A DNA stretch of 64,000 nt from Verrucomicrobiota bacterium (GTDB lineage Bacteria > Verrucomicrobiota > Verrucomicrobiia > Limisphaerales > AAA164-E04), in assembly GCA_047947115.1 (NCBI GenBank), contig CP170459.1:1216001-1280000 (forward strand), given 5' to 3'. The notes beneath the pieces were generated by a model. The model saw only the letters and a list, made by a program, of their open reading frames with translations, searched no databases and was not told the origin of the DNA. The translations under genes and the position numbers were made by a program. The first letter of the stretch is position 1. Every line of letters begins with the position of its first letter. Positions 1-64,000 of the stretch are shown here, piece by piece.

Positions 1-1095
1 GTCCATCGCGTTTTCATCAAGGTTATTGTAGAAGGCGAACAACTGGTAAAAATCCTTTTGAGTGATGGGATCGAATTTATGGTCGTGACATTGACTGCAA
101 CCGGTGGTCAAACCCATCCAGACGGTGCCTAAAGTGCTGATCCGGTCGATGCCGTAGCGTACTGCGAATTCTTGCGCGATGGCGCCGCCTTCGCTTGTGG
201 TGACATTGCAGCGGTTGAAACCGGTGGCCACCAGTTGATCCAGATTCGGTTCGGGCAGGAGATCGCCGGCGAGTTGTTCGATGGTGAATTGATCGAACGG
301 CATGTTATCGTTCAAAGCCTCGACCACCCAATCACGGTAGGGCCAGATGGCGCGTTCGTTGTCCAGGTGCAGACCATGTGTGTCGCCGTATCGGGCTGCA
401 TCCAGCCAGAAACGGGCGCGGTGTTCTCCGTATTTCTTTGATTTCAAAAGGCGATCAACCAATGCCTCATATGCGTCAGCCGATGTGTCCTTCAGGAAGG
501 CTTCCACTTCTCCGGGGCTCGGGGGCAGTCCGGTCAATGTCAGGTAGGCGCGTCGGACCAACGTTTCAGGGGAAGCTTCAGTTTGGGGTTCCAATCCCTG
601 TTCGTTGAGCTTTTCCATGATGAAAGCATCGATCGGATTTTTCCCCCATTTTCCATTGCCTGCTTCGGGGACGTTTGTGCGCACAGGAGGTGCAAAAGCC
701 CAATGATCTTCATAAGCCCCTCCTTCGGAAATCCAGCGGCGGAAGGTTGCCAGATCCTCGGGTGAAAGGGGATTCTTGGCATCGGGCGGCGGCATCAGAT
801 CGTCCTTATCAGTGATGATCAGGCGGCGATAGAACTCACTTTCATCCGGTTTCCCCGAGACGATGGCCGCATATCCACCCAGGTCGGCATAAGCCCCTTC
901 CCGCGTGTCGAGTCGTAGATCGGCTTCACGTTGCGCTTTGTCGGGGCCGTGGCAGCTGACGCAGTATTTGGAAATCAACGGGCGTATGTCAGAGCTGAAG
1001 GAGAGTGGTTTTTCAGCGGCAAGACCGGCCCCTAGCGGAACCAGCCAGCCAGACAAAACCATCCACGGGAGAATGAGATGTTGAATTGTTTTCAT
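1..1095 (-). CDS. PSD1/planctomycete cytochrome C domain protein (PSCyt1 + DUF1549), 3' end runs off window
   Basis: Manual translation from ATG at 1095: signal peptide MKTIQHLILPWMVLSGWL, CVSCHG heme motif, HWAF, LTGLPP, YGEHRARFWLDAARYGDTHG, WPYRDWVV, GCSQCHDHKFDP; open to base 1. Confidence 0.9.
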   Translation of the reverse strand, partial: MKTIQHLILPWMVLSGWLVPLGAGLAAEKPLSFSSDIRPLISKYCVSCHGPDKAQREADLRLDTREGAYADLGGYAAIVSGKPDESEFYRRLIITDKDDLMPPPDAKNPLSPEDLATFRRWISEGGAYEDHWAFAPPVRTNVPEAGNGKWGKNPIDAFIMEKLNEQGLEPQTEASPETLVRRAYLTLTGLPPSPGEVEAFLKDTSADAYEALVDRLLKSKKYGEHRARFWLDAARYGDTHGLHLDNERAIWPYRDWVVEALNDNMPFDQFTIEQLAGDLLPEPNLDQLVATGFNRCNVTTSEGGAIAQEFAVRYGIDRISTLGTVWMGLTTGCSQCHDHKFDPITQKDFYQLFAFYNNLDENAMD

Positions 1096-1163
1096 GGATT
1101 TGACGGATAATTATGCTTTAGTAAAAACTGATCGCATGCGCGCATCTTGTCAAAGATTACACT

Positions 1164-2309
1164 TCAGTTGTTGGGATTCGCAACGGGTTCTCCCGTGAAC
1201 GGAATCAACAGGTCATTGGTAATCAATCTGGGCGTAAGCATGTTCAGGGAAACGGATGCCTTGATGCGATAAAACTGTGCCATTGTTGGTTTGAAGACTT
1301 TGATGGCCAATGGGTCTTGTATCAGTGTCCAGTCGCTGGATTCCGAGAAAGGGCCGTTAATGGTTTCGGAAGTTTCCAGGTGAATGGTTTGAACCGGGTT
1401 GGGGAAGGCCTCGATGGTTTCTTTAATCCAGTCGAATCGGTAGGAAAGGCGGGTGCCCCAGATGTTCGTTGGGATATCCTCATCCTGATCCTCAAAGAAC
1501 TCGAAGAACTCTTCCTGCTGGCTATCTTCACTTTTTTGCAAGAAGAACCCTCCCACATCCAGCATGTTTGCGAAGAATGCTTCATCGTCCTCCGTTTTCT
1601 TGAACTTTCCACCGGCTCCGAAGTTCACGGCGGCCAATTTCCAGACATTGCCTTGTCTCAAAAACATGCCGCCTCCGGAATCGCATGAAGCCAGGCCCGC
1701 TTCGCTGGGGAGTCCGTTGCGGTCGAATGTCGCCCCGATGAGTTCACCGAGTTTTCTGGGTTCCGTATCCTCGACTCCCGCGATTTGATCCACGATGTTT
1801 TCACCCCAACGCATGAATCCGCCACCTTGACCCTGACGCCAGCCACGCACTTCCGATCCGAGCAGCACGGGTTCGCCACGCTGTTCGCCACGCCCAAAGA
1901 TCAGCAGTCTTTTTCCTATTTCGTCTTTGCGCTGGTAAATTTCCGCGAATGCTGGAAATGGTTCCGAAACCCCCCACAAGGCGAGGTCGGTTTCCGGATC
2001 CAATACACGTGCCACTGATGTGTAGGATTTACCCTGAAAGGTAAACACATCGCCGACAAATCCGCCAATGTGCTTGGCGGTCAAAAACCATTGGGGCGCG
2101 ATAGGGGTTCCCTGACAGGTTTTCCAGGTTCCCTGAAGATGCCAGGCCTTGGCTTCGGCTGGGTTGGATGGAGGCGTGGTGTTGTGGTCGGGATCTCCCG
2201 TGTTGACGAAGATGACGGCCGACAAGGAAAAGGTGGTAATGAAAAGCAATAAGCAGAGCCCCTGAAGTCGAAAGGGCGTGGCTCTCGTTAATTTCTTGCT
2301 CGGCATCAT
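1164..2309 (-). CDS. Secreted trypsin-like (S1) serine protease with C-terminal FYR-type domain
   Basis: Signal peptide; FLTAKH (His), DLAL (Asp), SCDSGGG (Ser). Start probably at MMPSKK (2309), because 2372 overlaps the divergent gene. Confidence 0.7.
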   Translation of the reverse strand: MMPSKKLTRATPFRLQGLCLLLFITTFSLSAVIFVNTGDPDHNTTPPSNPAEAKAWHLQGTWKTCQGTPIAPQWFLTAKHIGGFVGDVFTFQGKSYTSVARVLDPETDLALWGVSEPFPAFAEIYQRKDEIGKRLLIFGRGEQRGEPVLLGSEVRGWRQGQGGGFMRWGENIVDQIAGVEDTEPRKLGELIGATFDRNGLPSEAGLASCDSGGGMFLRQGNVWKLAAVNFGAGGKFKKTEDDEAFFANMLDVGGFFLQKSEDSQQEEFFEFFEDQDEDIPTNIWGTRLSYRFDWIKETIEAFPNPVQTIHLETSETINGPFSESSDWTLIQDPLAIKVFKPTMAQFYRIKASVSLNMLTPRLITNDLLIPFTGEPVANPNN

Positions 2310-2357
2310 TATATTTCCTAGCCTCCTCTTTCCCAATTTGGTGATAAAAATCAACAC

Positions 2358-3155
2358 ATGGACAACATGCAATCAAGTGTTCCACAACCCACGCGTTGTT
2401 TCAAGAAGGACGATTTGAACGTCGAAGTATTTGCGTCACAGCCAGAAATGGCTCTCAATGCCGCGCACACGGTGCGCGAGTACCTGATCGAACGCATCGA
2501 ATCCAACGGAGCCGTGCGAGCCATCCTCGCCACCGGTAACTCCCAGATCCAGTTTTTAAAAACCTTGATCGACCTCGGGGGTGTCGACTGGTCGAAGGTC
2601 ACCTTGTTCCACATGGATGAATATCTTGGCATATCGGCCACTCACAAAGCGAGCTTCCGGCTCTACATGAAAGAGCGGGTGGAAAGCCTGGTGAATCCTC
2701 AGCACTTTCATTACCTCGAGGGAGACGCGCCACTTCCTCTGGATGAGTGTGAACGCTACTCAGGTTTGTTGAAAGAAGGACCTATAGATTTATGTTGTCT
2801 CGGTGTCGGCGAGAACGGACACATTGCTTTCAATGACCCGCCCGTGGCGGATCTCGATGACCCACATTTCGTGAAATTGGTCAAATTGGACGACGCCTGC
2901 AAAATACAACAGGTCAACGAAGGTCATTTTCCTAGTCTTGAAGCCGTTCCGCCTTATGCCTTCACCCTGACCATTCCCGCGCTCTGTTCTGCTCAAAAAA
3001 TGATTTGTCTCAGCCCGGAAACCCGCAAGGCCAAAGCCATTCAGGCAGCCTTGGAAGGTGAAATCGGCACGGCATGTCCAGCCTCAGCGTTGAGACGTCA
3101 ACCGCAAGCCACCTTGTATTTGGACGGAGATTCGTCGGCCTTGTTGTCGTCCTAG
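2358..3155 (+). CDS. nagB: Glucosamine-6-phosphate deaminase family protein
   Basis: ILATGNSQ, FHMDEY, LGVGENGHIAFNDPP, CPASALRRQ motifs. Confidence 0.85.
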   Translation: MDNMQSSVPQPTRCFKKDDLNVEVFASQPEMALNAAHTVREYLIERIESNGAVRAILATGNSQIQFLKTLIDLGGVDWSKVTLFHMDEYLGISATHKASFRLYMKERVESLVNPQHFHYLEGDAPLPLDECERYSGLLKEGPIDLCCLGVGENGHIAFNDPPVADLDDPHFVKLVKLDDACKIQQVNEGHFPSLEAVPPYAFTLTIPALCSAQKMICLSPETRKAKAIQAALEGEIGTACPASALRRQPQATLYLDGDSSALLSS

Positions 3156-3227
3156 TTTGTTCGCTTCGGTTCGATGGCTCGAACCTGGGAAGCATTTTCA
3201 ACAGACTGATCATGACCAGAAAGAAAC

Positions 3228-4349
3228 ATGAAGCGTTGTAGCATATCCAAATGTTTCTTTCTGGTTGCGGTGCTCGTCTGCATGGAATTTTCACCACTTG
3301 GTGCGGAGGACGTACCTGAGTTGTTGAGGCCATTCGCAGGCCCTCCTGCCTCCTTCAAGGTGGAAAACACGAAATATCCCAGTCCCCTTGAGCTTGAAAA
3401 CGGTACAAAGGTTCAAGATAAGGAAGAGTGGACCGAGCGCCGAAAGGAAATTCGCGACAACTGGATGCAGTTGATGGGCCCATGGCCGCCGTTGCTCAGC
3501 GAGGGATCCCTGGAACTGGGCGAAGTGCGGGTTAAGGATGGATATCTCGAACAACGTATCCATCTCGACATTGCTCCGAACCAAAAAGCCGCCGGGTGGT
3601 TGCTACTGCCGGAAGGCGATGGACCGTTTCCCTCCGTGCTGGTGGTGTTTTATGATCCTGAAACCAGCATAGGACTCAAGGCTGACAAACCCGGACGTGA
3701 TTTTGGAAGACTGCTTGTCCGCGAAGGCATCGCCACACTGAACATCGGTACCCCCGGAGGAAACGCCTGGAAACCGGACATCGGCAAGGCAAGCTGCCAA
3801 CCACTCTCCTTCCACGCCTACGTCGCGGCCAACGCATGGCATGCCATGGCCAAGCACCCGAAGCTGGATCCGGAACGGATCGGGGTGACCGGTCACAGTT
3901 ACGGCGGGAAATGGGCCATGTTTGCCGCTGCGCTTTGGGATCGATTTGCAGCGGTGGCCGTCAGTGATCCCGGCATCATGTTCGATGAAACACGTCCCAA
4001 TGTGAACTATTGGGAACCCTGGTATCTTGGGCTCGATCCCAATATGCGACGCCCCAAAGCAGGAGTCCCGACAAAAGACAACCCACGCACCGGAGCTTAC
4101 AAAACCATGATCGAACGCGGAATGGACCTGCATGAGATCCATGCTTTGATTGCTCCCCGCCCGTTTCTGGTATCCGGTGGAAGTGAAGACAAGGTCGAGC
4201 GTTGGCACGGATTGCATCACCTCGTGCAGATCAACCAAATGCTGGGTAAACAGGATCGTGTATTCATGACCTTGCGTGACGGACACGGTCCAACCCCGGA
4301 ATCCAATGATCAGTTGGCGGCCTTCTTCCAACATTTCCTGAAGCCGTGA
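3228..4349 (+). CDS. Secreted alpha/beta hydrolase (dienelactone hydrolase/esterase-like)
   Basis: Signal peptide; GHSYGGK nucleophile elbow; LIAPRPFL; C-terminal His (DGHGP). Confidence 0.8.
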   Translation: MKRCSISKCFFLVAVLVCMEFSPLGAEDVPELLRPFAGPPASFKVENTKYPSPLELENGTKVQDKEEWTERRKEIRDNWMQLMGPWPPLLSEGSLELGEVRVKDGYLEQRIHLDIAPNQKAAGWLLLPEGDGPFPSVLVVFYDPETSIGLKADKPGRDFGRLLVREGIATLNIGTPGGNAWKPDIGKASCQPLSFHAYVAANAWHAMAKHPKLDPERIGVTGHSYGGKWAMFAAALWDRFAAVAVSDPGIMFDETRPNVNYWEPWYLGLDPNMRRPKAGVPTKDNPRTGAYKTMIERGMDLHEIHALIAPRPFLVSGGSEDKVERWHGLHHLVQINQMLGKQDRVFMTLRDGHGPTPESNDQLAAFFQHFLKP

Positions 4350-4587
4350 CAATAGCCATTCCTGATTGTTAAACAAAACCTTCGCACAAGACAGGCTTTG
4401 TTTAATTGAACGGAGCAGGGGAGGGGACTTGTCCATCATCCACAGACCGACGATCTTCTTTTGGTGAATTCAAAACCACCAGGTGCGGCAGCATCATAAA
4501 CAAAACTCTTGGAGTATTGTTTCCAGTTCCCCACTGGTCTCACTGTTTGCAGACATACCAAAATTGGCTGTCAGGCGTAAAATAGTT

Positions 4588-4627
4588 ACGAAAATGCGAC
4601 TTTCGTAACCAAAACGCGACATTTTAT
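4588..4627. promoter_or_regulatory. Tandem 20-bp imperfect direct repeat with overlapping palindrome; candidate regulator binding site
   Basis: ACGAAAATGCGACTTTCGTA / ACCAAAACGCGACATTTTAT; GTTACGAAA..TTTCGTAAC palindrome; near-identical motif at 53565-53583. Confidence 0.45.
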
Positions 4628-4676
4628 TTCAAATGAGAAATTTTTGAAAATTTTTGACCCCTGATGTCAAAAAAAT

Positions 4677-6024
4677 GGTTCTTCGACAATTCCAGTGGAA
4701 TTAAATTAAGCCGGGATTCTGAGTTTGCCGGCTACAAAGTAAAGCATAGTGATCATGTATACGGATGAGCTAAAACCTCTGGCCTTCCGCTTGACCGCGC
4801 TGAAAACGCTATTCAATCCTTCCATGAACGCTGTGGTCAGTTTCTTTTTCCAATGAGCAAGTATACCTTCCAAGTGACGTTCAATACTGTTTGCCACCTT
4901 GATCATTGGTTCCAACAAGTCCCCTGAATTTTTCGCCCTTCGTTTTACCCATCCTATCCATTTGACCATGTTTTTTCGCGCTGTAACCTCATTGCGACTG
5001 CGATAGACTTGTTGGAAATTTAATCGCATCTGGTAGGCGATTCCGGTTACTAAATTCTTCAAATCCAATTCCTCTAGCTGCTGGGTTTGACTCTTGGTTA
5101 GATTGGAGGGATTTTTACGAAATATCCAACGACTTGCTTTGAGCTCCTTTTTGGAATCCTTGTCTCCTTGATTTGCTTCGGCTTTGCGCACTTTATCGAC
5201 TGCGTCATTGACCATGGCCACAGCATGATACTTGTCGAATACAATCTCTGCGTTGCCTAGATTCTCCCTTACTCCCTTTTGATAGGCCGGACTCATATCG
5301 ATGGCAACTTGAGTGATCGCTTTTGGATGTCCGTTGTGCGCATATAACGCATCTGCAAAGCGTTGGAATGTTTCAGCGTCTTTGCCCTCGGTGGCAAAAA
5401 TGACTCGCTTCTCCATCAAATCAGCAAACACCGTCAGGTAATCATGCCCTTTGCGTGCAGACAATTCGTCCGCACCGATCCAAACCACTTCACTCATATC
5501 CAACTTTGAATAAGCTTCGTCGACATGGGCAAAAAGAATGCGCCACATGCGTTGATCACACTCTCCAATCAGTCCTGATGCTTTACTAACTGGCATCTCC
5601 CTCATCAACGCCAATGCAAATCCTTCAAAAGCTTGAGTAAAATGTTTTCCCTTACCCTCCCAGGGGACTTTAACCCGATAGGTTCGGTGACAAGATGGGC
5701 ATTTGCCGCGAGGCACATTGCAGAGAATTTCAGATCGTTTTCCAAATACATCCATATGTCGCCAAGACCTTGTTTCGGTGTGATCGTAACAGGTAATCCC
5801 AGACGATTTGCAGGTCTGATGGGGACAAACTTGTTTCTCCCAGAGTTTGTCAGTTTCAGTAATAACCATGAAAAACTTTTCCGTCTCAGAATCGTAGTCA
5901 ACGCCTCGAACTTTCCAACACTCATCTAGCCCCAGCAATCCATGTATGGTCTTCTCAATATTCATGGAGCCATCATCTCACGATAGTTCCAAATGCTCAA
6001 TTCCACTGTTTTTGTCGAAGAACC
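4677..6024 (-). mobile_element. ISL3-family insertion sequence, apparently intact (1348 bp)
   Basis: 26-bp IRs GGTTCTTCGACAATTCCAGTGGAATT / GGTTCTTCGACAAAAACAGTGGAATT (3 mismatches); 8-bp TSD AAAAAAAT at 4669-4676 and 6025-6032. Confidence 0.95.
4706..5965 (-). CDS. ISL3-family transposase
   Basis: N-terminal zinc finger (CPHQTC, CPSC), VPW, IGADE, IDMSPAY, IVFDKYH, TTAFMEGLNS, KRKARGF. Confidence 0.95.
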   Translation of the reverse strand: MNIEKTIHGLLGLDECWKVRGVDYDSETEKFFMVITETDKLWEKQVCPHQTCKSSGITCYDHTETRSWRHMDVFGKRSEILCNVPRGKCPSCHRTYRVKVPWEGKGKHFTQAFEGFALALMREMPVSKASGLIGECDQRMWRILFAHVDEAYSKLDMSEVVWIGADELSARKGHDYLTVFADLMEKRVIFATEGKDAETFQRFADALYAHNGHPKAITQVAIDMSPAYQKGVRENLGNAEIVFDKYHAVAMVNDAVDKVRKAEANQGDKDSKKELKASRWIFRKNPSNLTKSQTQQLEELDLKNLVTGIAYQMRLNFQQVYRSRNEVTARKNMVKWIGWVKRRAKNSGDLLEPMIKVANSIERHLEGILAHWKKKLTTAFMEGLNSVFSAVKRKARGFSSSVYMITMLYFVAGKLRIPA

Positions 6025-6371
6025 AAAAAAATACGCATTTATGTGTGTGGGATTGTGTTTATCGCCTTGGTGCATCCATGCCACATTCTGATTGATGCCA
6101 AAAAATGCATGTTTATAGACAAAAATGCAACGATTAGAGATTTGTGGAAATTTTTTTGAACTTTTAATTCTCTAAGCTTTCAAAGTTACAATTAACAGAT
6201 GCAAAACACAAATTTGTTAATGATGTTCGTTTTTATGGCATGAGGTTTGCTATTGAATTAGATAAAAAATACCTAAAACCCGACATCTAAAGATCGTTAA
6301 TCAATTGTTCCACTGTAAATAACGTTGTTGAGATAAAAAAATACCACAAGAATATCCAGCCCATTACAAAT

Positions 6372-9300
6372 ATGAGTAACAAAAACTTTTCCTTCTCAAA
6401 GATCAGAGCATACATCTCTGGTATTGGCGTAATTTTTACGTTTTTAATTTGTTTTCTTGTGTATGTGCATTCTCAGGAACGCAACATTGAAGATCTCTTT
6501 CCAGCGGATTTGCCGACCCAGTCACGATTAGTGCGTTCTGGCGATGTAGTGAAGGGGGATTTTCATGCTGTAGGGCACCTGGAGCCCAGCAATGAGGAAA
6601 CGCTCGAATTGGGAATTCTGATCGGAGACGATGAAAGATTGCCTGGTGATATTGTCAGTCGATTGGAGAACTTCATTTCCAAATATCCCGATACAGCTTA
6701 TGGGCCATCTATCCGTAATCAGTTGGCTGCATTTTACAAACGATCTGGCCGATATCAAAGAGCAATGGATCATTGGGCGAGTAGCTGGGCTGCCACTGCA
6801 GATTTACAAACCAGGGAGGGCAAGAAAATCGCAGATGAGGCCGTTGCTCACTTGGCTCATCAGCTTGCAAGTTTGGGAGAAATCGAACTCCTGGAGAGAG
6901 TATTCGCAGAAACAGCCGGGCGAGTCCTGGACACAGATATATTTACTGAACTTTATCTACGATCCTGGGAAAAATACGGCCGGATGAAGCATAAACCTGA
7001 AACATCTTTCCTGTGTGGAGTTGTTGCTTTGGATAAGGTGGCGCATGCCATGAATGCTCAGCATGACCGTGGAAACCTGATGGCCACGCAAGGTAAAGTC
7101 GGAGGGTTTTCTCTGAGTGAATTGCAGGGCCTTTCAGAAGATTTCCAGCTCGGAATGAAAATGGTGTTCATGGAAAGCCCTAATGCGACCTTGATCGTGC
7201 CTTCTGTCATACACATGTCAGTCGGACACTACGCAGCCATTACCGATGTGATTCAAGATGGCTTCCGTGTGGAAGATCCAACCAATGGTCGGTACCGATG
7301 GCTGACTCAGGAGGAGATTCTGGAAGAAGCCAGTGGATTTTTATCGTTCCTGAAGAAGCAGACACAAGAGGCTACCGAACCGTTCGTGCGGGGGAAGGTG
7401 GGCAGATTTTTGGTAAAGGACAAACATTGTGTCCACCTCCCCCCGGCGAAGATCCAGGACAACCTTGTCCAGATGATCAATGCTGTCTTCCAGGAACATC
7501 ACCCAACAGGCATCCATCTAAACCCAAAATAAATAACAGCGGGCGAGGAGGAGAAGATGATGAAAACTGCGACGGTTGTGGACAAGACAGACACCATAAA
7601 GCCTATGGTATGGTTCACTGGCGTGTATCAGAGCCTCACCTGAATTTATGGTTATACGACATTCCGCTATCATATGCTCCTTCCAAAGGGCCAAAAGTGG
7701 AACTTGGGCTCAGCTTTCGGCAGCGAGCTGATGTTGAGTTCGATACTTATTACACTCGATCACACAGCTCTTTTTCTGACCGTTGGCACAGTTCCTGGCA
7801 CGCAGCTGCAGGTGATTGGAACGGAACCGAACACATAGTGTACCAGCCTGAAGGGCGGGTAGCCTTTTACACATTTCCATCTGGCTCCAACACCAGTAAC
7901 GCCAGTTATGTGGATAATGCGGTGCTGAAAAAATTCGTCAGTGCCGGTTATATCTACAAATATGAGCTACATCGTGCTGATGGAAGCATCTTGGTATTTG
8001 GTTTCGATTCAGGTGCTGCTGATGGACTGTATATGACTGAGATGATTGATCCGACAGGTGAGAAATTGACCTTTTCCTACGGCACAACTGATTCAGTCAA
8101 TTACCCCAACCGACTGGATAAAATAACTGATGCGGATGGAAATATCACTACACTTACCTATGCAGTAAGCGGGTATCCAAACCTTGTTTCAAGCGTTACA
8201 GCACCAGGTAGCCGCACGGTCAATTTCTCCTATACAACCTACTACCCCAGTAAAAAATTAACTGGAATTACCGATGTGGAAGGCATCACAAGTACTATCG
8301 CTTACAACTCATCTTCCGGGTATGCAAGCTCACTTGTAACCCCCTATGGAACGACCACATTTACTTACAACAATGTGGTTGCCCAGGACTATGATCGATG
8401 GGTAAAAATCAGTGAACCGGGAGGTTCCGGGCAGTGCTATCAACTTGTTGATTCCAATGCCAGCGGTATGTCTTCTACTTTTCTTACCAGTCAAAAGCCG
8501 GTTGTTTCAGGATCATTATTTGATGTTACAAATCGAGAGGATCACAATACGTTCCATTGGAATCGGCAGCAGTGGGCACAACAAGTATCTGCGGGACGTA
8601 CTACCCCTACGAACTTCGTTTGGTCGACTGATTTCAAGCGAGCTCGAATTCGCCATTGGCTGGTCGATTCAGATGGTCATTTGAACCACTCGTTGAGTCA
8701 CGAACAAGCTCCAAGCCCTAATGGAAGTACGGAAGGTCAGGTTATTTTTTATGATTACGCAGGGAAAAGTTCTTCAGACACATCCCTCATCGGCACTCAG
8801 ATACAGCCGAAAACAGTAGCCTACAAGCTTCCCAATGGAGAGACGTACTATGAAACCTATTCACGTAATTCGATAGGGAAGCCAACGGCTATTACAACCA
8901 CTTACACCTTATCCAATGGAAGTGTTGGCACTCGGACCAAAAATTTCACATATGCCTCAAACGGCATAGATATGCTTACAGAAAGTGATTTTAACGGGAA
9001 TGTTGTCAAGGAATGGACATGGAACAGCAAACACCAACCCCTGTCCTACAAATTGCATCCTGCCAGTGGCGTAACTTACACCAATACCTTCGAATATTAC
9101 ACTTCTGGTAATGGTATCAATCAGCTCTGGAAGATCATTACTCCCGCTGGCCAAACCCATACCTATTCCTATGGCTCTGACAAGCGTGTCACCAGTATCA
9201 ATTACAGTCCTTCTGGAGGAAGCGAGTATTTTTCCTGGCTCAATGGTAATCTACGCACACACGCAGATTTGCGGGGTTTGACCAAGACATTTACCTACGA

Positions 9301-12112
9301 CAAACTCAATCGTGTTACTCAAATTGATTACTCCAGCGGCGGATCTGAAAAGTTTTACTATACGACTGATGGTACGACAACCGGTTCCAAATGGCTTGAC
9401 CTCACCCGTTATGAAGACAGATTGGGCAAGGTCTGGAAATACGCATACAATGGTATAAGACAAAAAACGTCAGAAACTAATCCGTTAAATCGTACATGGA
9501 CTTATGGGTATTGTGGTTGCGGGGCCTTAGACTCCGTAACAGATCCATTGAGCAACACCACAAGCTATACTTACGACTATCAGGGGAACCGTACTGGAGT
9601 CGTTCATCCAGGCAGTGGGGGTAGCATCACTTTTGCGTATGATGCATTGGGCCAAATGACGAGTCGAACCGATGGTCTTGGCACACATTCCTACGAATAT
9701 AATAACCAGGGATTGCTGATAAAAGTCAAAGACAACTCAAGCAATGTCCTTAAAACATTGTTCTATGACAAAGACGATGACATCACCTCTGCTACTGATG
9801 AAAATGGGGTGACCACGACACAAGTATATGACTGGATAGGGCGTATCACAAGCCGCACCTACCCAACTGGAGGTGGTAGCGAAAGCTATGCTTACTCGGC
9901 TAAAGGTCTGACCAGTTATACGAATCCATTAGCCAAAACCTGGTCCTATGCCTATGATGCCGGATTACGCAAGACATCGGAAACAACGCCAAACTCAGAG
10001 ACAGTTTCCTATACCTACAATGGAGCAGGGGATTTGCTGACTATGACCGATGGTCGTAGCAAGGTAACCACTTGGACTGTTGATACCGAAGGACGTGTTA
10101 CGGGTAAAAAGAATGCGGGACAAACCTTTGACAACATCAAATACTATTACAACAACAATGGTCTATTGACTCAGCGTCGGTTTTATTCGACCTCTACCAG
10201 CTATCTGTCTACCTATTATACCCACGATGATGCAGGCAATCTTACTTTGATTAACTATCCATCCGGAACGACAGATGTGAGTTTCACCTACGACAACGCC
10301 AACAGGTTAACTCAAATGGTGGATGCGTCAGGAACGACATCCTATACCTACACCGCATCGAACCAGCCGTTGACAGAGAACGGGCCCTGGGCCAGTGATA
10401 CCGTCACCTACGCCTATAACTCTTCCAGAAAACGCAGCAGTTTGACAATTGATCAACCTACTGGTTCGTGGACACAATCCTATGGTTATGATGCCAATCA
10501 TAGACTTACATCGATCAACGCCCCGAAGATTAGTGGCACTTCCTTTACTTATGGTTACACCGGACATTCCAATCTGGCATCAACGACACGAAAACATCGC
10601 CAGTTAACCTTCCCGGTATCCTCCAAAATCATTCAAGATTACGATACCAATGCGAGATTGACGTCAACCAAGATGCAAACAAGTGGAAGCTCCACGGTGA
10701 ACAAGCACGATTACGTTTATAACAACGGTAGTCAGCGCACCAAGCAAACCTTCCAGGATGCCTCTTATATTGATTATGGGTATGATAATCTGGGTCAATT
10801 GACCAGTGCCAACCACTCGAACTCCGATCCAGATTACACCTATACTTATGATGCCGGATGGAATCTGGATACTCGAAATTCTGAGAACTTTAATGTAGGA
10901 GATCGTAACGAATTGACCTCCACCCCCTATGGTACACCAAGCTACGATAACAACGGTAATATTACTTCACTGGGAGGCAGTAGCTACTATTACAACGCCG
11001 AGAATCAACTGACAAACATCACTGTATCGGCATCCTGGAAATCGGATTTTGTCTATGATGGGCGAGGACGCAAACGCATCCAGAAAGATTACACATGGAC
11101 TGGTAGCGCTTGGTCAACGCCAACTGAAACTCGATACATCTACGATGGCATGGCTGTGGTGCAAGAACGCAACTCCAGCAACACACCAACTGCTACCTAC
11201 ACCCGGGGATTGGATCTGTCGACGACATTACATGGCGCAGGTGGCATCGGAGGGCTTCTGGCAAAATCAACAGGGTACTCCAGTGGTAATTGGTCGACCC
11301 ATCGATACTATCATAGCGACGGCAGCGGGAATGTGACCTACCTGGCAGATAACACCAGTTCGGCAACACTCAAAGCCAAATACAAATACGATGCTTTCGG
11401 ACGCCTGATCACCTCATCAGGAACAGACGCAGCGTCCAATTTGTATCGTTTCTCAAGCAAAGAACTCCACTCAAACAGCGGACTTTACTACTATGGCTTC
11501 AGGTTCTACGATCCTCAGAATCAACGGTGGTTGAATCGGGATCCTATTGGGGAAGCTGGGGGGATAAACCTGTATGGGTTTGTTTACAACAATCCGACAA
11601 GATATGTAGATCCCTATGGATTGGATTGGACTGATTTCCTACCGCCGTGGATTGATACGGTTGGGGATTATGGAGCTGGGCTTGGTGATGCTCTTTCATT
11701 TTCAATTACAAGAAAAATTCGCGAAGCTAACCCAGATTACTTTAGCGCAGATACCGACTCCAGTGCATACACAGCGGGTGAAGTTACTAGTCTTGCGGTC
11801 GGATCCGGAAGATTGTTGTATGCAGGTTCAGCAAAATGCCTTAGGCTGATTAGAGCCCCTAATCCGCTCGAAAGGGCGCAAAAGATTTCACAAGCTAGAA
11901 ACAAATTGAAAAAAGCTTTTAGATTTGGCGCATTTCCAAATGCTAGAGTTTATCCATGGAAAACCATTCTTCAGAGGTATGATAATAATCCATACTTAAT
12001 AATTGATGCAGCAACTCGAACTTCGCCAATATTTAATATTGGAGGAGGCATTGCAGTTGGAGGATCCTTAGTTAACTATTATCAACCTGAAAACCAAGCA
12101 GAAAGAAATTGA
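6372..12112 (+). pseudogene. C39-peptidase-fused RHS polymorphic toxin gene, split by a 1-bp frameshift at T5 (7338-7342); about 1913 aa if restored
   Basis: ORF 6372..7532 has an N-terminal TM/signal, a helical TPR-like region and C39 motifs (LCG, GHY, EDP). ORF 7298..12112 has YD repeats and the RHS core PIGEAGGINLYGFVYNNPTRYVDPYGL. Adding one T gives continuous EEASGFFIVPEE. Could be a sequencing error rather than a true pseudogene. Confidence 0.8.
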
Positions 12113-12517
12113 ATGAGCTTGTGCTTGATGGATATGGTTAGCGAAGTGTTCGGTTACTCCTTAGATCCTGCTACAGGTAGTCTGACAAAGCGTCGAATAT
12201 CGGATGTTCAAGAATTTGCGAACAAATCATGTGGTTTCGGCTCAATGGTGAAATGTGGTGTCCTGAAACGAGAGGTTGTTCCGGTTGCTTATTGTGAAAA
12301 TGATGGGCTGAAATTAGTTTATATTGCAGGAAATAAATATAATTTTACTGACGGAAACCTGAGAGCGGTGCGCCGGGCTCCGGCACCATTCATCCGCAGT
12401 TTTGTGATTTCAAAGTCATCCGCGGTGCAACTTAAGCTCAGGTATTGGTTTTTTGAGATTCGAGAGTGGCCCGACGATGGAGATATTTTCTCCTTGATAA
12501 TCAGAAATACAGCCTGA
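12113..12517 (+). CDS. Candidate immunity protein for the RHS C-terminal domain
   Basis: Small ORF starting immediately after the RHS stop (TGA-ATG); no recognisable family; positional inference. Confidence 0.55.
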   Translation: MSLCLMDMVSEVFGYSLDPATGSLTKRRISDVQEFANKSCGFGSMVKCGVLKREVVPVAYCENDGLKLVYIAGNKYNFTDGNLRAVRRAPAPFIRSFVISKSSAVQLKLRYWFFEIREWPDDGDIFSLIIRNTA

Positions 12518-12711
12518 CGGAATAAATCCGGGGGCACGTCTGAATTTTCTCAACAAACCTTGATCAGAAGGGAGTGTAAGCACCCAATTCTCACCTTCAT
12601 GCAAATCCCTCTACTGTCGATTTTTGACCACCTCTTGAGGTAGCTCCCGTCCCTGGCCTGAACTGATGTTTCCAATGCTGCTGAGTATGCTGTTATATAA
12701 AGACAAGTAAG

Positions 12712-12747
12712 GGGCTCCCGGGCCGCTGTCGCGGCCCTTGGGAGCCC
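12712..12747. other. Strong GC-rich hairpin
   Basis: GGGCTCCC-GGGCCGC-TGTC-GCGGCCC-TT-GGGAGCCC. Confidence 0.6.
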
Positions 12748-12903
12748 ATTTAGGCCGCCTAAGTCCTTGGCTCTTAAGTGAGGTTACAGTCAACAGGCCG
12801 CCGAGACCGCGAGCTTGGGCCCGGCATTCGGCCTCGGCTCAAATTTACCTCGCTTCGGATACGCTAGGCGCTTGATTGCGGCCTCTCGGGCTCCCAGAAA
12901 TCC

Positions 12904-13251
12904 CTATGACTCCCGACCGTGGAGTGTGACAAAAGGTTCCAATACGGCAATGACCTTGTCTTGTTGAGAGCGTGGCAATCTGGAGGCTACTTCGAAAAGT
13001 TGTCCCATCCTTCCCCCGGCTGTGATGGTTTTCCTGGATCTTGGGTGACCAAGCACTTCCTCGACCGTCACGCCCAGGGCTTCAGCCATTGGAATGAGGT
13101 AGTCCATTTTCCCGATCCGGCCCGAACGCTCCCAATACATGATGCTGGTGTGGTTGGTTCCGACTTGGCGAGCGAGTTCACGCACATTGAGCCCGGCTCG
13201 TTTCCGGAGTCGAGTCAGGTGTGATTCTTGTTCTGGTTTTTTCGGCAGCAT
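12904..13251 (-). CDS. XRE-family helix-turn-helix regulator
   Basis: LTRLRKRAGLNVRELARQVG..YWERSG..MAEALGVTVEEVLG; C-terminal SRLPRSQQDKV helix. Confidence 0.85.
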   Translation of the reverse strand: MLPKKPEQESHLTRLRKRAGLNVRELARQVGTNHTSIMYWERSGRIGKMDYLIPMAEALGVTVEEVLGHPRSRKTITAGGRMGQLFEVASRLPRSQQDKVIAVLEPFVTLHGRES

Positions 13252-13277
13252 GGGTGAATATTATACCAATGAGGTAG

Positions 13278-14306
13278 TGGCCGCCGCCTGAAAAACTGGC
13301 CCAAAACGAGTGAGAAGTTTTGAATAACCAAAACGACTCACAATGAAGCAAAAAAGACATAAGCCAGAAGAAATCATTCGCCTGTTGCGCGAATGCGATA
13401 GCAGCGATCTCAACCAAGAGGCATTTTGCCGACAGAAGCAGATCTCCATTGCCACTCTCCATCGATGGCGCAAAAAGTATGGCCTCATGAGCGAAGCCGA
13501 CGCCAAGCGGTTAAAGGCACTGGAAAAAGAGAATGCCGAGCTCAAAAAAATGTATGCGGAAGCTATGCTCGGGATCAAAGTCCTCAAAGAGACACTCGAA
13601 AAAAAGCTCTAAGCCCCGCTCATCGTCGCGACCTGGCCAAGCAGGTTCATAAGGAGATTGGATGTTCACAGCGGCAAGTTTGCCGCTTCTTTGAACTGAA
13701 CCGATCCACCTTCCGCTATGAAGCCAAATTCCCATCCCCATACCGATGTGTCGTGGAACAAGCCGTCGTCAGGCTCAGTCACGAGTATCCGGAATGGGGG
13801 GCTGAGAAAATCGGACGACTGGTGCGCAACGAGAAGTTGCGTGTCAGCAATGATCGAGTCCGGCAAGTTCGACGCCAAGAGGGGCTGGTCGTTCCTCCAC
13901 CTAAGAAGAAGCAGCGGCGATTGGGGCAATCTACGGGGCGCCATCCTCAAAAGGCATCATATCCAGGACATGTTTGGACATGGGATTTTATCCATGACTG
14001 GACTCTCAAGGGAGGTAGTTGCCGTATCTTGAGTGTCGTTGATGAATACACAAGGCAAGCTCATTGTCTACACGTAGCCCGTCACATAGGTTCAAAGACG
14101 GTTCAAGCACTGATGGAGAAATTGATCGCTGAACACGGCTCGCCCGACTTTATCCGGTCAGATAATGGACCGGAATTCATCGGCCGGTCCTTGAGTCAGT
14201 GGCTCGAAGAACGCGACATTAAAACGCTCTACATCGAACCAGGTAGTCCATGGCAGAATGGGTATGTGGAGAGTTTCCATGACAAGTTCCGAAGGGAATG
14301 CCTGGG
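13278..14306 (+). mobile_element. IS3-family element, 3'-truncated
   Basis: Left end TGGCCGCCGCCTGAAAAACTGGCCCA; orfA/orfB joined by A7G slippery site (13599-13606); integrase core breaks just after FHDKFRRECL; no right IR seen. Confidence 0.85.
13343..13612 (+). CDS. IS3-family transposase OrfA
   Basis: MKQKRHKPEEIIRLLRE..CRQKQISIATLHRWRKKYG..RLKALEKENAELKK. Confidence 0.9.
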   Translation: MKQKRHKPEEIIRLLRECDSSDLNQEAFCRQKQISIATLHRWRKKYGLMSEADAKRLKALEKENAELKKMYAEAMLGIKVLKETLEKKL

Positions 14307-14322
14307 GTGTGAAAAGCTATAA
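13609..14322 (+). pseudogene. IS3-family transposase OrfB (rve/DDE), truncated
   Basis: WTWDF, VVDEYTR, IRSDNGPEF, PGSPWQNGYVESF; lacks the C-terminal YN..RPHSSL region. Confidence 0.85.
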
Positions 14323-14491
14323 AAAGGCACTTCGGTTGGATTCGGATAATTTGGAATCGCTCGAAAGTTTGGCGCATTTCTACGATGCGGTTGAACCAAA
14401 ACCCACGACAGCAAAACGCTATGCCGAAACTTATATTGCTATCGCTGAACGCAGGCTTACCGAAATGAAACGCATAGTCAATGACAGTTGA
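14307..14491 (+). pseudogene. 3' fragment of a TPR-like protein gene
   Basis: YKKALRLDSDNLESLESLAHFY TPR pattern joined directly to the IS3 break. Confidence 0.45.
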
Positions 14492-14499
14492 CAGAACTT

Positions 14500-14989
14500 T
14501 ACTCAATCTGTTTCGTAGGCTCAATTCTTAATCCAAGCACCCTGATTTGTACGCTGCGTTGAAGCCTTTGGTCGAATTGTAAAATCCACTTTCATTCTGC
14601 ACTACATCGATGACGTGGAGTTGCGCCAGATGATTGAGCGACATTTAAACAAAGTCGAAAGCTCTCATCGAATGTCCAGAACAATTTCCATCGGTGGAGG
14701 GCGTGAATTTTACCAAGGCGACAAACAGGACCAGGAGGTATCGGAAGGTTGTAAGCGATTGATAAAAAAATGCGATCATCTGCTGAATTATTTGTTCCTA
14801 TCGCATAAGATTGAGGAACAGAAGGATCCAAATATTCGAAAAGCAATGGAAAGGTCGGTTGCAGTAGGCTTTGTTGTAGCTTGGAGACATAGCAATTTGC
14901 TGGGAGAATACGATTTTTCGGACGAGAAACTGCAGGATTCGGTCGTCATCCAGTTGCCAAACCCTGTTAAAAGAAGGGAGAGTTTGTAG
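14500..14989 (+). pseudogene. Tn3-family transposase C-terminal remnant
   Basis: FILHYIDDVELRQMIERHLNKVE, EGCKRLI, AWRHSNLLGEYDFS; upstream degenerate LFRRLNS..LYAALK..GRIVKS with frameshifts. Confidence 0.8.
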
Positions 14990-16283
14990 AATCCTGTGCA
15001 ACATTTAATACCTTTTCGGCGTTAGATCCAGCAATGGCTTTTCCGGCCAGGTATCCGGTGGTCCAGGCAGCTTGAAAATTAAAACCACCCGTCTCGGCAT
15101 CAATGTCCAGAACCTCCCCCGCAAAATGAAGTCCCGGCAGCTTTTTGCTTTCCATGGTCTTGAACTGAACCTCCTTCAAATCAACCCCGCCGCAAGTGAC
15201 AAACTCCTCTTTGTTGCGGCTTTTGCCTGAGACATGGAATGTTGTTCTTTTGAGTGATTCGGTCAACAACCTGACTTGTTTGCTGTTGAGCTGACGCCAG
15301 GTCATTCCTTGGTTGAATTCCAAAACGTCCAGCAAACGTTGCCACAACCTTTTTGGCAGGTCGAACGGTGAGAGGGTATGGAGCTGTTTGCTGGGATGTT
15401 GCTTCTTCAAGGATTCCAAGCCGAAACCCGCATCCGTTACATTCGGAATCCAATCAATATCACAGTCGAAAGACTTCTGAGCCTGATGGATTTCCCGTGC
15501 GCCCCAGGCAGAGAGCCGCAAGATGGCCGGTCCGCTCAAACCCCAATGCGTGACCAACAGGGGACCTCGGCAGCTGATCCTGGTTCCACACAACGAAGCC
15601 TCCGCTTCGTCCACACTCAACCCCGGCAATCCTTCGATCAATGGATGCTTTATTTGAAAAGTGAACAGCGATGGAATGGGATCCACCATGTGATGGCCCC
15701 ACTGCGACAACAGTTTCATTGCCGGACCCGGTTTGAGGCCACCCGTTGCCCACAGAATCTTTCGTGCGTGATAAATATGTCCGTCCTGAGTATTGACTTC
15801 AAACCCTTCGGATTCATGGTGCTTGATTTGGGCAACAGCCTGATTCGTCCTGATGGAAACACCCGCGGACCTGGCTTCATTCAAAAGGCATTCAACAATA
15901 CTGGAAGATCGATCAGAAATGGGAAACATCCGTCCGTCGGCTTCGGCCTTCAAGGGAACCCCTCTGGATTCGAACCATGTCACCGTGTCCGATGGCTGCC
16001 ATCGATAAAATGGCCCAAGCAATTCCCGGTGGCCGCGAGGGTAATGCTTGACCAACTCGACGGGATCGAAGCAGGCATGCGTGACATTGCACCGACCCCC
16101 TCCGGAGATCCGAACCTTTGACAACACTTCTCTACCCTTCTCCAGAATGGTTACTTTGAGCCCTGGATTTGATTCTACAGCGGTGATGGCTCCAAAAAAC
16201 CCCGCCGCTCCACCCCCGATCACCAGGATGTCCTGCCGGATCGTTTTGGTAGATGGGGTTTCAACTCGGGGGGTAGGATTCAT
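14967..16283 (-). CDS. HI0933/BaiN-family NAD(P)/FAD-dependent oxidoreductase
   Basis: GGGAAG, KVRISGGGRCNVT, GRMFP, THWGLSGPAIL, VTCGGV, GEVLDIDAETGGFNFQAAW. Confidence 0.93.
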   Translation of the reverse strand: MNPTPRVETPSTKTIRQDILVIGGGAAGFFGAITAVESNPGLKVTILEKGREVLSKVRISGGGRCNVTHACFDPVELVKHYPRGHRELLGPFYRWQPSDTVTWFESRGVPLKAEADGRMFPISDRSSSIVECLLNEARSAGVSIRTNQAVAQIKHHESEGFEVNTQDGHIYHARKILWATGGLKPGPAMKLLSQWGHHMVDPIPSLFTFQIKHPLIEGLPGLSVDEAEASLCGTRISCRGPLLVTHWGLSGPAILRLSAWGAREIHQAQKSFDCDIDWIPNVTDAGFGLESLKKQHPSKQLHTLSPFDLPKRLWQRLLDVLEFNQGMTWRQLNSKQVRLLTESLKRTTFHVSGKSRNKEEFVTCGGVDLKEVQFKTMESKKLPGLHFAGEVLDIDAETGGFNFQAAWTTGYLAGKAIAGSNAEKVLNVAQDSTNSPFF

Positions 16284-16839
16284 GTCCCCCGCATCCTACG
16301 CCTCCGAAGAAAAGACGTCAAAGAAAGTCCTGATCCCCGGCAGTCACGGGAACAAAATAGATGATCGACAAGTTCAGGCAGTGACAGCTTGCATTAAAAG
16401 ATCATGGATACAAGATGTGGAGAATTCCACGAGTCATACCCAGATTGGCATGATGTTAAGTGTGACACATGCTGCGGGTCAGTTTCAATAGTAGCGGCGT
16501 CAGGAATGGTGGCAGCATATTCGATGGGGCGTCTTGCATCCTTGGCTGCTGAAGGTCGGGCTGCGCTGCCCTGTCGGGCAGATTTATATGACGGAGATGC
16601 ACCCTTGTTTTTGAAGTCAATGTTTCACACCGATCCGGTCGCAAATGTAAACGGGCCATAGGGGTCGCGCCTCAAGTTTTACAATTACAGCTCTGCTGGC
16701 GGAACATGTTGTCATTGGGAGCTATCAATCATAGCCTGGCTGAAGGGACTTGCATGTGTTCCCTCCATGCAGTTTGTGCTTGGGTTGAATGAGCCAAGAC
16801 TTGCTTCCGTAGGGTGGCACAGGCAAGCTTGGTGCCGGA

Positions 16840-17652
16840 ATGGCGGACAGAGATAAAACTTATATTCATTTGACATCGCATGCACATGAGCAGTCCTGGA
16901 AGACGGAGGTGATCGCCGAGTCTTCGAGTTGGATTTGTTTTAACAAGCATACGCATCTGGGGACGGAGTATGATCATTACCATCAGGATCGTCCTCATAT
17001 GACCGGAATTGTGGAGAATGACCTGACTCGTGAAGCTGGTTGGATCCAGGAGCGGGGGATCACCTGGTTAACTCCCGTGCATACCTTGGATTTTGAGACC
17101 ACGGGTGCCAGTCTATGGGCCAAGAATGAGAGTGCCGCGGAAAAGTTGAAGAATGTTTTTCATTCCGAACAACCGAATCGCATTTATCAAGCGTTGATCC
17201 ATGGTAGTCCTGAGGAAGATGTGTTTGAAATTGATCTGAAACTGGCTGCCCGTCCTTTTCAACAGTGGTTGATGAAGGCTGATAAAACAGGGAAGAAATC
17301 TCTCACCCAGTGTGAGACCATTGAACGTTTAAAGGCTTATACGCTGCTGCGATGCAAACCGGTTACTGAGCGGCATCATCAGGTGAGGGCGCATTTGGCT
17401 TGCCGCAAACACCCTGTTGTGGCGGATGCTTCTTATGGTGGGGACGTATTGATGCTTTCGGAACTCAAACGTAATTATCGGTTCAAAAAGGATCGTCCGG
17501 AGAAACCTCTTATGGATCGTGCGGCGATTCACCTTGAGCAACTGCGGTTTCCAGATCCGGACACCGGGGAGGAGATTTGTTTAATTGCCCCGATGCATCG
17601 GGATTGGGAGGTGGCTTTCAAGTATTTGAAGCAGTATGCTCTTGTTCACTGA
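16840..17652 (+). CDS. RluA-family pseudouridine synthase-like protein (divergent active-site motifs)
   Basis: PVHTLDFETTG (cf. HRLD), ERHHQVRAHL, HPVVADASYGG. Confidence 0.75.
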   Translation: MADRDKTYIHLTSHAHEQSWKTEVIAESSSWICFNKHTHLGTEYDHYHQDRPHMTGIVENDLTREAGWIQERGITWLTPVHTLDFETTGASLWAKNESAAEKLKNVFHSEQPNRIYQALIHGSPEEDVFEIDLKLAARPFQQWLMKADKTGKKSLTQCETIERLKAYTLLRCKPVTERHHQVRAHLACRKHPVVADASYGGDVLMLSELKRNYRFKKDRPEKPLMDRAAIHLEQLRFPDPDTGEEICLIAPMHRDWEVAFKYLKQYALVH

Positions 17653-17666
17653 TTGGCGGTTGTTTT

Positions 17667-17900
17667 TTGAACCGCAGATGGCGTAGATTTTCGCAGATAT
17701 AAGGGTTTGCTGACGTTTGTTTTTTGGGTAATGGGGTGCGAGTAAGGTGGGCTTCGGGTGTTGTTATTGGGTTGTATGGACACGCCACCGGACGCGCGGC
17801 AGCGCGTCCCTACCGTTGCGGTGCATCTGAGTTGGTTTGGGTATTGACGGGTGAATCAGTTTAAATCCATCTGCGTTCATCTGCTACATCTGCGGTTCAA
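17667..17900. repeat. MITE-like element with terminal inverted repeats and an internal REP
   Basis: Perfect 14-bp IR TTGAACCGCAGATG/CATCTGCGGTTCAA extended by imperfect GCAGAT repeats; internal REP GGACGCGCGGCAGCGCGTCCCTACC (17790-17814). Confidence 0.7.
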
Positions 17901-17911
17901 TATCACTCTTC

Positions 17912-19189
17912 TCACTTCAATTTGAAGAATTGCCGGGCGTTAGAGTGGAGGATGCGATTTCCGAGGCGTAGGGCTTCTTTTTCTGTGAAGTAGCCGGAAG
18001 ATATTTTTTCTTCGAATGTTTCGATCATCAATCGACGGAAGGTTCGGAGTGTTCCGCAGGTTTCTTCCACATGCCAGTTGTCGCCGCCCAGCATCATGCG
18101 GCCTTCGTCGGACAGGATCTCGATGGCTTCGTGGAAGGCGGATTTGAAGTGGGTCGGGCTGAGCAACCATGACCAGGTGAGATCGATCCAGATGTTACGA
18201 TAGACAAAGGCGAGTCCCAATAAATCCCGACTCCAGGGATAGGCCAGATGCATGAGCAGGAACCGGGTCCGGGGATGTCGTTCGATGAGCCCGGCGATGT
18301 TCATGGGATGGGAGTCGCGTATGATACCGGTGCCCAAGTGTGTTTGCACGGGGATGTTCATTTCGGCTGCCAGTTTGCAAATGTGATCCACTATGTAATC
18401 TCCGAATGCCAGCCGTTCCGCTTCCTTTGGATTGGTTTTTCCCCAGGCTTGTTTGGCAAGTTGCGCATCGGGTGCTTCAAAGGCAATGGTTCGATCGTAA
18501 GCCAGGGCATTTTTGAAGGCGACCTGTCCTCGTGATTCCATTTGTCTCGCCAGCACTGTCAGGGCTTCGATGTATTCCTCGAATGTGTCGGGTTCCATCC
18601 CTGCTTGTTTCAAGAGTTTTGCCGCCGAATTGCCGTTGTGATCGCGTGCTTCCGGATGCCATCCACAGGCGAAGGCGTTGATGCGCATGACCGATTGGTA
18701 TGATTCGCCCAACGCGTCTTTCGCGACTAGCAGGGGGTTGGTGTAGTCGTCGGTAATGACGCGCTCGACACCTGCTTGTTTCAGTGTGTTTGTTTGAAAA
18801 CCGGGCTGTTTGCGGCTTTGGAGAATTCGGTCATTGAGAGCTTCCCAATTGTCGCGGTCAATATCTGTCCAATCCGGATCACCGTGCACATGTAGTATTC
18901 CGGACACAAGGTTGCGGACAAAATGGTTTGATCTTCTTTCTTCCAGATAAGGAGTCAACGCGTTCCAATCCACCGGAGTCAACGCGGATTCCATCGGAGG
19001 CTCCTCTCTGTTTTCCGAAGGGAGCGGGTAGGGACGTTCAACGGTCCAGCCTGCGTAGCTTTGTTGAAACAGTGTCAGTAAATTGACCTGGTCGGAAAGA
19101 AAGACGGATGGGATGTGGTGTTCATGCACATCCAGCAGCGGTGCTTCGAACAGGGCTCGTTGCCATGCGGGTGAATGGGGTGGAGTCAT
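17912..19189 (-). CDS. Amidohydrolase family protein (Amidohydro_2-like)
   Basis: LDVHEH, AFKNALAYDR, PVQTHLG, LMHLAYPW, GGDNW metal-binding motifs. Confidence 0.8.
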   Translation of the reverse strand: MTPPHSPAWQRALFEAPLLDVHEHHIPSVFLSDQVNLLTLFQQSYAGWTVERPYPLPSENREEPPMESALTPVDWNALTPYLEERRSNHFVRNLVSGILHVHGDPDWTDIDRDNWEALNDRILQSRKQPGFQTNTLKQAGVERVITDDYTNPLLVAKDALGESYQSVMRINAFACGWHPEARDHNGNSAAKLLKQAGMEPDTFEEYIEALTVLARQMESRGQVAFKNALAYDRTIAFEAPDAQLAKQAWGKTNPKEAERLAFGDYIVDHICKLAAEMNIPVQTHLGTGIIRDSHPMNIAGLIERHPRTRFLLMHLAYPWSRDLLGLAFVYRNIWIDLTWSWLLSPTHFKSAFHEAIEILSDEGRMMLGGDNWHVEETCGTLRTFRRLMIETFEEKISSGYFTEKEALRLGNRILHSNARQFFKLK

Positions 19190-19214
19190 GTTCCCTATTC
19201 CGATGCAGGTGAGT

Positions 19215-20468
19215 TCAGTTCTTGAATTTATACAGTTGAGAGATGGTTCTCACATACATTGCTTCCGAATCGAAGGCAGGTGTGGTGTGAGTGGTTGCCT
19301 CGAGTTCGATTCTGTTGAGAATTTTGAATTCCTTGTCTGCGGGTATCACAACGAGTTCGCCAGTCGTCGAGAGGCAGGCTACCTCGTTGCCAACCGCAAC
19401 CGGTGATCCGAAATAGCGGCTGCGGACTCGGTTTTGGTAATGCACTTGCCCGGATGCAGGGTCGACGCAGGAGACGAAGCCTGTGTCACTCCAGAAAAAA
19501 GCCAGATCTCCCACCGCAATGGGGGTGGGCACGTAGTTGGCTTGTCGACGCAGTTCGTAGGCCATTTTGGGTTCGGAGGATGTCGTGCCGGATGGCGGTT
19601 CGATGGCGACCACGAAATTGCCGCCTCCACCACTACCGCAGGAACCAAAGATTTTGCCTCCCGCCACGATTGGCGAGCTGCAGCTTCGTTTGTCAAAGGC
19701 CTTGCCGTAGGTCCACAAGACCGATCCTGTGTCTGGATTTAGTGCGCTGATGCCTTCTGCTTCGCTGTTACAGATCAGTTGGTCATGGCCGGTTGAATCC
19801 GTATAGATGCAGGGAGTGGAGTAGGCAGCTTTGCCGCTTTTGCGGTTCTGGGTCCAGACACGGCTGCCGCTTGCGATGTCCAAAGCCGTCATGAAACTTG
19901 CTCCCATTTGGTCGTTGGCGACGATCAGTTTGTTTTTGTAAAGGATGGGTGACACGCCGACGCCGTGCTGGCTTTTGAAGGGACCGAGATCTTCTTTCCA
20001 CAACCATTCGCCAGCGTGGTCCAATGCTGCTGCGTAGAAATGATCGGGGGTGGCCCAAAGCACATATACACGGTCGGCATCCAAGGTGACGCTGGGAGAG
20101 GCGAAGCTGTTGAAATCGTGTTTCTTGAAGGTTTCATAGTCAATATCCCGCGTCCACAGGATGTTGCCGTTGGCAGCATTGATCGCAAGGATATGGAATA
20201 CGCCGGTGTCTTTGCTCATGCTGGTCAGGAAGATGGTGTCATCCCAGAGGACGGGAGAAGAGTGTCCTTCACCGGGGAGGTCGATTTTCCATACGGTATC
20301 TTTCAGGGTAAGCTGACTTAATTTGACGGATGTTTCAGCGATGCCATTGCCGTTAGGGCCTCTGAACCGGTTCCATGAACTGGCAGCCTGGTTTTTCGGA
20401 GCTTGCCACAAACAGACTGTGCAAAGGCACGCGAGCGCGATCGTTTGAATATGGGAGATCAGCTTCAT
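19215..20468 (-). CDS. PQQ-binding-like beta-propeller repeat protein
   Basis: Signal peptide; WNRFRGPNGNG, GHSSPV, repeated A.D..G..LW blades. Confidence 0.85.
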   Translation of the reverse strand: MKLISHIQTIALACLCTVCLWQAPKNQAASSWNRFRGPNGNGIAETSVKLSQLTLKDTVWKIDLPGEGHSSPVLWDDTIFLTSMSKDTGVFHILAINAANGNILWTRDIDYETFKKHDFNSFASPSVTLDADRVYVLWATPDHFYAAALDHAGEWLWKEDLGPFKSQHGVGVSPILYKNKLIVANDQMGASFMTALDIASGSRVWTQNRKSGKAAYSTPCIYTDSTGHDQLICNSEAEGISALNPDTGSVLWTYGKAFDKRSCSSPIVAGGKIFGSCGSGGGGNFVVAIEPPSGTTSSEPKMAYELRRQANYVPTPIAVGDLAFFWSDTGFVSCVDPASGQVHYQNRVRSRYFGSPVAVGNEVACLSTTGELVVIPADKEFKILNRIELEATTHTTPAFDSEAMYVRTISQLYKFKN

Positions 20469-20706
20469 GGCACAACATAGTCACTTCCCTACTTTGGAAA
20501 TCAAGGCAAAACCGCCATTCATGTTTACGAACGGCGGCGTGCAAATTTTTAGAAAATGGAGAGGCAAGCGCCGTCTTGAACCCACTTCAAACCTTGGTGC
20601 ATTCAAACTCTTATCAAGCTGCAATAGAAGTGCTGTGGCAATTCGAATACCTCGGGCTACCCACGTTCCGCCTCTGTTGTTCAGGCAGGATATGAGGAAA
20701 AAGTAT

Positions 20707-20732
20707 GGGCACGAGGTGGAACTCGTCCCTCC
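20707..20732. repeat. REP-like palindrome
   Basis: GGGCACGAGGTGGAACTCGTCCCTCC hairpin with CCCTCC tail, analogous to the CCCTACC REPs. Confidence 0.45.
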
Positions 20733-20775
20733 TGCTTATTCATTGAAACGTGGTTTCACCTCTATTTTCCTTTGA

Positions 20776-21063
20776 TTATTTTTGATCCAATCGTTGCAGG
20801 TCGACGATGGTGGCGCCCCATCCGCCGTTCCACTCGGGGGCTCCTCTGTAGCCGGTGACGTAATGCAGTTTGTCCAGGACGGCATGCACCCCTTTGCGCA
20901 GGGCTCCGGTGCCTTTGCCGTGGATGACCCGGACGCTCAGGATGCCTCGTTCGCGGCAGGCTTCCAGATAGTCGGGAACCAGGTCACCGATTTCGTTGGG
21001 GCGAAAGGTGTGGAGGTCGAGTTCACCGTTGATGGGGATTTCGATGGGATCTTCCGGTTCCAT
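20776..21063 (-). CDS. Smr/MutS2 C-terminal domain protein
   Basis: LDLHTF, VIHGKGTGALR, GGWGATIV. Confidence 0.92.
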   Translation of the reverse strand: MEPEDPIEIPINGELDLHTFRPNEIGDLVPDYLEACRERGILSVRVIHGKGTGALRKGVHAVLDKLHYVTGYRGAPEWNGGWGATIVDLQRLDQK

Positions 21064-21066
21064 GGT

Positions 21067-23157
21067 TCACAGGTTATCCAGCAGCCAGGCGCGCCGGTGT
21101 CGCACCTGGTTTCGAAAGGTTTCGATGTCGTGTTCCAGTTGATCGGTCGCCCGGGAGCTGTTGGCTGTTTTGAAGGCCACCTCTGGTTTTAATCGTTCTT
21201 CCAGCGCATCGATCACCGGAAACATTTTTTCCGGGGTGAAGGTATGGTCCAGGAGTTCTTTCAACTTCTTGAGGAACAATTGACGAAAACCGGGATTCGC
21301 CAGCAACGGTCCCGAGAGATGCCCGGGGGGACGCCACCAGCCTTGCCCCCCAAATGGACCATAGCTTCTGCGAAATAGACCGCCACCAGGCCGGTCACCT
21401 TCCATGCCGAAACTCAACGGCATTTTGTACCAATCATAATCGTTGGAAGCGCCGTCGTAATCTCCCCAGGTTTTGTCCATGTCCCATGGATACATTTCCC
21501 ATTTTCCGGTGTTGCCGGTGTCATGATAAACAAAGTAGTTGTTGAAAAAACCGTCCCAGTTGGAAATGCATTGGCTCACCGCATAATAAGCAGCGAATTC
21601 CTCCACGTTGAAGTGCTGTTGGATGTAGCGCCATTCCTGATCCCCGTTCAATCGCCCCAACGCCTGGGACAATTTGATGATGTCGTCATGACCTGTGTCG
21701 AGGTTGGTTTTTTTTTCGTGTTGCTGGATGAAGTTTCTTCCATACCAAAGCAGCTTGTAAAGATTGCCCTCGTCGTTGCGTTCATTGTTCCTCAGAAAGG
21801 CTTTGTTGACCTGCTCCACCATGAGTTGGTAGCCCATCCATCGACCGTCCATGCGTAGCCGGTAATGACCGGATCGGGGGGCGGGGACACCTGCCATGCG
21901 GTAAAGTTCGAAGCTGAGGTATTCGGAAAGTGCAAACCTCGGCTTGCCTTCATCGAGCAAATTGATGGTGGTCATTTCCTGAAACGGTTCGCGGCTTTGA
22001 AATCGTATTTTGAAACCACCGCTTCTTCGACTGACACGCACGAAGTCCCGGACCTCGGGAAATTCGCTCCCGACCGGAAAGAACACAAACGTGCTGTTGC
22101 CGCGTGAAGGCTCGGGAACGATGGCACTGGCACGGATGTCGTATTTGCGTTTGGCTTGTTCGGTGCCCGACGGGTTCATGATCATCACATGGGGAATCAG
22201 GCTGTCTGCATGATAATCACTGACGTAAAATGAAAATGCCGGTTTGAGCGATTCCGGTGCCGGATATATGGTCACCGCGTTCTGGGAGTTTTTGACATGG
22301 ATGCGGTATCGGATGAGTTGGTCGGTTTTAAATCCGTTCAGGGTCGACTGATAGATCCCGTTCAATTCATCACCCTCCATGGCGTTCATCGGGACGACCT
22401 GCTCGGGGTTCAAGTTGGATGCGTCCAACACTTGAAACACCAGGGAAACACTTTCGACACCGTTGTCATCATGAATGGCAGCCTTGACTTGGATGGCCTG
22501 GCCGGTGACGGGATGTTCCGGTTCGTGAACGACCTGATCGACTTCCGCAGGCAGGGAGGGCTGGAGTCGATCATTGGGGCGACCCGGCGTTCCGGTGGCT
22601 GTTGTGAGGTCGGGCAGATTGGATGCGGCCCAGTTTCGGTGACCTTCCACAGTCAGTTTGGGCTGGATACGTTCCAAGGACGCCCCGTATCCATCCGGAC
22701 TTTTTGGCCAGGGGGCTTTGTCGGAATATTTGAGTTCGTCGATCACCTGTCCGGCATCGTTGACCAAAGTGATGCGTTCTCCATTGTGTGAGAGTTGCTT
22801 CCCGAATGGTCCCATGGCGGGCAGGTTGTAGTGCCGGGTGAAGGCGGGAACGGATGCCGCGATGACCAGGAAGGATTTGGGTTGGATGTGACTTCCCTTT
22901 GGAAAGGTATAATCGATTCCTCCTTTCAAACGCCATCCTTCCAAATCCAGAGCTTCGTCCTCCAGCGTGCTCATCAACTCCACGTATTGGAGGTCATCCC
23001 GGGCGAGTGGGGGATGGTACATCACCTCATTGATCACCACGTTTTGCCCGAGAGATTGCCTTTCGCCAACGAACACCAGACAAACGATCAAAATGAGCAA
23101 ACCGTTGACATTTGAAATAAAAGGTATCGGATGCTTGGCGGGATCAATGGGTTGCAT
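21067..23157 (-). CDS. CotH kinase family protein with N-terminal lamin-tail domain
   Basis: VVINEVMYHP/YVEL (LTD), GNLYK, NWDGFFNNYFVY, PWDMDKTWG. Confidence 0.85.
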   Translation of the reverse strand: MQPIDPAKHPIPFISNVNGLLILIVCLVFVGERQSLGQNVVINEVMYHPPLARDDLQYVELMSTLEDEALDLEGWRLKGGIDYTFPKGSHIQPKSFLVIAASVPAFTRHYNLPAMGPFGKQLSHNGERITLVNDAGQVIDELKYSDKAPWPKSPDGYGASLERIQPKLTVEGHRNWAASNLPDLTTATGTPGRPNDRLQPSLPAEVDQVVHEPEHPVTGQAIQVKAAIHDDNGVESVSLVFQVLDASNLNPEQVVPMNAMEGDELNGIYQSTLNGFKTDQLIRYRIHVKNSQNAVTIYPAPESLKPAFSFYVSDYHADSLIPHVMIMNPSGTEQAKRKYDIRASAIVPEPSRGNSTFVFFPVGSEFPEVRDFVRVSRRSGGFKIRFQSREPFQEMTTINLLDEGKPRFALSEYLSFELYRMAGVPAPRSGHYRLRMDGRWMGYQLMVEQVNKAFLRNNERNDEGNLYKLLWYGRNFIQQHEKKTNLDTGHDDIIKLSQALGRLNGDQEWRYIQQHFNVEEFAAYYAVSQCISNWDGFFNNYFVYHDTGNTGKWEMYPWDMDKTWGDYDGASNDYDWYKMPLSFGMEGDRPGGGLFRRSYGPFGGQGWWRPPGHLSGPLLANPGFRQLFLKKLKELLDHTFTPEKMFPVIDALEERLKPEVAFKTANSSRATDQLEHDIETFRNQVRHRRAWLLDNL

Positions 23158-23188
23158 AAAAAAAATATCAGCAAAAAAGAGGTGGAAA

Positions 23189-23887
23189 TCAAGGTTGGTT
23201 TCCTTCGGGCAACGGTTCGTTGCGCCAGAAATCCATCACTGCCCACAAATTGACGGGTGCGACGGATTCGCCTTTCTTGAGCATGCGCACGCTCCCGTCG
23301 GCAAATGCATAGTTGGAACCTCCCGAATTCCGGTTGCCGCCTGTGCGGTGGCGGTATTGTTCGACTTCTTCGATATCGTTGCCTCTTCCTTGATAAAAAT
23401 CCATGTGCACATGCGGGGAGTCACTCGCTTTTTCCCCAAAAATGATGGTTACCGAAGGATGTGGAATAGCGGTCATTTTCATGCCATGAGGCCAGAGACC
23501 ATTGGTGAAATTCATGAAGTTTTCCTTGTTCAGAGTCATGCGGAAATAGTCATTCCAGCCGTTGATCAGGTAGCTGCGATCCGACATGAACTTGTCGGCT
23601 GGGCATTCCAATAGTTTGCGATCAATGTAGTAAGGTTGGAGTTTAAACATCCAGTTGCTCTGAAAAATCCGGGTGACAGGCGGGCATTCATTGTCGAAGT
23701 CGTCCGCATACATGGTCAGGGCCATGGCGAGTTGACGCATATGATTGACGCATTTAATGCGATTGGCTTTCTGTTTGGCGGAAGATAGAGCGGGCATGAG
23801 GAGTCCGGCCAGGATGCCGGTGATGGCGACCACCACCATGAGTTCAATCAGAGTAAAACCAAGCCGTTTGGATGTTGGGGCATGCAT
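23189..23887 (-). CDS. Prepilin-type N-methylation domain protein with H-X9-DG-like C-terminus
   Basis: GFTLIELMVVVAI..LMPALSSAK..C..HMRQL; RH..SNYAFADGSV; start probably MHAPTSK. Confidence 0.9.
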   Translation of the reverse strand: MHAPTSKRLGFTLIELMVVVAITGILAGLLMPALSSAKQKANRIKCVNHMRQLAMALTMYADDFDNECPPVTRIFQSNWMFKLQPYYIDRKLLECPADKFMSDRSYLINGWNDYFRMTLNKENFMNFTNGLWPHGMKMTAIPHPSVTIIFGEKASDSPHVHMDFYQGRGNDIEEVEQYRHRTGGNRNSGGSNYAFADGSVRMLKKGESVAPVNLWAVMDFWRNEPLPEGNQP

Positions 23888-24079
23888 GATGAAATCTTCT
23901 CTTAGAGTCATACACCATCGGCTGTGTTCGGTTTCATTTTTCACAACTTGTCCATGAGGCCACCTTTCTTGCTGCAAATGAGGACAATATCAGGCATTCA
24001 ATACTTTTCGATTGCTTTGTCTTTCCTGCGAAACCCATATTGGTTCTCGATACGGGGCGTAATTCAAAGAAGAAGCATC

Positions 24080-24430
24080 ATGTTCATTCTATTTGCTCAA
24101 GCAGCTTCAGTGACTGGCGACGGATCATTCAGCGACCTGTTGTTCTATCAATTAACCGGTTTTATCATCGTTCTTTCCGTGCTGTGCTCGCTTTGGCTGG
24201 CGGTGTTCGTCATGGGGAAACTGTTCCGGATCCTCAATTTGAAAGATCCTGTACCTGAAAACTCTCCAAAGCCATCTGTTGCTTCAAAAGCCCCCTCAGT
24301 GTCCCCTGCATCAACCATGCAAGTGACGCCTGAATTGATGGCTGTCGTTGGTGCCGCTCTACATACGGTCATTCAGGGGCCATTCAAAATTGTTTCGGTT
24401 GAGGAATCCAAAACCCCACCCAAGTGCTAA
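24080..24430 (+). CDS. OadG-family decarboxylase gamma/delta subunit
   Basis: Single TM (GFIIVLSVLCSLWLAV), Pro/Ala linker, ELMAVVGAAL; adjacent to oadB. Confidence 0.7.
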   Translation: MFILFAQAASVTGDGSFSDLLFYQLTGFIIVLSVLCSLWLAVFVMGKLFRILNLKDPVPENSPKPSVASKAPSVSPASTMQVTPELMAVVGAALHTVIQGPFKIVSVEESKTPPKC

Positions 24431-24472
24431 CCTTATCATTTGTCAAACACCGCATTTCAAACCTTCCAGCAT

Positions 24473-24826
24473 ATGAAGAAATTAAGAGTCACCGTCGAGG
24501 GAAAATCATATGACGTTACCGTGGAGTTGTTGGGGGATGCTGAGGCTGTCCCCGCATCCGGGGCTTCCACAGCTCCTGCTCCTTCCGCCCCCGTTCCGGT
24601 TGCCGGCGTTGGTGAGGATGTGCCAAGCCCGTTGGCTGGCAAGGTAGTCAGCATCGGGGTCCAGATCGGGCAGCAGGTGAAGGAAGGAGACGAACTCATG
24701 GTGCTGGAAGCCATGAAGATGAACACCCACGTTTACTCACCCGGCTCAGGCACACTCACCGGTATTCTGGTTCAGCCGGGAGATAACGTTGAAGAAGGCC
24801 AGTCTCTCGCCACATTGGAGTGTTGA
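24473..24826 (+). CDS. Biotin carboxyl carrier protein
   Basis: MKKLRVTVEGKSYDV, VPSPLAGKV, LEAMKM biotinylation motif. Confidence 0.9.
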   Translation: MKKLRVTVEGKSYDVTVELLGDAEAVPASGASTAPAPSAPVPVAGVGEDVPSPLAGKVVSIGVQIGQQVKEGDELMVLEAMKMNTHVYSPGSGTLTGILVQPGDNVEEGQSLATLEC

Positions 24827-24870
24827 TTGATCTGCGATGAAACAATTTTTATGACAGAATACATGTCGTT

Positions 24871-26100
24871 ATGATAGAAAGTATTACGAGTTTTTTGCAG
24901 CTTACGGGTTTCAGCTTGATTTCCTGGCAGATGATGGTGATGTGGGCTGTGGTGCTGGTGTTGTTTTATTTCGCGATCTATAAGAAATTCGAACCCTTGT
25001 TGTTGGTTCCCATTGCTTTCGGTGCCTTGGTGGCGAATTTACCCACCCGGGGGATCATCAGCTTTCAACAACAGGCTGATGGTTCTATTCAATCCGGAGC
25101 CATTCACATGGAAGCCACCGTCGAAACTGTTGAAGGGGGGGCGGGTGTCAGTAAATATCATATACATAAAATTGAAGGCGGCCTTTTCGATCTGATCACC
25201 CAGGGGGTCAAGCTGGAGTTATTCCCCCCATTGATCTTTCTTGGAGTGGGGGCCCTGACAGATTTCGGCCCTCTGATTGCCAATCCGCGTACCTTGCTCC
25301 TGGGGGCAGCAGCTCAATTGGGGGTCTTTTTTACCTTTCTGGGGGCCTCTTTTCTGGGGTTCAGTACGCTCCAGTCTGCATCCATTGGAATCATTGGCGG
25401 TGCAGACGGTCCGACCGCCATTTTTACCAGCAACAAGCTGGCGCCTGAGTTGTTGGGACCCATCGCCGTGGCTGCCTACAGTTACATGGCGTTGGTGCCC
25501 TTGATACAACCGCCGATCATGAAACTCCTGACGACGGCGAATGAACGAAAAATACGCATGAAATCTCTGAGGAAAGTCTCTCGTTTGGAAAAAATCGCCT
25601 TTTCCATCGTTGTGACCATTGTTTGTGTCATGCTTGTTCCGGATGCGTCACCGCTGATTGTGATGTTGATGCTCGGTAATTTTATCCGCGAATGCGGAGT
25701 GACGGATCGACTTCTCAAAGCCGCTCAAAATGAAATCATCAACATCGTTACCATTTTCCTCGGTGTCAGCGTGGGTATTACGATGAGGGGTGAGCAATTC
25801 CTTCAATGGGAAACCATCAAGATCATTGTTCTGGGTGTGATTGCTTTTTCCATCTCCACCGCCGGGGGGGTCCTGATGGCCAAGGTGATGAATCTTTTCA
25901 GCAGGGCTAACCCCATTAATCCGTTGATTGGATCAGCTGGGGTATCGGCCGTGCCAATGGCGGCTCGTGTTTCGCATGTGGAAGGACAGAAATATGACCC
26001 GGGCAACTACCTTTTGATGCACGCCATGGGGCCCAATGTGGCTGGGGTGATCGGATCGGCTGTCGTGGCCGGTTATTTCATATCCACTCTGGCCAACTGA
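24871..26100 (+). CDS. oadB: Sodium-translocating decarboxylase beta subunit
   Basis: FEPLLLVPI, SIGIIGGADGPTAIF, VAAYSYMALVP, HAMGPNVAGVIGSA. Confidence 0.93.
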   Translation: MIESITSFLQLTGFSLISWQMMVMWAVVLVLFYFAIYKKFEPLLLVPIAFGALVANLPTRGIISFQQQADGSIQSGAIHMEATVETVEGGAGVSKYHIHKIEGGLFDLITQGVKLELFPPLIFLGVGALTDFGPLIANPRTLLLGAAAQLGVFFTFLGASFLGFSTLQSASIGIIGGADGPTAIFTSNKLAPELLGPIAVAAYSYMALVPLIQPPIMKLLTTANERKIRMKSLRKVSRLEKIAFSIVVTIVCVMLVPDASPLIVMLMLGNFIRECGVTDRLLKAAQNEIINIVTIFLGVSVGITMRGEQFLQWETIKIIVLGVIAFSISTAGGVLMAKVMNLFSRANPINPLIGSAGVSAVPMAARVSHVEGQKYDPGNYLLMHAMGPNVAGVIGSAVVAGYFISTLAN

Positions 26101-26154
26101 TGCCCGGGTGAGTTTTTGGAATAAGCCATTCCAATTTGGATGGATAGTTGAAAT

Positions 26155-26257
26155 GGTAGGGAACCGCTGCCGCGGGTCCATGAGCGCGTTGTGGGGTTCG
26201 AAGGATTTGAAGCGATGAACAGACACAGTAGCGGACGCGCAGCAGCGCATCCCTACC
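26155..26257. repeat. Inverted REP doublet (GGTAG family)
   Basis: GGTAGGGAACCGCTGCCGCGGGTCC (26155-26179) facing GGACGCGCAGCAGCGCATCCCTACC (26233-26257); same family as 17790-17814. Confidence 0.75.
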
Positions 26258-26291
26258 ATACATAAAGCCTTCGTGGTGAAAATATATCGTC

Positions 26292-26582
26292 CTACTCCTT
26301 GCCATCCCGCACGCGTTCTTTCTTTTCGTCCCGCTCGGATTCAAGCGCCTTGCGTTCGGTCGCAATCTGGCGATTCAGTGATTCGTAGGCGTGCATGTCG
26401 CCGGCCTGAAGTGCCTTATTCACTTCGCCCTTGAGGAAAATTTCTTTCTCCGCGATTTTGGCTGCATACTTGGAGTCCAGTTCGCCGAGTTTGGCCTTTT
26501 GCTCTTCGGTTAACTGGGTGATCGGGTTTTCCTTGTTCAACCGCTCCATGGCTAGTTCGTATGCTGATTTCATGGAGAGCAT
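26292..26582 (-). CDS. Small coiled-coil hypothetical protein
   Basis: MKSAYELAMERL N-terminus; helical and charged; fills the gap between genes. Confidence 0.7.
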   Translation of the reverse strand: MLSMKSAYELAMERLNKENPITQLTEEQKAKLGELDSKYAAKIAEKEIFLKGEVNKALQAGDMHAYESLNRQIATERKALESERDEKKERVRDGKE

Positions 26583-26656
26583 TTCGTAGCCAAAGCGACA
26601 TCAAAAACAAGCGAATTATTTCAATTCCATCAAATGGGTGATGGAAGCACAAAAAG

Positions 26657-26693
26657 AAAAAAGCCGCTCCAAGCGATCCGGAGCGGCTTTTTT
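26657..26693. terminator. Rho-independent terminator downstream of xylA
   Basis: AAAAAAGCCGCTCC..GGAGCGGCTTTTTT. Confidence 0.85.
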
Positions 26694-26719
26694 GGAAAGA
26701 AATGATCGAATAAGCAGTA

Positions 26720-28045
26720 TCAGATGAATTCGTTGATCAAATTCTCGAGGTATTCCTGACGGCCACTTTCATTTTTGGCAATGCGACTCTTCTTGAGGAT
26801 GTATTTTTCCAGATCCTTGAAACTGGATTTGCCGGCTTCGATGGTTGCGCCGATGCCGGAATCCCATGAGCTGTAGCGATTCTCCACAAAATCATTTAAA
26901 CGACCGTCGGCCCGGATGGCCGCGGCAATCTTCAAGCCGCGGGCAAAGGCATCCATGCCGCCGATGTGGGCATGAAAGAGATCGACCGGTTCGAAGCTTT
27001 CACGACGAACTTTGGCGTCAAAATTCACACCACCAGGAGCCAGTCCGCCATTATTCAGGATGGAGAGCATGCATTGGGTGGTCAGGTAGATGTCGGTCGG
27101 GAATTGATCCGTATCCCAACCCAGCATGACGTCACCGGTGTTGGCGTCGATGCTTCCCAGAGCACCTGATGCCACTGCGACTTCCATTTCATGCTGCATG
27201 GTGTGTCCGGCCAAGGTGGCATGATTGGTTTCAAGATTTAACTTAAAGTGATCCAACAGGTTGTACTGACGCAGGAAATTCAGACACGCTGCGGCGTCCG
27301 AATCATACTGATGCTTGGTGGGTTCTTTTGGTTTGGGTTCGATATAGAACTGCCCCTTGAATCCTATCTTCTTTTTATGGTCGACCGCCATTTGGAGGAA
27401 TGCGGCCAGGTGGTCCATTTCACGCTTCAGGTTGGTATTCCAGAGAGTGGAATAACCCTCGCGACCGCCCCAGAAAGTATAACCTTCACCGCCAAGGCTT
27501 TTGGTGACTTCGATTGCTTTCTTTACCTGAGCGGCTGCGTAGGCAAACACATCGGCATTACAGCTCGTGGCAGCGCCGTGCATATAACGTGGATGAGCGA
27601 AAAGGCAGGCGGTGCCCCAGAGTAGTTTGATACCCGTGCGTTGTTGTTCTTCTTTGAGAACGGCTGCAACGGCGTCCAGGTTCTTATTGCTGGCCTTCAG
27701 GTTGTTGCCTTCGGGGGCGACGTCACGGTCATGGAAAGCGTAATAGGGTGCGCCAAGTTTTTCCATGAACTCAAACGCCACGCGTGCCCGGTTTTGTGCG
27801 TTGCTGACGGAATCTGTTCCATCATCCCAGGGGCGCAGTGCGGTCCCAACGCCGAATGGATCAGCTAAAGGGTTGCGAAAAGTATGCCAATAGACGACGG
27901 AGAAGCGCAGGTGGTCCTTCATGGACTTGCCTTCGATGATTTCGTCTTCGTTGTAGTGTTTAAAGGCTAACGGATTTTTGGATTCCGGACCTTCATAGCG
28001 GATTTTTTTGATTTTAGGAAATGCTTCCTTCGCTTTTTTAGGCAT
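26720..28045 (-). CDS. xylA: Xylose isomerase (class II)
   Basis: [48 protein letters not shown]. Confidence 0.97.
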
Positions 28046-28279
28046 ACGATCTTATTGGTTATGAAGTGATTACGTTTAATCACTAACGCTTTGATTCAAG
28101 CAGTGAAAGCACGCAATGATACCGATTTCGATTTTTTGTCAAGGATTAACTTAGGGTGAGGAGGGGTGAGTGGCAGCTGTTTTTGTGTAAAAAGTTAGGA
28201 CTGACCCCCAATTGTTTGAACGTTTCTGCACGTTTCTCTTGCCAAACGATGGTCTCTTAATAGAGTATCCGGCTCATTT

Positions 28280-28645
28280 GTGACGATTTTGATGAGTTTC
28301 TTGGATACTATGACATGGTTGGTGGCGGCTCAGACCGCGACGGGAACTGGACAGCAGGCAGGGCCATCGGGCCCCGTCTGGGTGCAGTTTGTTCCCTTCA
28401 TCTTTTTATTTCTGATCATGTATGTGCTGCTGATCCGTCCGCAGCAGAAGAAGGCCCGTGAGCATGACGAGCTTTTGAAACAGCTCAAAATTGGCGACAA
28501 GGTGGCGACCAACAGTGGCATCATTGGTGTCATCGTTGGGATGAAAGACAACAAGGTCTCCGTTCGGTCGGCGGATACGAAGCTTGAAATGCTCAAGGGA
28601 GCCATCAGTGAGGTTTTGGCGGAAAAATCGAATTCAGATACTTAA
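28280..28645 (+). CDS. yajC: Preprotein translocase subunit YajC
   Basis: TM followed by LIRPQQKK..LKIGDKV.T.SGIIG; upstream of secDF. Confidence 0.93.
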   Translation: MTILMSFLDTMTWLVAAQTATGTGQQAGPSGPVWVQFVPFIFLFLIMYVLLIRPQQKKAREHDELLKQLKIGDKVATNSGIIGVIVGMKDNKVSVRSADTKLEMLKGAISEVLAEKSNSDT

Positions 28646-28676
28646 AGAAGAAACACTTCTCGATACTTTAAACTAA

Positions 28677-31196
28677 ATGAAACCCGGATATTATTGGAAA
28701 TGGTTGCTGGTCATCTTTCTGGCAGCCTGGGCATTCTCTGAAATCACTCCACCCACGAACAAGCCCTTGATCGATCTATTCGAGCAGGACGCCACCGTGA
28801 CGGATGAGAATCGGACTTTGCTCGAAACAGTCGTTGCCGAAGCCCGCAGGCTGGAAGAGGCGAACCCTGGTCGTACCTATGCCAACTTGTTTGACGCGAT
28901 CGGCACCAACGATATTACCGGATTGTTTCCGGGAATCAACATCGCGACCGATGAAGCTCAACCAGTGAAAGTGGTGCTGAACGAGCTGCAGCATCGTGCC
29001 GCAGGTAAAATCCGTCTGGGTCTCGATTTGCAGGGTGGTGTTTCGTTCACCGTCGCAATGGAAACCAATGCGCTTGCCGCCGATCGTAACAAGGATGTTG
29101 CGCTGGAGCAGGCTGTTGAGGTGCTCCGCAGCCGTGTGGACAAGTTCGGTGTGGCCGAGCCGGTGCTCCAGACGCGTGGCGAAAACGAGATTGAAATCGA
29201 GATGCCCGGCTTGTCTGAACTCGATTATCAGTCCGTTCGCGATATCCTGACGCGGCCCGCTTTCCTCGAATTCCGCATGGTTCACCCACAGAGCTCCGAG
29301 TTGTTGGCACGTGGTTTTCCTGTTCCCGGGTACGAAATCCTCACCGAAAGAAGAAAAGGTGAAAATCAGGGCGAGCCTGATCAACTGATCGACTACCTTG
29401 TAAAGATCAAACCTGAACAAGGTCTTTCCGGCAAGCATGTCGAGTCTGCAGGTGTTTACCCGAATTCACTCACTGGTGAACCTGAAATTGATTTCACACT
29501 CACTTCTGAGGGTGCCAGCTTGTTTGCAGACATCACCCGCCAAAACGTCGGACGACAGTTGGCCATCGTTCTGGATGGTGAACTCAAGTCGGCTCCAGTC
29601 ATTCGTGGCCCGATCGAACAGGGACGTGGTCAGATCACCGGCGATTACGAAATGCGAGAAGCATTTGAGCTGGCGAATGTCCTCGAGAATCCTCTCGAAG
29701 CACCCGTCAAGATTGTGGAAGAAAACTCCACCGGTCCCACTCTCGGACATGATTCCATCAGCAAGGGGCTGCGCGCTTCTGTGATCGGCTTGGCTGCTGT
29801 TGTGGTATTCATGCTCGTTTATTACATGATGGCGGGTATGATCGCCAATTTCGCCCTGCTACTCAACATACTCCTCCTGCTGGGTGTCCTTTGCATGATG
29901 GGGGCAACGCTGACTTTGCCGGGTATCGCCGGTATCGTGCTGACCGTCGGTATGGCGGTGGATGCAAATGTGCTGATCTTTGAACGTATTCGTGAAGAAA
30001 TGGATCTGAAGAAATCCATCAAAGGGGCCATCGAATCCGGTTATTCGAAAGCTTTCTCCACGATTTTTGATGCCAACGTGACCACGTTGATTGCGTCGAT
30101 CATCCTGATCAACATGGGTAAAGGCCCGGTTAAAGGTTTCGGTGTAACACTGACGATTGGTATCATTGCCAGTATGTTCACCGCTCTGTTCGTGACACGA
30201 CTGATCTTTGAAGGAGCCTTGGCCAAGGGGATGTTGAAAAACGTCAACATGCTCAAGATTGCCTTCCTGCACAACAATCAGTTTGACTTCATGCGGCTCT
30301 GGAAACAGTGGTTCGGCATTTCATGGATCATCATCATTATCGGGGTTGGCGCAGGTCTCGTAAGAGGTGGCGGTGTCTTTGGTGTGGATTTTTCCGGTGG
30401 TGACAGTATGACCTATCGGTTTGAGCAGAAGGTGGCCGTCGAGGAGGTTCGCACCGCAGTGGCTGACCTGGACATCGGCGACACACAGATCGCCTATCAA
30501 CGGGATTATGCCGATGGAAGTGAAACGCTGGATTTGACAGTTCCATTCGATGTGGGTGAGAAGGTGACCACCATGTTGAAGCAGAAATTTCCCGAAGCCG
30601 GGTTTGTATTGGAAAAAACCAGTCGAGTCAGCGGTTCAGTGGGGGCGGCGATCACGCAGTCTGCCATTGTTTCCCTCGCACTGGCCTTGTTCGGGATTCT
30701 CTTCTATGTCGCATTGAGATATGAATTCTCTTTCGCCATCGGTGCGGTTATCGCTGTCATTCACGACGTGTTGATGACGCTTGGCTTGTTCTTCCTGAGT
30801 GGAAGGGAACTCAATGCTCCCATGGTGGCGGCTATCCTGACGATCATCGGTTTCTCCATCAATGATACCATCGTCATCTTTGATCGTATCCGGGAAGACC
30901 TGAAACTTGGTGTGAAGGGATCCTTCAAGGACGTCATGAACAAGGCCATCAACGAAACCCTGAGTCGAACCGTCATCACTTCCGGCACGACACTTATTGC
31001 GGCTTTGTCACTGTTCATCTTTGGTGGATCGGTGATCAATGATTTCGCATTTACCTTTGTGGTGGGGGTCATAACCGGAACCTATTCCAGTATTTACATC
31101 GCCGCTTCGGTGGTCTTGTGGTATACGAAGGGCCAGAAACCCAAGTTGATGACCACCGATGTTCCGGAAGAATTTGCTGCTCCTGCAGATGCTTAA
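28677..31196 (+). CDS. secDF: Fused protein translocase SecDF
   Basis: LGLDLQGG, GMAVDANVLIFERIREE, FDANVTT (SecD); GVDFSGG, GFSINDTIVIFDRIRE, TLSRT (SecF). Confidence 0.95.
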   Translation: MKPGYYWKWLLVIFLAAWAFSEITPPTNKPLIDLFEQDATVTDENRTLLETVVAEARRLEEANPGRTYANLFDAIGTNDITGLFPGINIATDEAQPVKVVLNELQHRAAGKIRLGLDLQGGVSFTVAMETNALAADRNKDVALEQAVEVLRSRVDKFGVAEPVLQTRGENEIEIEMPGLSELDYQSVRDILTRPAFLEFRMVHPQSSELLARGFPVPGYEILTERRKGENQGEPDQLIDYLVKIKPEQGLSGKHVESAGVYPNSLTGEPEIDFTLTSEGASLFADITRQNVGRQLAIVLDGELKSAPVIRGPIEQGRGQITGDYEMREAFELANVLENPLEAPVKIVEENSTGPTLGHDSISKGLRASVIGLAAVVVFMLVYYMMAGMIANFALLLNILLLLGVLCMMGATLTLPGIAGIVLTVGMAVDANVLIFERIREEMDLKKSIKGAIESGYSKAFSTIFDANVTTLIASIILINMGKGPVKGFGVTLTIGIIASMFTALFVTRLIFEGALAKGMLKNVNMLKIAFLHNNQFDFMRLWKQWFGISWIIIIIGVGAGLVRGGGVFGVDFSGGDSMTYRFEQKVAVEEVRTAVADLDIGDTQIAYQRDYADGSETLDLTVPFDVGEKVTTMLKQKFPEAGFVLEKTSRVSGSVGAAITQSAIVSLALALFGILFYVALRYEFSFAIGAVIAVIHDVLMTLGLFFLSGRELNAPMVAAILTIIGFSINDTIVIFDRIREDLKLGVKGSFKDVMNKAINETLSRTVITSGTTLIAALSLFIFGGSVINDFAFTFVVGVITGTYSSIYIAASVVLWYTKGQKPKLMTTDVPEEFAAPADA

Positions 31197-31214
31197 GGGT
31201 ACCGAACGCATGTA

Positions 31215-32165
31215 ATGCTTGCTGTAGAAGCCATTCAGTCCTGGCATTGGGCCGGATTCATTATTGGCATCTGCTTTTTCCTGGCTCTGGATCTGGGCTT
31301 GCTGCACCGAGAAGCGCGTGAGATCCGCATGCGCGAAGCGGTTGCGTGGACGATTTGCTGGTTCATTCTTGCAATGATGTTCGCGGCAGGACTGCTGCGT
31401 CTCTACGGGTCCCAGGCGGCTGGTGAATTTGTAACGGGATATATCGTCGAGCTGGCGCTCTCCATGGACAATGTCTTTGTGATCGCCATGATTTTCACCT
31501 TTTTCGGTGTCCCGAGCCGCCTTCAGCATCGTGTGTTGTTCTGGGGGATTCTGGGTGCCATGGTCATGCGGGGCTTAATGATCTGGCTGGGAGTGGAATT
31601 GGTAAACCGCTTTCATTGGATCCTATACATGCTCGGCGCGTTTCTCATTTTCACGGGCATCAAAATGGCTGTGGGCGGGGAAGAGGAGGTGCACCCGGAA
31701 CGTAATCCCTTCATCAAATTGGCGCGAAAATTCTTTCCGGTGACCAACTACTACGACGGTCAGCATTTTACGACGAAGAAACCCGGGTATTTCGCTCTGA
31801 CACCGCTGGCGCTGGTGTTGATGATGGTGGAAACGACCGATCTGATTTTTGCGGTGGACTCCATTCCCGCTATTTTCGGAGTGACGCGTAATCCGTTCAT
31901 CATTTTTACATCCAATGTGTTCGCTATCCTGGGGCTTCGCTCACTGTATTTTCTGCTGGCCGGAGCCATGGCCTATTTTGAGTATCTTAAGTTCGGGCTC
32001 GCATTGGTCCTGATCTTTATTGGTGGCAAAATGCTTTTGGCTTTCAAGTATCACCTGGATACCTTGCTTTCCCTGATCATTGTAGCCGGAATCATTTTTA
32101 CTTCGGTCATGAGTTCCCTGATTCTAAGCCAGCTCCAGGGGAATAATGATGAATCCGATGGGTGA
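31215..32165 (+). CDS. TerC/Alx-family membrane protein
   Basis: LSMDNVFV, QHRVLFWGILGA, DLIFAVDSIPA, SNVFAILGLRSLYF. Confidence 0.92.
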   Translation: MLAVEAIQSWHWAGFIIGICFFLALDLGLLHREAREIRMREAVAWTICWFILAMMFAAGLLRLYGSQAAGEFVTGYIVELALSMDNVFVIAMIFTFFGVPSRLQHRVLFWGILGAMVMRGLMIWLGVELVNRFHWILYMLGAFLIFTGIKMAVGGEEEVHPERNPFIKLARKFFPVTNYYDGQHFTTKKPGYFALTPLALVLMMVETTDLIFAVDSIPAIFGVTRNPFIIFTSNVFAILGLRSLYFLLAGAMAYFEYLKFGLALVLIFIGGKMLLAFKYHLDTLLSLIIVAGIIFTSVMSSLILSQLQGNNDESDG

Positions 32166-32222
32166 TTTTTTGCCCTTTCCGGAATGCATGGCACATATGA
32201 GAATAGTTGTTTGTAGTCGTGC

Positions 32223-32867
32223 ATGAAACCGACCCCGCTTTCCAAAACACTGGATGAGTTGTTGGATGGGCTCCCCGAGGGGGAGGCTGTCAGTGTGAAC
32301 TGGATGATTTCCAAAACCGGCGGTCGTGGTATTTACCTGGTTTTCATATGGCTGGGTCTGCCATTTGTCGTGCCGGTTTCCCTGCCTGGAACGAGTGTGG
32401 TGGCGGGTATGATCATGATGGTCATGTGCTGGTCGCTCATGTCCGGACGCGCCGGTCAATTGCCCGCTTTCATTGGAGATCGATCTTTGCCCATAAACCG
32501 AGAATCCAAGATTTACCGTGGAAGTATGGCATTTCTCAAGTGGATGGAAAAATGGATCAAGCCTCGCAAGAGTGACTGGATCGAATGGCCGGCTGTATCC
32601 AAGTTTAATATTCTATTGCTCGGTTTTTTGGCCTTCCTGCTTGTATGTCCAGTTCCCGGGGTGATACCTTTCACCAACGCCTTGCCATCCTATGCAATCA
32701 TCGCCGTCGCCGCAGGGGTGATGGAGAAAGATGGTCTTTGCTTGTTTTATGGATATATTTTGGCCATAGCAACATCGGTGTATTTTGGCTTTGTGGCAGG
32801 CGGGATTATTGCATTGTTCGTTCGATATTCTAAGGATATCCTGCTCTGGGTGCAGCAATTGATATGA
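32223..32867 (+). CDS. ExoD-family exopolysaccharide synthesis membrane protein
   Basis: LPFVVPVSLPG, LP.FIG.R, PFTNALP, EKDG. Confidence 0.8.
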   Translation: MKPTPLSKTLDELLDGLPEGEAVSVNWMISKTGGRGIYLVFIWLGLPFVVPVSLPGTSVVAGMIMMVMCWSLMSGRAGQLPAFIGDRSLPINRESKIYRGSMAFLKWMEKWIKPRKSDWIEWPAVSKFNILLLGFLAFLLVCPVPGVIPFTNALPSYAIIAVAAGVMEKDGLCLFYGYILAIATSVYFGFVAGGIIALFVRYSKDILLWVQQLI

Positions 32868-34576
32868 ATTTTAGATGGTCCATCGCGCCGATTCAGGATT
32901 TGCAGGTCAAACGACTCTCCGAGGAGTTTGACCTTTCGCCGCTATTGGCCCAGTGCTTGCTCAATCGCGGGCATGGAGATTTTGAAAAAGTAGATCACTT
33001 TCTCCGCCCCAAACTCAAGAATCTTTCCGATCCCTTCACCCTTCCGAATATCAAAAAAGCGGTCGAACGCCTGTTGGCTGCCCGTGAACTGGAACAAAAG
33101 GTGGTGGTTTTCGGTGATTATGACGTCGATGGTGTCACTTCCACCGCACTAATCATCGAAGTTCTGCGTGAACTGGGATGGCGCATCGACTACTACCTGC
33201 CTCATCGACTCGAGGAAGGTTATGGACTCAGCCAGGAAGGAGTTGAGAATTGCCTCGAAAAGCTTCATCCGGATCTGATCCTGGCCGTCGACTGCGGCTC
33301 GACTGCCGTCGACACCATCGGTTGGTTGAAAGAGCGAGGTCTCGATGTCATTGTGCTCGATCATCATCAGGTTACCGATCCCGAACCGGAAGCCTACGCC
33401 TTGGTAAATCCACAACTAAACGGAGGACACCTGTGCGAACTGAGTTCCGTGGGCTTGGCGTTTAAACTGGCCCACGCGGTGATCAAGGTGTGCCGTGAAT
33501 TGAATCAACCGCCATCCGTGCATGACTTCGACATGCGTCCTTTGCTGGATCTGGTCGCTCTTGGAACGATTGCCGATTTGGTGCCGTTGACGGGCGAGAA
33601 CCGGGTGCTGGTGACAACCGGGCTCAAACGTTTGAATCAAACCCGTCGAGCGGGACTGCTTGCGCTGATGGAAGTCGCCCAGGTGCGGGATCAGGTAGGT
33701 GTTTTCGAAATCAGTTTTCAACTCGGCCCCCGGATCAATGCAGCAGGGCGTCTCGTGAATGCCGATACGGCGCTGCGGCTCATGTTGAGCGACAATCTTG
33801 AAGAAGCGCGCCAATTGGCTCAACAACTGGATAGCCATAACAAGGAACGCCAGACCATCGAGAAGGGAATTGCCGATCAAGCGATTGGCAACATACGTTC
33901 GCAGTTTGATCCGAAGCGGGATTATGTGATCGTGGAAGGCCAAATGTATTGGCACATTGGTGTGGTGGGCATCGTCGCCTCACGCGTCCTGCGCGAGTTC
34001 TATCGTCCCACCATCATCCTCGGGGGTGAGGGAGGCGAGTGGCGTGGGTCGGGACGGAGTGTGGAAGGTTTTGATCTGGCGGAAGCCTTGCGGACATGTG
34101 ACGATCTGCTGGTTCGACATGGTGGGCATGCCATGGCGGCGGGGATGTCGATTGATCCCAAGAACCTCGAAGAATTTCGTGAACGCATCAACGATTACGC
34201 CTCCAAACAGTTGACCAAGGATTGCCTGGTTCCTGTCTTGCATCTGGATGCCGAAATACCGCTTTCAGAAATATCACTCGAACGCATGGAAGAACTTGGG
34301 CGACTCCATCCTTTCGGTTCGGGTAATTCCGCCCTTCAATTTGCCAGCCGCCGGGTTTCACTCCAAAGTCACCCTCACCGCATGGGAAGGGAACATCAAC
34401 ACGTCAAGTTTTGGGTGACTGATGGAGCGTCCAGTTACGAAGTACTCTGGTGGAACTGCGGGAAATCCGAACTTCCATCGGGAAAATTCGATCTGGCCTA
34501 CGCGCCTCAAATCAATGAATACAACGGTCGCCGATCCGTTCAGCTCAAATTGCTGGACTGGCGTCCATCAAAGTAA
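32864..34576 (+). CDS. recJ: Single-stranded-DNA-specific exonuclease RecJ
   Basis: GDYDVDG, DHH, GTIADLVPL, PRINAAGR, GSGRS, GGHAMAAG. Confidence 0.96.
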   Translation: MNFRWSIAPIQDLQVKRLSEEFDLSPLLAQCLLNRGHGDFEKVDHFLRPKLKNLSDPFTLPNIKKAVERLLAARELEQKVVVFGDYDVDGVTSTALIIEVLRELGWRIDYYLPHRLEEGYGLSQEGVENCLEKLHPDLILAVDCGSTAVDTIGWLKERGLDVIVLDHHQVTDPEPEAYALVNPQLNGGHLCELSSVGLAFKLAHAVIKVCRELNQPPSVHDFDMRPLLDLVALGTIADLVPLTGENRVLVTTGLKRLNQTRRAGLLALMEVAQVRDQVGVFEISFQLGPRINAAGRLVNADTALRLMLSDNLEEARQLAQQLDSHNKERQTIEKGIADQAIGNIRSQFDPKRDYVIVEGQMYWHIGVVGIVASRVLREFYRPTIILGGEGGEWRGSGRSVEGFDLAEALRTCDDLLVRHGGHAMAAGMSIDPKNLEEFRERINDYASKQLTKDCLVPVLHLDAEIPLSEISLERMEELGRLHPFGSGNSALQFASRRVSLQSHPHRMGREHQHVKFWVTDGASSYEVLWWNCGKSELPSGKFDLAYAPQINEYNGRRSVQLKLLDWRPSK

Positions 34577-34651
34577 GGCGTTGCCTTCAACGCGATGAAT
34601 GTGGATCGGCAATCAAGGAGCTGTCACACCGTCTGAACCCACTTACGTTTC

Positions 34652-35569
34652 ATGGCACAAACTTCACCCACCGCGCCCATTCAATACTTCAATCGCTACA
34701 CCCAGCAACTGGAAACGGAGGCGGTGTATGGGGATACTTTCCTGAAATGGGCCTATGGAAATCCTTTGGGCAAATTGACGGTTGAACTGATGGTAAAGCG
34801 CGCTTTTTTTTCGTCCTTTTACGGCTGGTGGATGAGTCGGCCTGCGACCGCCCAAAAAGTGCGACCATTTATCAGGCAGTTTGGGATGGATCCCAAGGCA
34901 TTCGTCAAATCAGTGGACAGTTTCGATTCGTTCAATGATTTCTTCAGTCGCGCCTTGAAACCTGAAGCTCGACCGATTCAAAGCGAGCCTTACACCCTTG
35001 TTTTTCCTGCGGATGGAAGGCACTTGGGATTTCAGGATTTGTCGGAATTGAAATCCGTGTTTGTCAAAGGACAGTCTTTTGATCTGAATGCTTTCCTGGG
35101 TGATCCTGAATTGGCGGATCGTTATCAGAAAGGTTCGGCCGTCCTGTCGCGACTTTGCCCGACGGACTACCATCGATTTCATTTCTCTGTGGATGGGGTT
35201 CCGGAAGCGCCACAACTCATCAACGGCATGCTCTATTCGGTGAACCCGATGGCGCTGCGTCAATCACTGGATTATATCTGGCAGAACAAACGCGTATTGA
35301 CGCGGGTTCGAACAGAATCATGCGGTCAGGTGCTCATCATGGAAATCGGTGCCACGAATGTCGGGAGCATTCTGCAAACGTTCACACCTGGGAAATCCGT
35401 TGTGCGTGGAGATCAAAAGGGGATGTTCCGGTTCGGAGGATCCGCCACCATGACCTTCTTTGAACCGGGCGCAGTGGAATTGGCGGAAGATCTGCTTCAA
35501 TACTCCTCAAAGTCCACTGAACTCTATGCCCACATGGGTGACGTCATGGCTTCTGTCTCCCAACACTAA
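34652..35569 (+). CDS. psd: Phosphatidylserine decarboxylase proenzyme
   Basis: SFNDFFSR, PADGR, RLCPTDYHRFHF, GATNVGSI, FGGSAT self-cleavage motif. Confidence 0.9.
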   Translation: MAQTSPTAPIQYFNRYTQQLETEAVYGDTFLKWAYGNPLGKLTVELMVKRAFFSSFYGWWMSRPATAQKVRPFIRQFGMDPKAFVKSVDSFDSFNDFFSRALKPEARPIQSEPYTLVFPADGRHLGFQDLSELKSVFVKGQSFDLNAFLGDPELADRYQKGSAVLSRLCPTDYHRFHFSVDGVPEAPQLINGMLYSVNPMALRQSLDYIWQNKRVLTRVRTESCGQVLIMEIGATNVGSILQTFTPGKSVVRGDQKGMFRFGGSATMTFFEPGAVELAEDLLQYSSKSTELYAHMGDVMASVSQH

Positions 35570-35588
35570 CCGAGAGTGCCAGACGCCC

Positions 35589-35772
35589 TTTGGAGTGCTC
35601 CGAGAATCGGAGCTCTGGATACGATCCGCAAGCACTTAAGGTATTCAAACTTCCTTGATCCTTCGTTCACGTAGAAATGGGCATCCTTTATCAGGGGTGA
35701 GCGTGGGGTTGATTGAGCATCTATACCGCTTCCCTGAGGTATCCAAAGCGGCGCTGTACGCCGCACTCCAAA
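35589..35772. repeat. REP doublet (TTGGAGTGC family), left copy
   Basis: TTTGGAGTGCTCCGAGAATCGGAGCTCTGGAT ... TTCCCTGAGGTATCCAAAGCGGCGCTGTACGCCGCACTCCAAA. Confidence 0.8.
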
Positions 35773-35842
35773 ATGCCGTGGCATTGAGCGGGTGTTTGTG
35801 TGGGGTGGTTATTTTCAAATAAAACAGCTTGCCTTTATTCAA

Positions 35843-35854
35843 CTACGAGCGTAG
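35843..35854. promoter_or_regulatory. Candidate BlaI/MecI-type operator
   Basis: Palindrome CTACG-AG-CGTAG about 27 bp upstream of the blaI-like start; resembles the TACA-NN-TGTA BlaI box. Confidence 0.55.
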
Positions 35855-35880
35855 ATATAAAACAACAACCCCATTTGTAG

Positions 35881-36255
35881 ATGAATATGAAACGCCTGCC
35901 GCAGATCTCCGAATCGGAATGGGAAGTCATGAAGACGCTTTGGGATGAATCTCCTTTGTCTTCTCTGGAAATTGCCAAGCGACTGAAGTTGCATCCACAA
36001 ACGACCCGCACTTTTATCAGTCGGCTAGTACAGAAGAAGGCCATTCGGTTTCTCAAAAAGGGCAGGGCTTACCTGTATGAACCGTCGATTGAGGAGTCGG
36101 ATTGCAAGACGATGATTAGTCAGAAGTTTCTGCAACGTGTGTTCGGCGGATCACTGCAGCCGATGTTGACCCACCTCGTCGAGCAGGATGCCTTGAGCGA
36201 GGAGGAAATGGATGCATTAAGAAAAATTCTCCGTAGGAAAGGGAATCAGTCATGA
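35881..36255 (+). CDS. BlaI/MecI/CopY-family transcriptional repressor
   Basis: ISESEWEVMKTLW, TTRTFISRLVQK, FLQRVFGGSLQPMLTHLV. Confidence 0.93.
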   Translation: MNMKRLPQISESEWEVMKTLWDESPLSSLEIAKRLKLHPQTTRTFISRLVQKKAIRFLKKGRAYLYEPSIEESDCKTMISQKFLQRVFGGSLQPMLTHLVEQDALSEEEMDALRKILRRKGNQS

Positions 36256-37655
36256 ACTATCTCATTTCCCAATTTGAAGCCATAGGAGCCTCGGTTTTTA
36301 AAATGTCGCTGGAAGCTTCCTTGTTGATCCTTGCGGTCCTGGTAGGGCAGCGGCTTTTGAATGGACGTTTGTCTGCACGTTTGCGTTATTCATTATGGAT
36401 ACTGGTCTGGATCAAGTTGAGCCTTCCCTGGCTGCCGGGGAGCATGACCAGTGTTTATGGTCTTTGGGAGGTTCGTTCAGGTTTGGCGGATCGAGGTGAA
36501 AATGTGAGTTATGCCAGGAGCTCAGCTGCTGCCATAACGTCCAGTGAGTTTGCTTTGGGTAACGGTGCAGGAGTGCCAAACATTGAAGTGAGCAAATTAC
36601 TTTCGAATAGCGGAGAACCTGGTGAAGTGCTCGCAGGAAGTAATCCTACAAGTGATGCCACAAAACAACCTGTGATATCGAAAGATGGATCCAGTCTGAA
36701 TCATCTTCAAATAGCGTACTTTGCCTGGGGACTTGGGGTGATGGGTGTGTACCTGGTGATTGTCCGGAATATGATTTTATTACGTCGCCGTGTTCGTTCC
36801 TTATCGGTTCCATTGTCGGAAGAAGTCAACGACCAGTTTGCCCAATGTCTGGAAACGCGAGGTATTTCTGGAAAGGTGTCGGTTCTCATCACCGGGGCTG
36901 TGGATTCGCCGGCGCTATATGGAATTTTCCGCCCAGTCATTCTGCTTCCAACGGATGTGATGAATCGATATTCGGACAAAGAATTGCATCTGGTTTACAT
37001 GCACGAACTGGAGCATTTGTCACGTCGCGATCACTGGATGAATGTTTGGACGAGCATGCTGCTTGTGCTGCACTGGTTTAATCCACTCGTTTGGTATGCT
37101 GTGAAACATATGCGATCTGACCGAGAATTTGCTGTGGACGAAGCGGTGCTCCGACATTCGGATGCCGATGCTGAGACCTATGGTGAATCCATATTGAAAG
37201 CCATGAATCAAGTGACTGTTCAAAGAATACAACCGGGGCTCATCGGGATTCTTGAAGACAAGACCGCGCTAAAGGAGCGGTTTGAACGGATTGCTCGATT
37301 CGATGTTCGAAAACAAGAGTCAAAGGGGATATGGATTCTGGTTATGCTGCTTCTGGCAAGTGTATTTTTAAGCCATCCGGTCAAGTCTGATTTAACAGTT
37401 CCCGATAATCAGAACGGGACTACAGCAGATGAGCATATTCAAAAAGTCGATTCGAATCATCCTACGCTAACCAGAGCTGATCATATTCGAAATAGATTGA
37501 AGGAAAAAATCATCAAAGAAGTGCATTTTAAAAATGAAGCGTTTTCAAATGTTTATCAGTGGTTGTATTATGAATGTGGATTCGATCGTGACAACATGCT
37601 TGGTGCATTTTTTTTGGTGACCGGATCGGATGACGGTATCATTAACAAACAAAAC

Positions 37656-39126
37656 GAACGGTGTCAAAAAAGCTAATCATAACTTCGCATATAAACGGAT
37701 GAGATGAGCCGCCATGTCAATGAGGGGCTTTTCTAAAAAGAAAAATGATCTCAAGCACCGGATAAACTTTACGCTTCGCTTGGAGTAGCGCTGGACGCAT
37801 TCGTACACCGTTGACCATTTTCTCCCGGCTTCTTTGGCAGCGTTTTTCATTGCTTCAAAACGAATTTGACGTCGACGAATTTCTGCTTCGTTGCTCACTC
37901 CGTAATCCTTTTCCAAATCATGCTCCATCAAGAGACAGAGGTTATGTGCCAGGCAAAGAAAGTTGGCTTGAATCTTCTTGGCCCGGACTGATCCGGCCCA
38001 TGCCTTTTTCTCCTGAAGTGTATTTTTAAACTCATCGAATACCTTCTCAATATCCCAACGCATCCGATATAGCTGTGCTAACAAACCTGGCGAAATAGTC
38101 AATTGATTGGTGATCAAAACGTGTTCCTTCCCAGTTTGCGGATCGACACATACGATACGTCGAAGAATGCTCTGGTTATTGACTATGATTTTTTTATCGG
38201 ACGTGATTCCGTGATTGAGACCATTTTCATGATCGATTTCCAGTTTATCCAGACATTCATAGGCAGTTCCGTCTTTCATGCGGGAAACAAAATAAATTCC
38301 ACCTCGTGATTTCCACCAATCCCACTCATCGAAATCGATGGACGCAGAGTCATACACATAGAGAACTTTGCGTCCCGTCTTGGCACCCTGCCTGAGTGTT
38401 TCGATACCCATCCTTTTGAGGGCTCGCATGTCATGCTCATGCTTACGATGAACCTCATCGGCTGTATCCAGCAACTTGATTGCATGGGATCTCAGATTCA
38501 GGGCGTAGAAGTAACCGGGAGCCCATTTCTTTTCATTCTTGCGTACTTCATGAGCCGAAGCACCATGCCAATGGCCATCAGCGGCATATATGTCATATTT
38601 TTTTAGTTCCTCAAAATCCTGAAGAGGGTCATTAAGTTCTTTGACAGCTTTAGCGCAAATACTATCATTTAATTCATCGGCAAGAAGGAGGCGTCGATTA
38701 CTTTTGAGAGATTCGAAATAAAGCCCCACAGAAACATCACTCTGAAAGTGGGGGCCGTATTGTTGGAGAAACCCTCGGCCGCTGGGGGATTCCATAAGAA
38801 TTCGGGTGACTCCTAATTCAAGCCAATGCTGGTCGGGTAATTCATTACATTGGCGAGTGTGAACAGCTCGATTCAAGGCGTCAAATAAAGGATTGAAGAA
38901 TGCTGCAAATATCTTATTATCAGTTAATAGTGCTCTTGGCATGAAAATTTTTTGGGGTCAGCGCGTCAGAGTCAACTTTAATCGCACAAAAACCGGGTAA
39001 ATTCTCTGTTTTAGAGCATTTTAATCTTTTTGAAACCATTGAAAAGAACCGAGTCAGTCAAGTGATTCCCGTCGCAGGAAACCGCTTTCAGGCGTCAAAT
39101 TGAGTTTCGCCCTTTTGACACCGTTC
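37656..39126 (-). mobile_element. IS4-like insertion sequence, apparently intact (1471 bp)
   Basis: 14-bp perfect IR GAACGGTGTCAAAA / TTTTGACACCGTTC; 8-bp TSD AACAAAAC at 37648-37655 and 39127-39134. Confidence 0.93.
37677..38942 (-). CDS. DDE transposase (IS4-like, DDE_Tnp_1)
   Basis: IYAADGH, VYDSA, LITN, LYRMRWDIEKVFDEFK (YREK signature). Confidence 0.9.
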   Translation of the reverse strand: MPRALLTDNKIFAAFFNPLFDALNRAVHTRQCNELPDQHWLELGVTRILMESPSGRGFLQQYGPHFQSDVSVGLYFESLKSNRRLLLADELNDSICAKAVKELNDPLQDFEELKKYDIYAADGHWHGASAHEVRKNEKKWAPGYFYALNLRSHAIKLLDTADEVHRKHEHDMRALKRMGIETLRQGAKTGRKVLYVYDSASIDFDEWDWWKSRGGIYFVSRMKDGTAYECLDKLEIDHENGLNHGITSDKKIIVNNQSILRRIVCVDPQTGKEHVLITNQLTISPGLLAQLYRMRWDIEKVFDEFKNTLQEKKAWAGSVRAKKIQANFLCLAHNLCLLMEHDLEKDYGVSNEAEIRRRQIRFEAMKNAAKEAGRKWSTVYECVQRYSKRSVKFIRCLRSFFFLEKPLIDMAAHLIRLYAKL

Positions 39127-40335
39127 AACAAAACACATCCATTGCCAAACAGGTAATGGCAAGCCGAATCAGCATCGATCCCCCCATGTATGATGTGACA
39201 GCTTGGGATATTTGTGAGCGCATCGTTAAAGAATCATCTATTCCTATCAAACTACGGATGACGGATTCTGGTGTGTTGTTTTGTTACGATTCTTCTGCAT
39301 ACCAGATCAAGTTTGAGGCGCGGACTTATAGGTTGCCCAACGCTGAGCAATTGATTCATCGTGCAAAGGATATACTTCAAGTTCAGGGTGATGAGGAATG
39401 GGATGCATTTGAAAGCTTGAGAAAAATATTCAAAGCGGCGGGTCTTTCTTTGTTGGATCAACCGGACACGCTAACCAAGGAAGAAGAGCAATCGATCCAA
39501 TCCTTGTTTTACCCACTTTCCAAACCACCATCTGATCCTTTGCCTGATGATTCAAAACCAGATGGAAGAGCTGTTTTTTATAAACCTAATCCTGGATTGC
39601 TTTACGTACGCGCTCCCGTAAGTGAATTGACCCTGGTTGATAAAATTGTTGAAACGTTGGTTTATTCTGTTCCTGCCAGTGTTCAAATTGTAATCGAAAT
39701 GAAAGCTGGATTTTTGACTCGGTCGGTTCCATAGGATTCAACACGACATATTTTGTTGCGTCCATTGGACAAGGAAACTGGCAAAGAGGAATCAGTTTCC
39801 ATGTTTTCCAATCAACAATTCCATCTTTCACTCGATGAAGCGGATTCTTATTGGGAGACCATACAGGGTATCAAAGGAGTGGAATTGGTTCCGTCCCGAT
39901 CCGTCACAACGCTCAGTCACAGGCCCGTTACCTGGTTTGTTCCACTTGAAAAAGAAGACAATCTTGCTCCTCAGTTTTTTGCTTCAGGTCCTGCCGATAT
40001 GAAGGTGGAAGTTCATCCGGCAATCAATCAAAAAGCTGAGTCGAAACTGGAGATGGTTGTTGGACTCAATGCCATTTTACCAGGACTAACTCGGCAGGGT
40101 CAATTTGTGATGTTTCCTGACGGAACCCAATTCCCAGAACTCAACGGAGGAGGCATTATACCAAAGGGGAAGACGCTTTTGGTTCATTATTCCCGCAGCA
40201 AAAGAAAGGGATTACCATGGAAAGAAAGCGACGAAGAGTGGCTCCAGGAGTTTGTTGTCATGGTCACCCCAACGCTGATTGATCCAGCTGGGAACCGAAT
40301 CGATTGATGAGCAGGCATAGGTGAGCCGATGGCTC

Positions 40336-40539
40336 TTTGGAGTGCTCCGAGATATCGGAGCTCTGGATCTGGTTCGCATGTCAAAATAAGGTGCTGATAC
40401 CAAGGCGCAAAATTTAAGCCCCATAAGGATTCGCATGATTCAGGGTTTTAGCTCGGTTGGGGGGGAAGATTTTATGAAATGTGGTTGCAACGGCGTTTCC
40501 CTGAGGTATCCAGAGCGGTGATGCTCACCGCACTCCAGA
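40336..40539. repeat. REP doublet (TTGGAGTGC family), right copy
   Basis: TTTGGAGTGCTCCGAGATATCGGAGCTCTGGAT ... TTCCCTGAGGTATCCAGAGCGGTGATGCTCACCGCACTCCAGA; same orientation as 35589-35772. Confidence 0.8.
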
Positions 40540-40658
40540 TGGCGTTCACTTGGTCTAGATCGGTTGGAAAAATGGGGAGCGCATGGGATTTAGGGTGTCG
40601 CAATGTCCTTGGGTTTTCCTTTGGGTGGTGAGTCCAAGTTTATGGAAGTTATGAGGGT

Positions 40659-40685
40659 GGCGCGTCGGGGACGACACTCCCTACC
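40659..40685. repeat. REP-like palindrome with CCCTACC tail
   Basis: GGCGCGTCGGGGACGACACTCCCTACC. Confidence 0.5.
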
Positions 40686-40690
40686 TGCAC

Positions 40691-40724
40691 AAAAAACCCG
40701 GGCGCTGGTTGCAGCGCCCGGGTT
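40691..40724 (-). terminator. Rho-independent terminator of the 2248-aa gene
   Basis: Minus strand AACCCGGGCGCTG-CAAC-CAGCGCCCGGGTTTTTT. Confidence 0.85.
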
Positions 40725-40750
40725 GGTTGCTTGGTTGAGGGGGGTAAGTG

Positions 40751-43700
40751 TTAGGGTTCGACGGTGCGAACGCGGTAGAATCCGGCACCGCTGGAGATGT
40801 CCAGATCAAACGTGAGAGCTGTTTCGTTACCGGTTGCTTTCAGTTCGCTGACCAGTTCCCAGTCCACGAAGTTAGTTGTGACTTCGAGCAGGTAGACCAC
40901 GCCTTCGGTGCCGAACAACGAGAGGGTCGAGCCCTGGATGCCCAGTTTACCGGGTTCAGCCTTGGGAGCGGGTTGGGTCACTTGGATACTCCAGGTGGCC
41001 GCAATGTCTGCGCTTTCATTGCCGGCTGCATCTTTGGCGGCACCGGCCGTGACTCCAAGGCTGATCGTGCCTTCTCCTTCGAATCCGGAGAGGGTGATCA
41101 CTGCTTCGGTGTCCGAGGTTTTCTCTAGGTCAACACCCGCTTTCAAGCTTTCACCGGTCAACACGAGTTGAATGTGGCCTGCGTTGAGATCCGAGAACGT
41201 GCCGCCCTGGACGGTCAACGGTATGCTGATCATTTCTCCCTGGGTTGCCAGGCTGGAGGGATCACCGATTGCCACGGTGGGTCCGGTTTGATCGATCGTT
41301 GCCAAGGGGCTTAACAATGCGGTTTGATCCACATTGCCAGCCTGGTCCGATGCGCTGCCTGCGCTGACTTCGACCTGGAGGGTTCCGTCACCCTGGATGT
41401 TGTTCACCACAATCTGACGTTGGTTTGTGTTGCCTGGAACCGTTTGGACCGAAGCACTGGCCTGGGTGTTTCCAGTGGTGATCAGTCGAATGTGATCATT
41501 GTTCAAGTTGATGTTTTCCGCGCCGTGGTATTGCACGCCATAGATCAACATTCCACCGTTCACATTGACTTCCTGCACATTGAAGAAGGCAACGGTTGGC
41601 GCGGTTTGGTCGATACGGATCCATTCGCTGGAACCGCCCTGATTCTCGTGAATACCAGTCCGGCTGAGTGCTCTGCCGGGGGCTACGTTGACACGGATGG
41701 CTCCATTGCCCTGGATGTTGAAGAGGCGCACCCGGCGTGTGTTCGCGTCAACTTCTAGTAATTCGAACTCAGCGGTCACAGCACCGTCGTATTGAAGGGC
41801 GATGTATTCTTTTCGCAGAACAATCAGGTAAGCGCCATCGTAACGAACGTCTACCAAGGCTTCCGAACCGTTGGTCAATGTTGTGAGTGTGCTGACCGAC
41901 ATGACCGGTGCGCTGTTGTCAATCTGGATGGAACGGCTTTCACCCCCGGAATCAGTAATGCCGAGTTGGTTTTGACCACTTCCGGATTTCACACGCACTG
42001 CGAGGGTGCCTGTTCCGCTGATGCCACTGATAATGATGCGTGGTGTGCTCGAGTTGCCGTCCTCCACAGAAACTGTTCCTGTGGCGGAGCCCGTTTGGAT
42101 CAGCTCCACATCATCCGGACTGAGGGCGACTTTGCTGACTCCCTGATAGGAGAGGGGAATGGTCACCGGTCCCTCCCGAGTCGCGATGGTTGACGGGATT
42201 CCAACGGACAAATTGGGAGCTTCACCCAGAATTTCAAATCCAGCAGAAACGGCTCCTTGATCATTGTTGCCAAGTAAGTCCTGAGCGGAACCCCCGGCTA
42301 TCCGGATATATGGATTCCACATGCCAGTGATGTTGCTCAGTGTCACGGTTGGATTACGCGTCGTGGCATTGGTGATCTGGATGTCGGCTTTGACATTCAG
42401 GCCGCCTTCGACCGTAACCTGACTGGCTTTCAAGTTGACCGCAAAGGCATCGTTGGCATAGGTCACCGGGAAGGAAACCGGGCCATTCAATGTGACCGAA
42501 GCGGATGGGTTGCCGATACTGATGGCGGGGCCGGTGTTGTCCACGGTGAAAGTGGAACTTGTCACACCTGCATCACCATTGCCCAGAGCATCCAAACCAC
42601 GCCCGGCTGCGACCTGTATGGCGAGCGTGCCGTCTCCGGTGATGTTGCTGACCGTTACTTTTGGTGTAGCCGTGGTGCCGCCTGTCATGGTGACCCTTCC
42701 TGTAGCTGTGCCGGTCTTGACCAGTGTGATGTCGGACAGTCTTACGTCGACAGAAGCAGCACCGGCGTATTGCAGATCCACTGTCACAGGACCGTTTCGG
42801 GTTTGTGTGACCGAGGGGTTCGAGCTGGTCACGTTCACCTGTGTGGCCACATCGTTGTCGACGATGGTGGCTGTGAAGGTGTTTTGAGCCCCTAAAACGG
42901 CACCGGGGGCGCTTCCTGCACCAATGGCCAGGGTGAGCTGGAATGTTTCATTCGGCTCGGCCAAGACCAGGTCATCAATGACTGGGAGCAGCACGACTTT
43001 TTTGGAAGTCCCGGCGGGGAAGGTTACCTGCATGGCCGCGTTGTTGAAGTCGCTGCCCGCGGTGGCTCCCTGCAGTGCTGCTACCGAGATGTCGAGCACC
43101 ACCTGGCCGCCGAGACCCTGCGTCCGTTCTATGACTACTTGACGGCTTGCTTCGTCTCCCTCGATCACATTGCCTTGTGCTGTGGCGAAGGCGAATGTGC
43201 CGGACGCATCGTTGTCGAGGATGTTCACCGTGGCGGTGGTTTGAGCCCCGAATTGCGCGTTAGCGGGTGAGCCGGGTTTCAGCGTGAGCTGCAGGTTCAT
43301 GGTTTCGTCCCCTTCAACTGCGGCATCATCCTGAATGATGTTGGCCAGGGAAACCGTCTTGTAGATTTCCGTGTCTGCGAAGGTGACTTCCACGGTATTG
43401 GCCAGGAAGTCTCCATTGGCCGTGGTGGCGGTTCCATCGGTCGGGGTGACAATCAAGGTCACGGTTTGTTGATTGCCGTCTTCACGTTTGATCGTGATGG
43501 AATCAACGCTGATCTTTTGCGCGCCCCCTGATGCGACGGGACCTTCATACTGATTGTAGGTCGCCTTGCTGAAGGAGAACGTTCCGATGCGGTTCTCATT
43601 GGCGAAGACGTCACCCACAGGGGCCTGGTTCACGGCATTCTCCAATCCGTTGCCGGAGTAGGTTGCCTGGAGTTCGTCCGCATCCACTTTGCCGCTTTGC

Positions 43701-46700
43701 ACATTGGCCAGGTCGTCGGTCAATTGGGACTGGGTCACCAACTGTGTCTTGGCGATCTGTTTCACTGCATCGGCCGGATTGTTGCTGTCGGCTGCCTTCT
43801 GTTTCAATTGATTACTGTTTGCAACCGAGTTGGCCCATGCATCGACCACGGTGGCGTCCACTGCGATGTTCAGGCTTTGTTGAAGTGATGCGATCATTGT
43901 CTTCAGAAAATCCGCATCCGTCAGGGTGACGGGTTGATTCAACATCAGACGATTGGCGATATAGCGGTAACCGGCTGCCTGAATAGTGCCCAGTTGATTG
44001 CCTCCACCTGCGGTGTTCAGAATGCGCGTCATGGTGAAGACCGTGTCCTGCACCATGGCGGCTGCCGCAAACACCTGACCGGATGCGCCATCGCCTTGCG
44101 CGGCTGATGCAATCGGATCGTAGGTGTTGATGTTTACGCTGCCTGACAGGTTCAATCCTTGCTTGATGCTGGTTTGTGCCTGGGCGAATGTGAAGGTCGG
44201 GTTGAGGTCCACGATGGCCACGATCAGTGATGAGAGGGGCGTTGCGAGGCTTGCTCCGACCGGTGCCAGGAATTGTCCTTCAAAGGCGAGACCGGTCGAG
44301 ATATCCACACCACCCTGCATGATCAGCACACCTTCCGATGGGTCCAGCACGTTGTTGTTGTTATCGTCATACTGAGACAGATCAATGGCCAGTTGGAAGG
44401 CGCCCTGATTATTGGTGAAGGTGGAAGGTTCACCGTTGTCGTGTTGACCGTTGCGATTCTCATCGAAGAATACCAGCGCTCCGGAGATGTAACCATCCTG
44501 CAACTTGCCGCCCAGAGCAAACAACTTGTTGGTCAGGTCCACATTGTCAGGATCATTGGCATTTGATTTGTCCGCGAAGGTCAAGTCGGTGATGGCCAGT
44601 GATTGGGTCCCGCCTGTGTCCGTGTTGTTCGCGGCGTCCTTTGCGCCTCCGGGTGCAATGGTTAGCACCAGGTCTCCGGTCACGCCACTTGGGAAGGATT
44701 CCAATCGGACAGATGGGTTCAGCGAATCGCCTCCATTGACCGCCAGGGTTCCCAAGTTTGTATTTCCGACCACAGCTGTGATCATTCCTGGGAGCAAATT
44801 CACTTCGGTGGCGCCCTGATATTCCAAGGGCCATTGGATGGCTCGGCTTGCCACGTCGATGTCAGGAACACCGATGGTCAGTGCCGGTGGTGTGTTGTCG
44901 ACGGCCACCGTTGGACTGGTACCTGCCGGGGCCGAGTTTCCTGCTGCATCAAATGCGACATCCGTTGGAATTTCGATGGCCAAGGTGCCGTCTCCACCGG
45001 TGATGGTGATTTCGACAGCATGATCGGTTCCATTAATGTTCAATACCAGTGTTGGATCGAAGGTGACCGAACCGGAAGCCAGCACTTTGATATCATCCAG
45101 ATCCAGCAACACAGCCGATACATTTTCAAACGCAACCGGGAATGATGCCACACCTTTGTTGAGCAGGTTCGGTGTAGGATTGCCGAATACAAGCTGCGGG
45201 TTTGGATTGTTCTGTGGATCGTTTGGATCACCTGGATTTCCCGGGTTATTGGGGTTGTTGGGATCATCCGGAATTTCCGGATCGAGTTCGGGATTTGCTT
45301 CCGAAGCAACGTAGATGACGTCATCGATGGAGAAGATATCACGTTCGCCTGCGGGTTCTCCGTCATAAAGTTCATTGAAAGTGACCCGTTTGATCCAGCA
45401 TGTGGAGTCCTGAAGATCGGGTGCCAGGTAGCCCAGGAACTGCGTGCCACCATCATTCAATGGTCCAGGTACGATGTCCGCCGGGCGGACCTGCATGCTT
45501 CCGTCTGCATGAAGGATTGTCACTTCAATGTCGCGTTTGTTCTCTTCCACGCCCATGACATACATGCCGACTGCAGGAACTGCTTTGTCGAACTCAATGG
45601 CCAGCCCACCGGGTAGGTTTTCGCTGGGCAGCGCTTCCAGGAAATGAAAACCGCCCGGTGTTGTGTTGATACCACGGTCCGAATCGTTGGAACCGTCCAT
45701 GTCCCCGATACCCGGTTCATCGATGCCCGCTGCGTGACCGTTGTTGAAGAGTGTGAATCTCACGGTGTTGTCCGCTCCGTTGTAGGAAACACTGCCAACT
45801 GCATCGCCCGTGGCCATCTCTCCGGATGTTCCGAAGGCGGCTGATGTGTAGGGGCCTCCCGCGTAGGGAGCGCCACTACCTGCGAACAAGTCGCCGGTTC
45901 CATTGACAGGGCTCCATCCGTTGGATCCTTCAAAGGTGATGATGTCAGTGCTGATCCCGAGTGAGGCGAGGTCTGCCAGAAAGTTTGCCTGTTCCGTGGC
46001 TGAGTTTGGATAAGTCCATCCGGCTGCAACCGGATCAGGTTCGCCCCCACCGGGCAAACCGTTGTCGTGTGCGATGTAATCATCGATGGGGCAGTTTGAG
46101 GGTGGCATCTGTTCATCATATTCGCAGATGTGATCGATCCAAAGTTCCTGACCACCTATGATGAATTGGGTGATCGGCGCACCGGTCATGCGCAGTTCGC
46201 CGGTGTCATTGCCCAGGCCCCCGGTCGGAACCGAAAGCATGGCGCCCCCGAGTGTCAGGCCGTCCAGATCGATGAAGTTGGCGACGTTGGCCGCGACGCC
46301 GTTGACGGACAAATTGATGTTGCCTCCGTACTCACCAAACATCACGGAAAGACCCATAGGGGAGGCTCCGGTGGGTGTGAATTCAAGGTTGATGTTGTTG
46401 ACTTCCATTTCATGGCCATAGTAGCCGGCCAGTCCGCCGTTCTCGACTTCCGCAAATCCGCCACTGAAGGCGGATCCGCTGGAAAAGAAAAAGTCGGAGG
46501 CGACAACATCAAAACCGAAACTCCCATCGGCGCTATGAACGGTGAAGGTATCTCCGACATTGTATACACTGCCCAGCGTCAGGTCCTGGAATTCGACGCA
46601 CCCGCTGCAGCAAGCCAGTTCGGGGGCGATGTGCTGGATGCCGATGTTGTCGACGTGAAAGCCGTTGTTGTCCGAGGGGCTTTCGAGATAGACCGTGTCA

Positions 46701-47497
46701 AAGGTGACAATAGGTGCAGCCGAGCTATCCACCGCTTTGCCAATCAGGGTCGGGGGAAATCCATGGTAAAGGCAAACCTCAACCGCTGTGCCGGTGTTTG
46801 AAACACAGATAACGGCGGCGTGGTCGCTCGTGACGCCATCGTCAAAGGGTTTGGGCCAGTTGGCCATCATGCCGTCCGGTTGGAACATGGTCACAATGTC
46901 TCCCGTCTCTGGAACGGCAGGCGGTGTGAAAGCGACAGGGGAAACCTGATTGTCCAGCAGGGGACCCAGATCGAAATCATCCCAGACATTGTCTTCGCGA
47001 CGAATGGAATAATCCCCGCTCTTGGCTCCGGAGCCTTGTTGCCAGTAGCTGACGTCGGCAAGGTAGCCGATATCGTCGGTGAATGTGGCGGTTCCGAAAG
47101 TTTGGTAAGCACCGAAGCGCAGGAAGTTGTATTGTTGGATACCAGGGCTCGTCGGTGTGGCGACATATTTGTAATCCACTTTCACCCTCAACGTTTCCCC
47201 GGGTGCCAGCGTGGTAGAGGGGAATTCGATTTTGATGTTGGTTTGATCCTGTGTGCTTTCGTAAACGTTTTCGGGCGCTGCCGGATCCAATACCGAGTCT
47301 GTCACCACGGTCCAGTCCGCGATGGTCGAGTGTACGATGTTTGGATTGGATGACTGTGTTCCGACGGTATCCAAGTCAAAATCGACCACCGGAATGACGA
47401 GTTGTGCCATGGCGGGGACACAAGCGGCGATACTGCAAGCGGTCAGGGCGAGGTCTTTCCACCATGACCGGTACTTACGACATATTAGTTTTTTCAT
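40751..47497 (-). CDS. Giant secreted/surface protein with Calx-beta and Ig-like repeats (2248 aa)
   Basis: Signal peptide; Asn/Pro linker; DGYISGALVFFDENRNG motif; two Calx-beta units (EGDETMNLQL..TATVNILDND, EPNETFQLTL..TATIVDND); repeated ..GDGTL.I..D.AGN..DNT.P modules; C-terminal W..FYRV. Confidence 0.85.
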   Translation of the reverse strand: MKKLICRKYRSWWKDLALTACSIAACVPAMAQLVIPVVDFDLDTVGTQSSNPNIVHSTIADWTVVTDSVLDPAAPENVYESTQDQTNIKIEFPSTTLAPGETLRVKVDYKYVATPTSPGIQQYNFLRFGAYQTFGTATFTDDIGYLADVSYWQQGSGAKSGDYSIRREDNVWDDFDLGPLLDNQVSPVAFTPPAVPETGDIVTMFQPDGMMANWPKPFDDGVTSDHAAVICVSNTGTAVEVCLYHGFPPTLIGKAVDSSAAPIVTFDTVYLESPSDNNGFHVDNIGIQHIAPELACCSGCVEFQDLTLGSVYNVGDTFTVHSADGSFGFDVVASDFFFSSGSAFSGGFAEVENGGLAGYYGHEMEVNNINLEFTPTGASPMGLSVMFGEYGGNINLSVNGVAANVANFIDLDGLTLGGAMLSVPTGGLGNDTGELRMTGAPITQFIIGGQELWIDHICEYDEQMPPSNCPIDDYIAHDNGLPGGGEPDPVAAGWTYPNSATEQANFLADLASLGISTDIITFEGSNGWSPVNGTGDLFAGSGAPYAGGPYTSAAFGTSGEMATGDAVGSVSYNGADNTVRFTLFNNGHAAGIDEPGIGDMDGSNDSDRGINTTPGGFHFLEALPSENLPGGLAIEFDKAVPAVGMYVMGVEENKRDIEVTILHADGSMQVRPADIVPGPLNDGGTQFLGYLAPDLQDSTCWIKRVTFNELYDGEPAGERDIFSIDDVIYVASEANPELDPEIPDDPNNPNNPGNPGDPNDPQNNPNPQLVFGNPTPNLLNKGVASFPVAFENVSAVLLDLDDIKVLASGSVTFDPTLVLNINGTDHAVEITITGGDGTLAIEIPTDVAFDAAGNSAPAGTSPTVAVDNTPPALTIGVPDIDVASRAIQWPLEYQGATEVNLLPGMITAVVGNTNLGTLAVNGGDSLNPSVRLESFPSGVTGDLVLTIAPGGAKDAANNTDTGGTQSLAITDLTFADKSNANDPDNVDLTNKLFALGGKLQDGYISGALVFFDENRNGQHDNGEPSTFTNNQGAFQLAIDLSQYDDNNNNVLDPSEGVLIMQGGVDISTGLAFEGQFLAPVGASLATPLSSLIVAIVDLNPTFTFAQAQTSIKQGLNLSGSVNINTYDPIASAAQGDGASGQVFAAAAMVQDTVFTMTRILNTAGGGNQLGTIQAAGYRYIANRLMLNQPVTLTDADFLKTMIASLQQSLNIAVDATVVDAWANSVANSNQLKQKAADSNNPADAVKQIAKTQLVTQSQLTDDLANVQSGKVDADELQATYSGNGLENAVNQAPVGDVFANENRIGTFSFSKATYNQYEGPVASGGAQKISVDSITIKREDGNQQTVTLIVTPTDGTATTANGDFLANTVEVTFADTEIYKTVSLANIIQDDAAVEGDETMNLQLTLKPGSPANAQFGAQTTATVNILDNDASGTFAFATAQGNVIEGDEASRQVVIERTQGLGGQVVLDISVAALQGATAGSDFNNAAMQVTFPAGTSKKVVLLPVIDDLVLAEPNETFQLTLAIGAGSAPGAVLGAQNTFTATIVDNDVATQVNVTSSNPSVTQTRNGPVTVDLQYAGAASVDVRLSDITLVKTGTATGRVTMTGGTTATPKVTVSNITGDGTLAIQVAAGRGLDALGNGDAGVTSSTFTVDNTGPAISIGNPSASVTLNGPVSFPVTYANDAFAVNLKASQVTVEGGLNVKADIQITNATTRNPTVTLSNITGMWNPYIRIAGGSAQDLLGNNDQGAVSAGFEILGEAPNLSVGIPSTIATREGPVTIPLSYQGVSKVALSPDDVELIQTGSATGTVSVEDGNSSTPRIIISGISGTGTLAVRVKSGSGQNQLGITDSGGESRSIQIDNSAPVMSVSTLTTLTNGSEALVDVRYDGAYLIVLRKEYIALQYDGAVTAEFELLEVDANTRRVRLFNIQGNGAIRVNVAPGRALSRTGIHENQGGSSEWIRIDQTAPTVAFFNVQEVNVNGGMLIYGVQYHGAENINLNNDHIRLITTGNTQASASVQTVPGNTNQRQIVVNNIQGDGTLQVEVSAGSASDQAGNVDQTALLSPLATIDQTGPTVAIGDPSSLATQGEMISIPLTVQGGTFSDLNAGHIQLVLTGESLKAGVDLEKTSDTEAVITLSGFEGEGTISLGVTAGAAKDAAGNESADIAATWSIQVTQPAPKAEPGKLGIQGSTLSLFGTEGVVYLLEVTTNFVDWELVSELKATGNETALTFDLDISSGAGFYRVRTVEP

Positions 47498-47844
47498 TAT
47501 TTTGAGTGATTATAGGCTTCTCTGGTTATCGTTCATTACTCCTGTGTTGGTTCGGTGGCACTTTCGCACCGCCTGACAGTCATGATGCATGCGGAGTGCC
47601 ATTCTCATCTTTGAGAGTGAACAACTTATTATCAAAAGTATTTAAGTCTGGATGCTCCTCTTCGGGGCTTGCAAAACGTGACTATTACAATCATCGGCTT
47701 CAGGCCGGGAAAGATTTAGCAGTAATTACTTAAACCTGTTGAATTTGAATGTGTAACATGGCATTTCAACAGACAGCCAATAGGAAGCTGGGAATAAATG
47801 ATTGCCAATGTTCTCTCATGCTCCACAGTGATTTGGCGGTGATT

Positions 47845-49152
47845 ATGAACAGGCGATTAACCATTTTGATACTGCTTTGTGTGGGGTTGGGGGTGTTCGC
47901 ATTTTTGGGAGGAAGTGGTGTTTCCCGACTGTTGACGCTTCAGTTGTTGATCAGGCAGGAAGCTCCTTCCGAGGAGGCACTTTTTGACATTATATCTTCG
48001 ACGGCGGAGCCGGATGCATACCTGCAATCATTGTGGGATACGGGAAAAATTCCGCATCGACATCTGACCATCAAATTGATTCATCAACGTCTCTTTAGCC
48101 ATCCTGAGGATTTATCCATATATGGCCGATTGATTCAGGAAGCGGTTGCCGATGCCGATTTTGCCAATCGGGAACTGGCGATGGGCATTTTGGATGTCAA
48201 GGATCCGAAAAAGTTGCGTGACGTGGTGCCGCGCAGCCTCAGGGACTCCGACCAAGGGACGCGTCTAAGGGCACTGCAGTATGTCAAAGTAACTGAGGAT
48301 GCGCGATGGATTCCTGAATTCATGCGACTGTTGGATGATCCCGACGAGATGATCGTGGCTCATGCAGCCTCCAAATTGCGGCAATGGACCGGGGAGGATT
48401 TTGGTATCCGAATGATGCACGCCATCACACGACTTCCTCAAACCAATCAACCGGCGAGTTTGAATAACGAACAGGAGATTGCGTTTTCCAAGGGGATTGC
48501 CGGGTGGAAGCAATGGTGGCATTCGGGTAAACATGACTATCCGGTGTCAAACCAATGGGAGAGTGACACCGAACCGTATGTCACACCTGCCCTGCCGGTG
48601 GAGGATTTCGAGGTGGGTATGCTTGACGGTAGCACGAAGCGCTTGTCCGATTTCCGGGGCAAGGCTGTTCTCCTGAATTTTTGGACTACCTGGTGCAGTG
48701 CCTGCATGACCGAGATGCCGGATTTGAATCAGTTGCACGATTTATATCCCGATAACCTCAAGGTGATCGGCATTTCGCTGGACGGTGGCGAAGATCATGG
48801 TCATGAGCATGCATCGGTTGTGGACATTGAGGAGGCACGTGAAGCTGGTTTGGAGGCTGTAGAGTCCGAGTATGGTTTGCACGACCACTCGCATCAGGAG
48901 CATGCGCATGATGACGAGAAGATCAAAAAGAAAATCGAGCGTGTCGTTCGCAAAAAGGATTTGAAATACCTGATCGGCATGGATTCTGGATTTGAAATCG
49001 GCAATCGCTTTAATGGCCAGGAGTTGCCCACCAACGTCCTCATTGATCCCCAGGGAAAATTACGCCGCCGCTTTGTCGGAGCGCGTCCTTTGCACTCATG
49101 GAAAGCCATGCTGAAGGACATCGGTGTTCCCGAACCTCCGTATTCCAACTAA
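47845..49152 (+). CDS. Membrane-anchored HEAT-repeat + TlpA/redoxin protein
   Basis: N-terminal TM; HEAT-like repeats; LSDFRGKAVLLNFWTTWCSACMTEMP; LPTNVLID; His-rich insert. Confidence 0.8.
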   Translation: MNRRLTILILLCVGLGVFAFLGGSGVSRLLTLQLLIRQEAPSEEALFDIISSTAEPDAYLQSLWDTGKIPHRHLTIKLIHQRLFSHPEDLSIYGRLIQEAVADADFANRELAMGILDVKDPKKLRDVVPRSLRDSDQGTRLRALQYVKVTEDARWIPEFMRLLDDPDEMIVAHAASKLRQWTGEDFGIRMMHAITRLPQTNQPASLNNEQEIAFSKGIAGWKQWWHSGKHDYPVSNQWESDTEPYVTPALPVEDFEVGMLDGSTKRLSDFRGKAVLLNFWTTWCSACMTEMPDLNQLHDLYPDNLKVIGISLDGGEDHGHEHASVVDIEEAREAGLEAVESEYGLHDHSHQEHAHDDEKIKKKIERVVRKKDLKYLIGMDSGFEIGNRFNGQELPTNVLIDPQGKLRRRFVGARPLHSWKAMLKDIGVPEPPYSN

Positions 49153-49217
49153 GCTCTTTCCGGAACTCCTGAAGAGAAAGCATTGTCCTTGCCCGACTTA
49201 ATGATGCATGGCTTGAT

Positions 49218-50486
49218 GTGCGGATGGATTGGATAACACCCACAGGATTTGCCTGGTTTGTTGGCGGACTGGTTGCCTTGCGCGGATTTGCGGAATGGAT
49301 GCTGGATCGTTTGAACCTTGCCCATCTTCAAAAACACCGCGGCCACAGGCCCGCCGGTTGGGAGTCTATCATGAGCGAATCGGAATATGCCCGCGCTTTG
49401 GATTATACCGAGGTGAAAAATCGTTTTGGTCAATGGAATGGTTGGTATGGTGTGTGGATGTTGCTGATCCTTCTTTTCAGTGGTTTACTCCCCGCTTTGG
49501 AAGGGCAATGGAAGGTTTTGTTGGGAAGTTCGCTGTGGATGCAGTCGGGTTTCTTGCTTTTTGCCCTGATGCTTTATTCCTGGTTGGATCTTCCCTGGAA
49601 TTATTATTCACAGTTTCACATTGAAGAACGGTTTGGTTTCAACAAATCCAATGTGGGACTCTGGCTGGTCGATCAAGTGAAAATGGTGTTCCTGGCCGTA
49701 GCAATCGGTTGGCCATTGTTGACCTTGCTGCTCTGGATCGTCGGGAAAACCGGCGCTCAATGGTGGGTTTGGGCCTGGGGTGTGATGCTGGTGTTCCAGC
49801 TGATCATGATGATTCTGGCTCCCATGCTCATCCTTCCCTTGTTCAATAAACTTTCGCCCCTTGCAGATGGAACTTTGAAGGATCGGCTTTATCAGCTGGC
49901 CGACCGAACAGGTTTTGGCATGCAGTCAATTCAGGTGATGGACGGAAGCCGCCGGTCCGGGCATTCCAATGCCTTTTTTACCGGGTTTGGATCTTTTCGA
50001 CGGATTGTTCTTTTTGACACACTCATGGATCAGCTTGAGCATTCGGAGATTGAGGGGGTACTGGCGCATGAGATCGGGCATTATCAGAAGAAGCATGTTT
50101 TGCTGATGATGACAGTAGGTTTGGCAGGGATGTTGGTTCAGCTGTGGATATTGGCATGGTTGGCGGGGCAGAGCTGGTTTTTCCAGGCCTTTGGATTCTC
50201 AGAACCTTCCATGTCGATCGCTTTTTTGTTGTTTGTGATGATTTTCGGAACCATGACCTTTTGGATCAGTCCCCTGGGGCATCTGCTATCCAGGCGATTT
50301 GAGTATGAAGCCGATGCTTATGCGGTGGAGGCTACCGGTGATCCTGCCGCCTTCGTCAGCGCTCTGCGAAAGATCAATCAGGAGAATTTAAGCAATCCGG
50401 TGCCTCACCCCCTTTACAGTTTTGTTTATTATTCGCACCCCACCCTGACTGAGCGTGAGGGCGCTTTGTCACAGGTGAAGCCTTAA
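49218..50486 (+). CDS. M48 (Ste24/CaaX-type) zinc metalloprotease
   Basis: IEERFGFNK, DGSRRSGHSNAFFTG, LAHEIGH, EYEAD, YSHP. Confidence 0.93.
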   Translation: MRMDWITPTGFAWFVGGLVALRGFAEWMLDRLNLAHLQKHRGHRPAGWESIMSESEYARALDYTEVKNRFGQWNGWYGVWMLLILLFSGLLPALEGQWKVLLGSSLWMQSGFLLFALMLYSWLDLPWNYYSQFHIEERFGFNKSNVGLWLVDQVKMVFLAVAIGWPLLTLLLWIVGKTGAQWWVWAWGVMLVFQLIMMILAPMLILPLFNKLSPLADGTLKDRLYQLADRTGFGMQSIQVMDGSRRSGHSNAFFTGFGSFRRIVLFDTLMDQLEHSEIEGVLAHEIGHYQKKHVLLMMTVGLAGMLVQLWILAWLAGQSWFFQAFGFSEPSMSIAFLLFVMIFGTMTFWISPLGHLLSRRFEYEADAYAVEATGDPAAFVSALRKINQENLSNPVPHPLYSFVYYSHPTLTEREGALSQVKP

Positions 50487-50489
50487 TAG

Positions 50490-50525
50490 TCAAAAGGCTC
50501 CAGGCAATTGCCCGAAGCCTTTTGA
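50490..50525. terminator. Bidirectional terminator-like hairpin between convergent genes
   Basis: TCAAAAGGCT..AGCCTTTTGA inverted repeat. Confidence 0.6.
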
Positions 50526-50547
50526 ATCATAAGTTGTTTTGACGGGT

Positions 50548-51642
50548 TTAACGACGCGGTGAATGATGGTTGCGTCTGTTTTTCTGTTGTTTTTGTTTGG
50601 CCTTGTCTTTGGAACCTTTTTTCGCCCCTTTTCCATGACGCAGGTTCTTCTTGTTTGATTTTCCATGATCCTGCCCGCGACCACGTTCCTTCAATCCGTG
50701 TTTCCTCGATCCTTTGCCCTCTCGTGATTTGAGGTTTTTACCTTTGTGATCATCTCGTTTGTTGTGTGAACGCATCCCGTCTGTATCCCTGCCCCGCTTG
50801 GAAGGGCCCCGATGCAGAGAGCGCCGGTCCTGGCCCGGACGTCCTCGTTCCGCCTGCAAGGCGCGGAATCTTTGTGAGTGCTGCATGGGGCGCATCATGG
50901 CGCCGCGCTGCATCGGACCGAAATGACGTGCCTGCATGGAGCGGAATGCTTGTCCACGTGAGAATTGCGGCCCGCGCGGACCTCTGTGATCCATGGATGG
51001 GCGGAATGCTGAACCCGGACGGTTCCGGCGCATTTGGAAAGGACCGTTTCCGCGTGAACTTTGTCCACGGCTTTGCATCCAGGGGGGGCCGTTTCGTTGA
51101 GGTCCTCTTTGTTGAGCACTTGGTGCCGGGCCTCGTCGGTCAGACTGACGATCATTTCCCATGTTACCCGGCCGATGCGCATCTCTTCGGGAGAGCTGGC
51201 TGTCAGGGCGAGCATCCCGGTTGGGAGTGTTGCTTGGTCGCATGCCCTGACCACCTCGGCGTCCCTCTGCCCGGGCGGGCGCTGCGTCACGCTGAGGGCG
51301 TTCGCGGTTTTCGGTGGGACGATCGGCACGTTGGTTGGGTGCATTTTGAGGTCGTTCATGGTCTGAGGGGGCATGGCGTGGTCCTATCCCCTGATCTCCC
51401 CGGTGTCCTTCGGCACGTGCCGGAGCGGCGTCACGCCGGGGGCGCTCGCGTTCACGATCCGGTCTTCGGGCTTGAGGTGTGTCCTGGACACGCTCGGTGT
51501 GTCGGTCCTGAATATGGTCGTCCCGGCGCGCTTCCCGCTCCTCGGATTGTGCCGCCAGGTTGTTCATGCTTCCGGTCATCAAGGCCAGAAAGAGTCCTGC
51601 CAGGCCTAAACCTTTGGTAATGGTGGTATTCTTTTTCATCAT
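50548..51642 (-). CDS. Secreted low-complexity Arg/Gly/Pro-rich protein
   Basis: Signal peptide MMKKNTTITKGLGLAGLFLALM; disordered composition; internal duplication. Confidence 0.65.
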   Translation of the reverse strand: MMKKNTTITKGLGLAGLFLALMTGSMNNLAAQSEEREARRDDHIQDRHTERVQDTPQARRPDRERERPRRDAAPARAEGHRGDQGIGPRHAPSDHERPQNAPNQRADRPTENRERPQRDAAPARAEGRRGGQGMRPSNTPNRDARPDSQLSRRDAHRPGNMGNDRQSDRRGPAPSAQQRGPQRNGPPWMQSRGQSSRGNGPFQMRRNRPGSAFRPSMDHRGPRGPQFSRGQAFRSMQARHFGPMQRGAMMRPMQHSQRFRALQAERGRPGQDRRSLHRGPSKRGRDTDGMRSHNKRDDHKGKNLKSREGKGSRKHGLKERGRGQDHGKSNKKNLRHGKGAKKGSKDKAKQKQQKNRRNHHSPRR

Positions 51643-51922
51643 TTTATTTCCTATACGAACACTTGTTGTTGTGTGAATAGGACAGACGTGTTGGTTTTAG
51701 GGTTGGTTACACGGTCTGAAATTTTTGATCTTCCTCCCGGGTGTGATCCCTGAAGGACATGACCTGACCGGTTTCATCCGGATCAGTTTATAAAGATAAA
51801 CATTGGAATCATCCTCCCGAAGTCGTATTCAATGGGCTTCCTGTCGAGGGATTTTGGTTTTTCCTCGGTTGAATGGAAGCAGTACAGCCTTATCAGGCTG
51901 ATGAGATTTAGTATTTGAGCAT

Positions 51923-53026
51923 ATGTTAAGAGCAGGCATTGTCGGACTCCCGAACGTTGGCAAATCAACCTTGTTCAACGCGATCACCCGAACCCGCAAG
52001 GCGGAATCGGCAAACTATCCATTCTGTACCATTGACCCGAATGTGGGGGTGGTGACGGTGCCGGATGATCGCTTGGAACCACTTCAGAAAATTGCCAAAA
52101 CCAGTGTTGTCATCCCGACGTCCTTCGAATTTGTGGATATTGCCGGATTGGTCAAAGGAGCAGCCCAAGGGGAAGGTCTGGGCAACAAGTTCTTGAGTCA
52201 TATTCGTGAAGTCGATGCCATTATCCAGGTCATCCGTTGTTTTGAGGATGAGGATATCCATCATGTTGCCGGCAGTATTGATCCGGTTCGGGATATTGAA
52301 ACTATTTTGACCGAACTGATCATGGCAGACATGGAGTCGGTCGAGAAGAGCATGAACCGCCGCGCCAAGGAAGCCAAGAAAGGCGACAAAACCGCCAAGG
52401 CAGAATACGCCGTTTTGGAAAAGGTATTGCCGCACCTGAATGACGGAAAACCGGCGCTTACGCTCGAGTTGACTCCCGACGAACAGGAAGTGTTGCATCC
52501 GTTTTTTCTGCTGACTTCCAAGCCCACCATTTTTGCGGCAAACGTCAAGGAAAGCGAATTGGCCGATGCCGAAAACAATCCGCACGTTGCCAAGGTTAAA
52601 CAGTACGCCAAGGAACATCATGCCTGCGAAACGGTAATCATCAGCGCTCAGATTGAGAGTGATCTGGTGGATTTGGATCCGGCCGAGGCTGAGGATTTCC
52701 TCAATGAAATGGGGGTTAAAGAATCCGGTGTGGGTTCCATGATCCGCAGCACGTACCATCTGCTGGGATTACGCACCTTTTTCACAGCCGGCGAAAAGGA
52801 AGTCCGAGCCTGGACCATCCATGAGGGAGACAAGGCTCCGCAGGCAGCCGGTGTGATTCATACCGATTTTGAGAGAGGCTTCATCAAAGCCGAAACCGTG
52901 GCCTACAAGGATCTCCTGGAGTGCGGTTCTATCGCCGTCGCACGCGAAAAAGGTCTTTATCGCATGGAAGGTAAAGAATATGTGGTGCAGGATGGTGATG
53001 TGATGTTGTTCAAATTCAACGTCTGA
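51923..53026 (+). CDS. ychF: Redox-regulated ATPase YchF
   Basis: GIVGLPNVGKSTLFN, NYPFCTIDPN, DIAGLV, GVIHTDFERGFI, EGKEYVVQDGD. Confidence 0.97.
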   Translation: MLRAGIVGLPNVGKSTLFNAITRTRKAESANYPFCTIDPNVGVVTVPDDRLEPLQKIAKTSVVIPTSFEFVDIAGLVKGAAQGEGLGNKFLSHIREVDAIIQVIRCFEDEDIHHVAGSIDPVRDIETILTELIMADMESVEKSMNRRAKEAKKGDKTAKAEYAVLEKVLPHLNDGKPALTLELTPDEQEVLHPFFLLTSKPTIFAANVKESELADAENNPHVAKVKQYAKEHHACETVIISAQIESDLVDLDPAEAEDFLNEMGVKESGVGSMIRSTYHLLGLRTFFTAGEKEVRAWTIHEGDKAPQAAGVIHTDFERGFIKAETVAYKDLLECGSIAVAREKGLYRMEGKEYVVQDGDVMLFKFNV

Positions 53027-53097
53027 GCCTCATTCCATGGTTGAAATGTAGGTGCGTGCGTAGGTGGCTGCAATTCCCGTAGAAGGGGAGTGGCGGC

Positions 53098-53514
53098 TTA
53101 CCCTGCCATGGCGCTTGTCTTTTTCCCGGCCTGGATGGTGCAGCGGCGTTTTTCGAGTTCGACCATCTGGATGGGGGACATACCATAGAATGTCTTCACT
53201 TCGGAAATAAAATGGCTGTAACGCTTGAATCCTAGGTAAACTGAGATGTGTTTTAACGGGAATCCTTCGCGTATCAGGTAGCGAGCACGGACCATACGCT
53301 GTTGTCTCAGCCAGTACTTGGGACTGACTCCCAGTGAATCATAAAACATACGTTCCATGTGGCGTGGAGTGAGCCCCAACACCTTGGACAACTGGCTCAC
53401 TTTGTATTCGCTTTGGAATGCCAGTTCAATCAGGTTCACCGACTGTTGAACCCGCTTGGGTGAATCGAACATGACTCTTCCATTTCTGATAACAATCATA
53501 ACGCTGATTTCCAA
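53098..53514 (-). CDS. Stand-alone AraC-family HTH regulator
   Basis: LSKVLGLTPRHMERMF..GVSPKYWL..RARYLI..LGFKRYSHF..FYGMSP; no N-terminal ligand domain; start uncertain. Confidence 0.85.
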   Translation of the reverse strand: MEISVMIVIRNGRVMFDSPKRVQQSVNLIELAFQSEYKVSQLSKVLGLTPRHMERMFYDSLGVSPKYWLRQQRMVRARYLIREGFPLKHISVYLGFKRYSHFISEVKTFYGMSPIQMVELEKRRCTIQAGKKTSAMAG

Positions 53515-53564
53515 TAAGTTATACCATCATGGACCAGAAGCTGAGGCTGACAATAAAAAACAGT

Positions 53565-53583
53565 ACCAAAAATGCGACATTTT
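53565..53583. promoter_or_regulatory. Operator-like motif upstream of the AraC gene
   Basis: ACCAAAAATGCGACATTTT, matching the motif starting at 4608. Confidence 0.4.
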
Positions 53584-53716
53584 GTTCACTTAAAAAGTGT
53601 GGTCTCCTAATGAGATCCATTTCTCTTAGTATTCTCTCTTTTTTTTCTTGGAAAAATCGTATATAACAGACAAGTAATAGGTAAGTCTTGAATGGCTTGT
53701 CTAAAAGGAAGTTCAA

Positions 53717-53993
53717 CTCTCCTGTTCAAGGGAGAGGCCGAGAACATAATTCTGTTGCTGGGCAACTACTTCATCATGATTGTGTTCTACATAAGAATCG
53801 TCTTCTGGGTTGTTACGACCTGTGGATTTTGGTCCGGGAATGCAGATGACGATTCGGTTTGATGTCCGTCTCCTCTTTGACCTTGGGCTGGATTTGCAAA
53901 CTGTTACAATCCTACTATTCGTTTTTTATGCCACTTCCCAGAAAGAAGGGTTCGGTGTGAGGTTACTTGATTCTGCAAAGTAGCTTGTAACAG
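53717..53993 (+). ncRNA. Candidate structured leader/sRNA upstream of the phcB-like gene
   Basis: Four consecutive stems, three closing multibranch or inner hairpins (see findings); no family recognised. Confidence 0.35.
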
Positions 53994-54016
53994 GGATGAT
54001 TGCTCAATGAAAGATC

Positions 54017-55444
54017 ATGGAAGCAGCACAGAAAATAATTTCCGACGATGACAGTCTGGTCTTGTGTGTCAACAGCCAGGGGCACGAACTCCGTGCCACA
54101 CCGGTTCGGCTAACCCGACATCTCGTTGTTTTTGAAGTATATAATCCCTATAGTATATTACAGCTTTCTGAGGTACTGCAGGAATTCCAGATATATATCA
54201 ATCAACGCATGGTGTATTCCGGTCGCGCAGTGGTCAGCAATCTGGTCAATACCGGAATTTTTCTCGTATGCGAAGCATCAATGGACGAAGGATGGCTGGA
54301 TGTGGACCTTACCCGTCCGATCAAAGCAGCCAATGTGCTGCGTTCTGAGTTCGATCAGTTCATCGAGGAGTACAAGAAGCATGATCTGGTATTGCCTGAT
54401 TTCAAACTCGTTGTTGCGGACCTGCAGGGATTCCTTGTTGAACTGAGGCGTTGGCTTGAAAAGCTGGAGTTTGTCATCCGGTCCAATCCGAGTGGCGACC
54501 GTTACCACCAGGAAGTTGAGATTATCAATGATGTTCTCAACCCGGCCCTACCCATGCTGGCGGAGTATTTTGAACGGTTCGAGAAGGCTGCCCTGAGTGT
54601 GGACGGAAATCTGCAACCCGTTCATCGTTTTTATGTCCGAAGGCAGCTGCATCCCATCGTCCTGTGCGCCCCCTTCAGTTGGCGCACCTATACCAAGCCT
54701 CTTGGATATGCAGGCGATTACGAGATGGTGAACATGATGACCCGTCCTCCTTATGAGGGGAGTTCCTTGTTTGCAAAGATCCTGAACACGTTCTTTCTGA
54801 ATTCGGCTCCTGTGGTGGCGCATCAGAATCGCATCCATTACCTCAAGGAAAACCTCAAGAACGAGATCAAACGGGTTACTGAACAATACGGCAGAAAAGC
54901 CCGTATTTTCAATCTTGGATGCGGTCCCGCCAGGGAGCTGCAGGAATTGCTGGAAGATGATATTGCGGATCAGGCAGAGATCTTGTTGCTGGATTTCAAT
55001 GAGGAAACATTGAGGAACATTCAGCAGGTGTTTGGTGAGTTGGTCAACAAACACTGCAGGACGACGCAAATCACCACGCTGCTGAAAAGTGTGCACCAAG
55101 TGCTTAAAGAAGCTCACAAAGAAACCGATGAGTTCACTAAGAATCACTATGACGTCGTGTATTGTGCCGGTCTTTTTGACTATCTATCGGATCGTATCTG
55201 TAAGAGATTGACCGCCATCTTCTACGATTTGCTTGCGCCGGAAGGACTGATGATCACCACCAACGTGCATGCCAGTAATCCATCGCGCAAATGCATGGAG
55301 TTCATTTTGGATTGGCATCTGGTTTACCGTAACGACGAAACCTTCAGCAGCCTGAATCCGGATCAACTCCCTGATGGAGTCTCTTCTTTGGATCATGATT
55401 CGACAGGTGTGAACGTCTTCAATGTGGTCCGTAAACCAAAATGA
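54017..55444 (+). CDS. PhcB-like class I SAM-dependent methyltransferase (putative fatty-acid methyl ester signal synthase)
   Basis: YSGRAVVSNLVNTG, RTYTKPLGYAGDYEMVNMM, FNLGCGPARE, YDVVYCAGLFDYLSD; synteny with sensor and receiver genes as in Ralstonia phcBSR. Confidence 0.75.
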   Translation: MEAAQKIISDDDSLVLCVNSQGHELRATPVRLTRHLVVFEVYNPYSILQLSEVLQEFQIYINQRMVYSGRAVVSNLVNTGIFLVCEASMDEGWLDVDLTRPIKAANVLRSEFDQFIEEYKKHDLVLPDFKLVVADLQGFLVELRRWLEKLEFVIRSNPSGDRYHQEVEIINDVLNPALPMLAEYFERFEKAALSVDGNLQPVHRFYVRRQLHPIVLCAPFSWRTYTKPLGYAGDYEMVNMMTRPPYEGSSLFAKILNTFFLNSAPVVAHQNRIHYLKENLKNEIKRVTEQYGRKARIFNLGCGPARELQELLEDDIADQAEILLLDFNEETLRNIQQVFGELVNKHCRTTQITTLLKSVHQVLKEAHKETDEFTKNHYDVVYCAGLFDYLSDRICKRLTAIFYDLLAPEGLMITTNVHASNPSRKCMEFILDWHLVYRNDETFSSLNPDQLPDGVSSLDHDSTGVNVFNVVRKPK

Positions 55445-58218
55445 GACTTTCCCAACAAGTCCAACTGACCCCTGAGATGCATCGTGCCCAGATGGAGTAC
55501 GAAATGCCTCTGGTGGTTCAGAATTATCGGATTGCCTGTCTGTTCGGTATCATATTCATGCCTTTCGGAGGTGTGTTGGACTATCTGGTATATCCCAGGT
55601 ATCTCGAATACTTTTTATGGTTGAGGCTGGAATGTTCCGTTTTGCTGTGCATGATCTGGTGGTTGTTGGGCCAACCCTTTGGCAGAAAATTTTATCGCCC
55701 TCTCGGTCTCATTGAGGTCATTCTCCCCATCTTTTTTCTGTCATGGATGATTTTTGAAACCGAAGGCATGCATTCGGATTACTATGCCGGCATCAACCTT
55801 GTTTTGGTTGGTGTGGGGTTCCTGATGCGCTGGGGACTTGCCGACACCACTCGCATGGTGTTCATCAGCATTCTTCTTTATCTGGGGGCATGTCTTGCCC
55901 GGACCAACTCCATCTCCAGCCTTGGCGAGGCCAAGGATTTATTGTATTCACTCTATTTCATCGTCCTCACCGGGATCATCAGTATGACCGGCAATTTTCT
56001 CTACAATTTGAATCGCACACGCGAATTTGCCCTGCGCTTTGAATTGGATGAAAACCGGCGTCAGCTCGAAAAGAACAACCGAAAACTTCAGGAGCTGGAC
56101 CGGGTCAAGAATCGTTTCTTTGCCAATATCAGTCATGAGTTGCGCACCCCGTTGACGTTGTTGTTGACGCCCCTTGAGTCACTGATCGCCAAAGGGCAGA
56201 ACGCCTTTGCTCCAGACGTGCGTGAAACGCTGCATGCCATGCAGGCCAACGGTATGCGCCTGTTGAAATTGATCAACGATCTGCTGGACCTGGTGCGTCT
56301 GGAATCGGGCAAGTTGAAAATCACCGCCCAGGAAGTGAAGGTCGAGTCCTTCGTCAAGGGAATCATCGCTTCGGTGCGGAAAGCCGCCGAAGATCGCGGG
56401 ATCAAGGTTCAGGCGGATATTTATGATACCGAACTGGTGCTGCAAACCGATGGCGACAAGCTGGAAAAGGTTCTGTTGAACCTCATTTTCAATGCGGTGA
56501 AGTTTACCAGTCCGGGTGGTGTGGTTCGCGTGTCTGCTTATGCAGAGGAGGGGCAAGTAATCATCGAAGTAGCCGATACCGGGATCGGTATTCCGCAAGA
56601 AAGTCTGGCTTTTATTTTTGATCGATTCTGGCAAGTGGACAATTCAAGCAAGCGGAAACATCAAGGCGCGGGAATTGGTCTGGCATTGGTCAAAGAGTTT
56701 GTGGAACTCCTCAAAGGAACCGTGGATGTCAGAAGCGAGGAAGGAAAAGGCACCGAGTTTATTATGCGTTTTCCCACACGCCTGCAACAAGTGTCCGAAT
56801 CGGAAAAATTGTCCCAAGAAGCGGACGATTCAGAAGTCAGCGCTGCCCCCACGACAGGAGAAAAGGGTTCTCTACCTCTCCCTGTTGTCTCCACAGCTTC
56901 GGGCGACCAGGAGGAGGGTTCGGATGAAGACGACAACAAAGAGTGGTTGTCAAAACTATATCGCCGTGCGGAACTCTTCCCTGTTTCTTCATTGGAACCG
57001 ACCCGGGTTGGAAATGAGCTTCCGGTACGAGGGAAATCCCGCCCATTGTTGCTGGTGGCGGATGATGAACCCGATATGGTTCGATTCCTTCGCAGCCAAC
57101 TCGAGACACATTACGAAATCATGGAGGCACAGGATGGACAGGAAGCGATCGACAAGGCGCGGCAATTCCTTCCTGACATTATCCTGACCGACATGATGAT
57201 GCCGGAAAAGGACGGACTCCAGGTGTGTCAGGAATTGCGCCGAAACACTTCCACCGAGAACATTCCCATCATCCTGCTCACAGCACGCGTGGATGAAGAT
57301 ATCAAACTGTCGGCGCTGCAGTCGGGAGCAAGCGATTTTCTTACCAAACCTTTTTCACTGGCTGAAATCCATGTGCGCCTGAAAAATCTTTCCGACTCCT
57401 ATCTCTTTCAACGTTCGCTGGCTCGCCAGAAGAAAAAACTGGAAGTTACCCTGGAGGAACTGAAGGAAACTGAAACCCAACTGGTGCAATCCGAAAAGAT
57501 GGCCTCTCTGGGCAAGATGAGTGCCGGCATTCTCCACGAAATTAACAATCCCCTGAACTTTGCCAAAACAGGTTCCTACACCCTCCGGGAATTTGCCCAT
57601 CAACTCCCGGAACAGGATCGAGAGGATTTTCGCGATATCCTCAAGGATGTGGAAGAGGGCATTACGCGAGTATCTGAAATCGTGAAGGATTTGCGAGGTT
57701 TCAGCCATCCCGACAACGAGCAAAAAACGGGTGTTTCCGTGGAACTCGTGATCATGAAATCAATTCGCTTGTTGAGCAACGAAGTCAAGCACTTCGAAGT
57801 AAACGAGGATGTGCCGGAAGGCCTTGAAGTATACGGCAACGAGAATCAACTCGTGCAAGTGCTGGTAAATTTATTGCAAAATGCTTCCGATTCCTTAAAC
57901 TCCAAGGAATTCGCCGATGACACCGACGGTCCGACCATCCGGATCAAAGGATTCAAGGCGGACGGTCGCGTGCATCTCCTGGTGCGGGACAATGGTCAGG
58001 GTATTGATGATGCTCACCTCACTCGGATCTTCGATCCATTCTATACGACCAAAGATGTCGGGGAAGGAATGGGATTGGGGCTGAGTATTTGCTACAAAAT
58101 TATGGAAAATCACCAGGGCACGATCAAAGTAAAAACCGAACACCTCGCTTTTACTGAGTTTGATTTGATCTTTCCCGATCCGGATTCACTGGTGAACGAC
58201 AAAGATTCGACAGAATGA
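55441..58218 (+). CDS. Membrane hybrid sensor kinase (TM-HisKA/HATPase-REC-HisKA/HATPase), PhcS-like
   Basis: About 6 TM helices; H-box FFANISHELRTPL; receiver LVADDE..LTDMMMP..KPF; second H-box EKMASLG..LHEINNPL; ATGA overlap with upstream gene. Confidence 0.9.
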   Translation: MRLSQQVQLTPEMHRAQMEYEMPLVVQNYRIACLFGIIFMPFGGVLDYLVYPRYLEYFLWLRLECSVLLCMIWWLLGQPFGRKFYRPLGLIEVILPIFFLSWMIFETEGMHSDYYAGINLVLVGVGFLMRWGLADTTRMVFISILLYLGACLARTNSISSLGEAKDLLYSLYFIVLTGIISMTGNFLYNLNRTREFALRFELDENRRQLEKNNRKLQELDRVKNRFFANISHELRTPLTLLLTPLESLIAKGQNAFAPDVRETLHAMQANGMRLLKLINDLLDLVRLESGKLKITAQEVKVESFVKGIIASVRKAAEDRGIKVQADIYDTELVLQTDGDKLEKVLLNLIFNAVKFTSPGGVVRVSAYAEEGQVIIEVADTGIGIPQESLAFIFDRFWQVDNSSKRKHQGAGIGLALVKEFVELLKGTVDVRSEEGKGTEFIMRFPTRLQQVSESEKLSQEADDSEVSAAPTTGEKGSLPLPVVSTASGDQEEGSDEDDNKEWLSKLYRRAELFPVSSLEPTRVGNELPVRGKSRPLLLVADDEPDMVRFLRSQLETHYEIMEAQDGQEAIDKARQFLPDIILTDMMMPEKDGLQVCQELRRNTSTENIPIILLTARVDEDIKLSALQSGASDFLTKPFSLAEIHVRLKNLSDSYLFQRSLARQKKKLEVTLEELKETETQLVQSEKMASLGKMSAGILHEINNPLNFAKTGSYTLREFAHQLPEQDREDFRDILKDVEEGITRVSEIVKDLRGFSHPDNEQKTGVSVELVIMKSIRLLSNEVKHFEVNEDVPEGLEVYGNENQLVQVLVNLLQNASDSLNSKEFADDTDGPTIRIKGFKADGRVHLLVRDNGQGIDDAHLTRIFDPFYTTKDVGEGMGLGLSICYKIMENHQGTIKVKTEHLAFTEFDLIFPDPDSLVNDKDSTE

Positions 58219-58238
58219 GACTTTAACAATCGGCAAAA

Positions 58239-59513
58239 ATGGACAACCTCTACGATTACAAAAAGTTTGCCATCCTCTATGTGGATGACGAAGAAAAGTC
58301 ACTGAAATACTTTCAACGAGCTTTCGGGACCAAATTTCGCGTGTTCGTCGCAACCAACGCCAAGGATGGTTACCGCGTATTCGAGGAACACCGCAATGAA
58401 ATCGGCATCCTCCTCACTGACCAACGCATGCCTGGTGAGAAAGGAGTACAACTTCTCGAAAAAGTGCGGGCTATCAAACCCAACGTCATCCGTATTCTGG
58501 TGACCGCCTACAGCGACTTTGAGGCCGCGATCGATGCCGTGAACACAGGGGCCATTTACAAATATATATCCAAACCCTGGGATGTTGCGGATCTGGAAAT
58601 CACTCTCCGGCGCGCCATGGAATTCTTCCTGGTGCATCATGAACGGGACCGCCTCATGCGCCAGAAGTTCACCGCTCTGCATAAAACCCTGATCCTCGAT
58701 CGTGTGGTTGGCCTGACCGTTCTTGCCTCCGGCATAGCGCGACTTTATCGGAACTCATTGGATGCGGTTCGGGCTTACATGGAGCTGGATTCGCAGAACC
58801 CTACCATGGACGACCTGCAGCTGTCCGAACTCAACAATCCGAACCTCTATCGCAAACTCTATATGCAGACGCGGGAACAGATCCACAGGGTGGTTAATGT
58901 CCTGCAACTGGAAGGATTCACTGAGAAGGAAGGTCCCAACGCGAGTTCGCTTGAAGAGACCCAACTGATCTCGGTGCTTCAAAACACACTGAAATCCTTC
59001 CAACCCCAGTTTCAGCAAAAAGGCATTGAAGTCGGATTTGAGACACTGCAAAACCCTGAAGTGATCGTCTCGGAAACCAAACGATTTCAGAAACTCCAGG
59101 ACCTGATCATCCAGAACCTGCTTCTGTACATTCCTGACAACACCAAAGTCAGAATCGTGGTATTCACCCAAAAAGCAGGTTCCAGTGGGACCAGTGTTTG
59201 CATCAGTGTGGAAGATGGATCCGATAAAACACCGATCTCCGGTACCCGAGCCATCCTGGACCCCTTCTTCACAACTGACGCCCTCCTGCATCACCTGGGA
59301 CTGAACCTGTTGGCCATATCGGTCCTGACCTATCACCTCGGAGGGAGTGTTGGGTACGATCAGGCACAAGGAGATTACTGCAACCGTTTACGAATCACGC
59401 TTCCGCTTAAACTGAGCTATCTCCCCGAAGAAACCACCGAAGTAGCGTCACTGGAGAAAGCCCTGATCAACGAGTCCCTATGGGAAACCGTGATCAGCCA
59501 GATGGAAAACTGA
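58239..59513 (+). CDS. PhcR-like response regulator (receiver + degenerate kinase-like output)
   Basis: ILYVDDEEKSLKYF, LTDQRMPG, RILVTAYS, YISKPWD; C-terminal DPFFTT but the H-box region reads SGIARLYRNSL. Confidence 0.8.
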   Translation: MDNLYDYKKFAILYVDDEEKSLKYFQRAFGTKFRVFVATNAKDGYRVFEEHRNEIGILLTDQRMPGEKGVQLLEKVRAIKPNVIRILVTAYSDFEAAIDAVNTGAIYKYISKPWDVADLEITLRRAMEFFLVHHERDRLMRQKFTALHKTLILDRVVGLTVLASGIARLYRNSLDAVRAYMELDSQNPTMDDLQLSELNNPNLYRKLYMQTREQIHRVVNVLQLEGFTEKEGPNASSLEETQLISVLQNTLKSFQPQFQQKGIEVGFETLQNPEVIVSETKRFQKLQDLIIQNLLLYIPDNTKVRIVVFTQKAGSSGTSVCISVEDGSDKTPISGTRAILDPFFTTDALLHHLGLNLLAISVLTYHLGGSVGYDQAQGDYCNRLRITLPLKLSYLPEETTEVASLEKALINESLWETVISQMEN

Positions 59514-59606
59514 CGGGAGCAACAAGAACCATTAACCAAACCCCGGCCGGGAGTCACTCTGCAAACCCGGTCGACCCGGTCCTTCACCGATCCCGGAAAC
59601 AGCCCT

Positions 59607-59650
59607 CTCTCAAGCCCGAAAGACGGGTTCGATTCCCGTACGTGCTGACA
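59607..59650 (+). pseudogene. 3' half of tRNA-Glu(CTC); 5' half absent
   Basis: Loop CT-CTC-AA, GCCCG, T-arm ACGGG-TTCGATT-CCCGT, acceptor 3' strand ACGTGCT-G-ACA; upstream bases cannot form the anticodon, D or acceptor stems. Confidence 0.7.
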
Positions 59651-59778
59651 TTTTTTGTTCTGGGCTCACATGAGGGGTTACGGTGAGAAGATGGTCCGTT
59701 GGGAGGAAACCTTTCCCTCGACTTCCCATGGATGGTTTGCTAGTTGTTTCCACGTCTGGTGCTGCCAACATATTTATC

Positions 59779-60147
59779 ATGACTCCTTTTCAAATCATTT
59801 TTAATCCGACCAGTGCTCGGGAGTTGTCCAAGTTGCCGAAGGAGCTTCAGTTGGATGTTCTCGGGGATTTTCGTGGGTTTCCGCAGGACGTGCGGTCCAG
59901 GGATCTGGATCGTTTCGGTAAGTTGGAACGTCAGGGTAAGCAGCTGTATCGCTATCGTCTTGGGGAATATCGCGTTTATTTTCAGAGATGTGATCTGGGG
60001 ATTATCGTTCATCGTATTCTGAACAAGAACACGTTGAAGGATTTCCTATTTCGCTCCAGTCTTCCAACGGGCGAAGATGAGGCGTTGCAGGAAAATCCGA
60101 AGTTCTGGGAGTTGATGGAGGTGAATCCTTCGTCCGGCGGCAACTGA
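59779..60147 (+). CDS. RelE/ParE-like protein
   Basis: FQIIFNPTSARELSKLP..GKL..LYRYRLGEYRVYF..IVHRIL. Confidence 0.7.
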   Translation: MTPFQIIFNPTSARELSKLPKELQLDVLGDFRGFPQDVRSRDLDRFGKLERQGKQLYRYRLGEYRVYFQRCDLGIIVHRILNKNTLKDFLFRSSLPTGEDEALQENPKFWELMEVNPSSGGN

Positions 60148-60157
60148 GCTCTGGTGT

Positions 60158-60784
60158 TCAGGATACGTCTTCTCCGATTTCGACGTTCCAGTAGGCGATG
60201 TCCAAAAAGTGACGCCAGCTTGAGTGGCTGTTCAGTGTGAAGTTGACCTGCACGAATGGTCGCCATTTGGGGCGTTTCGGTTTGCGGATCAGATGCATGC
60301 CTGCTTCCGGCGGGGTGCGGTTGGCTTTGCGGGTGTTACAGGGAATGCAGGAGCAGACAATGTTTTCCCAGGTGGTTGGTCCTCCCCGGTCACGTGGAAC
60401 AACATGATCAAGGTTAAGCAATTTTCGCTCAAGAATTTTGCCGCAGTACTGGCACTGGTTTCGATCCCGCTCAAAGATGTTGTGGCGCGTGAATTTGACT
60501 TCTTTCTTCGGGAACCGGTCATACACCAACAGCAAAATGACTTTGGGTATCCCGATTTTGAATGAGATGGTGTTTATCTGGTCCTCTTCCCCGGATTCCT
60601 GTTCGACGGAGAAATCTTTCCATTCGCCGAAATCGTATGTGTGGAAGGCTCCGGTTGGGGATTCATAGACAACCTGGGCCCTTCCCTCGAAGAGAAGGGT
60701 CAATGCTCTGCGCGCCGAACAGACGTTGACTGCCTGCCAAAGTCGATTGAGCACGAGCACAGGTTGTTGCAATACACAAGCCAT
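60158..60784 (-). CDS. HNH endonuclease (McrA/HNH_5 type)
   Basis: VLVLN, RHNIFERDRNQCQYCG, DHVVPRDRGG..WENIVCSCIPCNTRKANRTP; start probably MACVLQQP. Confidence 0.9.
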   Translation of the reverse strand: MACVLQQPVLVLNRLWQAVNVCSARRALTLLFEGRAQVVYESPTGAFHTYDFGEWKDFSVEQESGEEDQINTISFKIGIPKVILLLVYDRFPKKEVKFTRHNIFERDRNQCQYCGKILERKLLNLDHVVPRDRGGPTTWENIVCSCIPCNTRKANRTPPEAGMHLIRKPKRPKWRPFVQVNFTLNSHSSWRHFLDIAYWNVEIGEDVS

Positions 60785-60939
60785 GAGCTTTGCGAGGTTG
60801 CGTATTGTGCTAACAGAGGCGTTGACGTCTGTCAATTCACCGTTCATAAATGTAACCGGTTTATCGATGAAATGTCACACATAGCCCTCTTTTGGGGTGG
60901 TAGCATGACGTCGGTTCAATCCAAGTAAGGAATTTAAAT

Positions 60940-62589
60940 ATGCGAATAAAAATTTTGATGAATTGGGCGCTGGTTGGCTTGTTGGCGCTGCCGTTGATAT
61001 CGAATCAGGTGCGATCGCAGGGTGCGGATCAGGACTACATTGAGATTTACAAACTAATCAAGGAGGCGGATCAGTATCGCGATACGGGACTTGCCGAGCA
61101 AGCTGCCACCGCGTATGCGCAGGCTTCCAACAGGCTCCGTACCTTTCAAAAAACTAATCCTAGCTGGAACAACCGGGTGATAGATTTTCGTCTCAAGTAC
61201 ATTGCCAGGGAGATGGAGAAATTGCCCAGCGCCTCGATTCCCGCTCAATCTGCCATCGTTCAGTCTGCAGACGCCGTTGAGCTTGTATCCGAGGTCGATG
61301 AGCAAGTTGAGGCTGCCGTTGCGGAAGCCACTTCGGAGTTGGGCGGTCAGGTTCAGGCTTTGAATACCCGTATCGAGCAGTTGCAGGAAGAGAACAGGTT
61401 ATACATTGCCAGGCTGCGCGAGGCCATGGCCGCCAAACCGGCCGGTTTCAATCCTGAAGAGCTTCAACAAGCCGAAGCCCGCATCATGGATTTGCAAAAG
61501 GAGAAGGAATTATTGCTGGTTAAACTGGAGCAGGAAACCCGTTCTGGAGGTGCACCGGTTGACGGAATGCAAGCACAGTTGGAGGCGGCTCAATCCACGA
61601 TTGAACGGCAGGAGCAGTTGATCGCTTCACTCAAGAGGGAAGTAACCGACACGAGCGTTCCCAGTGCAGCTCCTGCCGATGCGGATCGTGATCAGCTTAT
61701 TCAGGAATTGATGGAACAGAATGCGCTGTTGCGCCGTCAGGTGCAGGAGTCATCTGTGAAAGTTGAAGCTCCGGTTTCCGTTCAACCTGTTCAAAAGACG
61801 CCCACCCGCAGCAGCGAAGGTTCGAGTCGCCGTGGATGGTGGCCCTTTTCACGCCGCAACAAGGATACGGATGATCGTTGGTTGCATGCCAAATTGGCGG
61901 CTTACGAAGCAGAGCGAGTTCCTTATGGTCCGGAAGAGCTGGCACTCATGGAAAAGAAAGATCCCAGCCAGATCGGGATCGAAAATGTGGCGCCGGCTCC
62001 TGTGGCGGGTTTGAATGCGGAGCAGGCTGCGACTGCTGCCCGACTGGAACGTGAAGCCCAGCAGTCAGCTGCTTCAGGAGATTTCAACACAGCAGCCAGC
62101 CGATTCAAAAGTATTTTGGAAATGGCTCCTGATAATGTGCACATTTTATCCAACCTGGCTTTGATCCAGATTCAAATGAATACCGTGCAAGATGCGGAAT
62201 CCACATTGCAGCGTGCGTTGACTCTGGACCCAAATCACACTTTCGCACTGTTTTTATCCGGACTGATGAAGATCAATCAGGGCGATTTTGAGGGTGCTTT
62301 GGGGTATCTTTCTCAAGCGGGTCGATTGGATCCCAACGATGCCGAAGTACAGAACCATTTGGGTGTTGTATTAAGTGAGCTTGGGCAGCGTGATGCCGGT
62401 GAAGCCGCCCTGAGAAAAGCCATCCAGCTTCAGCCCAGCTATCCGGACGCCCATATCAATCTTGCGGTGGTTTACGCCTCACAGGAACCGCCTTACAAGG
62501 AATTGGCCCGATACCATTACCAATTGGCCCAGCAAGCGGGTCACGGGAAGGATCCGCGCCTTGAACGGTTGATTGATGGGGCTGAATAA
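60940..62589 (+). CDS. Secreted coiled-coil + TPR protein
   Basis: Signal peptide, coiled-coil middle, C-terminal TPRs (LDPNDAEVQNHLG, LQPSYPDAHINLA). Confidence 0.85.
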   Translation: MRIKILMNWALVGLLALPLISNQVRSQGADQDYIEIYKLIKEADQYRDTGLAEQAATAYAQASNRLRTFQKTNPSWNNRVIDFRLKYIAREMEKLPSASIPAQSAIVQSADAVELVSEVDEQVEAAVAEATSELGGQVQALNTRIEQLQEENRLYIARLREAMAAKPAGFNPEELQQAEARIMDLQKEKELLLVKLEQETRSGGAPVDGMQAQLEAAQSTIERQEQLIASLKREVTDTSVPSAAPADADRDQLIQELMEQNALLRRQVQESSVKVEAPVSVQPVQKTPTRSSEGSSRRGWWPFSRRNKDTDDRWLHAKLAAYEAERVPYGPEELALMEKKDPSQIGIENVAPAPVAGLNAEQAATAARLEREAQQSAASGDFNTAASRFKSILEMAPDNVHILSNLALIQIQMNTVQDAESTLQRALTLDPNHTFALFLSGLMKINQGDFEGALGYLSQAGRLDPNDAEVQNHLGVVLSELGQRDAGEAALRKAIQLQPSYPDAHINLAVVYASQEPPYKELARYHYQLAQQAGHGKDPRLERLIDGAE

Positions 62590-62629
62590 GGTTTGGGGCA
62601 ATCGTTTAATTAGTTTCAAGTCGGTTTCC

Positions 62630-63058
62630 ATGTCTTTGAGTCAGCATCAGCAGCGGTTGGATCTATCCACGTCGGGTCGCGGTTTGTTTGAGATCACAGC
62701 TGATGTGCAGGGTGTGCTTTCCGAATCGGGTTTGCGGCTGGGTACGGTGCAGTTGCTGGTTCGGCACACTTCCGCATCTTTAGTGATTCAGGAAAACGCG
62801 GATCCGGATGTGAAAACGGATCTCGAACGTTTTTTCAAGCGGCTATGTCCCGATGGAGATTCCATTTACGAACACACGTTGGAAGGTCCTGATGACATGC
62901 CGGCCCACGTGCGATGTGCACTGACTGCGGTGAGTTTGAACATCCCGTTCGATAACGGAAGACTCCTGCTTGGAACTTGGCAGGGAATTTATCTTTGGGA
63001 GCATCGAACGCACCCTCATCGCCGACAGGTTGTCGTGCACGTATTAGGTGAATCATGA
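62630..63058 (+). CDS. yjbQ: YjbQ/UPF0047 family protein
   Basis: HTSASLVIQENADPDV, EGPDDMPAH, LGTWQGIYLWEHR. Confidence 0.92.
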   Translation: MSLSQHQQRLDLSTSGRGLFEITADVQGVLSESGLRLGTVQLLVRHTSASLVIQENADPDVKTDLERFFKRLCPDGDSIYEHTLEGPDDMPAHVRCALTAVSLNIPFDNGRLLLGTWQGIYLWEHRTHPHRRQVVVHVLGES

Positions 63059-64000
63059 TGGATCGATCTGTATTTCGTTCAGGGTACCTAGCTTCCTTGC
63101 TTGCCATGTGCGGTTTGAGGGCTGCGGTTGCTTTTGCAGATGATTTGGCCCCCCGTGAATGGGGGTTTGATGTACCCGAGATGTTTCCCATCGAGTCCCA
63201 GATCGAATTCCTGCAAACCGGTGATCTGGATGGTGACGGTCTGATAGATTTGGTTTTATCGAATCCCAGAAGGTCGGAAATGACCCTGCTGTTCAATCGC
63301 ACAGGTGCCGAAGAGGCCTCCGACTCAGGCGGAGCGGTTGAAAGTGGGACGAATGTATCTTCCATCAACGACCTACCTCCGGATGCGCGTTTTTTCAATG
63401 AATCGGTGCTGGTTCAAAGCCGGCTCAAAGGATTGCACGTTGCGGACCTGGATGGCGATCAACTCCCGGATCTGGTGACGTACGATGCTAAAAATGATTT
63501 GATGGTTCGCTGGAACCATAAGGAGAACCCCTGGGCCGAGGTGGTTGACTGGCGAATTGACGGCGGATTGACGGGGCAGCGCGTTTTGCAGTCGGCTGAT
63601 GTCAATGAGGATGGTTTGGTGGATCTGATGTTGATGGGGGAGCAATGGTTGGCCCTTTTCATGAATCAGGGCGAACGCCGGTTCGATCAACCTAAAAAGA
63701 TAAGATTGCCCAACGGGTTCTCGGAATATGCCGTTCAAGATTTGGATGGCGACGGTGTCAAAGACCTCCTGTTTCATGCTCCCAACAGAGAGGGCGGATT
63801 GTTGGTGACATTTCGTCACAATCAATCTTTCACCACCTTGAGTCAGATTGCCTCGTCTCCCTTGGGGCAGATTCAATGGCTGCGGCAGGGGAATGACGAC
63901 TCTCTCAGTGCACTTGGTATTTCCGATCAACGCGATCAGCTGATGGTTTTTCATTTGAACTCATCGAATACGAATCATCGAGGGGATATCGGTTTGAGAA
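63055..64000 (+). CDS. FG-GAP/VCBS repeat protein, 3' end runs off window
   Basis: Manual translation MMDRSVF..; repeats GDLDGDGLIDL, ADLDGDQLPDL, ADVNEDGLVDL, QDLDGDGVKDL. Confidence 0.85.
   Translation, partial: MMDRSVFRSGYLASLLAMCGLRAAVAFADDLAPREWGFDVPEMFPIESQIEFLQTGDLDGDGLIDLVLSNPRRSEMTLLFNRTGAEEASDSGGAVESGTNVSSINDLPPDARFFNESVLVQSRLKGLHVADLDGDQLPDLVTYDAKNDLMVRWNHKENPWAEVVDWRIDGGLTGQRVLQSADVNEDGLVDLMLMGEQWLALFMNQGERRFDQPKKIRLPNGFSEYAVQDLDGDGVKDLLFHAPNREGGLLVTFRHNQSFTTLSQIASSPLGQIQWLRQGNDDSLSALGISDQRDQLMVFHLNSSNTNHRGDIGLR

Follow-up and report, generated by a model that had tools for sequence, protein, structure and literature searches.

An N-terminal C39 peptidase followed by a leader-like motif in a likely Sec-exported polymorphic RHS toxin of Verrucomicrobiota

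Polymorphic RHS toxins that are exported by Sec/T2SS and carry built-in processing peptidases form a described class (PMC3482391). Little is understood of how RHS cages mature and open in the absence of a T6SS or Tc needle, and for RhsA the catalyst of the N-terminal cleavage is not known (PMC8765631). C39 peptidases are described from PCATs, whose leaders follow the consensus L(-12)xxxE(-8)L(-7)xxxxG(-2)G(-1) with a helix from -10 to -4 (PMC6959990, PMC6363468). An Ala in the PCAT groove (Cys+34) pairs with Leu-7 (PMC6959990), and cleavage takes place after Gly, Ala or Ser (PMC6363468).

The locus described here lies in the window, the whole stretch of 64,000 nucleotides that was analysed. 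It encodes, in this order, a signal-like sequence, a TPR-like region, a C39 domain, a leader-like motif, a Cys/Pro linker, an RHS cage and a variable tip, followed by a small abutting ORF (Table 1). Our main reading, to which we assign a probability of roughly two in three, is that these parts form one gene in the wider population and encode an RHS-caged, likely Sec-exported antibacterial toxin with a swappable tip, whose N-terminal C39 peptidase would likely cut in cis at a built-in leader mimic and so shed a TPR-C39 prodomain.

Table 1. Coordinates of the features at the locus, as positions in the window.
Feature	Position	Strand	Remarks
ISL3 insertion	4668..6023	-	348 bp upstream of start codon; strain-specific
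Signal-peptide-like N-terminus	6372..6473	+	basic n-region, hydrophobic 13-33, possible V-H-S/Q peptidase site
TPR-like helical domain	6579..6995	+	boundaries approximate; profile matches to TPR structures
C39 cysteine peptidase domain	6996..7361	+	Pfam, structural match, triad
Catalytic codons	Cys215 7014-7016, His286 7227-7229, Asp302 7275-7277	+	
Frame break	7337..7339	+	this assembly or strain only; 8/8 runs, L036, P0122 continuous
Leader-like motif	7370..7420	+	V-12, E-8, G-7, I-4, G-2, K-1, G+1
Predicted cis cleavage site	near 7417-7420	+	at leader-like motif
Cys/Pro/Gly-rich variable linker	7421..7606	+	N-terminus after proposed cleavage
YD/RHS repeat cage and core	7607..11620	+	TIGR03696
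CxCG motif (YCGCG)	9509-9523	+	within cage
Autoprotease-motif aspartates, both present	11540-11542, 11609-11611	+	RHS core
Polymorphic C-terminal domain, 163 aa	11621..12112	+	no family match
134-aa ORF	12113..12517	+	starts at base after stop codon; also in L036

The N-terminal module and its leader-like motif

The Pfam family Peptidase_C39 matches residues 215-330 with 28.1 bits against a cut-off of 22, and the triad Cys215 (FLCG), His286 (GHY) and Asp302 (EDP) named by the first-pass annotation is found at these residues of the ORF 6372-7532. A single-sequence fold of the window protein's N-terminal part reached a pLDDT of 41 and was set aside; the AlphaFold2 model considered here is that of the module of a homologue with about 29% identity (pLDDT 90, pTM 0.87). 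Its best structural matches are the C39 domains of LahT, PCAT1 and ComA (Z 13.2, 12.8 and 12.7), the comparison with 6MPZ giving a Z of 13.2 and an rmsd of 2.5 over 117 aligned residues, and in the alignment Cys, His and Asp are in register with the triad of LahT and ComA. The C39 fold, on which the annotation depended, is thus borne out by the match of the homologue model to LahT. Its TPR-like region was likewise recovered, as the best profile match to TPR structures (E 9e-11) agrees with the homologue model, which has helices at residues 17-151 and a Z of 11.1 to the TPR domain of YbgF. By hydropathy only, the N-terminus reaches a peak of 2.2, and a hydrophobic stretch is present there in 95/120 homologues; it may possibly serve as a retained anchor rather than a cleaved signal.

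Directly after the C39 domain lies a mimic of a double-glycine leader with the pattern [VL]-x3-E-x3-[VI]-x-G-[KRM]-G, which was absent from the first-pass annotation. Among 158 aligned rows, V/L occupies -12 in 135, E occupies -8 in 122, V/I occupies -4 in 134 and G occupies -2 in 157, which places the motif in register with the PCAT leaders at these four positions. The whole pattern is found at the post-C39 site in 108 of 157 proteins, as opposed to a rate of 2.4e-4 per residue elsewhere. In the homologue model, the motif is helical from -10 to -5, forms a strand at -3/-2 (pLDDT about 98) and lies beyond the C39 domain, whose end is at model residue 273; the modelled secondary structure and its confidence suggest that the motif may dock in the C39 active site. 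The Leu-7 of canonical leaders is absent, with A/G/T/S at this position in 138/158 rows, while the groove site Cys+34 is L/M/I/V in 142/158 homologues, and from the alignment this pair appears to be a reciprocal size swap relative to PCATs. P1 (-1) is Lys, Arg or Met in 150/158 rows. The motif therefore appears to be leader-like in function but not a canonical leader, as both Leu-7 and Gly/Ala/Ser at -1 are missing, and it likely marks the cis cleavage site at which the prodomain would be shed.

According to the main reading, the protein would be exported by Sec and its signal removed, after which the motif helix would dock in its own chain's C39 leader groove and Cys215 would cut at G-K-G, the bond after Lys being a likelier target than that after the following Gly. 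The cage would then begin at the Cys/Pro linker, as it does in natural relatives without the module, and the aspartyl autoprotease of the core would free the tip within the cage, as in other RHS proteins. Finally, the cage would cross the outer membrane, perhaps via a secretin, and the tip would poison other bacteria, with the downstream protein protecting the producer. In this sequence of events, the TPR-C39 part would most likely control the timing of maturation as an intramolecular chaperone or latch. The Sec-exported, self-processing route proposed in the first pass is supported and has gained a candidate cleavage site, self-processing itself being a step that we still infer.

An alternative that we consider unlikely is that the leader mimic is an uncut plug, which holds the peptidase off until delivery, whereupon the enzyme cuts another protein in trans, such as an adhesin partner, a protein of the envelope or one of the target cell. 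The motif could be such a plug on account of its non-canonical P1 residue together with the loss of the oxyanion-site Gln: the residue six positions before Cys is Gln in 1/209 rows and Pro in 194/209, although the role of this Gln has been doubted in LahT (PMC6363468). Moreover, C39 domains work in trans in FapD and as toxins in StbD and Cpe1, and many loci of the family adjoin large secreted proteins. However, Gly -2 is nearly invariant and the +1 residue is small, as a scissile site requires, and the C39 domain is N-terminal, where PMC3482391 places processing peptidases. In addition, at least 10 RHS relatives without the module lead, as judged by eye, from the signal peptide straight to the Cys/Pro linker and thus begin just past the motif site, and no partner gene adjoins the window's locus.

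A quite improbable reading gives the C39 domain no catalytic role and makes it a peptide-binding chaperone or anchor, comparable to the C39-like domain of HlyB or the inactive transglutaminase domains that precede some RHS toxins. The lost oxyanion Gln would fit, as would the inactive papain-fold domains that PMC3482391 places between the signal peptide and the RHS repeats, and the existence of full-length Cys-less members (L013, L014, L016 and P0222 in the alignment, L015 by eye). Among the four Cys-less rows of the 158, which correspond to about three independent losses, the motif is degraded in three, in favour of the main reading, and retained in P0222, against it. On the other hand, all three catalytic residues are retained in 154/158 divergent, non-redundant homologues (<70% identity), a conservation that far exceeds that of the surroundings, and the triad is intact in 43/44 homologues collected via the RHS core instead of the peptidase.

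Cage, variable tip and export

The Cys/Pro linker, the YD repeats, the YCGCG motif and the RHS core ending in DPYGL (TIGR03696) were all found in the ORF 7298-12112 as first annotated. The linker varies between 21 and 117 aa (median 39) and contains at least one Cys in 156/157 proteins, and CxCG is present in 128/142 full-length homologues. A Pfam search of the protein found no TcB/TcA or SpvB-type domains, and the full-length allele P0122 contains only C39 and RHS domains, with no fused ABC membrane or ATPase domains.

The single contig of the host genome is 96% complete and no PAAR, VgrG or TssC was found across it, which extends the earlier observation that PAAR and VgrG are missing from the window. 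A genome-wide Pfam search, not exhaustive in that it missed the window's own domain, found one other C39 match, in a stand-alone open frame of 281 codons that is not a transporter. A co-occurrence survey found TssC in 1/16 and VgrG in 3/16 carrier genomes, which, together with the host lacking a detected T6SS, agrees with independence from this system. All 16 carrier genomes have a secretin, a count made in carriers only. Secretins are probably common in the carriers' phylum anyway.

The cages of the window's allele and P0122 are 96% identical, and P0122 carries an unrelated tip in place of the window's. The first ~60 aa of the tip domain are common to other tips, and 110 C-terminal tips form 92 clusters, based on a pattern that captured 109/142 homologues and missed 33. 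Tips of module-bearing members include Tox-SHH, phage lysozyme, Ntox16 and EndoU; the window's tip belongs to no known family, the atlas giving uncharacterised clusters with a low recognition score. By its position only, the 134-aa ORF is a candidate immunity gene; searches of 200 other genomes and of the protein database found no relative, and it shows no similarity to the genes behind related tips. The protein is likely an exported antibacterial toxin.

Self-cleavage could also be real in a surface adhesin or signalling cage whose tip is non-toxic here, which we regard as very improbable. This would agree with a tip and a downstream ORF that match no family, with Ig, TSP3, LamG and MAM proteins as neighbours at related loci, and with one subclade whose directly downstream gene encodes a large secreted protein instead of a small immunity protein. 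It is opposed by the exchange of tips between alleles with nearly identical cages, by the hypervariability of the tips, which include nucleases and a lysozyme, and by the small ORF beginning at the very base that follows the stop codon.

Continuity of the gene

In this assembly, the ORFs 6372-7532 and 7298-12112 lie in different frames and overlap; a T run adjoins the break. Contigs from 8/8 sequencing runs have a one-base length difference at ~7338, with the frame open across the break, the metagenome contig L036 contains one natural ORF of 1913 aa with 99.9% identity and one gap, and P0122 is likewise full-length and continuous. The two ORFs are thus one gene, as first suggested, and the split belongs to this assembly or strain, because the other runs and L036 are continuous. 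Two real separate genes or a programmed frameshift have a negligible chance: the ORFs are apart in this assembly and the upstream IS insertion shows that the strain differs, so that a true strain-specific lesion is possible, but we reject this reading in view of the continuous runs, L036 and P0122, and the break lies within the last strand of the C39 domain. Among nine loci of close relatives, six have a single ORF, one runs off the contig end and two are split later within the RHS part; homologues are therefore not always separate genes.

The ISL3 insertion is absent from the contigs of 4/4 runs spanning the site and from L036, and the host genome has about 10 near-full copies of this element. 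No match to a sigma-70-type promoter was found in 6024-6400. Contigs from RNA runs cover much of the gene; contigs cannot show transcription. One of them, X15, has a second one-base difference, at 7420.

Distribution and comparison with described systems

Homologues of the module span at least six phyla; labels of Bifidobacteriaceae and Patescibacteria were left out of this count as likely misbinning. Cultured carriers include Rhizobium sp. BK376 and Ciceribacter sichuanensis S101. A wider and tentative proposal, which may well prove wrong, is a needle-free RHS delivery system in at least six phyla, in which the TPR-C39 prodomain would recognise its own leader mimic via a size-swapped groove, cut after a basic residue and unlatch the cage after export; many relatives would in addition have the cage held by a secreted neighbour protein, the last beta-strand of which would complete an Ig domain that is inserted into the wall of the cage. 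The family offers a candidate enzyme and a candidate site for needle-free cage maturation and, if the reading is true, a C39 peptidase that is fused to its substrate and has its P1 preference shifted. Environmental bacteria that lack a T6SS, mostly Verrucomicrobiota according to the record labels, may have a route of competition in this family.

The protein is, in our assessment, an undescribed variant of the Sec-exported polymorphic RHS toxins. The first-pass annotation called the route poorly characterised. The export of RHS proteins by Sec with processing peptidases is already described (PMC3482391), whereas full-text literature searches, with most subscription papers and supplements outside their scope, found no description of an N-terminal C39 domain on an RHS protein. 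In some databases, proteins of this kind already carry C39-domain or RHS labels. With the toxins in the available part of PMC3482391, the protein shares a signal peptide (signal-like here), RHS repeats, a variable tip, an abutting small gene and an N-terminal or internal peptidase proposed to self-process. However, the processing peptidases given there for this route comprise caspase, HINT, MCF1-SHE, subtilisin and ZU5, a C39 domain is present solely as a toxin tip (Tox-PL-C39), and the papain-fold domain in the corresponding place is a transglutaminase without activity.

T6SS RhsA and related cocoon effectors share the RHS cage and the aspartyl autoprotease core, and RhsA is cleaved N-terminally near the plug by a mechanism stated there to be unknown (PMC8765631), but they use PAAR/VgrG, in contrast to the signal-like sequence and dedicated peptidase found here. 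FapD, a precedent for the activity proposed here, is a C39 peptidase exported by Sec and active in the periplasm, whose catalytic Cys is needed for secretion; unlike the present domain, it is stand-alone and acts in trans in amyloid export, with an unclear substrate (PMC5557850). StbD-CT and Cpe1 likewise have a C39 domain within an interbacterial toxin (bioRxiv 10.64898/2026.05.07.723447; PMC12136450), and StbD-CT undergoes cis self-cleavage at a Gly-Gly linker (bioRxiv 10.64898/2026.05.07.723447), which is a precedent for the step proposed here. In these toxins, which CDI or T6SS delivers, the C39 domain at the C-terminus is itself the poison and cuts on its N-terminal side, whereas here it is a constant N-terminal module before the RHS cage. 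The C39 domains of PCAT/AMS proteins (LahT, PCAT1, ComA) share the fold and the Cys-His-Asp triad, and their leaders share the determinants at -12, -8, -4 and -2 and the two-turn helix (PMC6363468, PMC6959990). The protein described here differs from them in the size-reversed Leu-7/Ala pair, the P1 Lys/Arg/Met and the lost oxyanion Gln, carries no ABC transporter and has a C39 domain that is likely extracytoplasmic, and its enzyme and mimic belong to a single chain, in which the mimic follows the enzyme on the C-terminal side.

The C39 module and its leader-like motif

The RHS protein (gene 6372-12112) begins with a TPR-like and C39 cysteine peptidase part (the module), followed by a Cys/Pro-rich linker, a shell of YD/RHS repeats (the cage) and a polymorphic C-terminal domain (the tip). 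Our preferred reading, to which we assign a probability of roughly two in three, is that the protein would be exported by Sec, that the C39 domain would cut its own chain in cis at a leader mimic, which would shed the TPR-C39 prodomain, that a core autoprotease would free the tip within the cage, and that the released tip would act on other bacteria.

Features of the RHS locus and of the window
Feature	Position in window	Strand	Length	Remark
Upstream ORF	6372-7532		386 aa	C39 part; overlaps the next ORF in another frame
Downstream ORF	7298-12112		1604 aa	YD repeats and RHS core
Frame break	7337-7339
One-base difference	7420			Contig of run X15, in addition to the break
ISL3 junction	7524 (23-letter side)			One contig of run X1 connects the ISL3 end to this position
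CxCG in cage wall	9509-9523			Kept in 128/142 homologues
Sequence divergence	11544-11595			RNA-run contigs of X16 and X20 depart from the window
XRE-family HTH gene, IS3 element, Tn3 transposase fragment	12904-14989			Downstream of the locus
Further ORF	40751-47497	minus	2248 aa

Cys215, His286 and Asp302 lie where the first-pass annotation had placed them, as read in the upstream ORF, within a Pfam C39 match (residues 215-330) above the family cut-off. The YD repeats and RHS core claimed for the second ORF were recovered by domain search, and the proposed C39 fold is borne out by an AlphaFold2 model of the homologous module at locus L019 (61-row alignment; pLDDT 90, pTM 0.87), of which residues 155-273 match the C39 domain of LahT with Z 13.2 (rmsd 2.5, 117 aligned) and those of PCAT1 and ComA with Z 12.8 and 12.7, respectively. 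Residues 16-155 of the model match TPR proteins. In a profile alignment the Cys, His and Asp coincide with the catalytic residues of both LahT and ComA. At the site six residues N-terminal to the Cys, 194/209 rows have Pro and 1/209 has Gln; oxyanion stabilisation by a Gln at this position has been doubted in LahT (PMC6363468).

Directly C-terminal to the C39 domain stands the motif W-x-x-[VL]-x3-E-x3-[VI]-x-G-[KRM]-G, 26 residues past the C39 SG motif in 132/157 proteins. The leader consensus of PCATs is L(-12)xxxE(-8)L(-7)xxxxG(-2)G(-1), and its helix from -10 to -4 docks in a groove of Ala55 and Ile59 in PCAT1 (PMC6959990; PMC6363468). Counted in this register over 158 rows (rows above 70% identity removed), position -12 is V/L in 135, -8 is E in 122, -4 is V/I in 134 and -2 is G in 157; the full leader pattern occurs at the site in 108/157 proteins, whereas the 278,183 residues outside it contain 66 matches. 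The L019 model has a helix from -10 to -5 (pLDDT about 98) and a strand at -3/-2; the motif would presumably dock in the active site of the C39 domain. Unlike the PCAT Leu(-7), position -7 is A/G/T/S in 138/158 rows, while the groove position facing it is bulky (L/M/I/V) in 142/158, which looks like a reciprocal swap of the PCAT pair. Lys, Arg or Met occupies position -1 in 150/158 rows, where the consensus has Gly. The motif would function as a double-glycine leader does, though it departs from the canonical form.

It is unlikely that the mimic is instead an uncut plug and the C39 domain active in trans. Active periplasmic C39 domains have a precedent in FapD (PMC5557850), and cis self-cleavage by a C39 domain has one in StbD-CT (bioRxiv 10.64898/2026.05.07.723447). 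The motif is kept in 143/154 triad-bearing rows and lost in three of the four rows without the Cys, which represent about three independent losses. We consider it improbable that the C39 domain is a non-catalytic chaperone: the triad is kept in 154/158 rows, and in 43/44 module-bearing proteins of a set retrieved via the RHS core.

Distribution, tips and neighbouring genes

The module is present in 6/40 related genomes and 9/300 genomes of the phylum, and a protein search gave 154 matches among 7998 scored candidates. Carriers, mostly MAGs, belong by record title to the Verrucomicrobiota, Bacteroidota, Acidobacteriota, Fibrobacterota, Pseudomonadota and Hydrogenedentota. Among the matches listed, 95/120 proteins have an N-terminal hydrophobic stretch. 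At least ten RHS relatives lacking the module (P0131, P0132, P0136, P0150, P0156, P0159, P0166, P0178, P0201, P0205) pass by eye from a signal-like sequence directly into the Cys/Pro linker, and so resemble the predicted cleavage product of the module-bearing protein. Once the protein is exported, cysteines of the linker could form pairs with those of the cage-wall CxCG.

The tips of 109 of the 142 full-length homologues, together with the window's own, form 92 clusters, and Pfam searches of 15 chosen proteins found Tox-SHH, phage lysozyme, Ntox16, EndoU and Hint domains on module-bearing members. No family could be assigned from the searches made to the window's tip, which has 163 aa and a few relatives. 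That the protein is a non-toxic cage is marginally less probable still than a chaperone role of the C39 domain. A 134-aa ORF begins immediately after the stop codon of the RHS gene and is a candidate immunity gene by position alone, since the searches found no relatives. In one subclade (L039, L041, L042, L046-L049, L053, L058, L066) the place of a small candidate immunity gene is taken by a directly downstream gene with a YD..GN-like start, mostly large (870-2500 aa), two being short or cut off. The X16 contig end at 11595 translates like the junction of the homologue P0122; estuary samples therefore contain alleles that carry other tips.

Many relatives carry an Ig (Glucodextranase-B-like) insert near the C-terminal end of the cage, seemingly without its first strand, and their upstream secreted protein has a D..PP.I.L..P-like terminal strand (relatives considered: L011, L013, L014, L016, L022-L025, L028, L054-L057). 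Over the 36 full-length loci with upstream DNA (7/43 lack it; kin are not independent), 9 have both, 23 neither, 2 only the insert and 2 only the strand, the four discordant loci looking by eye like divergent members of the first class. This co-occurrence points to donor-strand tethering; neither element is present in the window's gene.

The frame break and the genomic setting

That the two ORFs are separate genes is hardly credible, as contigs from 8/8 sequencing runs span the break, where their length differs by one base and their frame stays open. Whole modules with Cys-His-Asp are found at 44 of 51 named genome loci (3 split, 4 without module). The restored 1913-aa protein of the first-pass annotation exists as a natural ORF in the L036 contig, followed by the same 134-aa ORF; P0122 (1900 aa) is 100% identical over residues 1-322 and 96% in the cage, with an unrelated tip. 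The break may be either an assembly error or a strain-specific lesion. The window genome may be a distinct strain, because the ISL3 upstream of the gene is missing from 4/4 runs spanning that site; the X1 junction is possibly an IS insertion within the gene in a subpopulation. DNA near-identical to the window is present in seawater, marsh, estuary and freshwater runs.

The surroundings of the locus look like an accessory island; the GC content across 6001-12000 lies mostly at 40-47%, one bin reaching 49%, compared with 51% genome-wide. Elsewhere on the host contig (G000:C1) there are a second full RHS protein without C39 (about 1014000-1019500; 1823-codon open frame, signal-like start), two orphan RHS cores (about 776700 and 1566300) and, by eye, a stand-alone C39-like protein (L030, 2514465) adjoining ATP-grasp-like and GNAT/nitrilase-like ORFs.

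Comparison with known systems

PAAR and VgrG, noted as absent from the window, were not detected in the host genome either (one contig, 6.08 Mb, 96% complete), nor was TssC. Of 16 carrier genomes examined in the T6SS co-occurrence survey proposed with the first-pass annotation, one had TssC and three had VgrG, two of these three scoring above cut-off; secretins were found in 16/16, only carriers being surveyed. By class the window protein is an RHS polymorphic protein, and it also belongs to the C39 fold family; it is neither a PCAT nor a T6SS effector. Sec-exported RHS toxins with processing peptidases are a class defined in PMC3482391, the available text of which gives C39 as a toxin tip only, and an inactive transglutaminase in the N-terminal place held here by C39. 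The literature searched held no description of an N-terminal C39 on an RHS protein, although databases already label its domains. RhsA undergoes N-terminal cleavage for which the available text of PMC8765631 names no known catalyst. In Cpe1 (PMC12136450) and StbD the C39 domain lies at the C-terminus, whereas that of the window protein is N-terminal.
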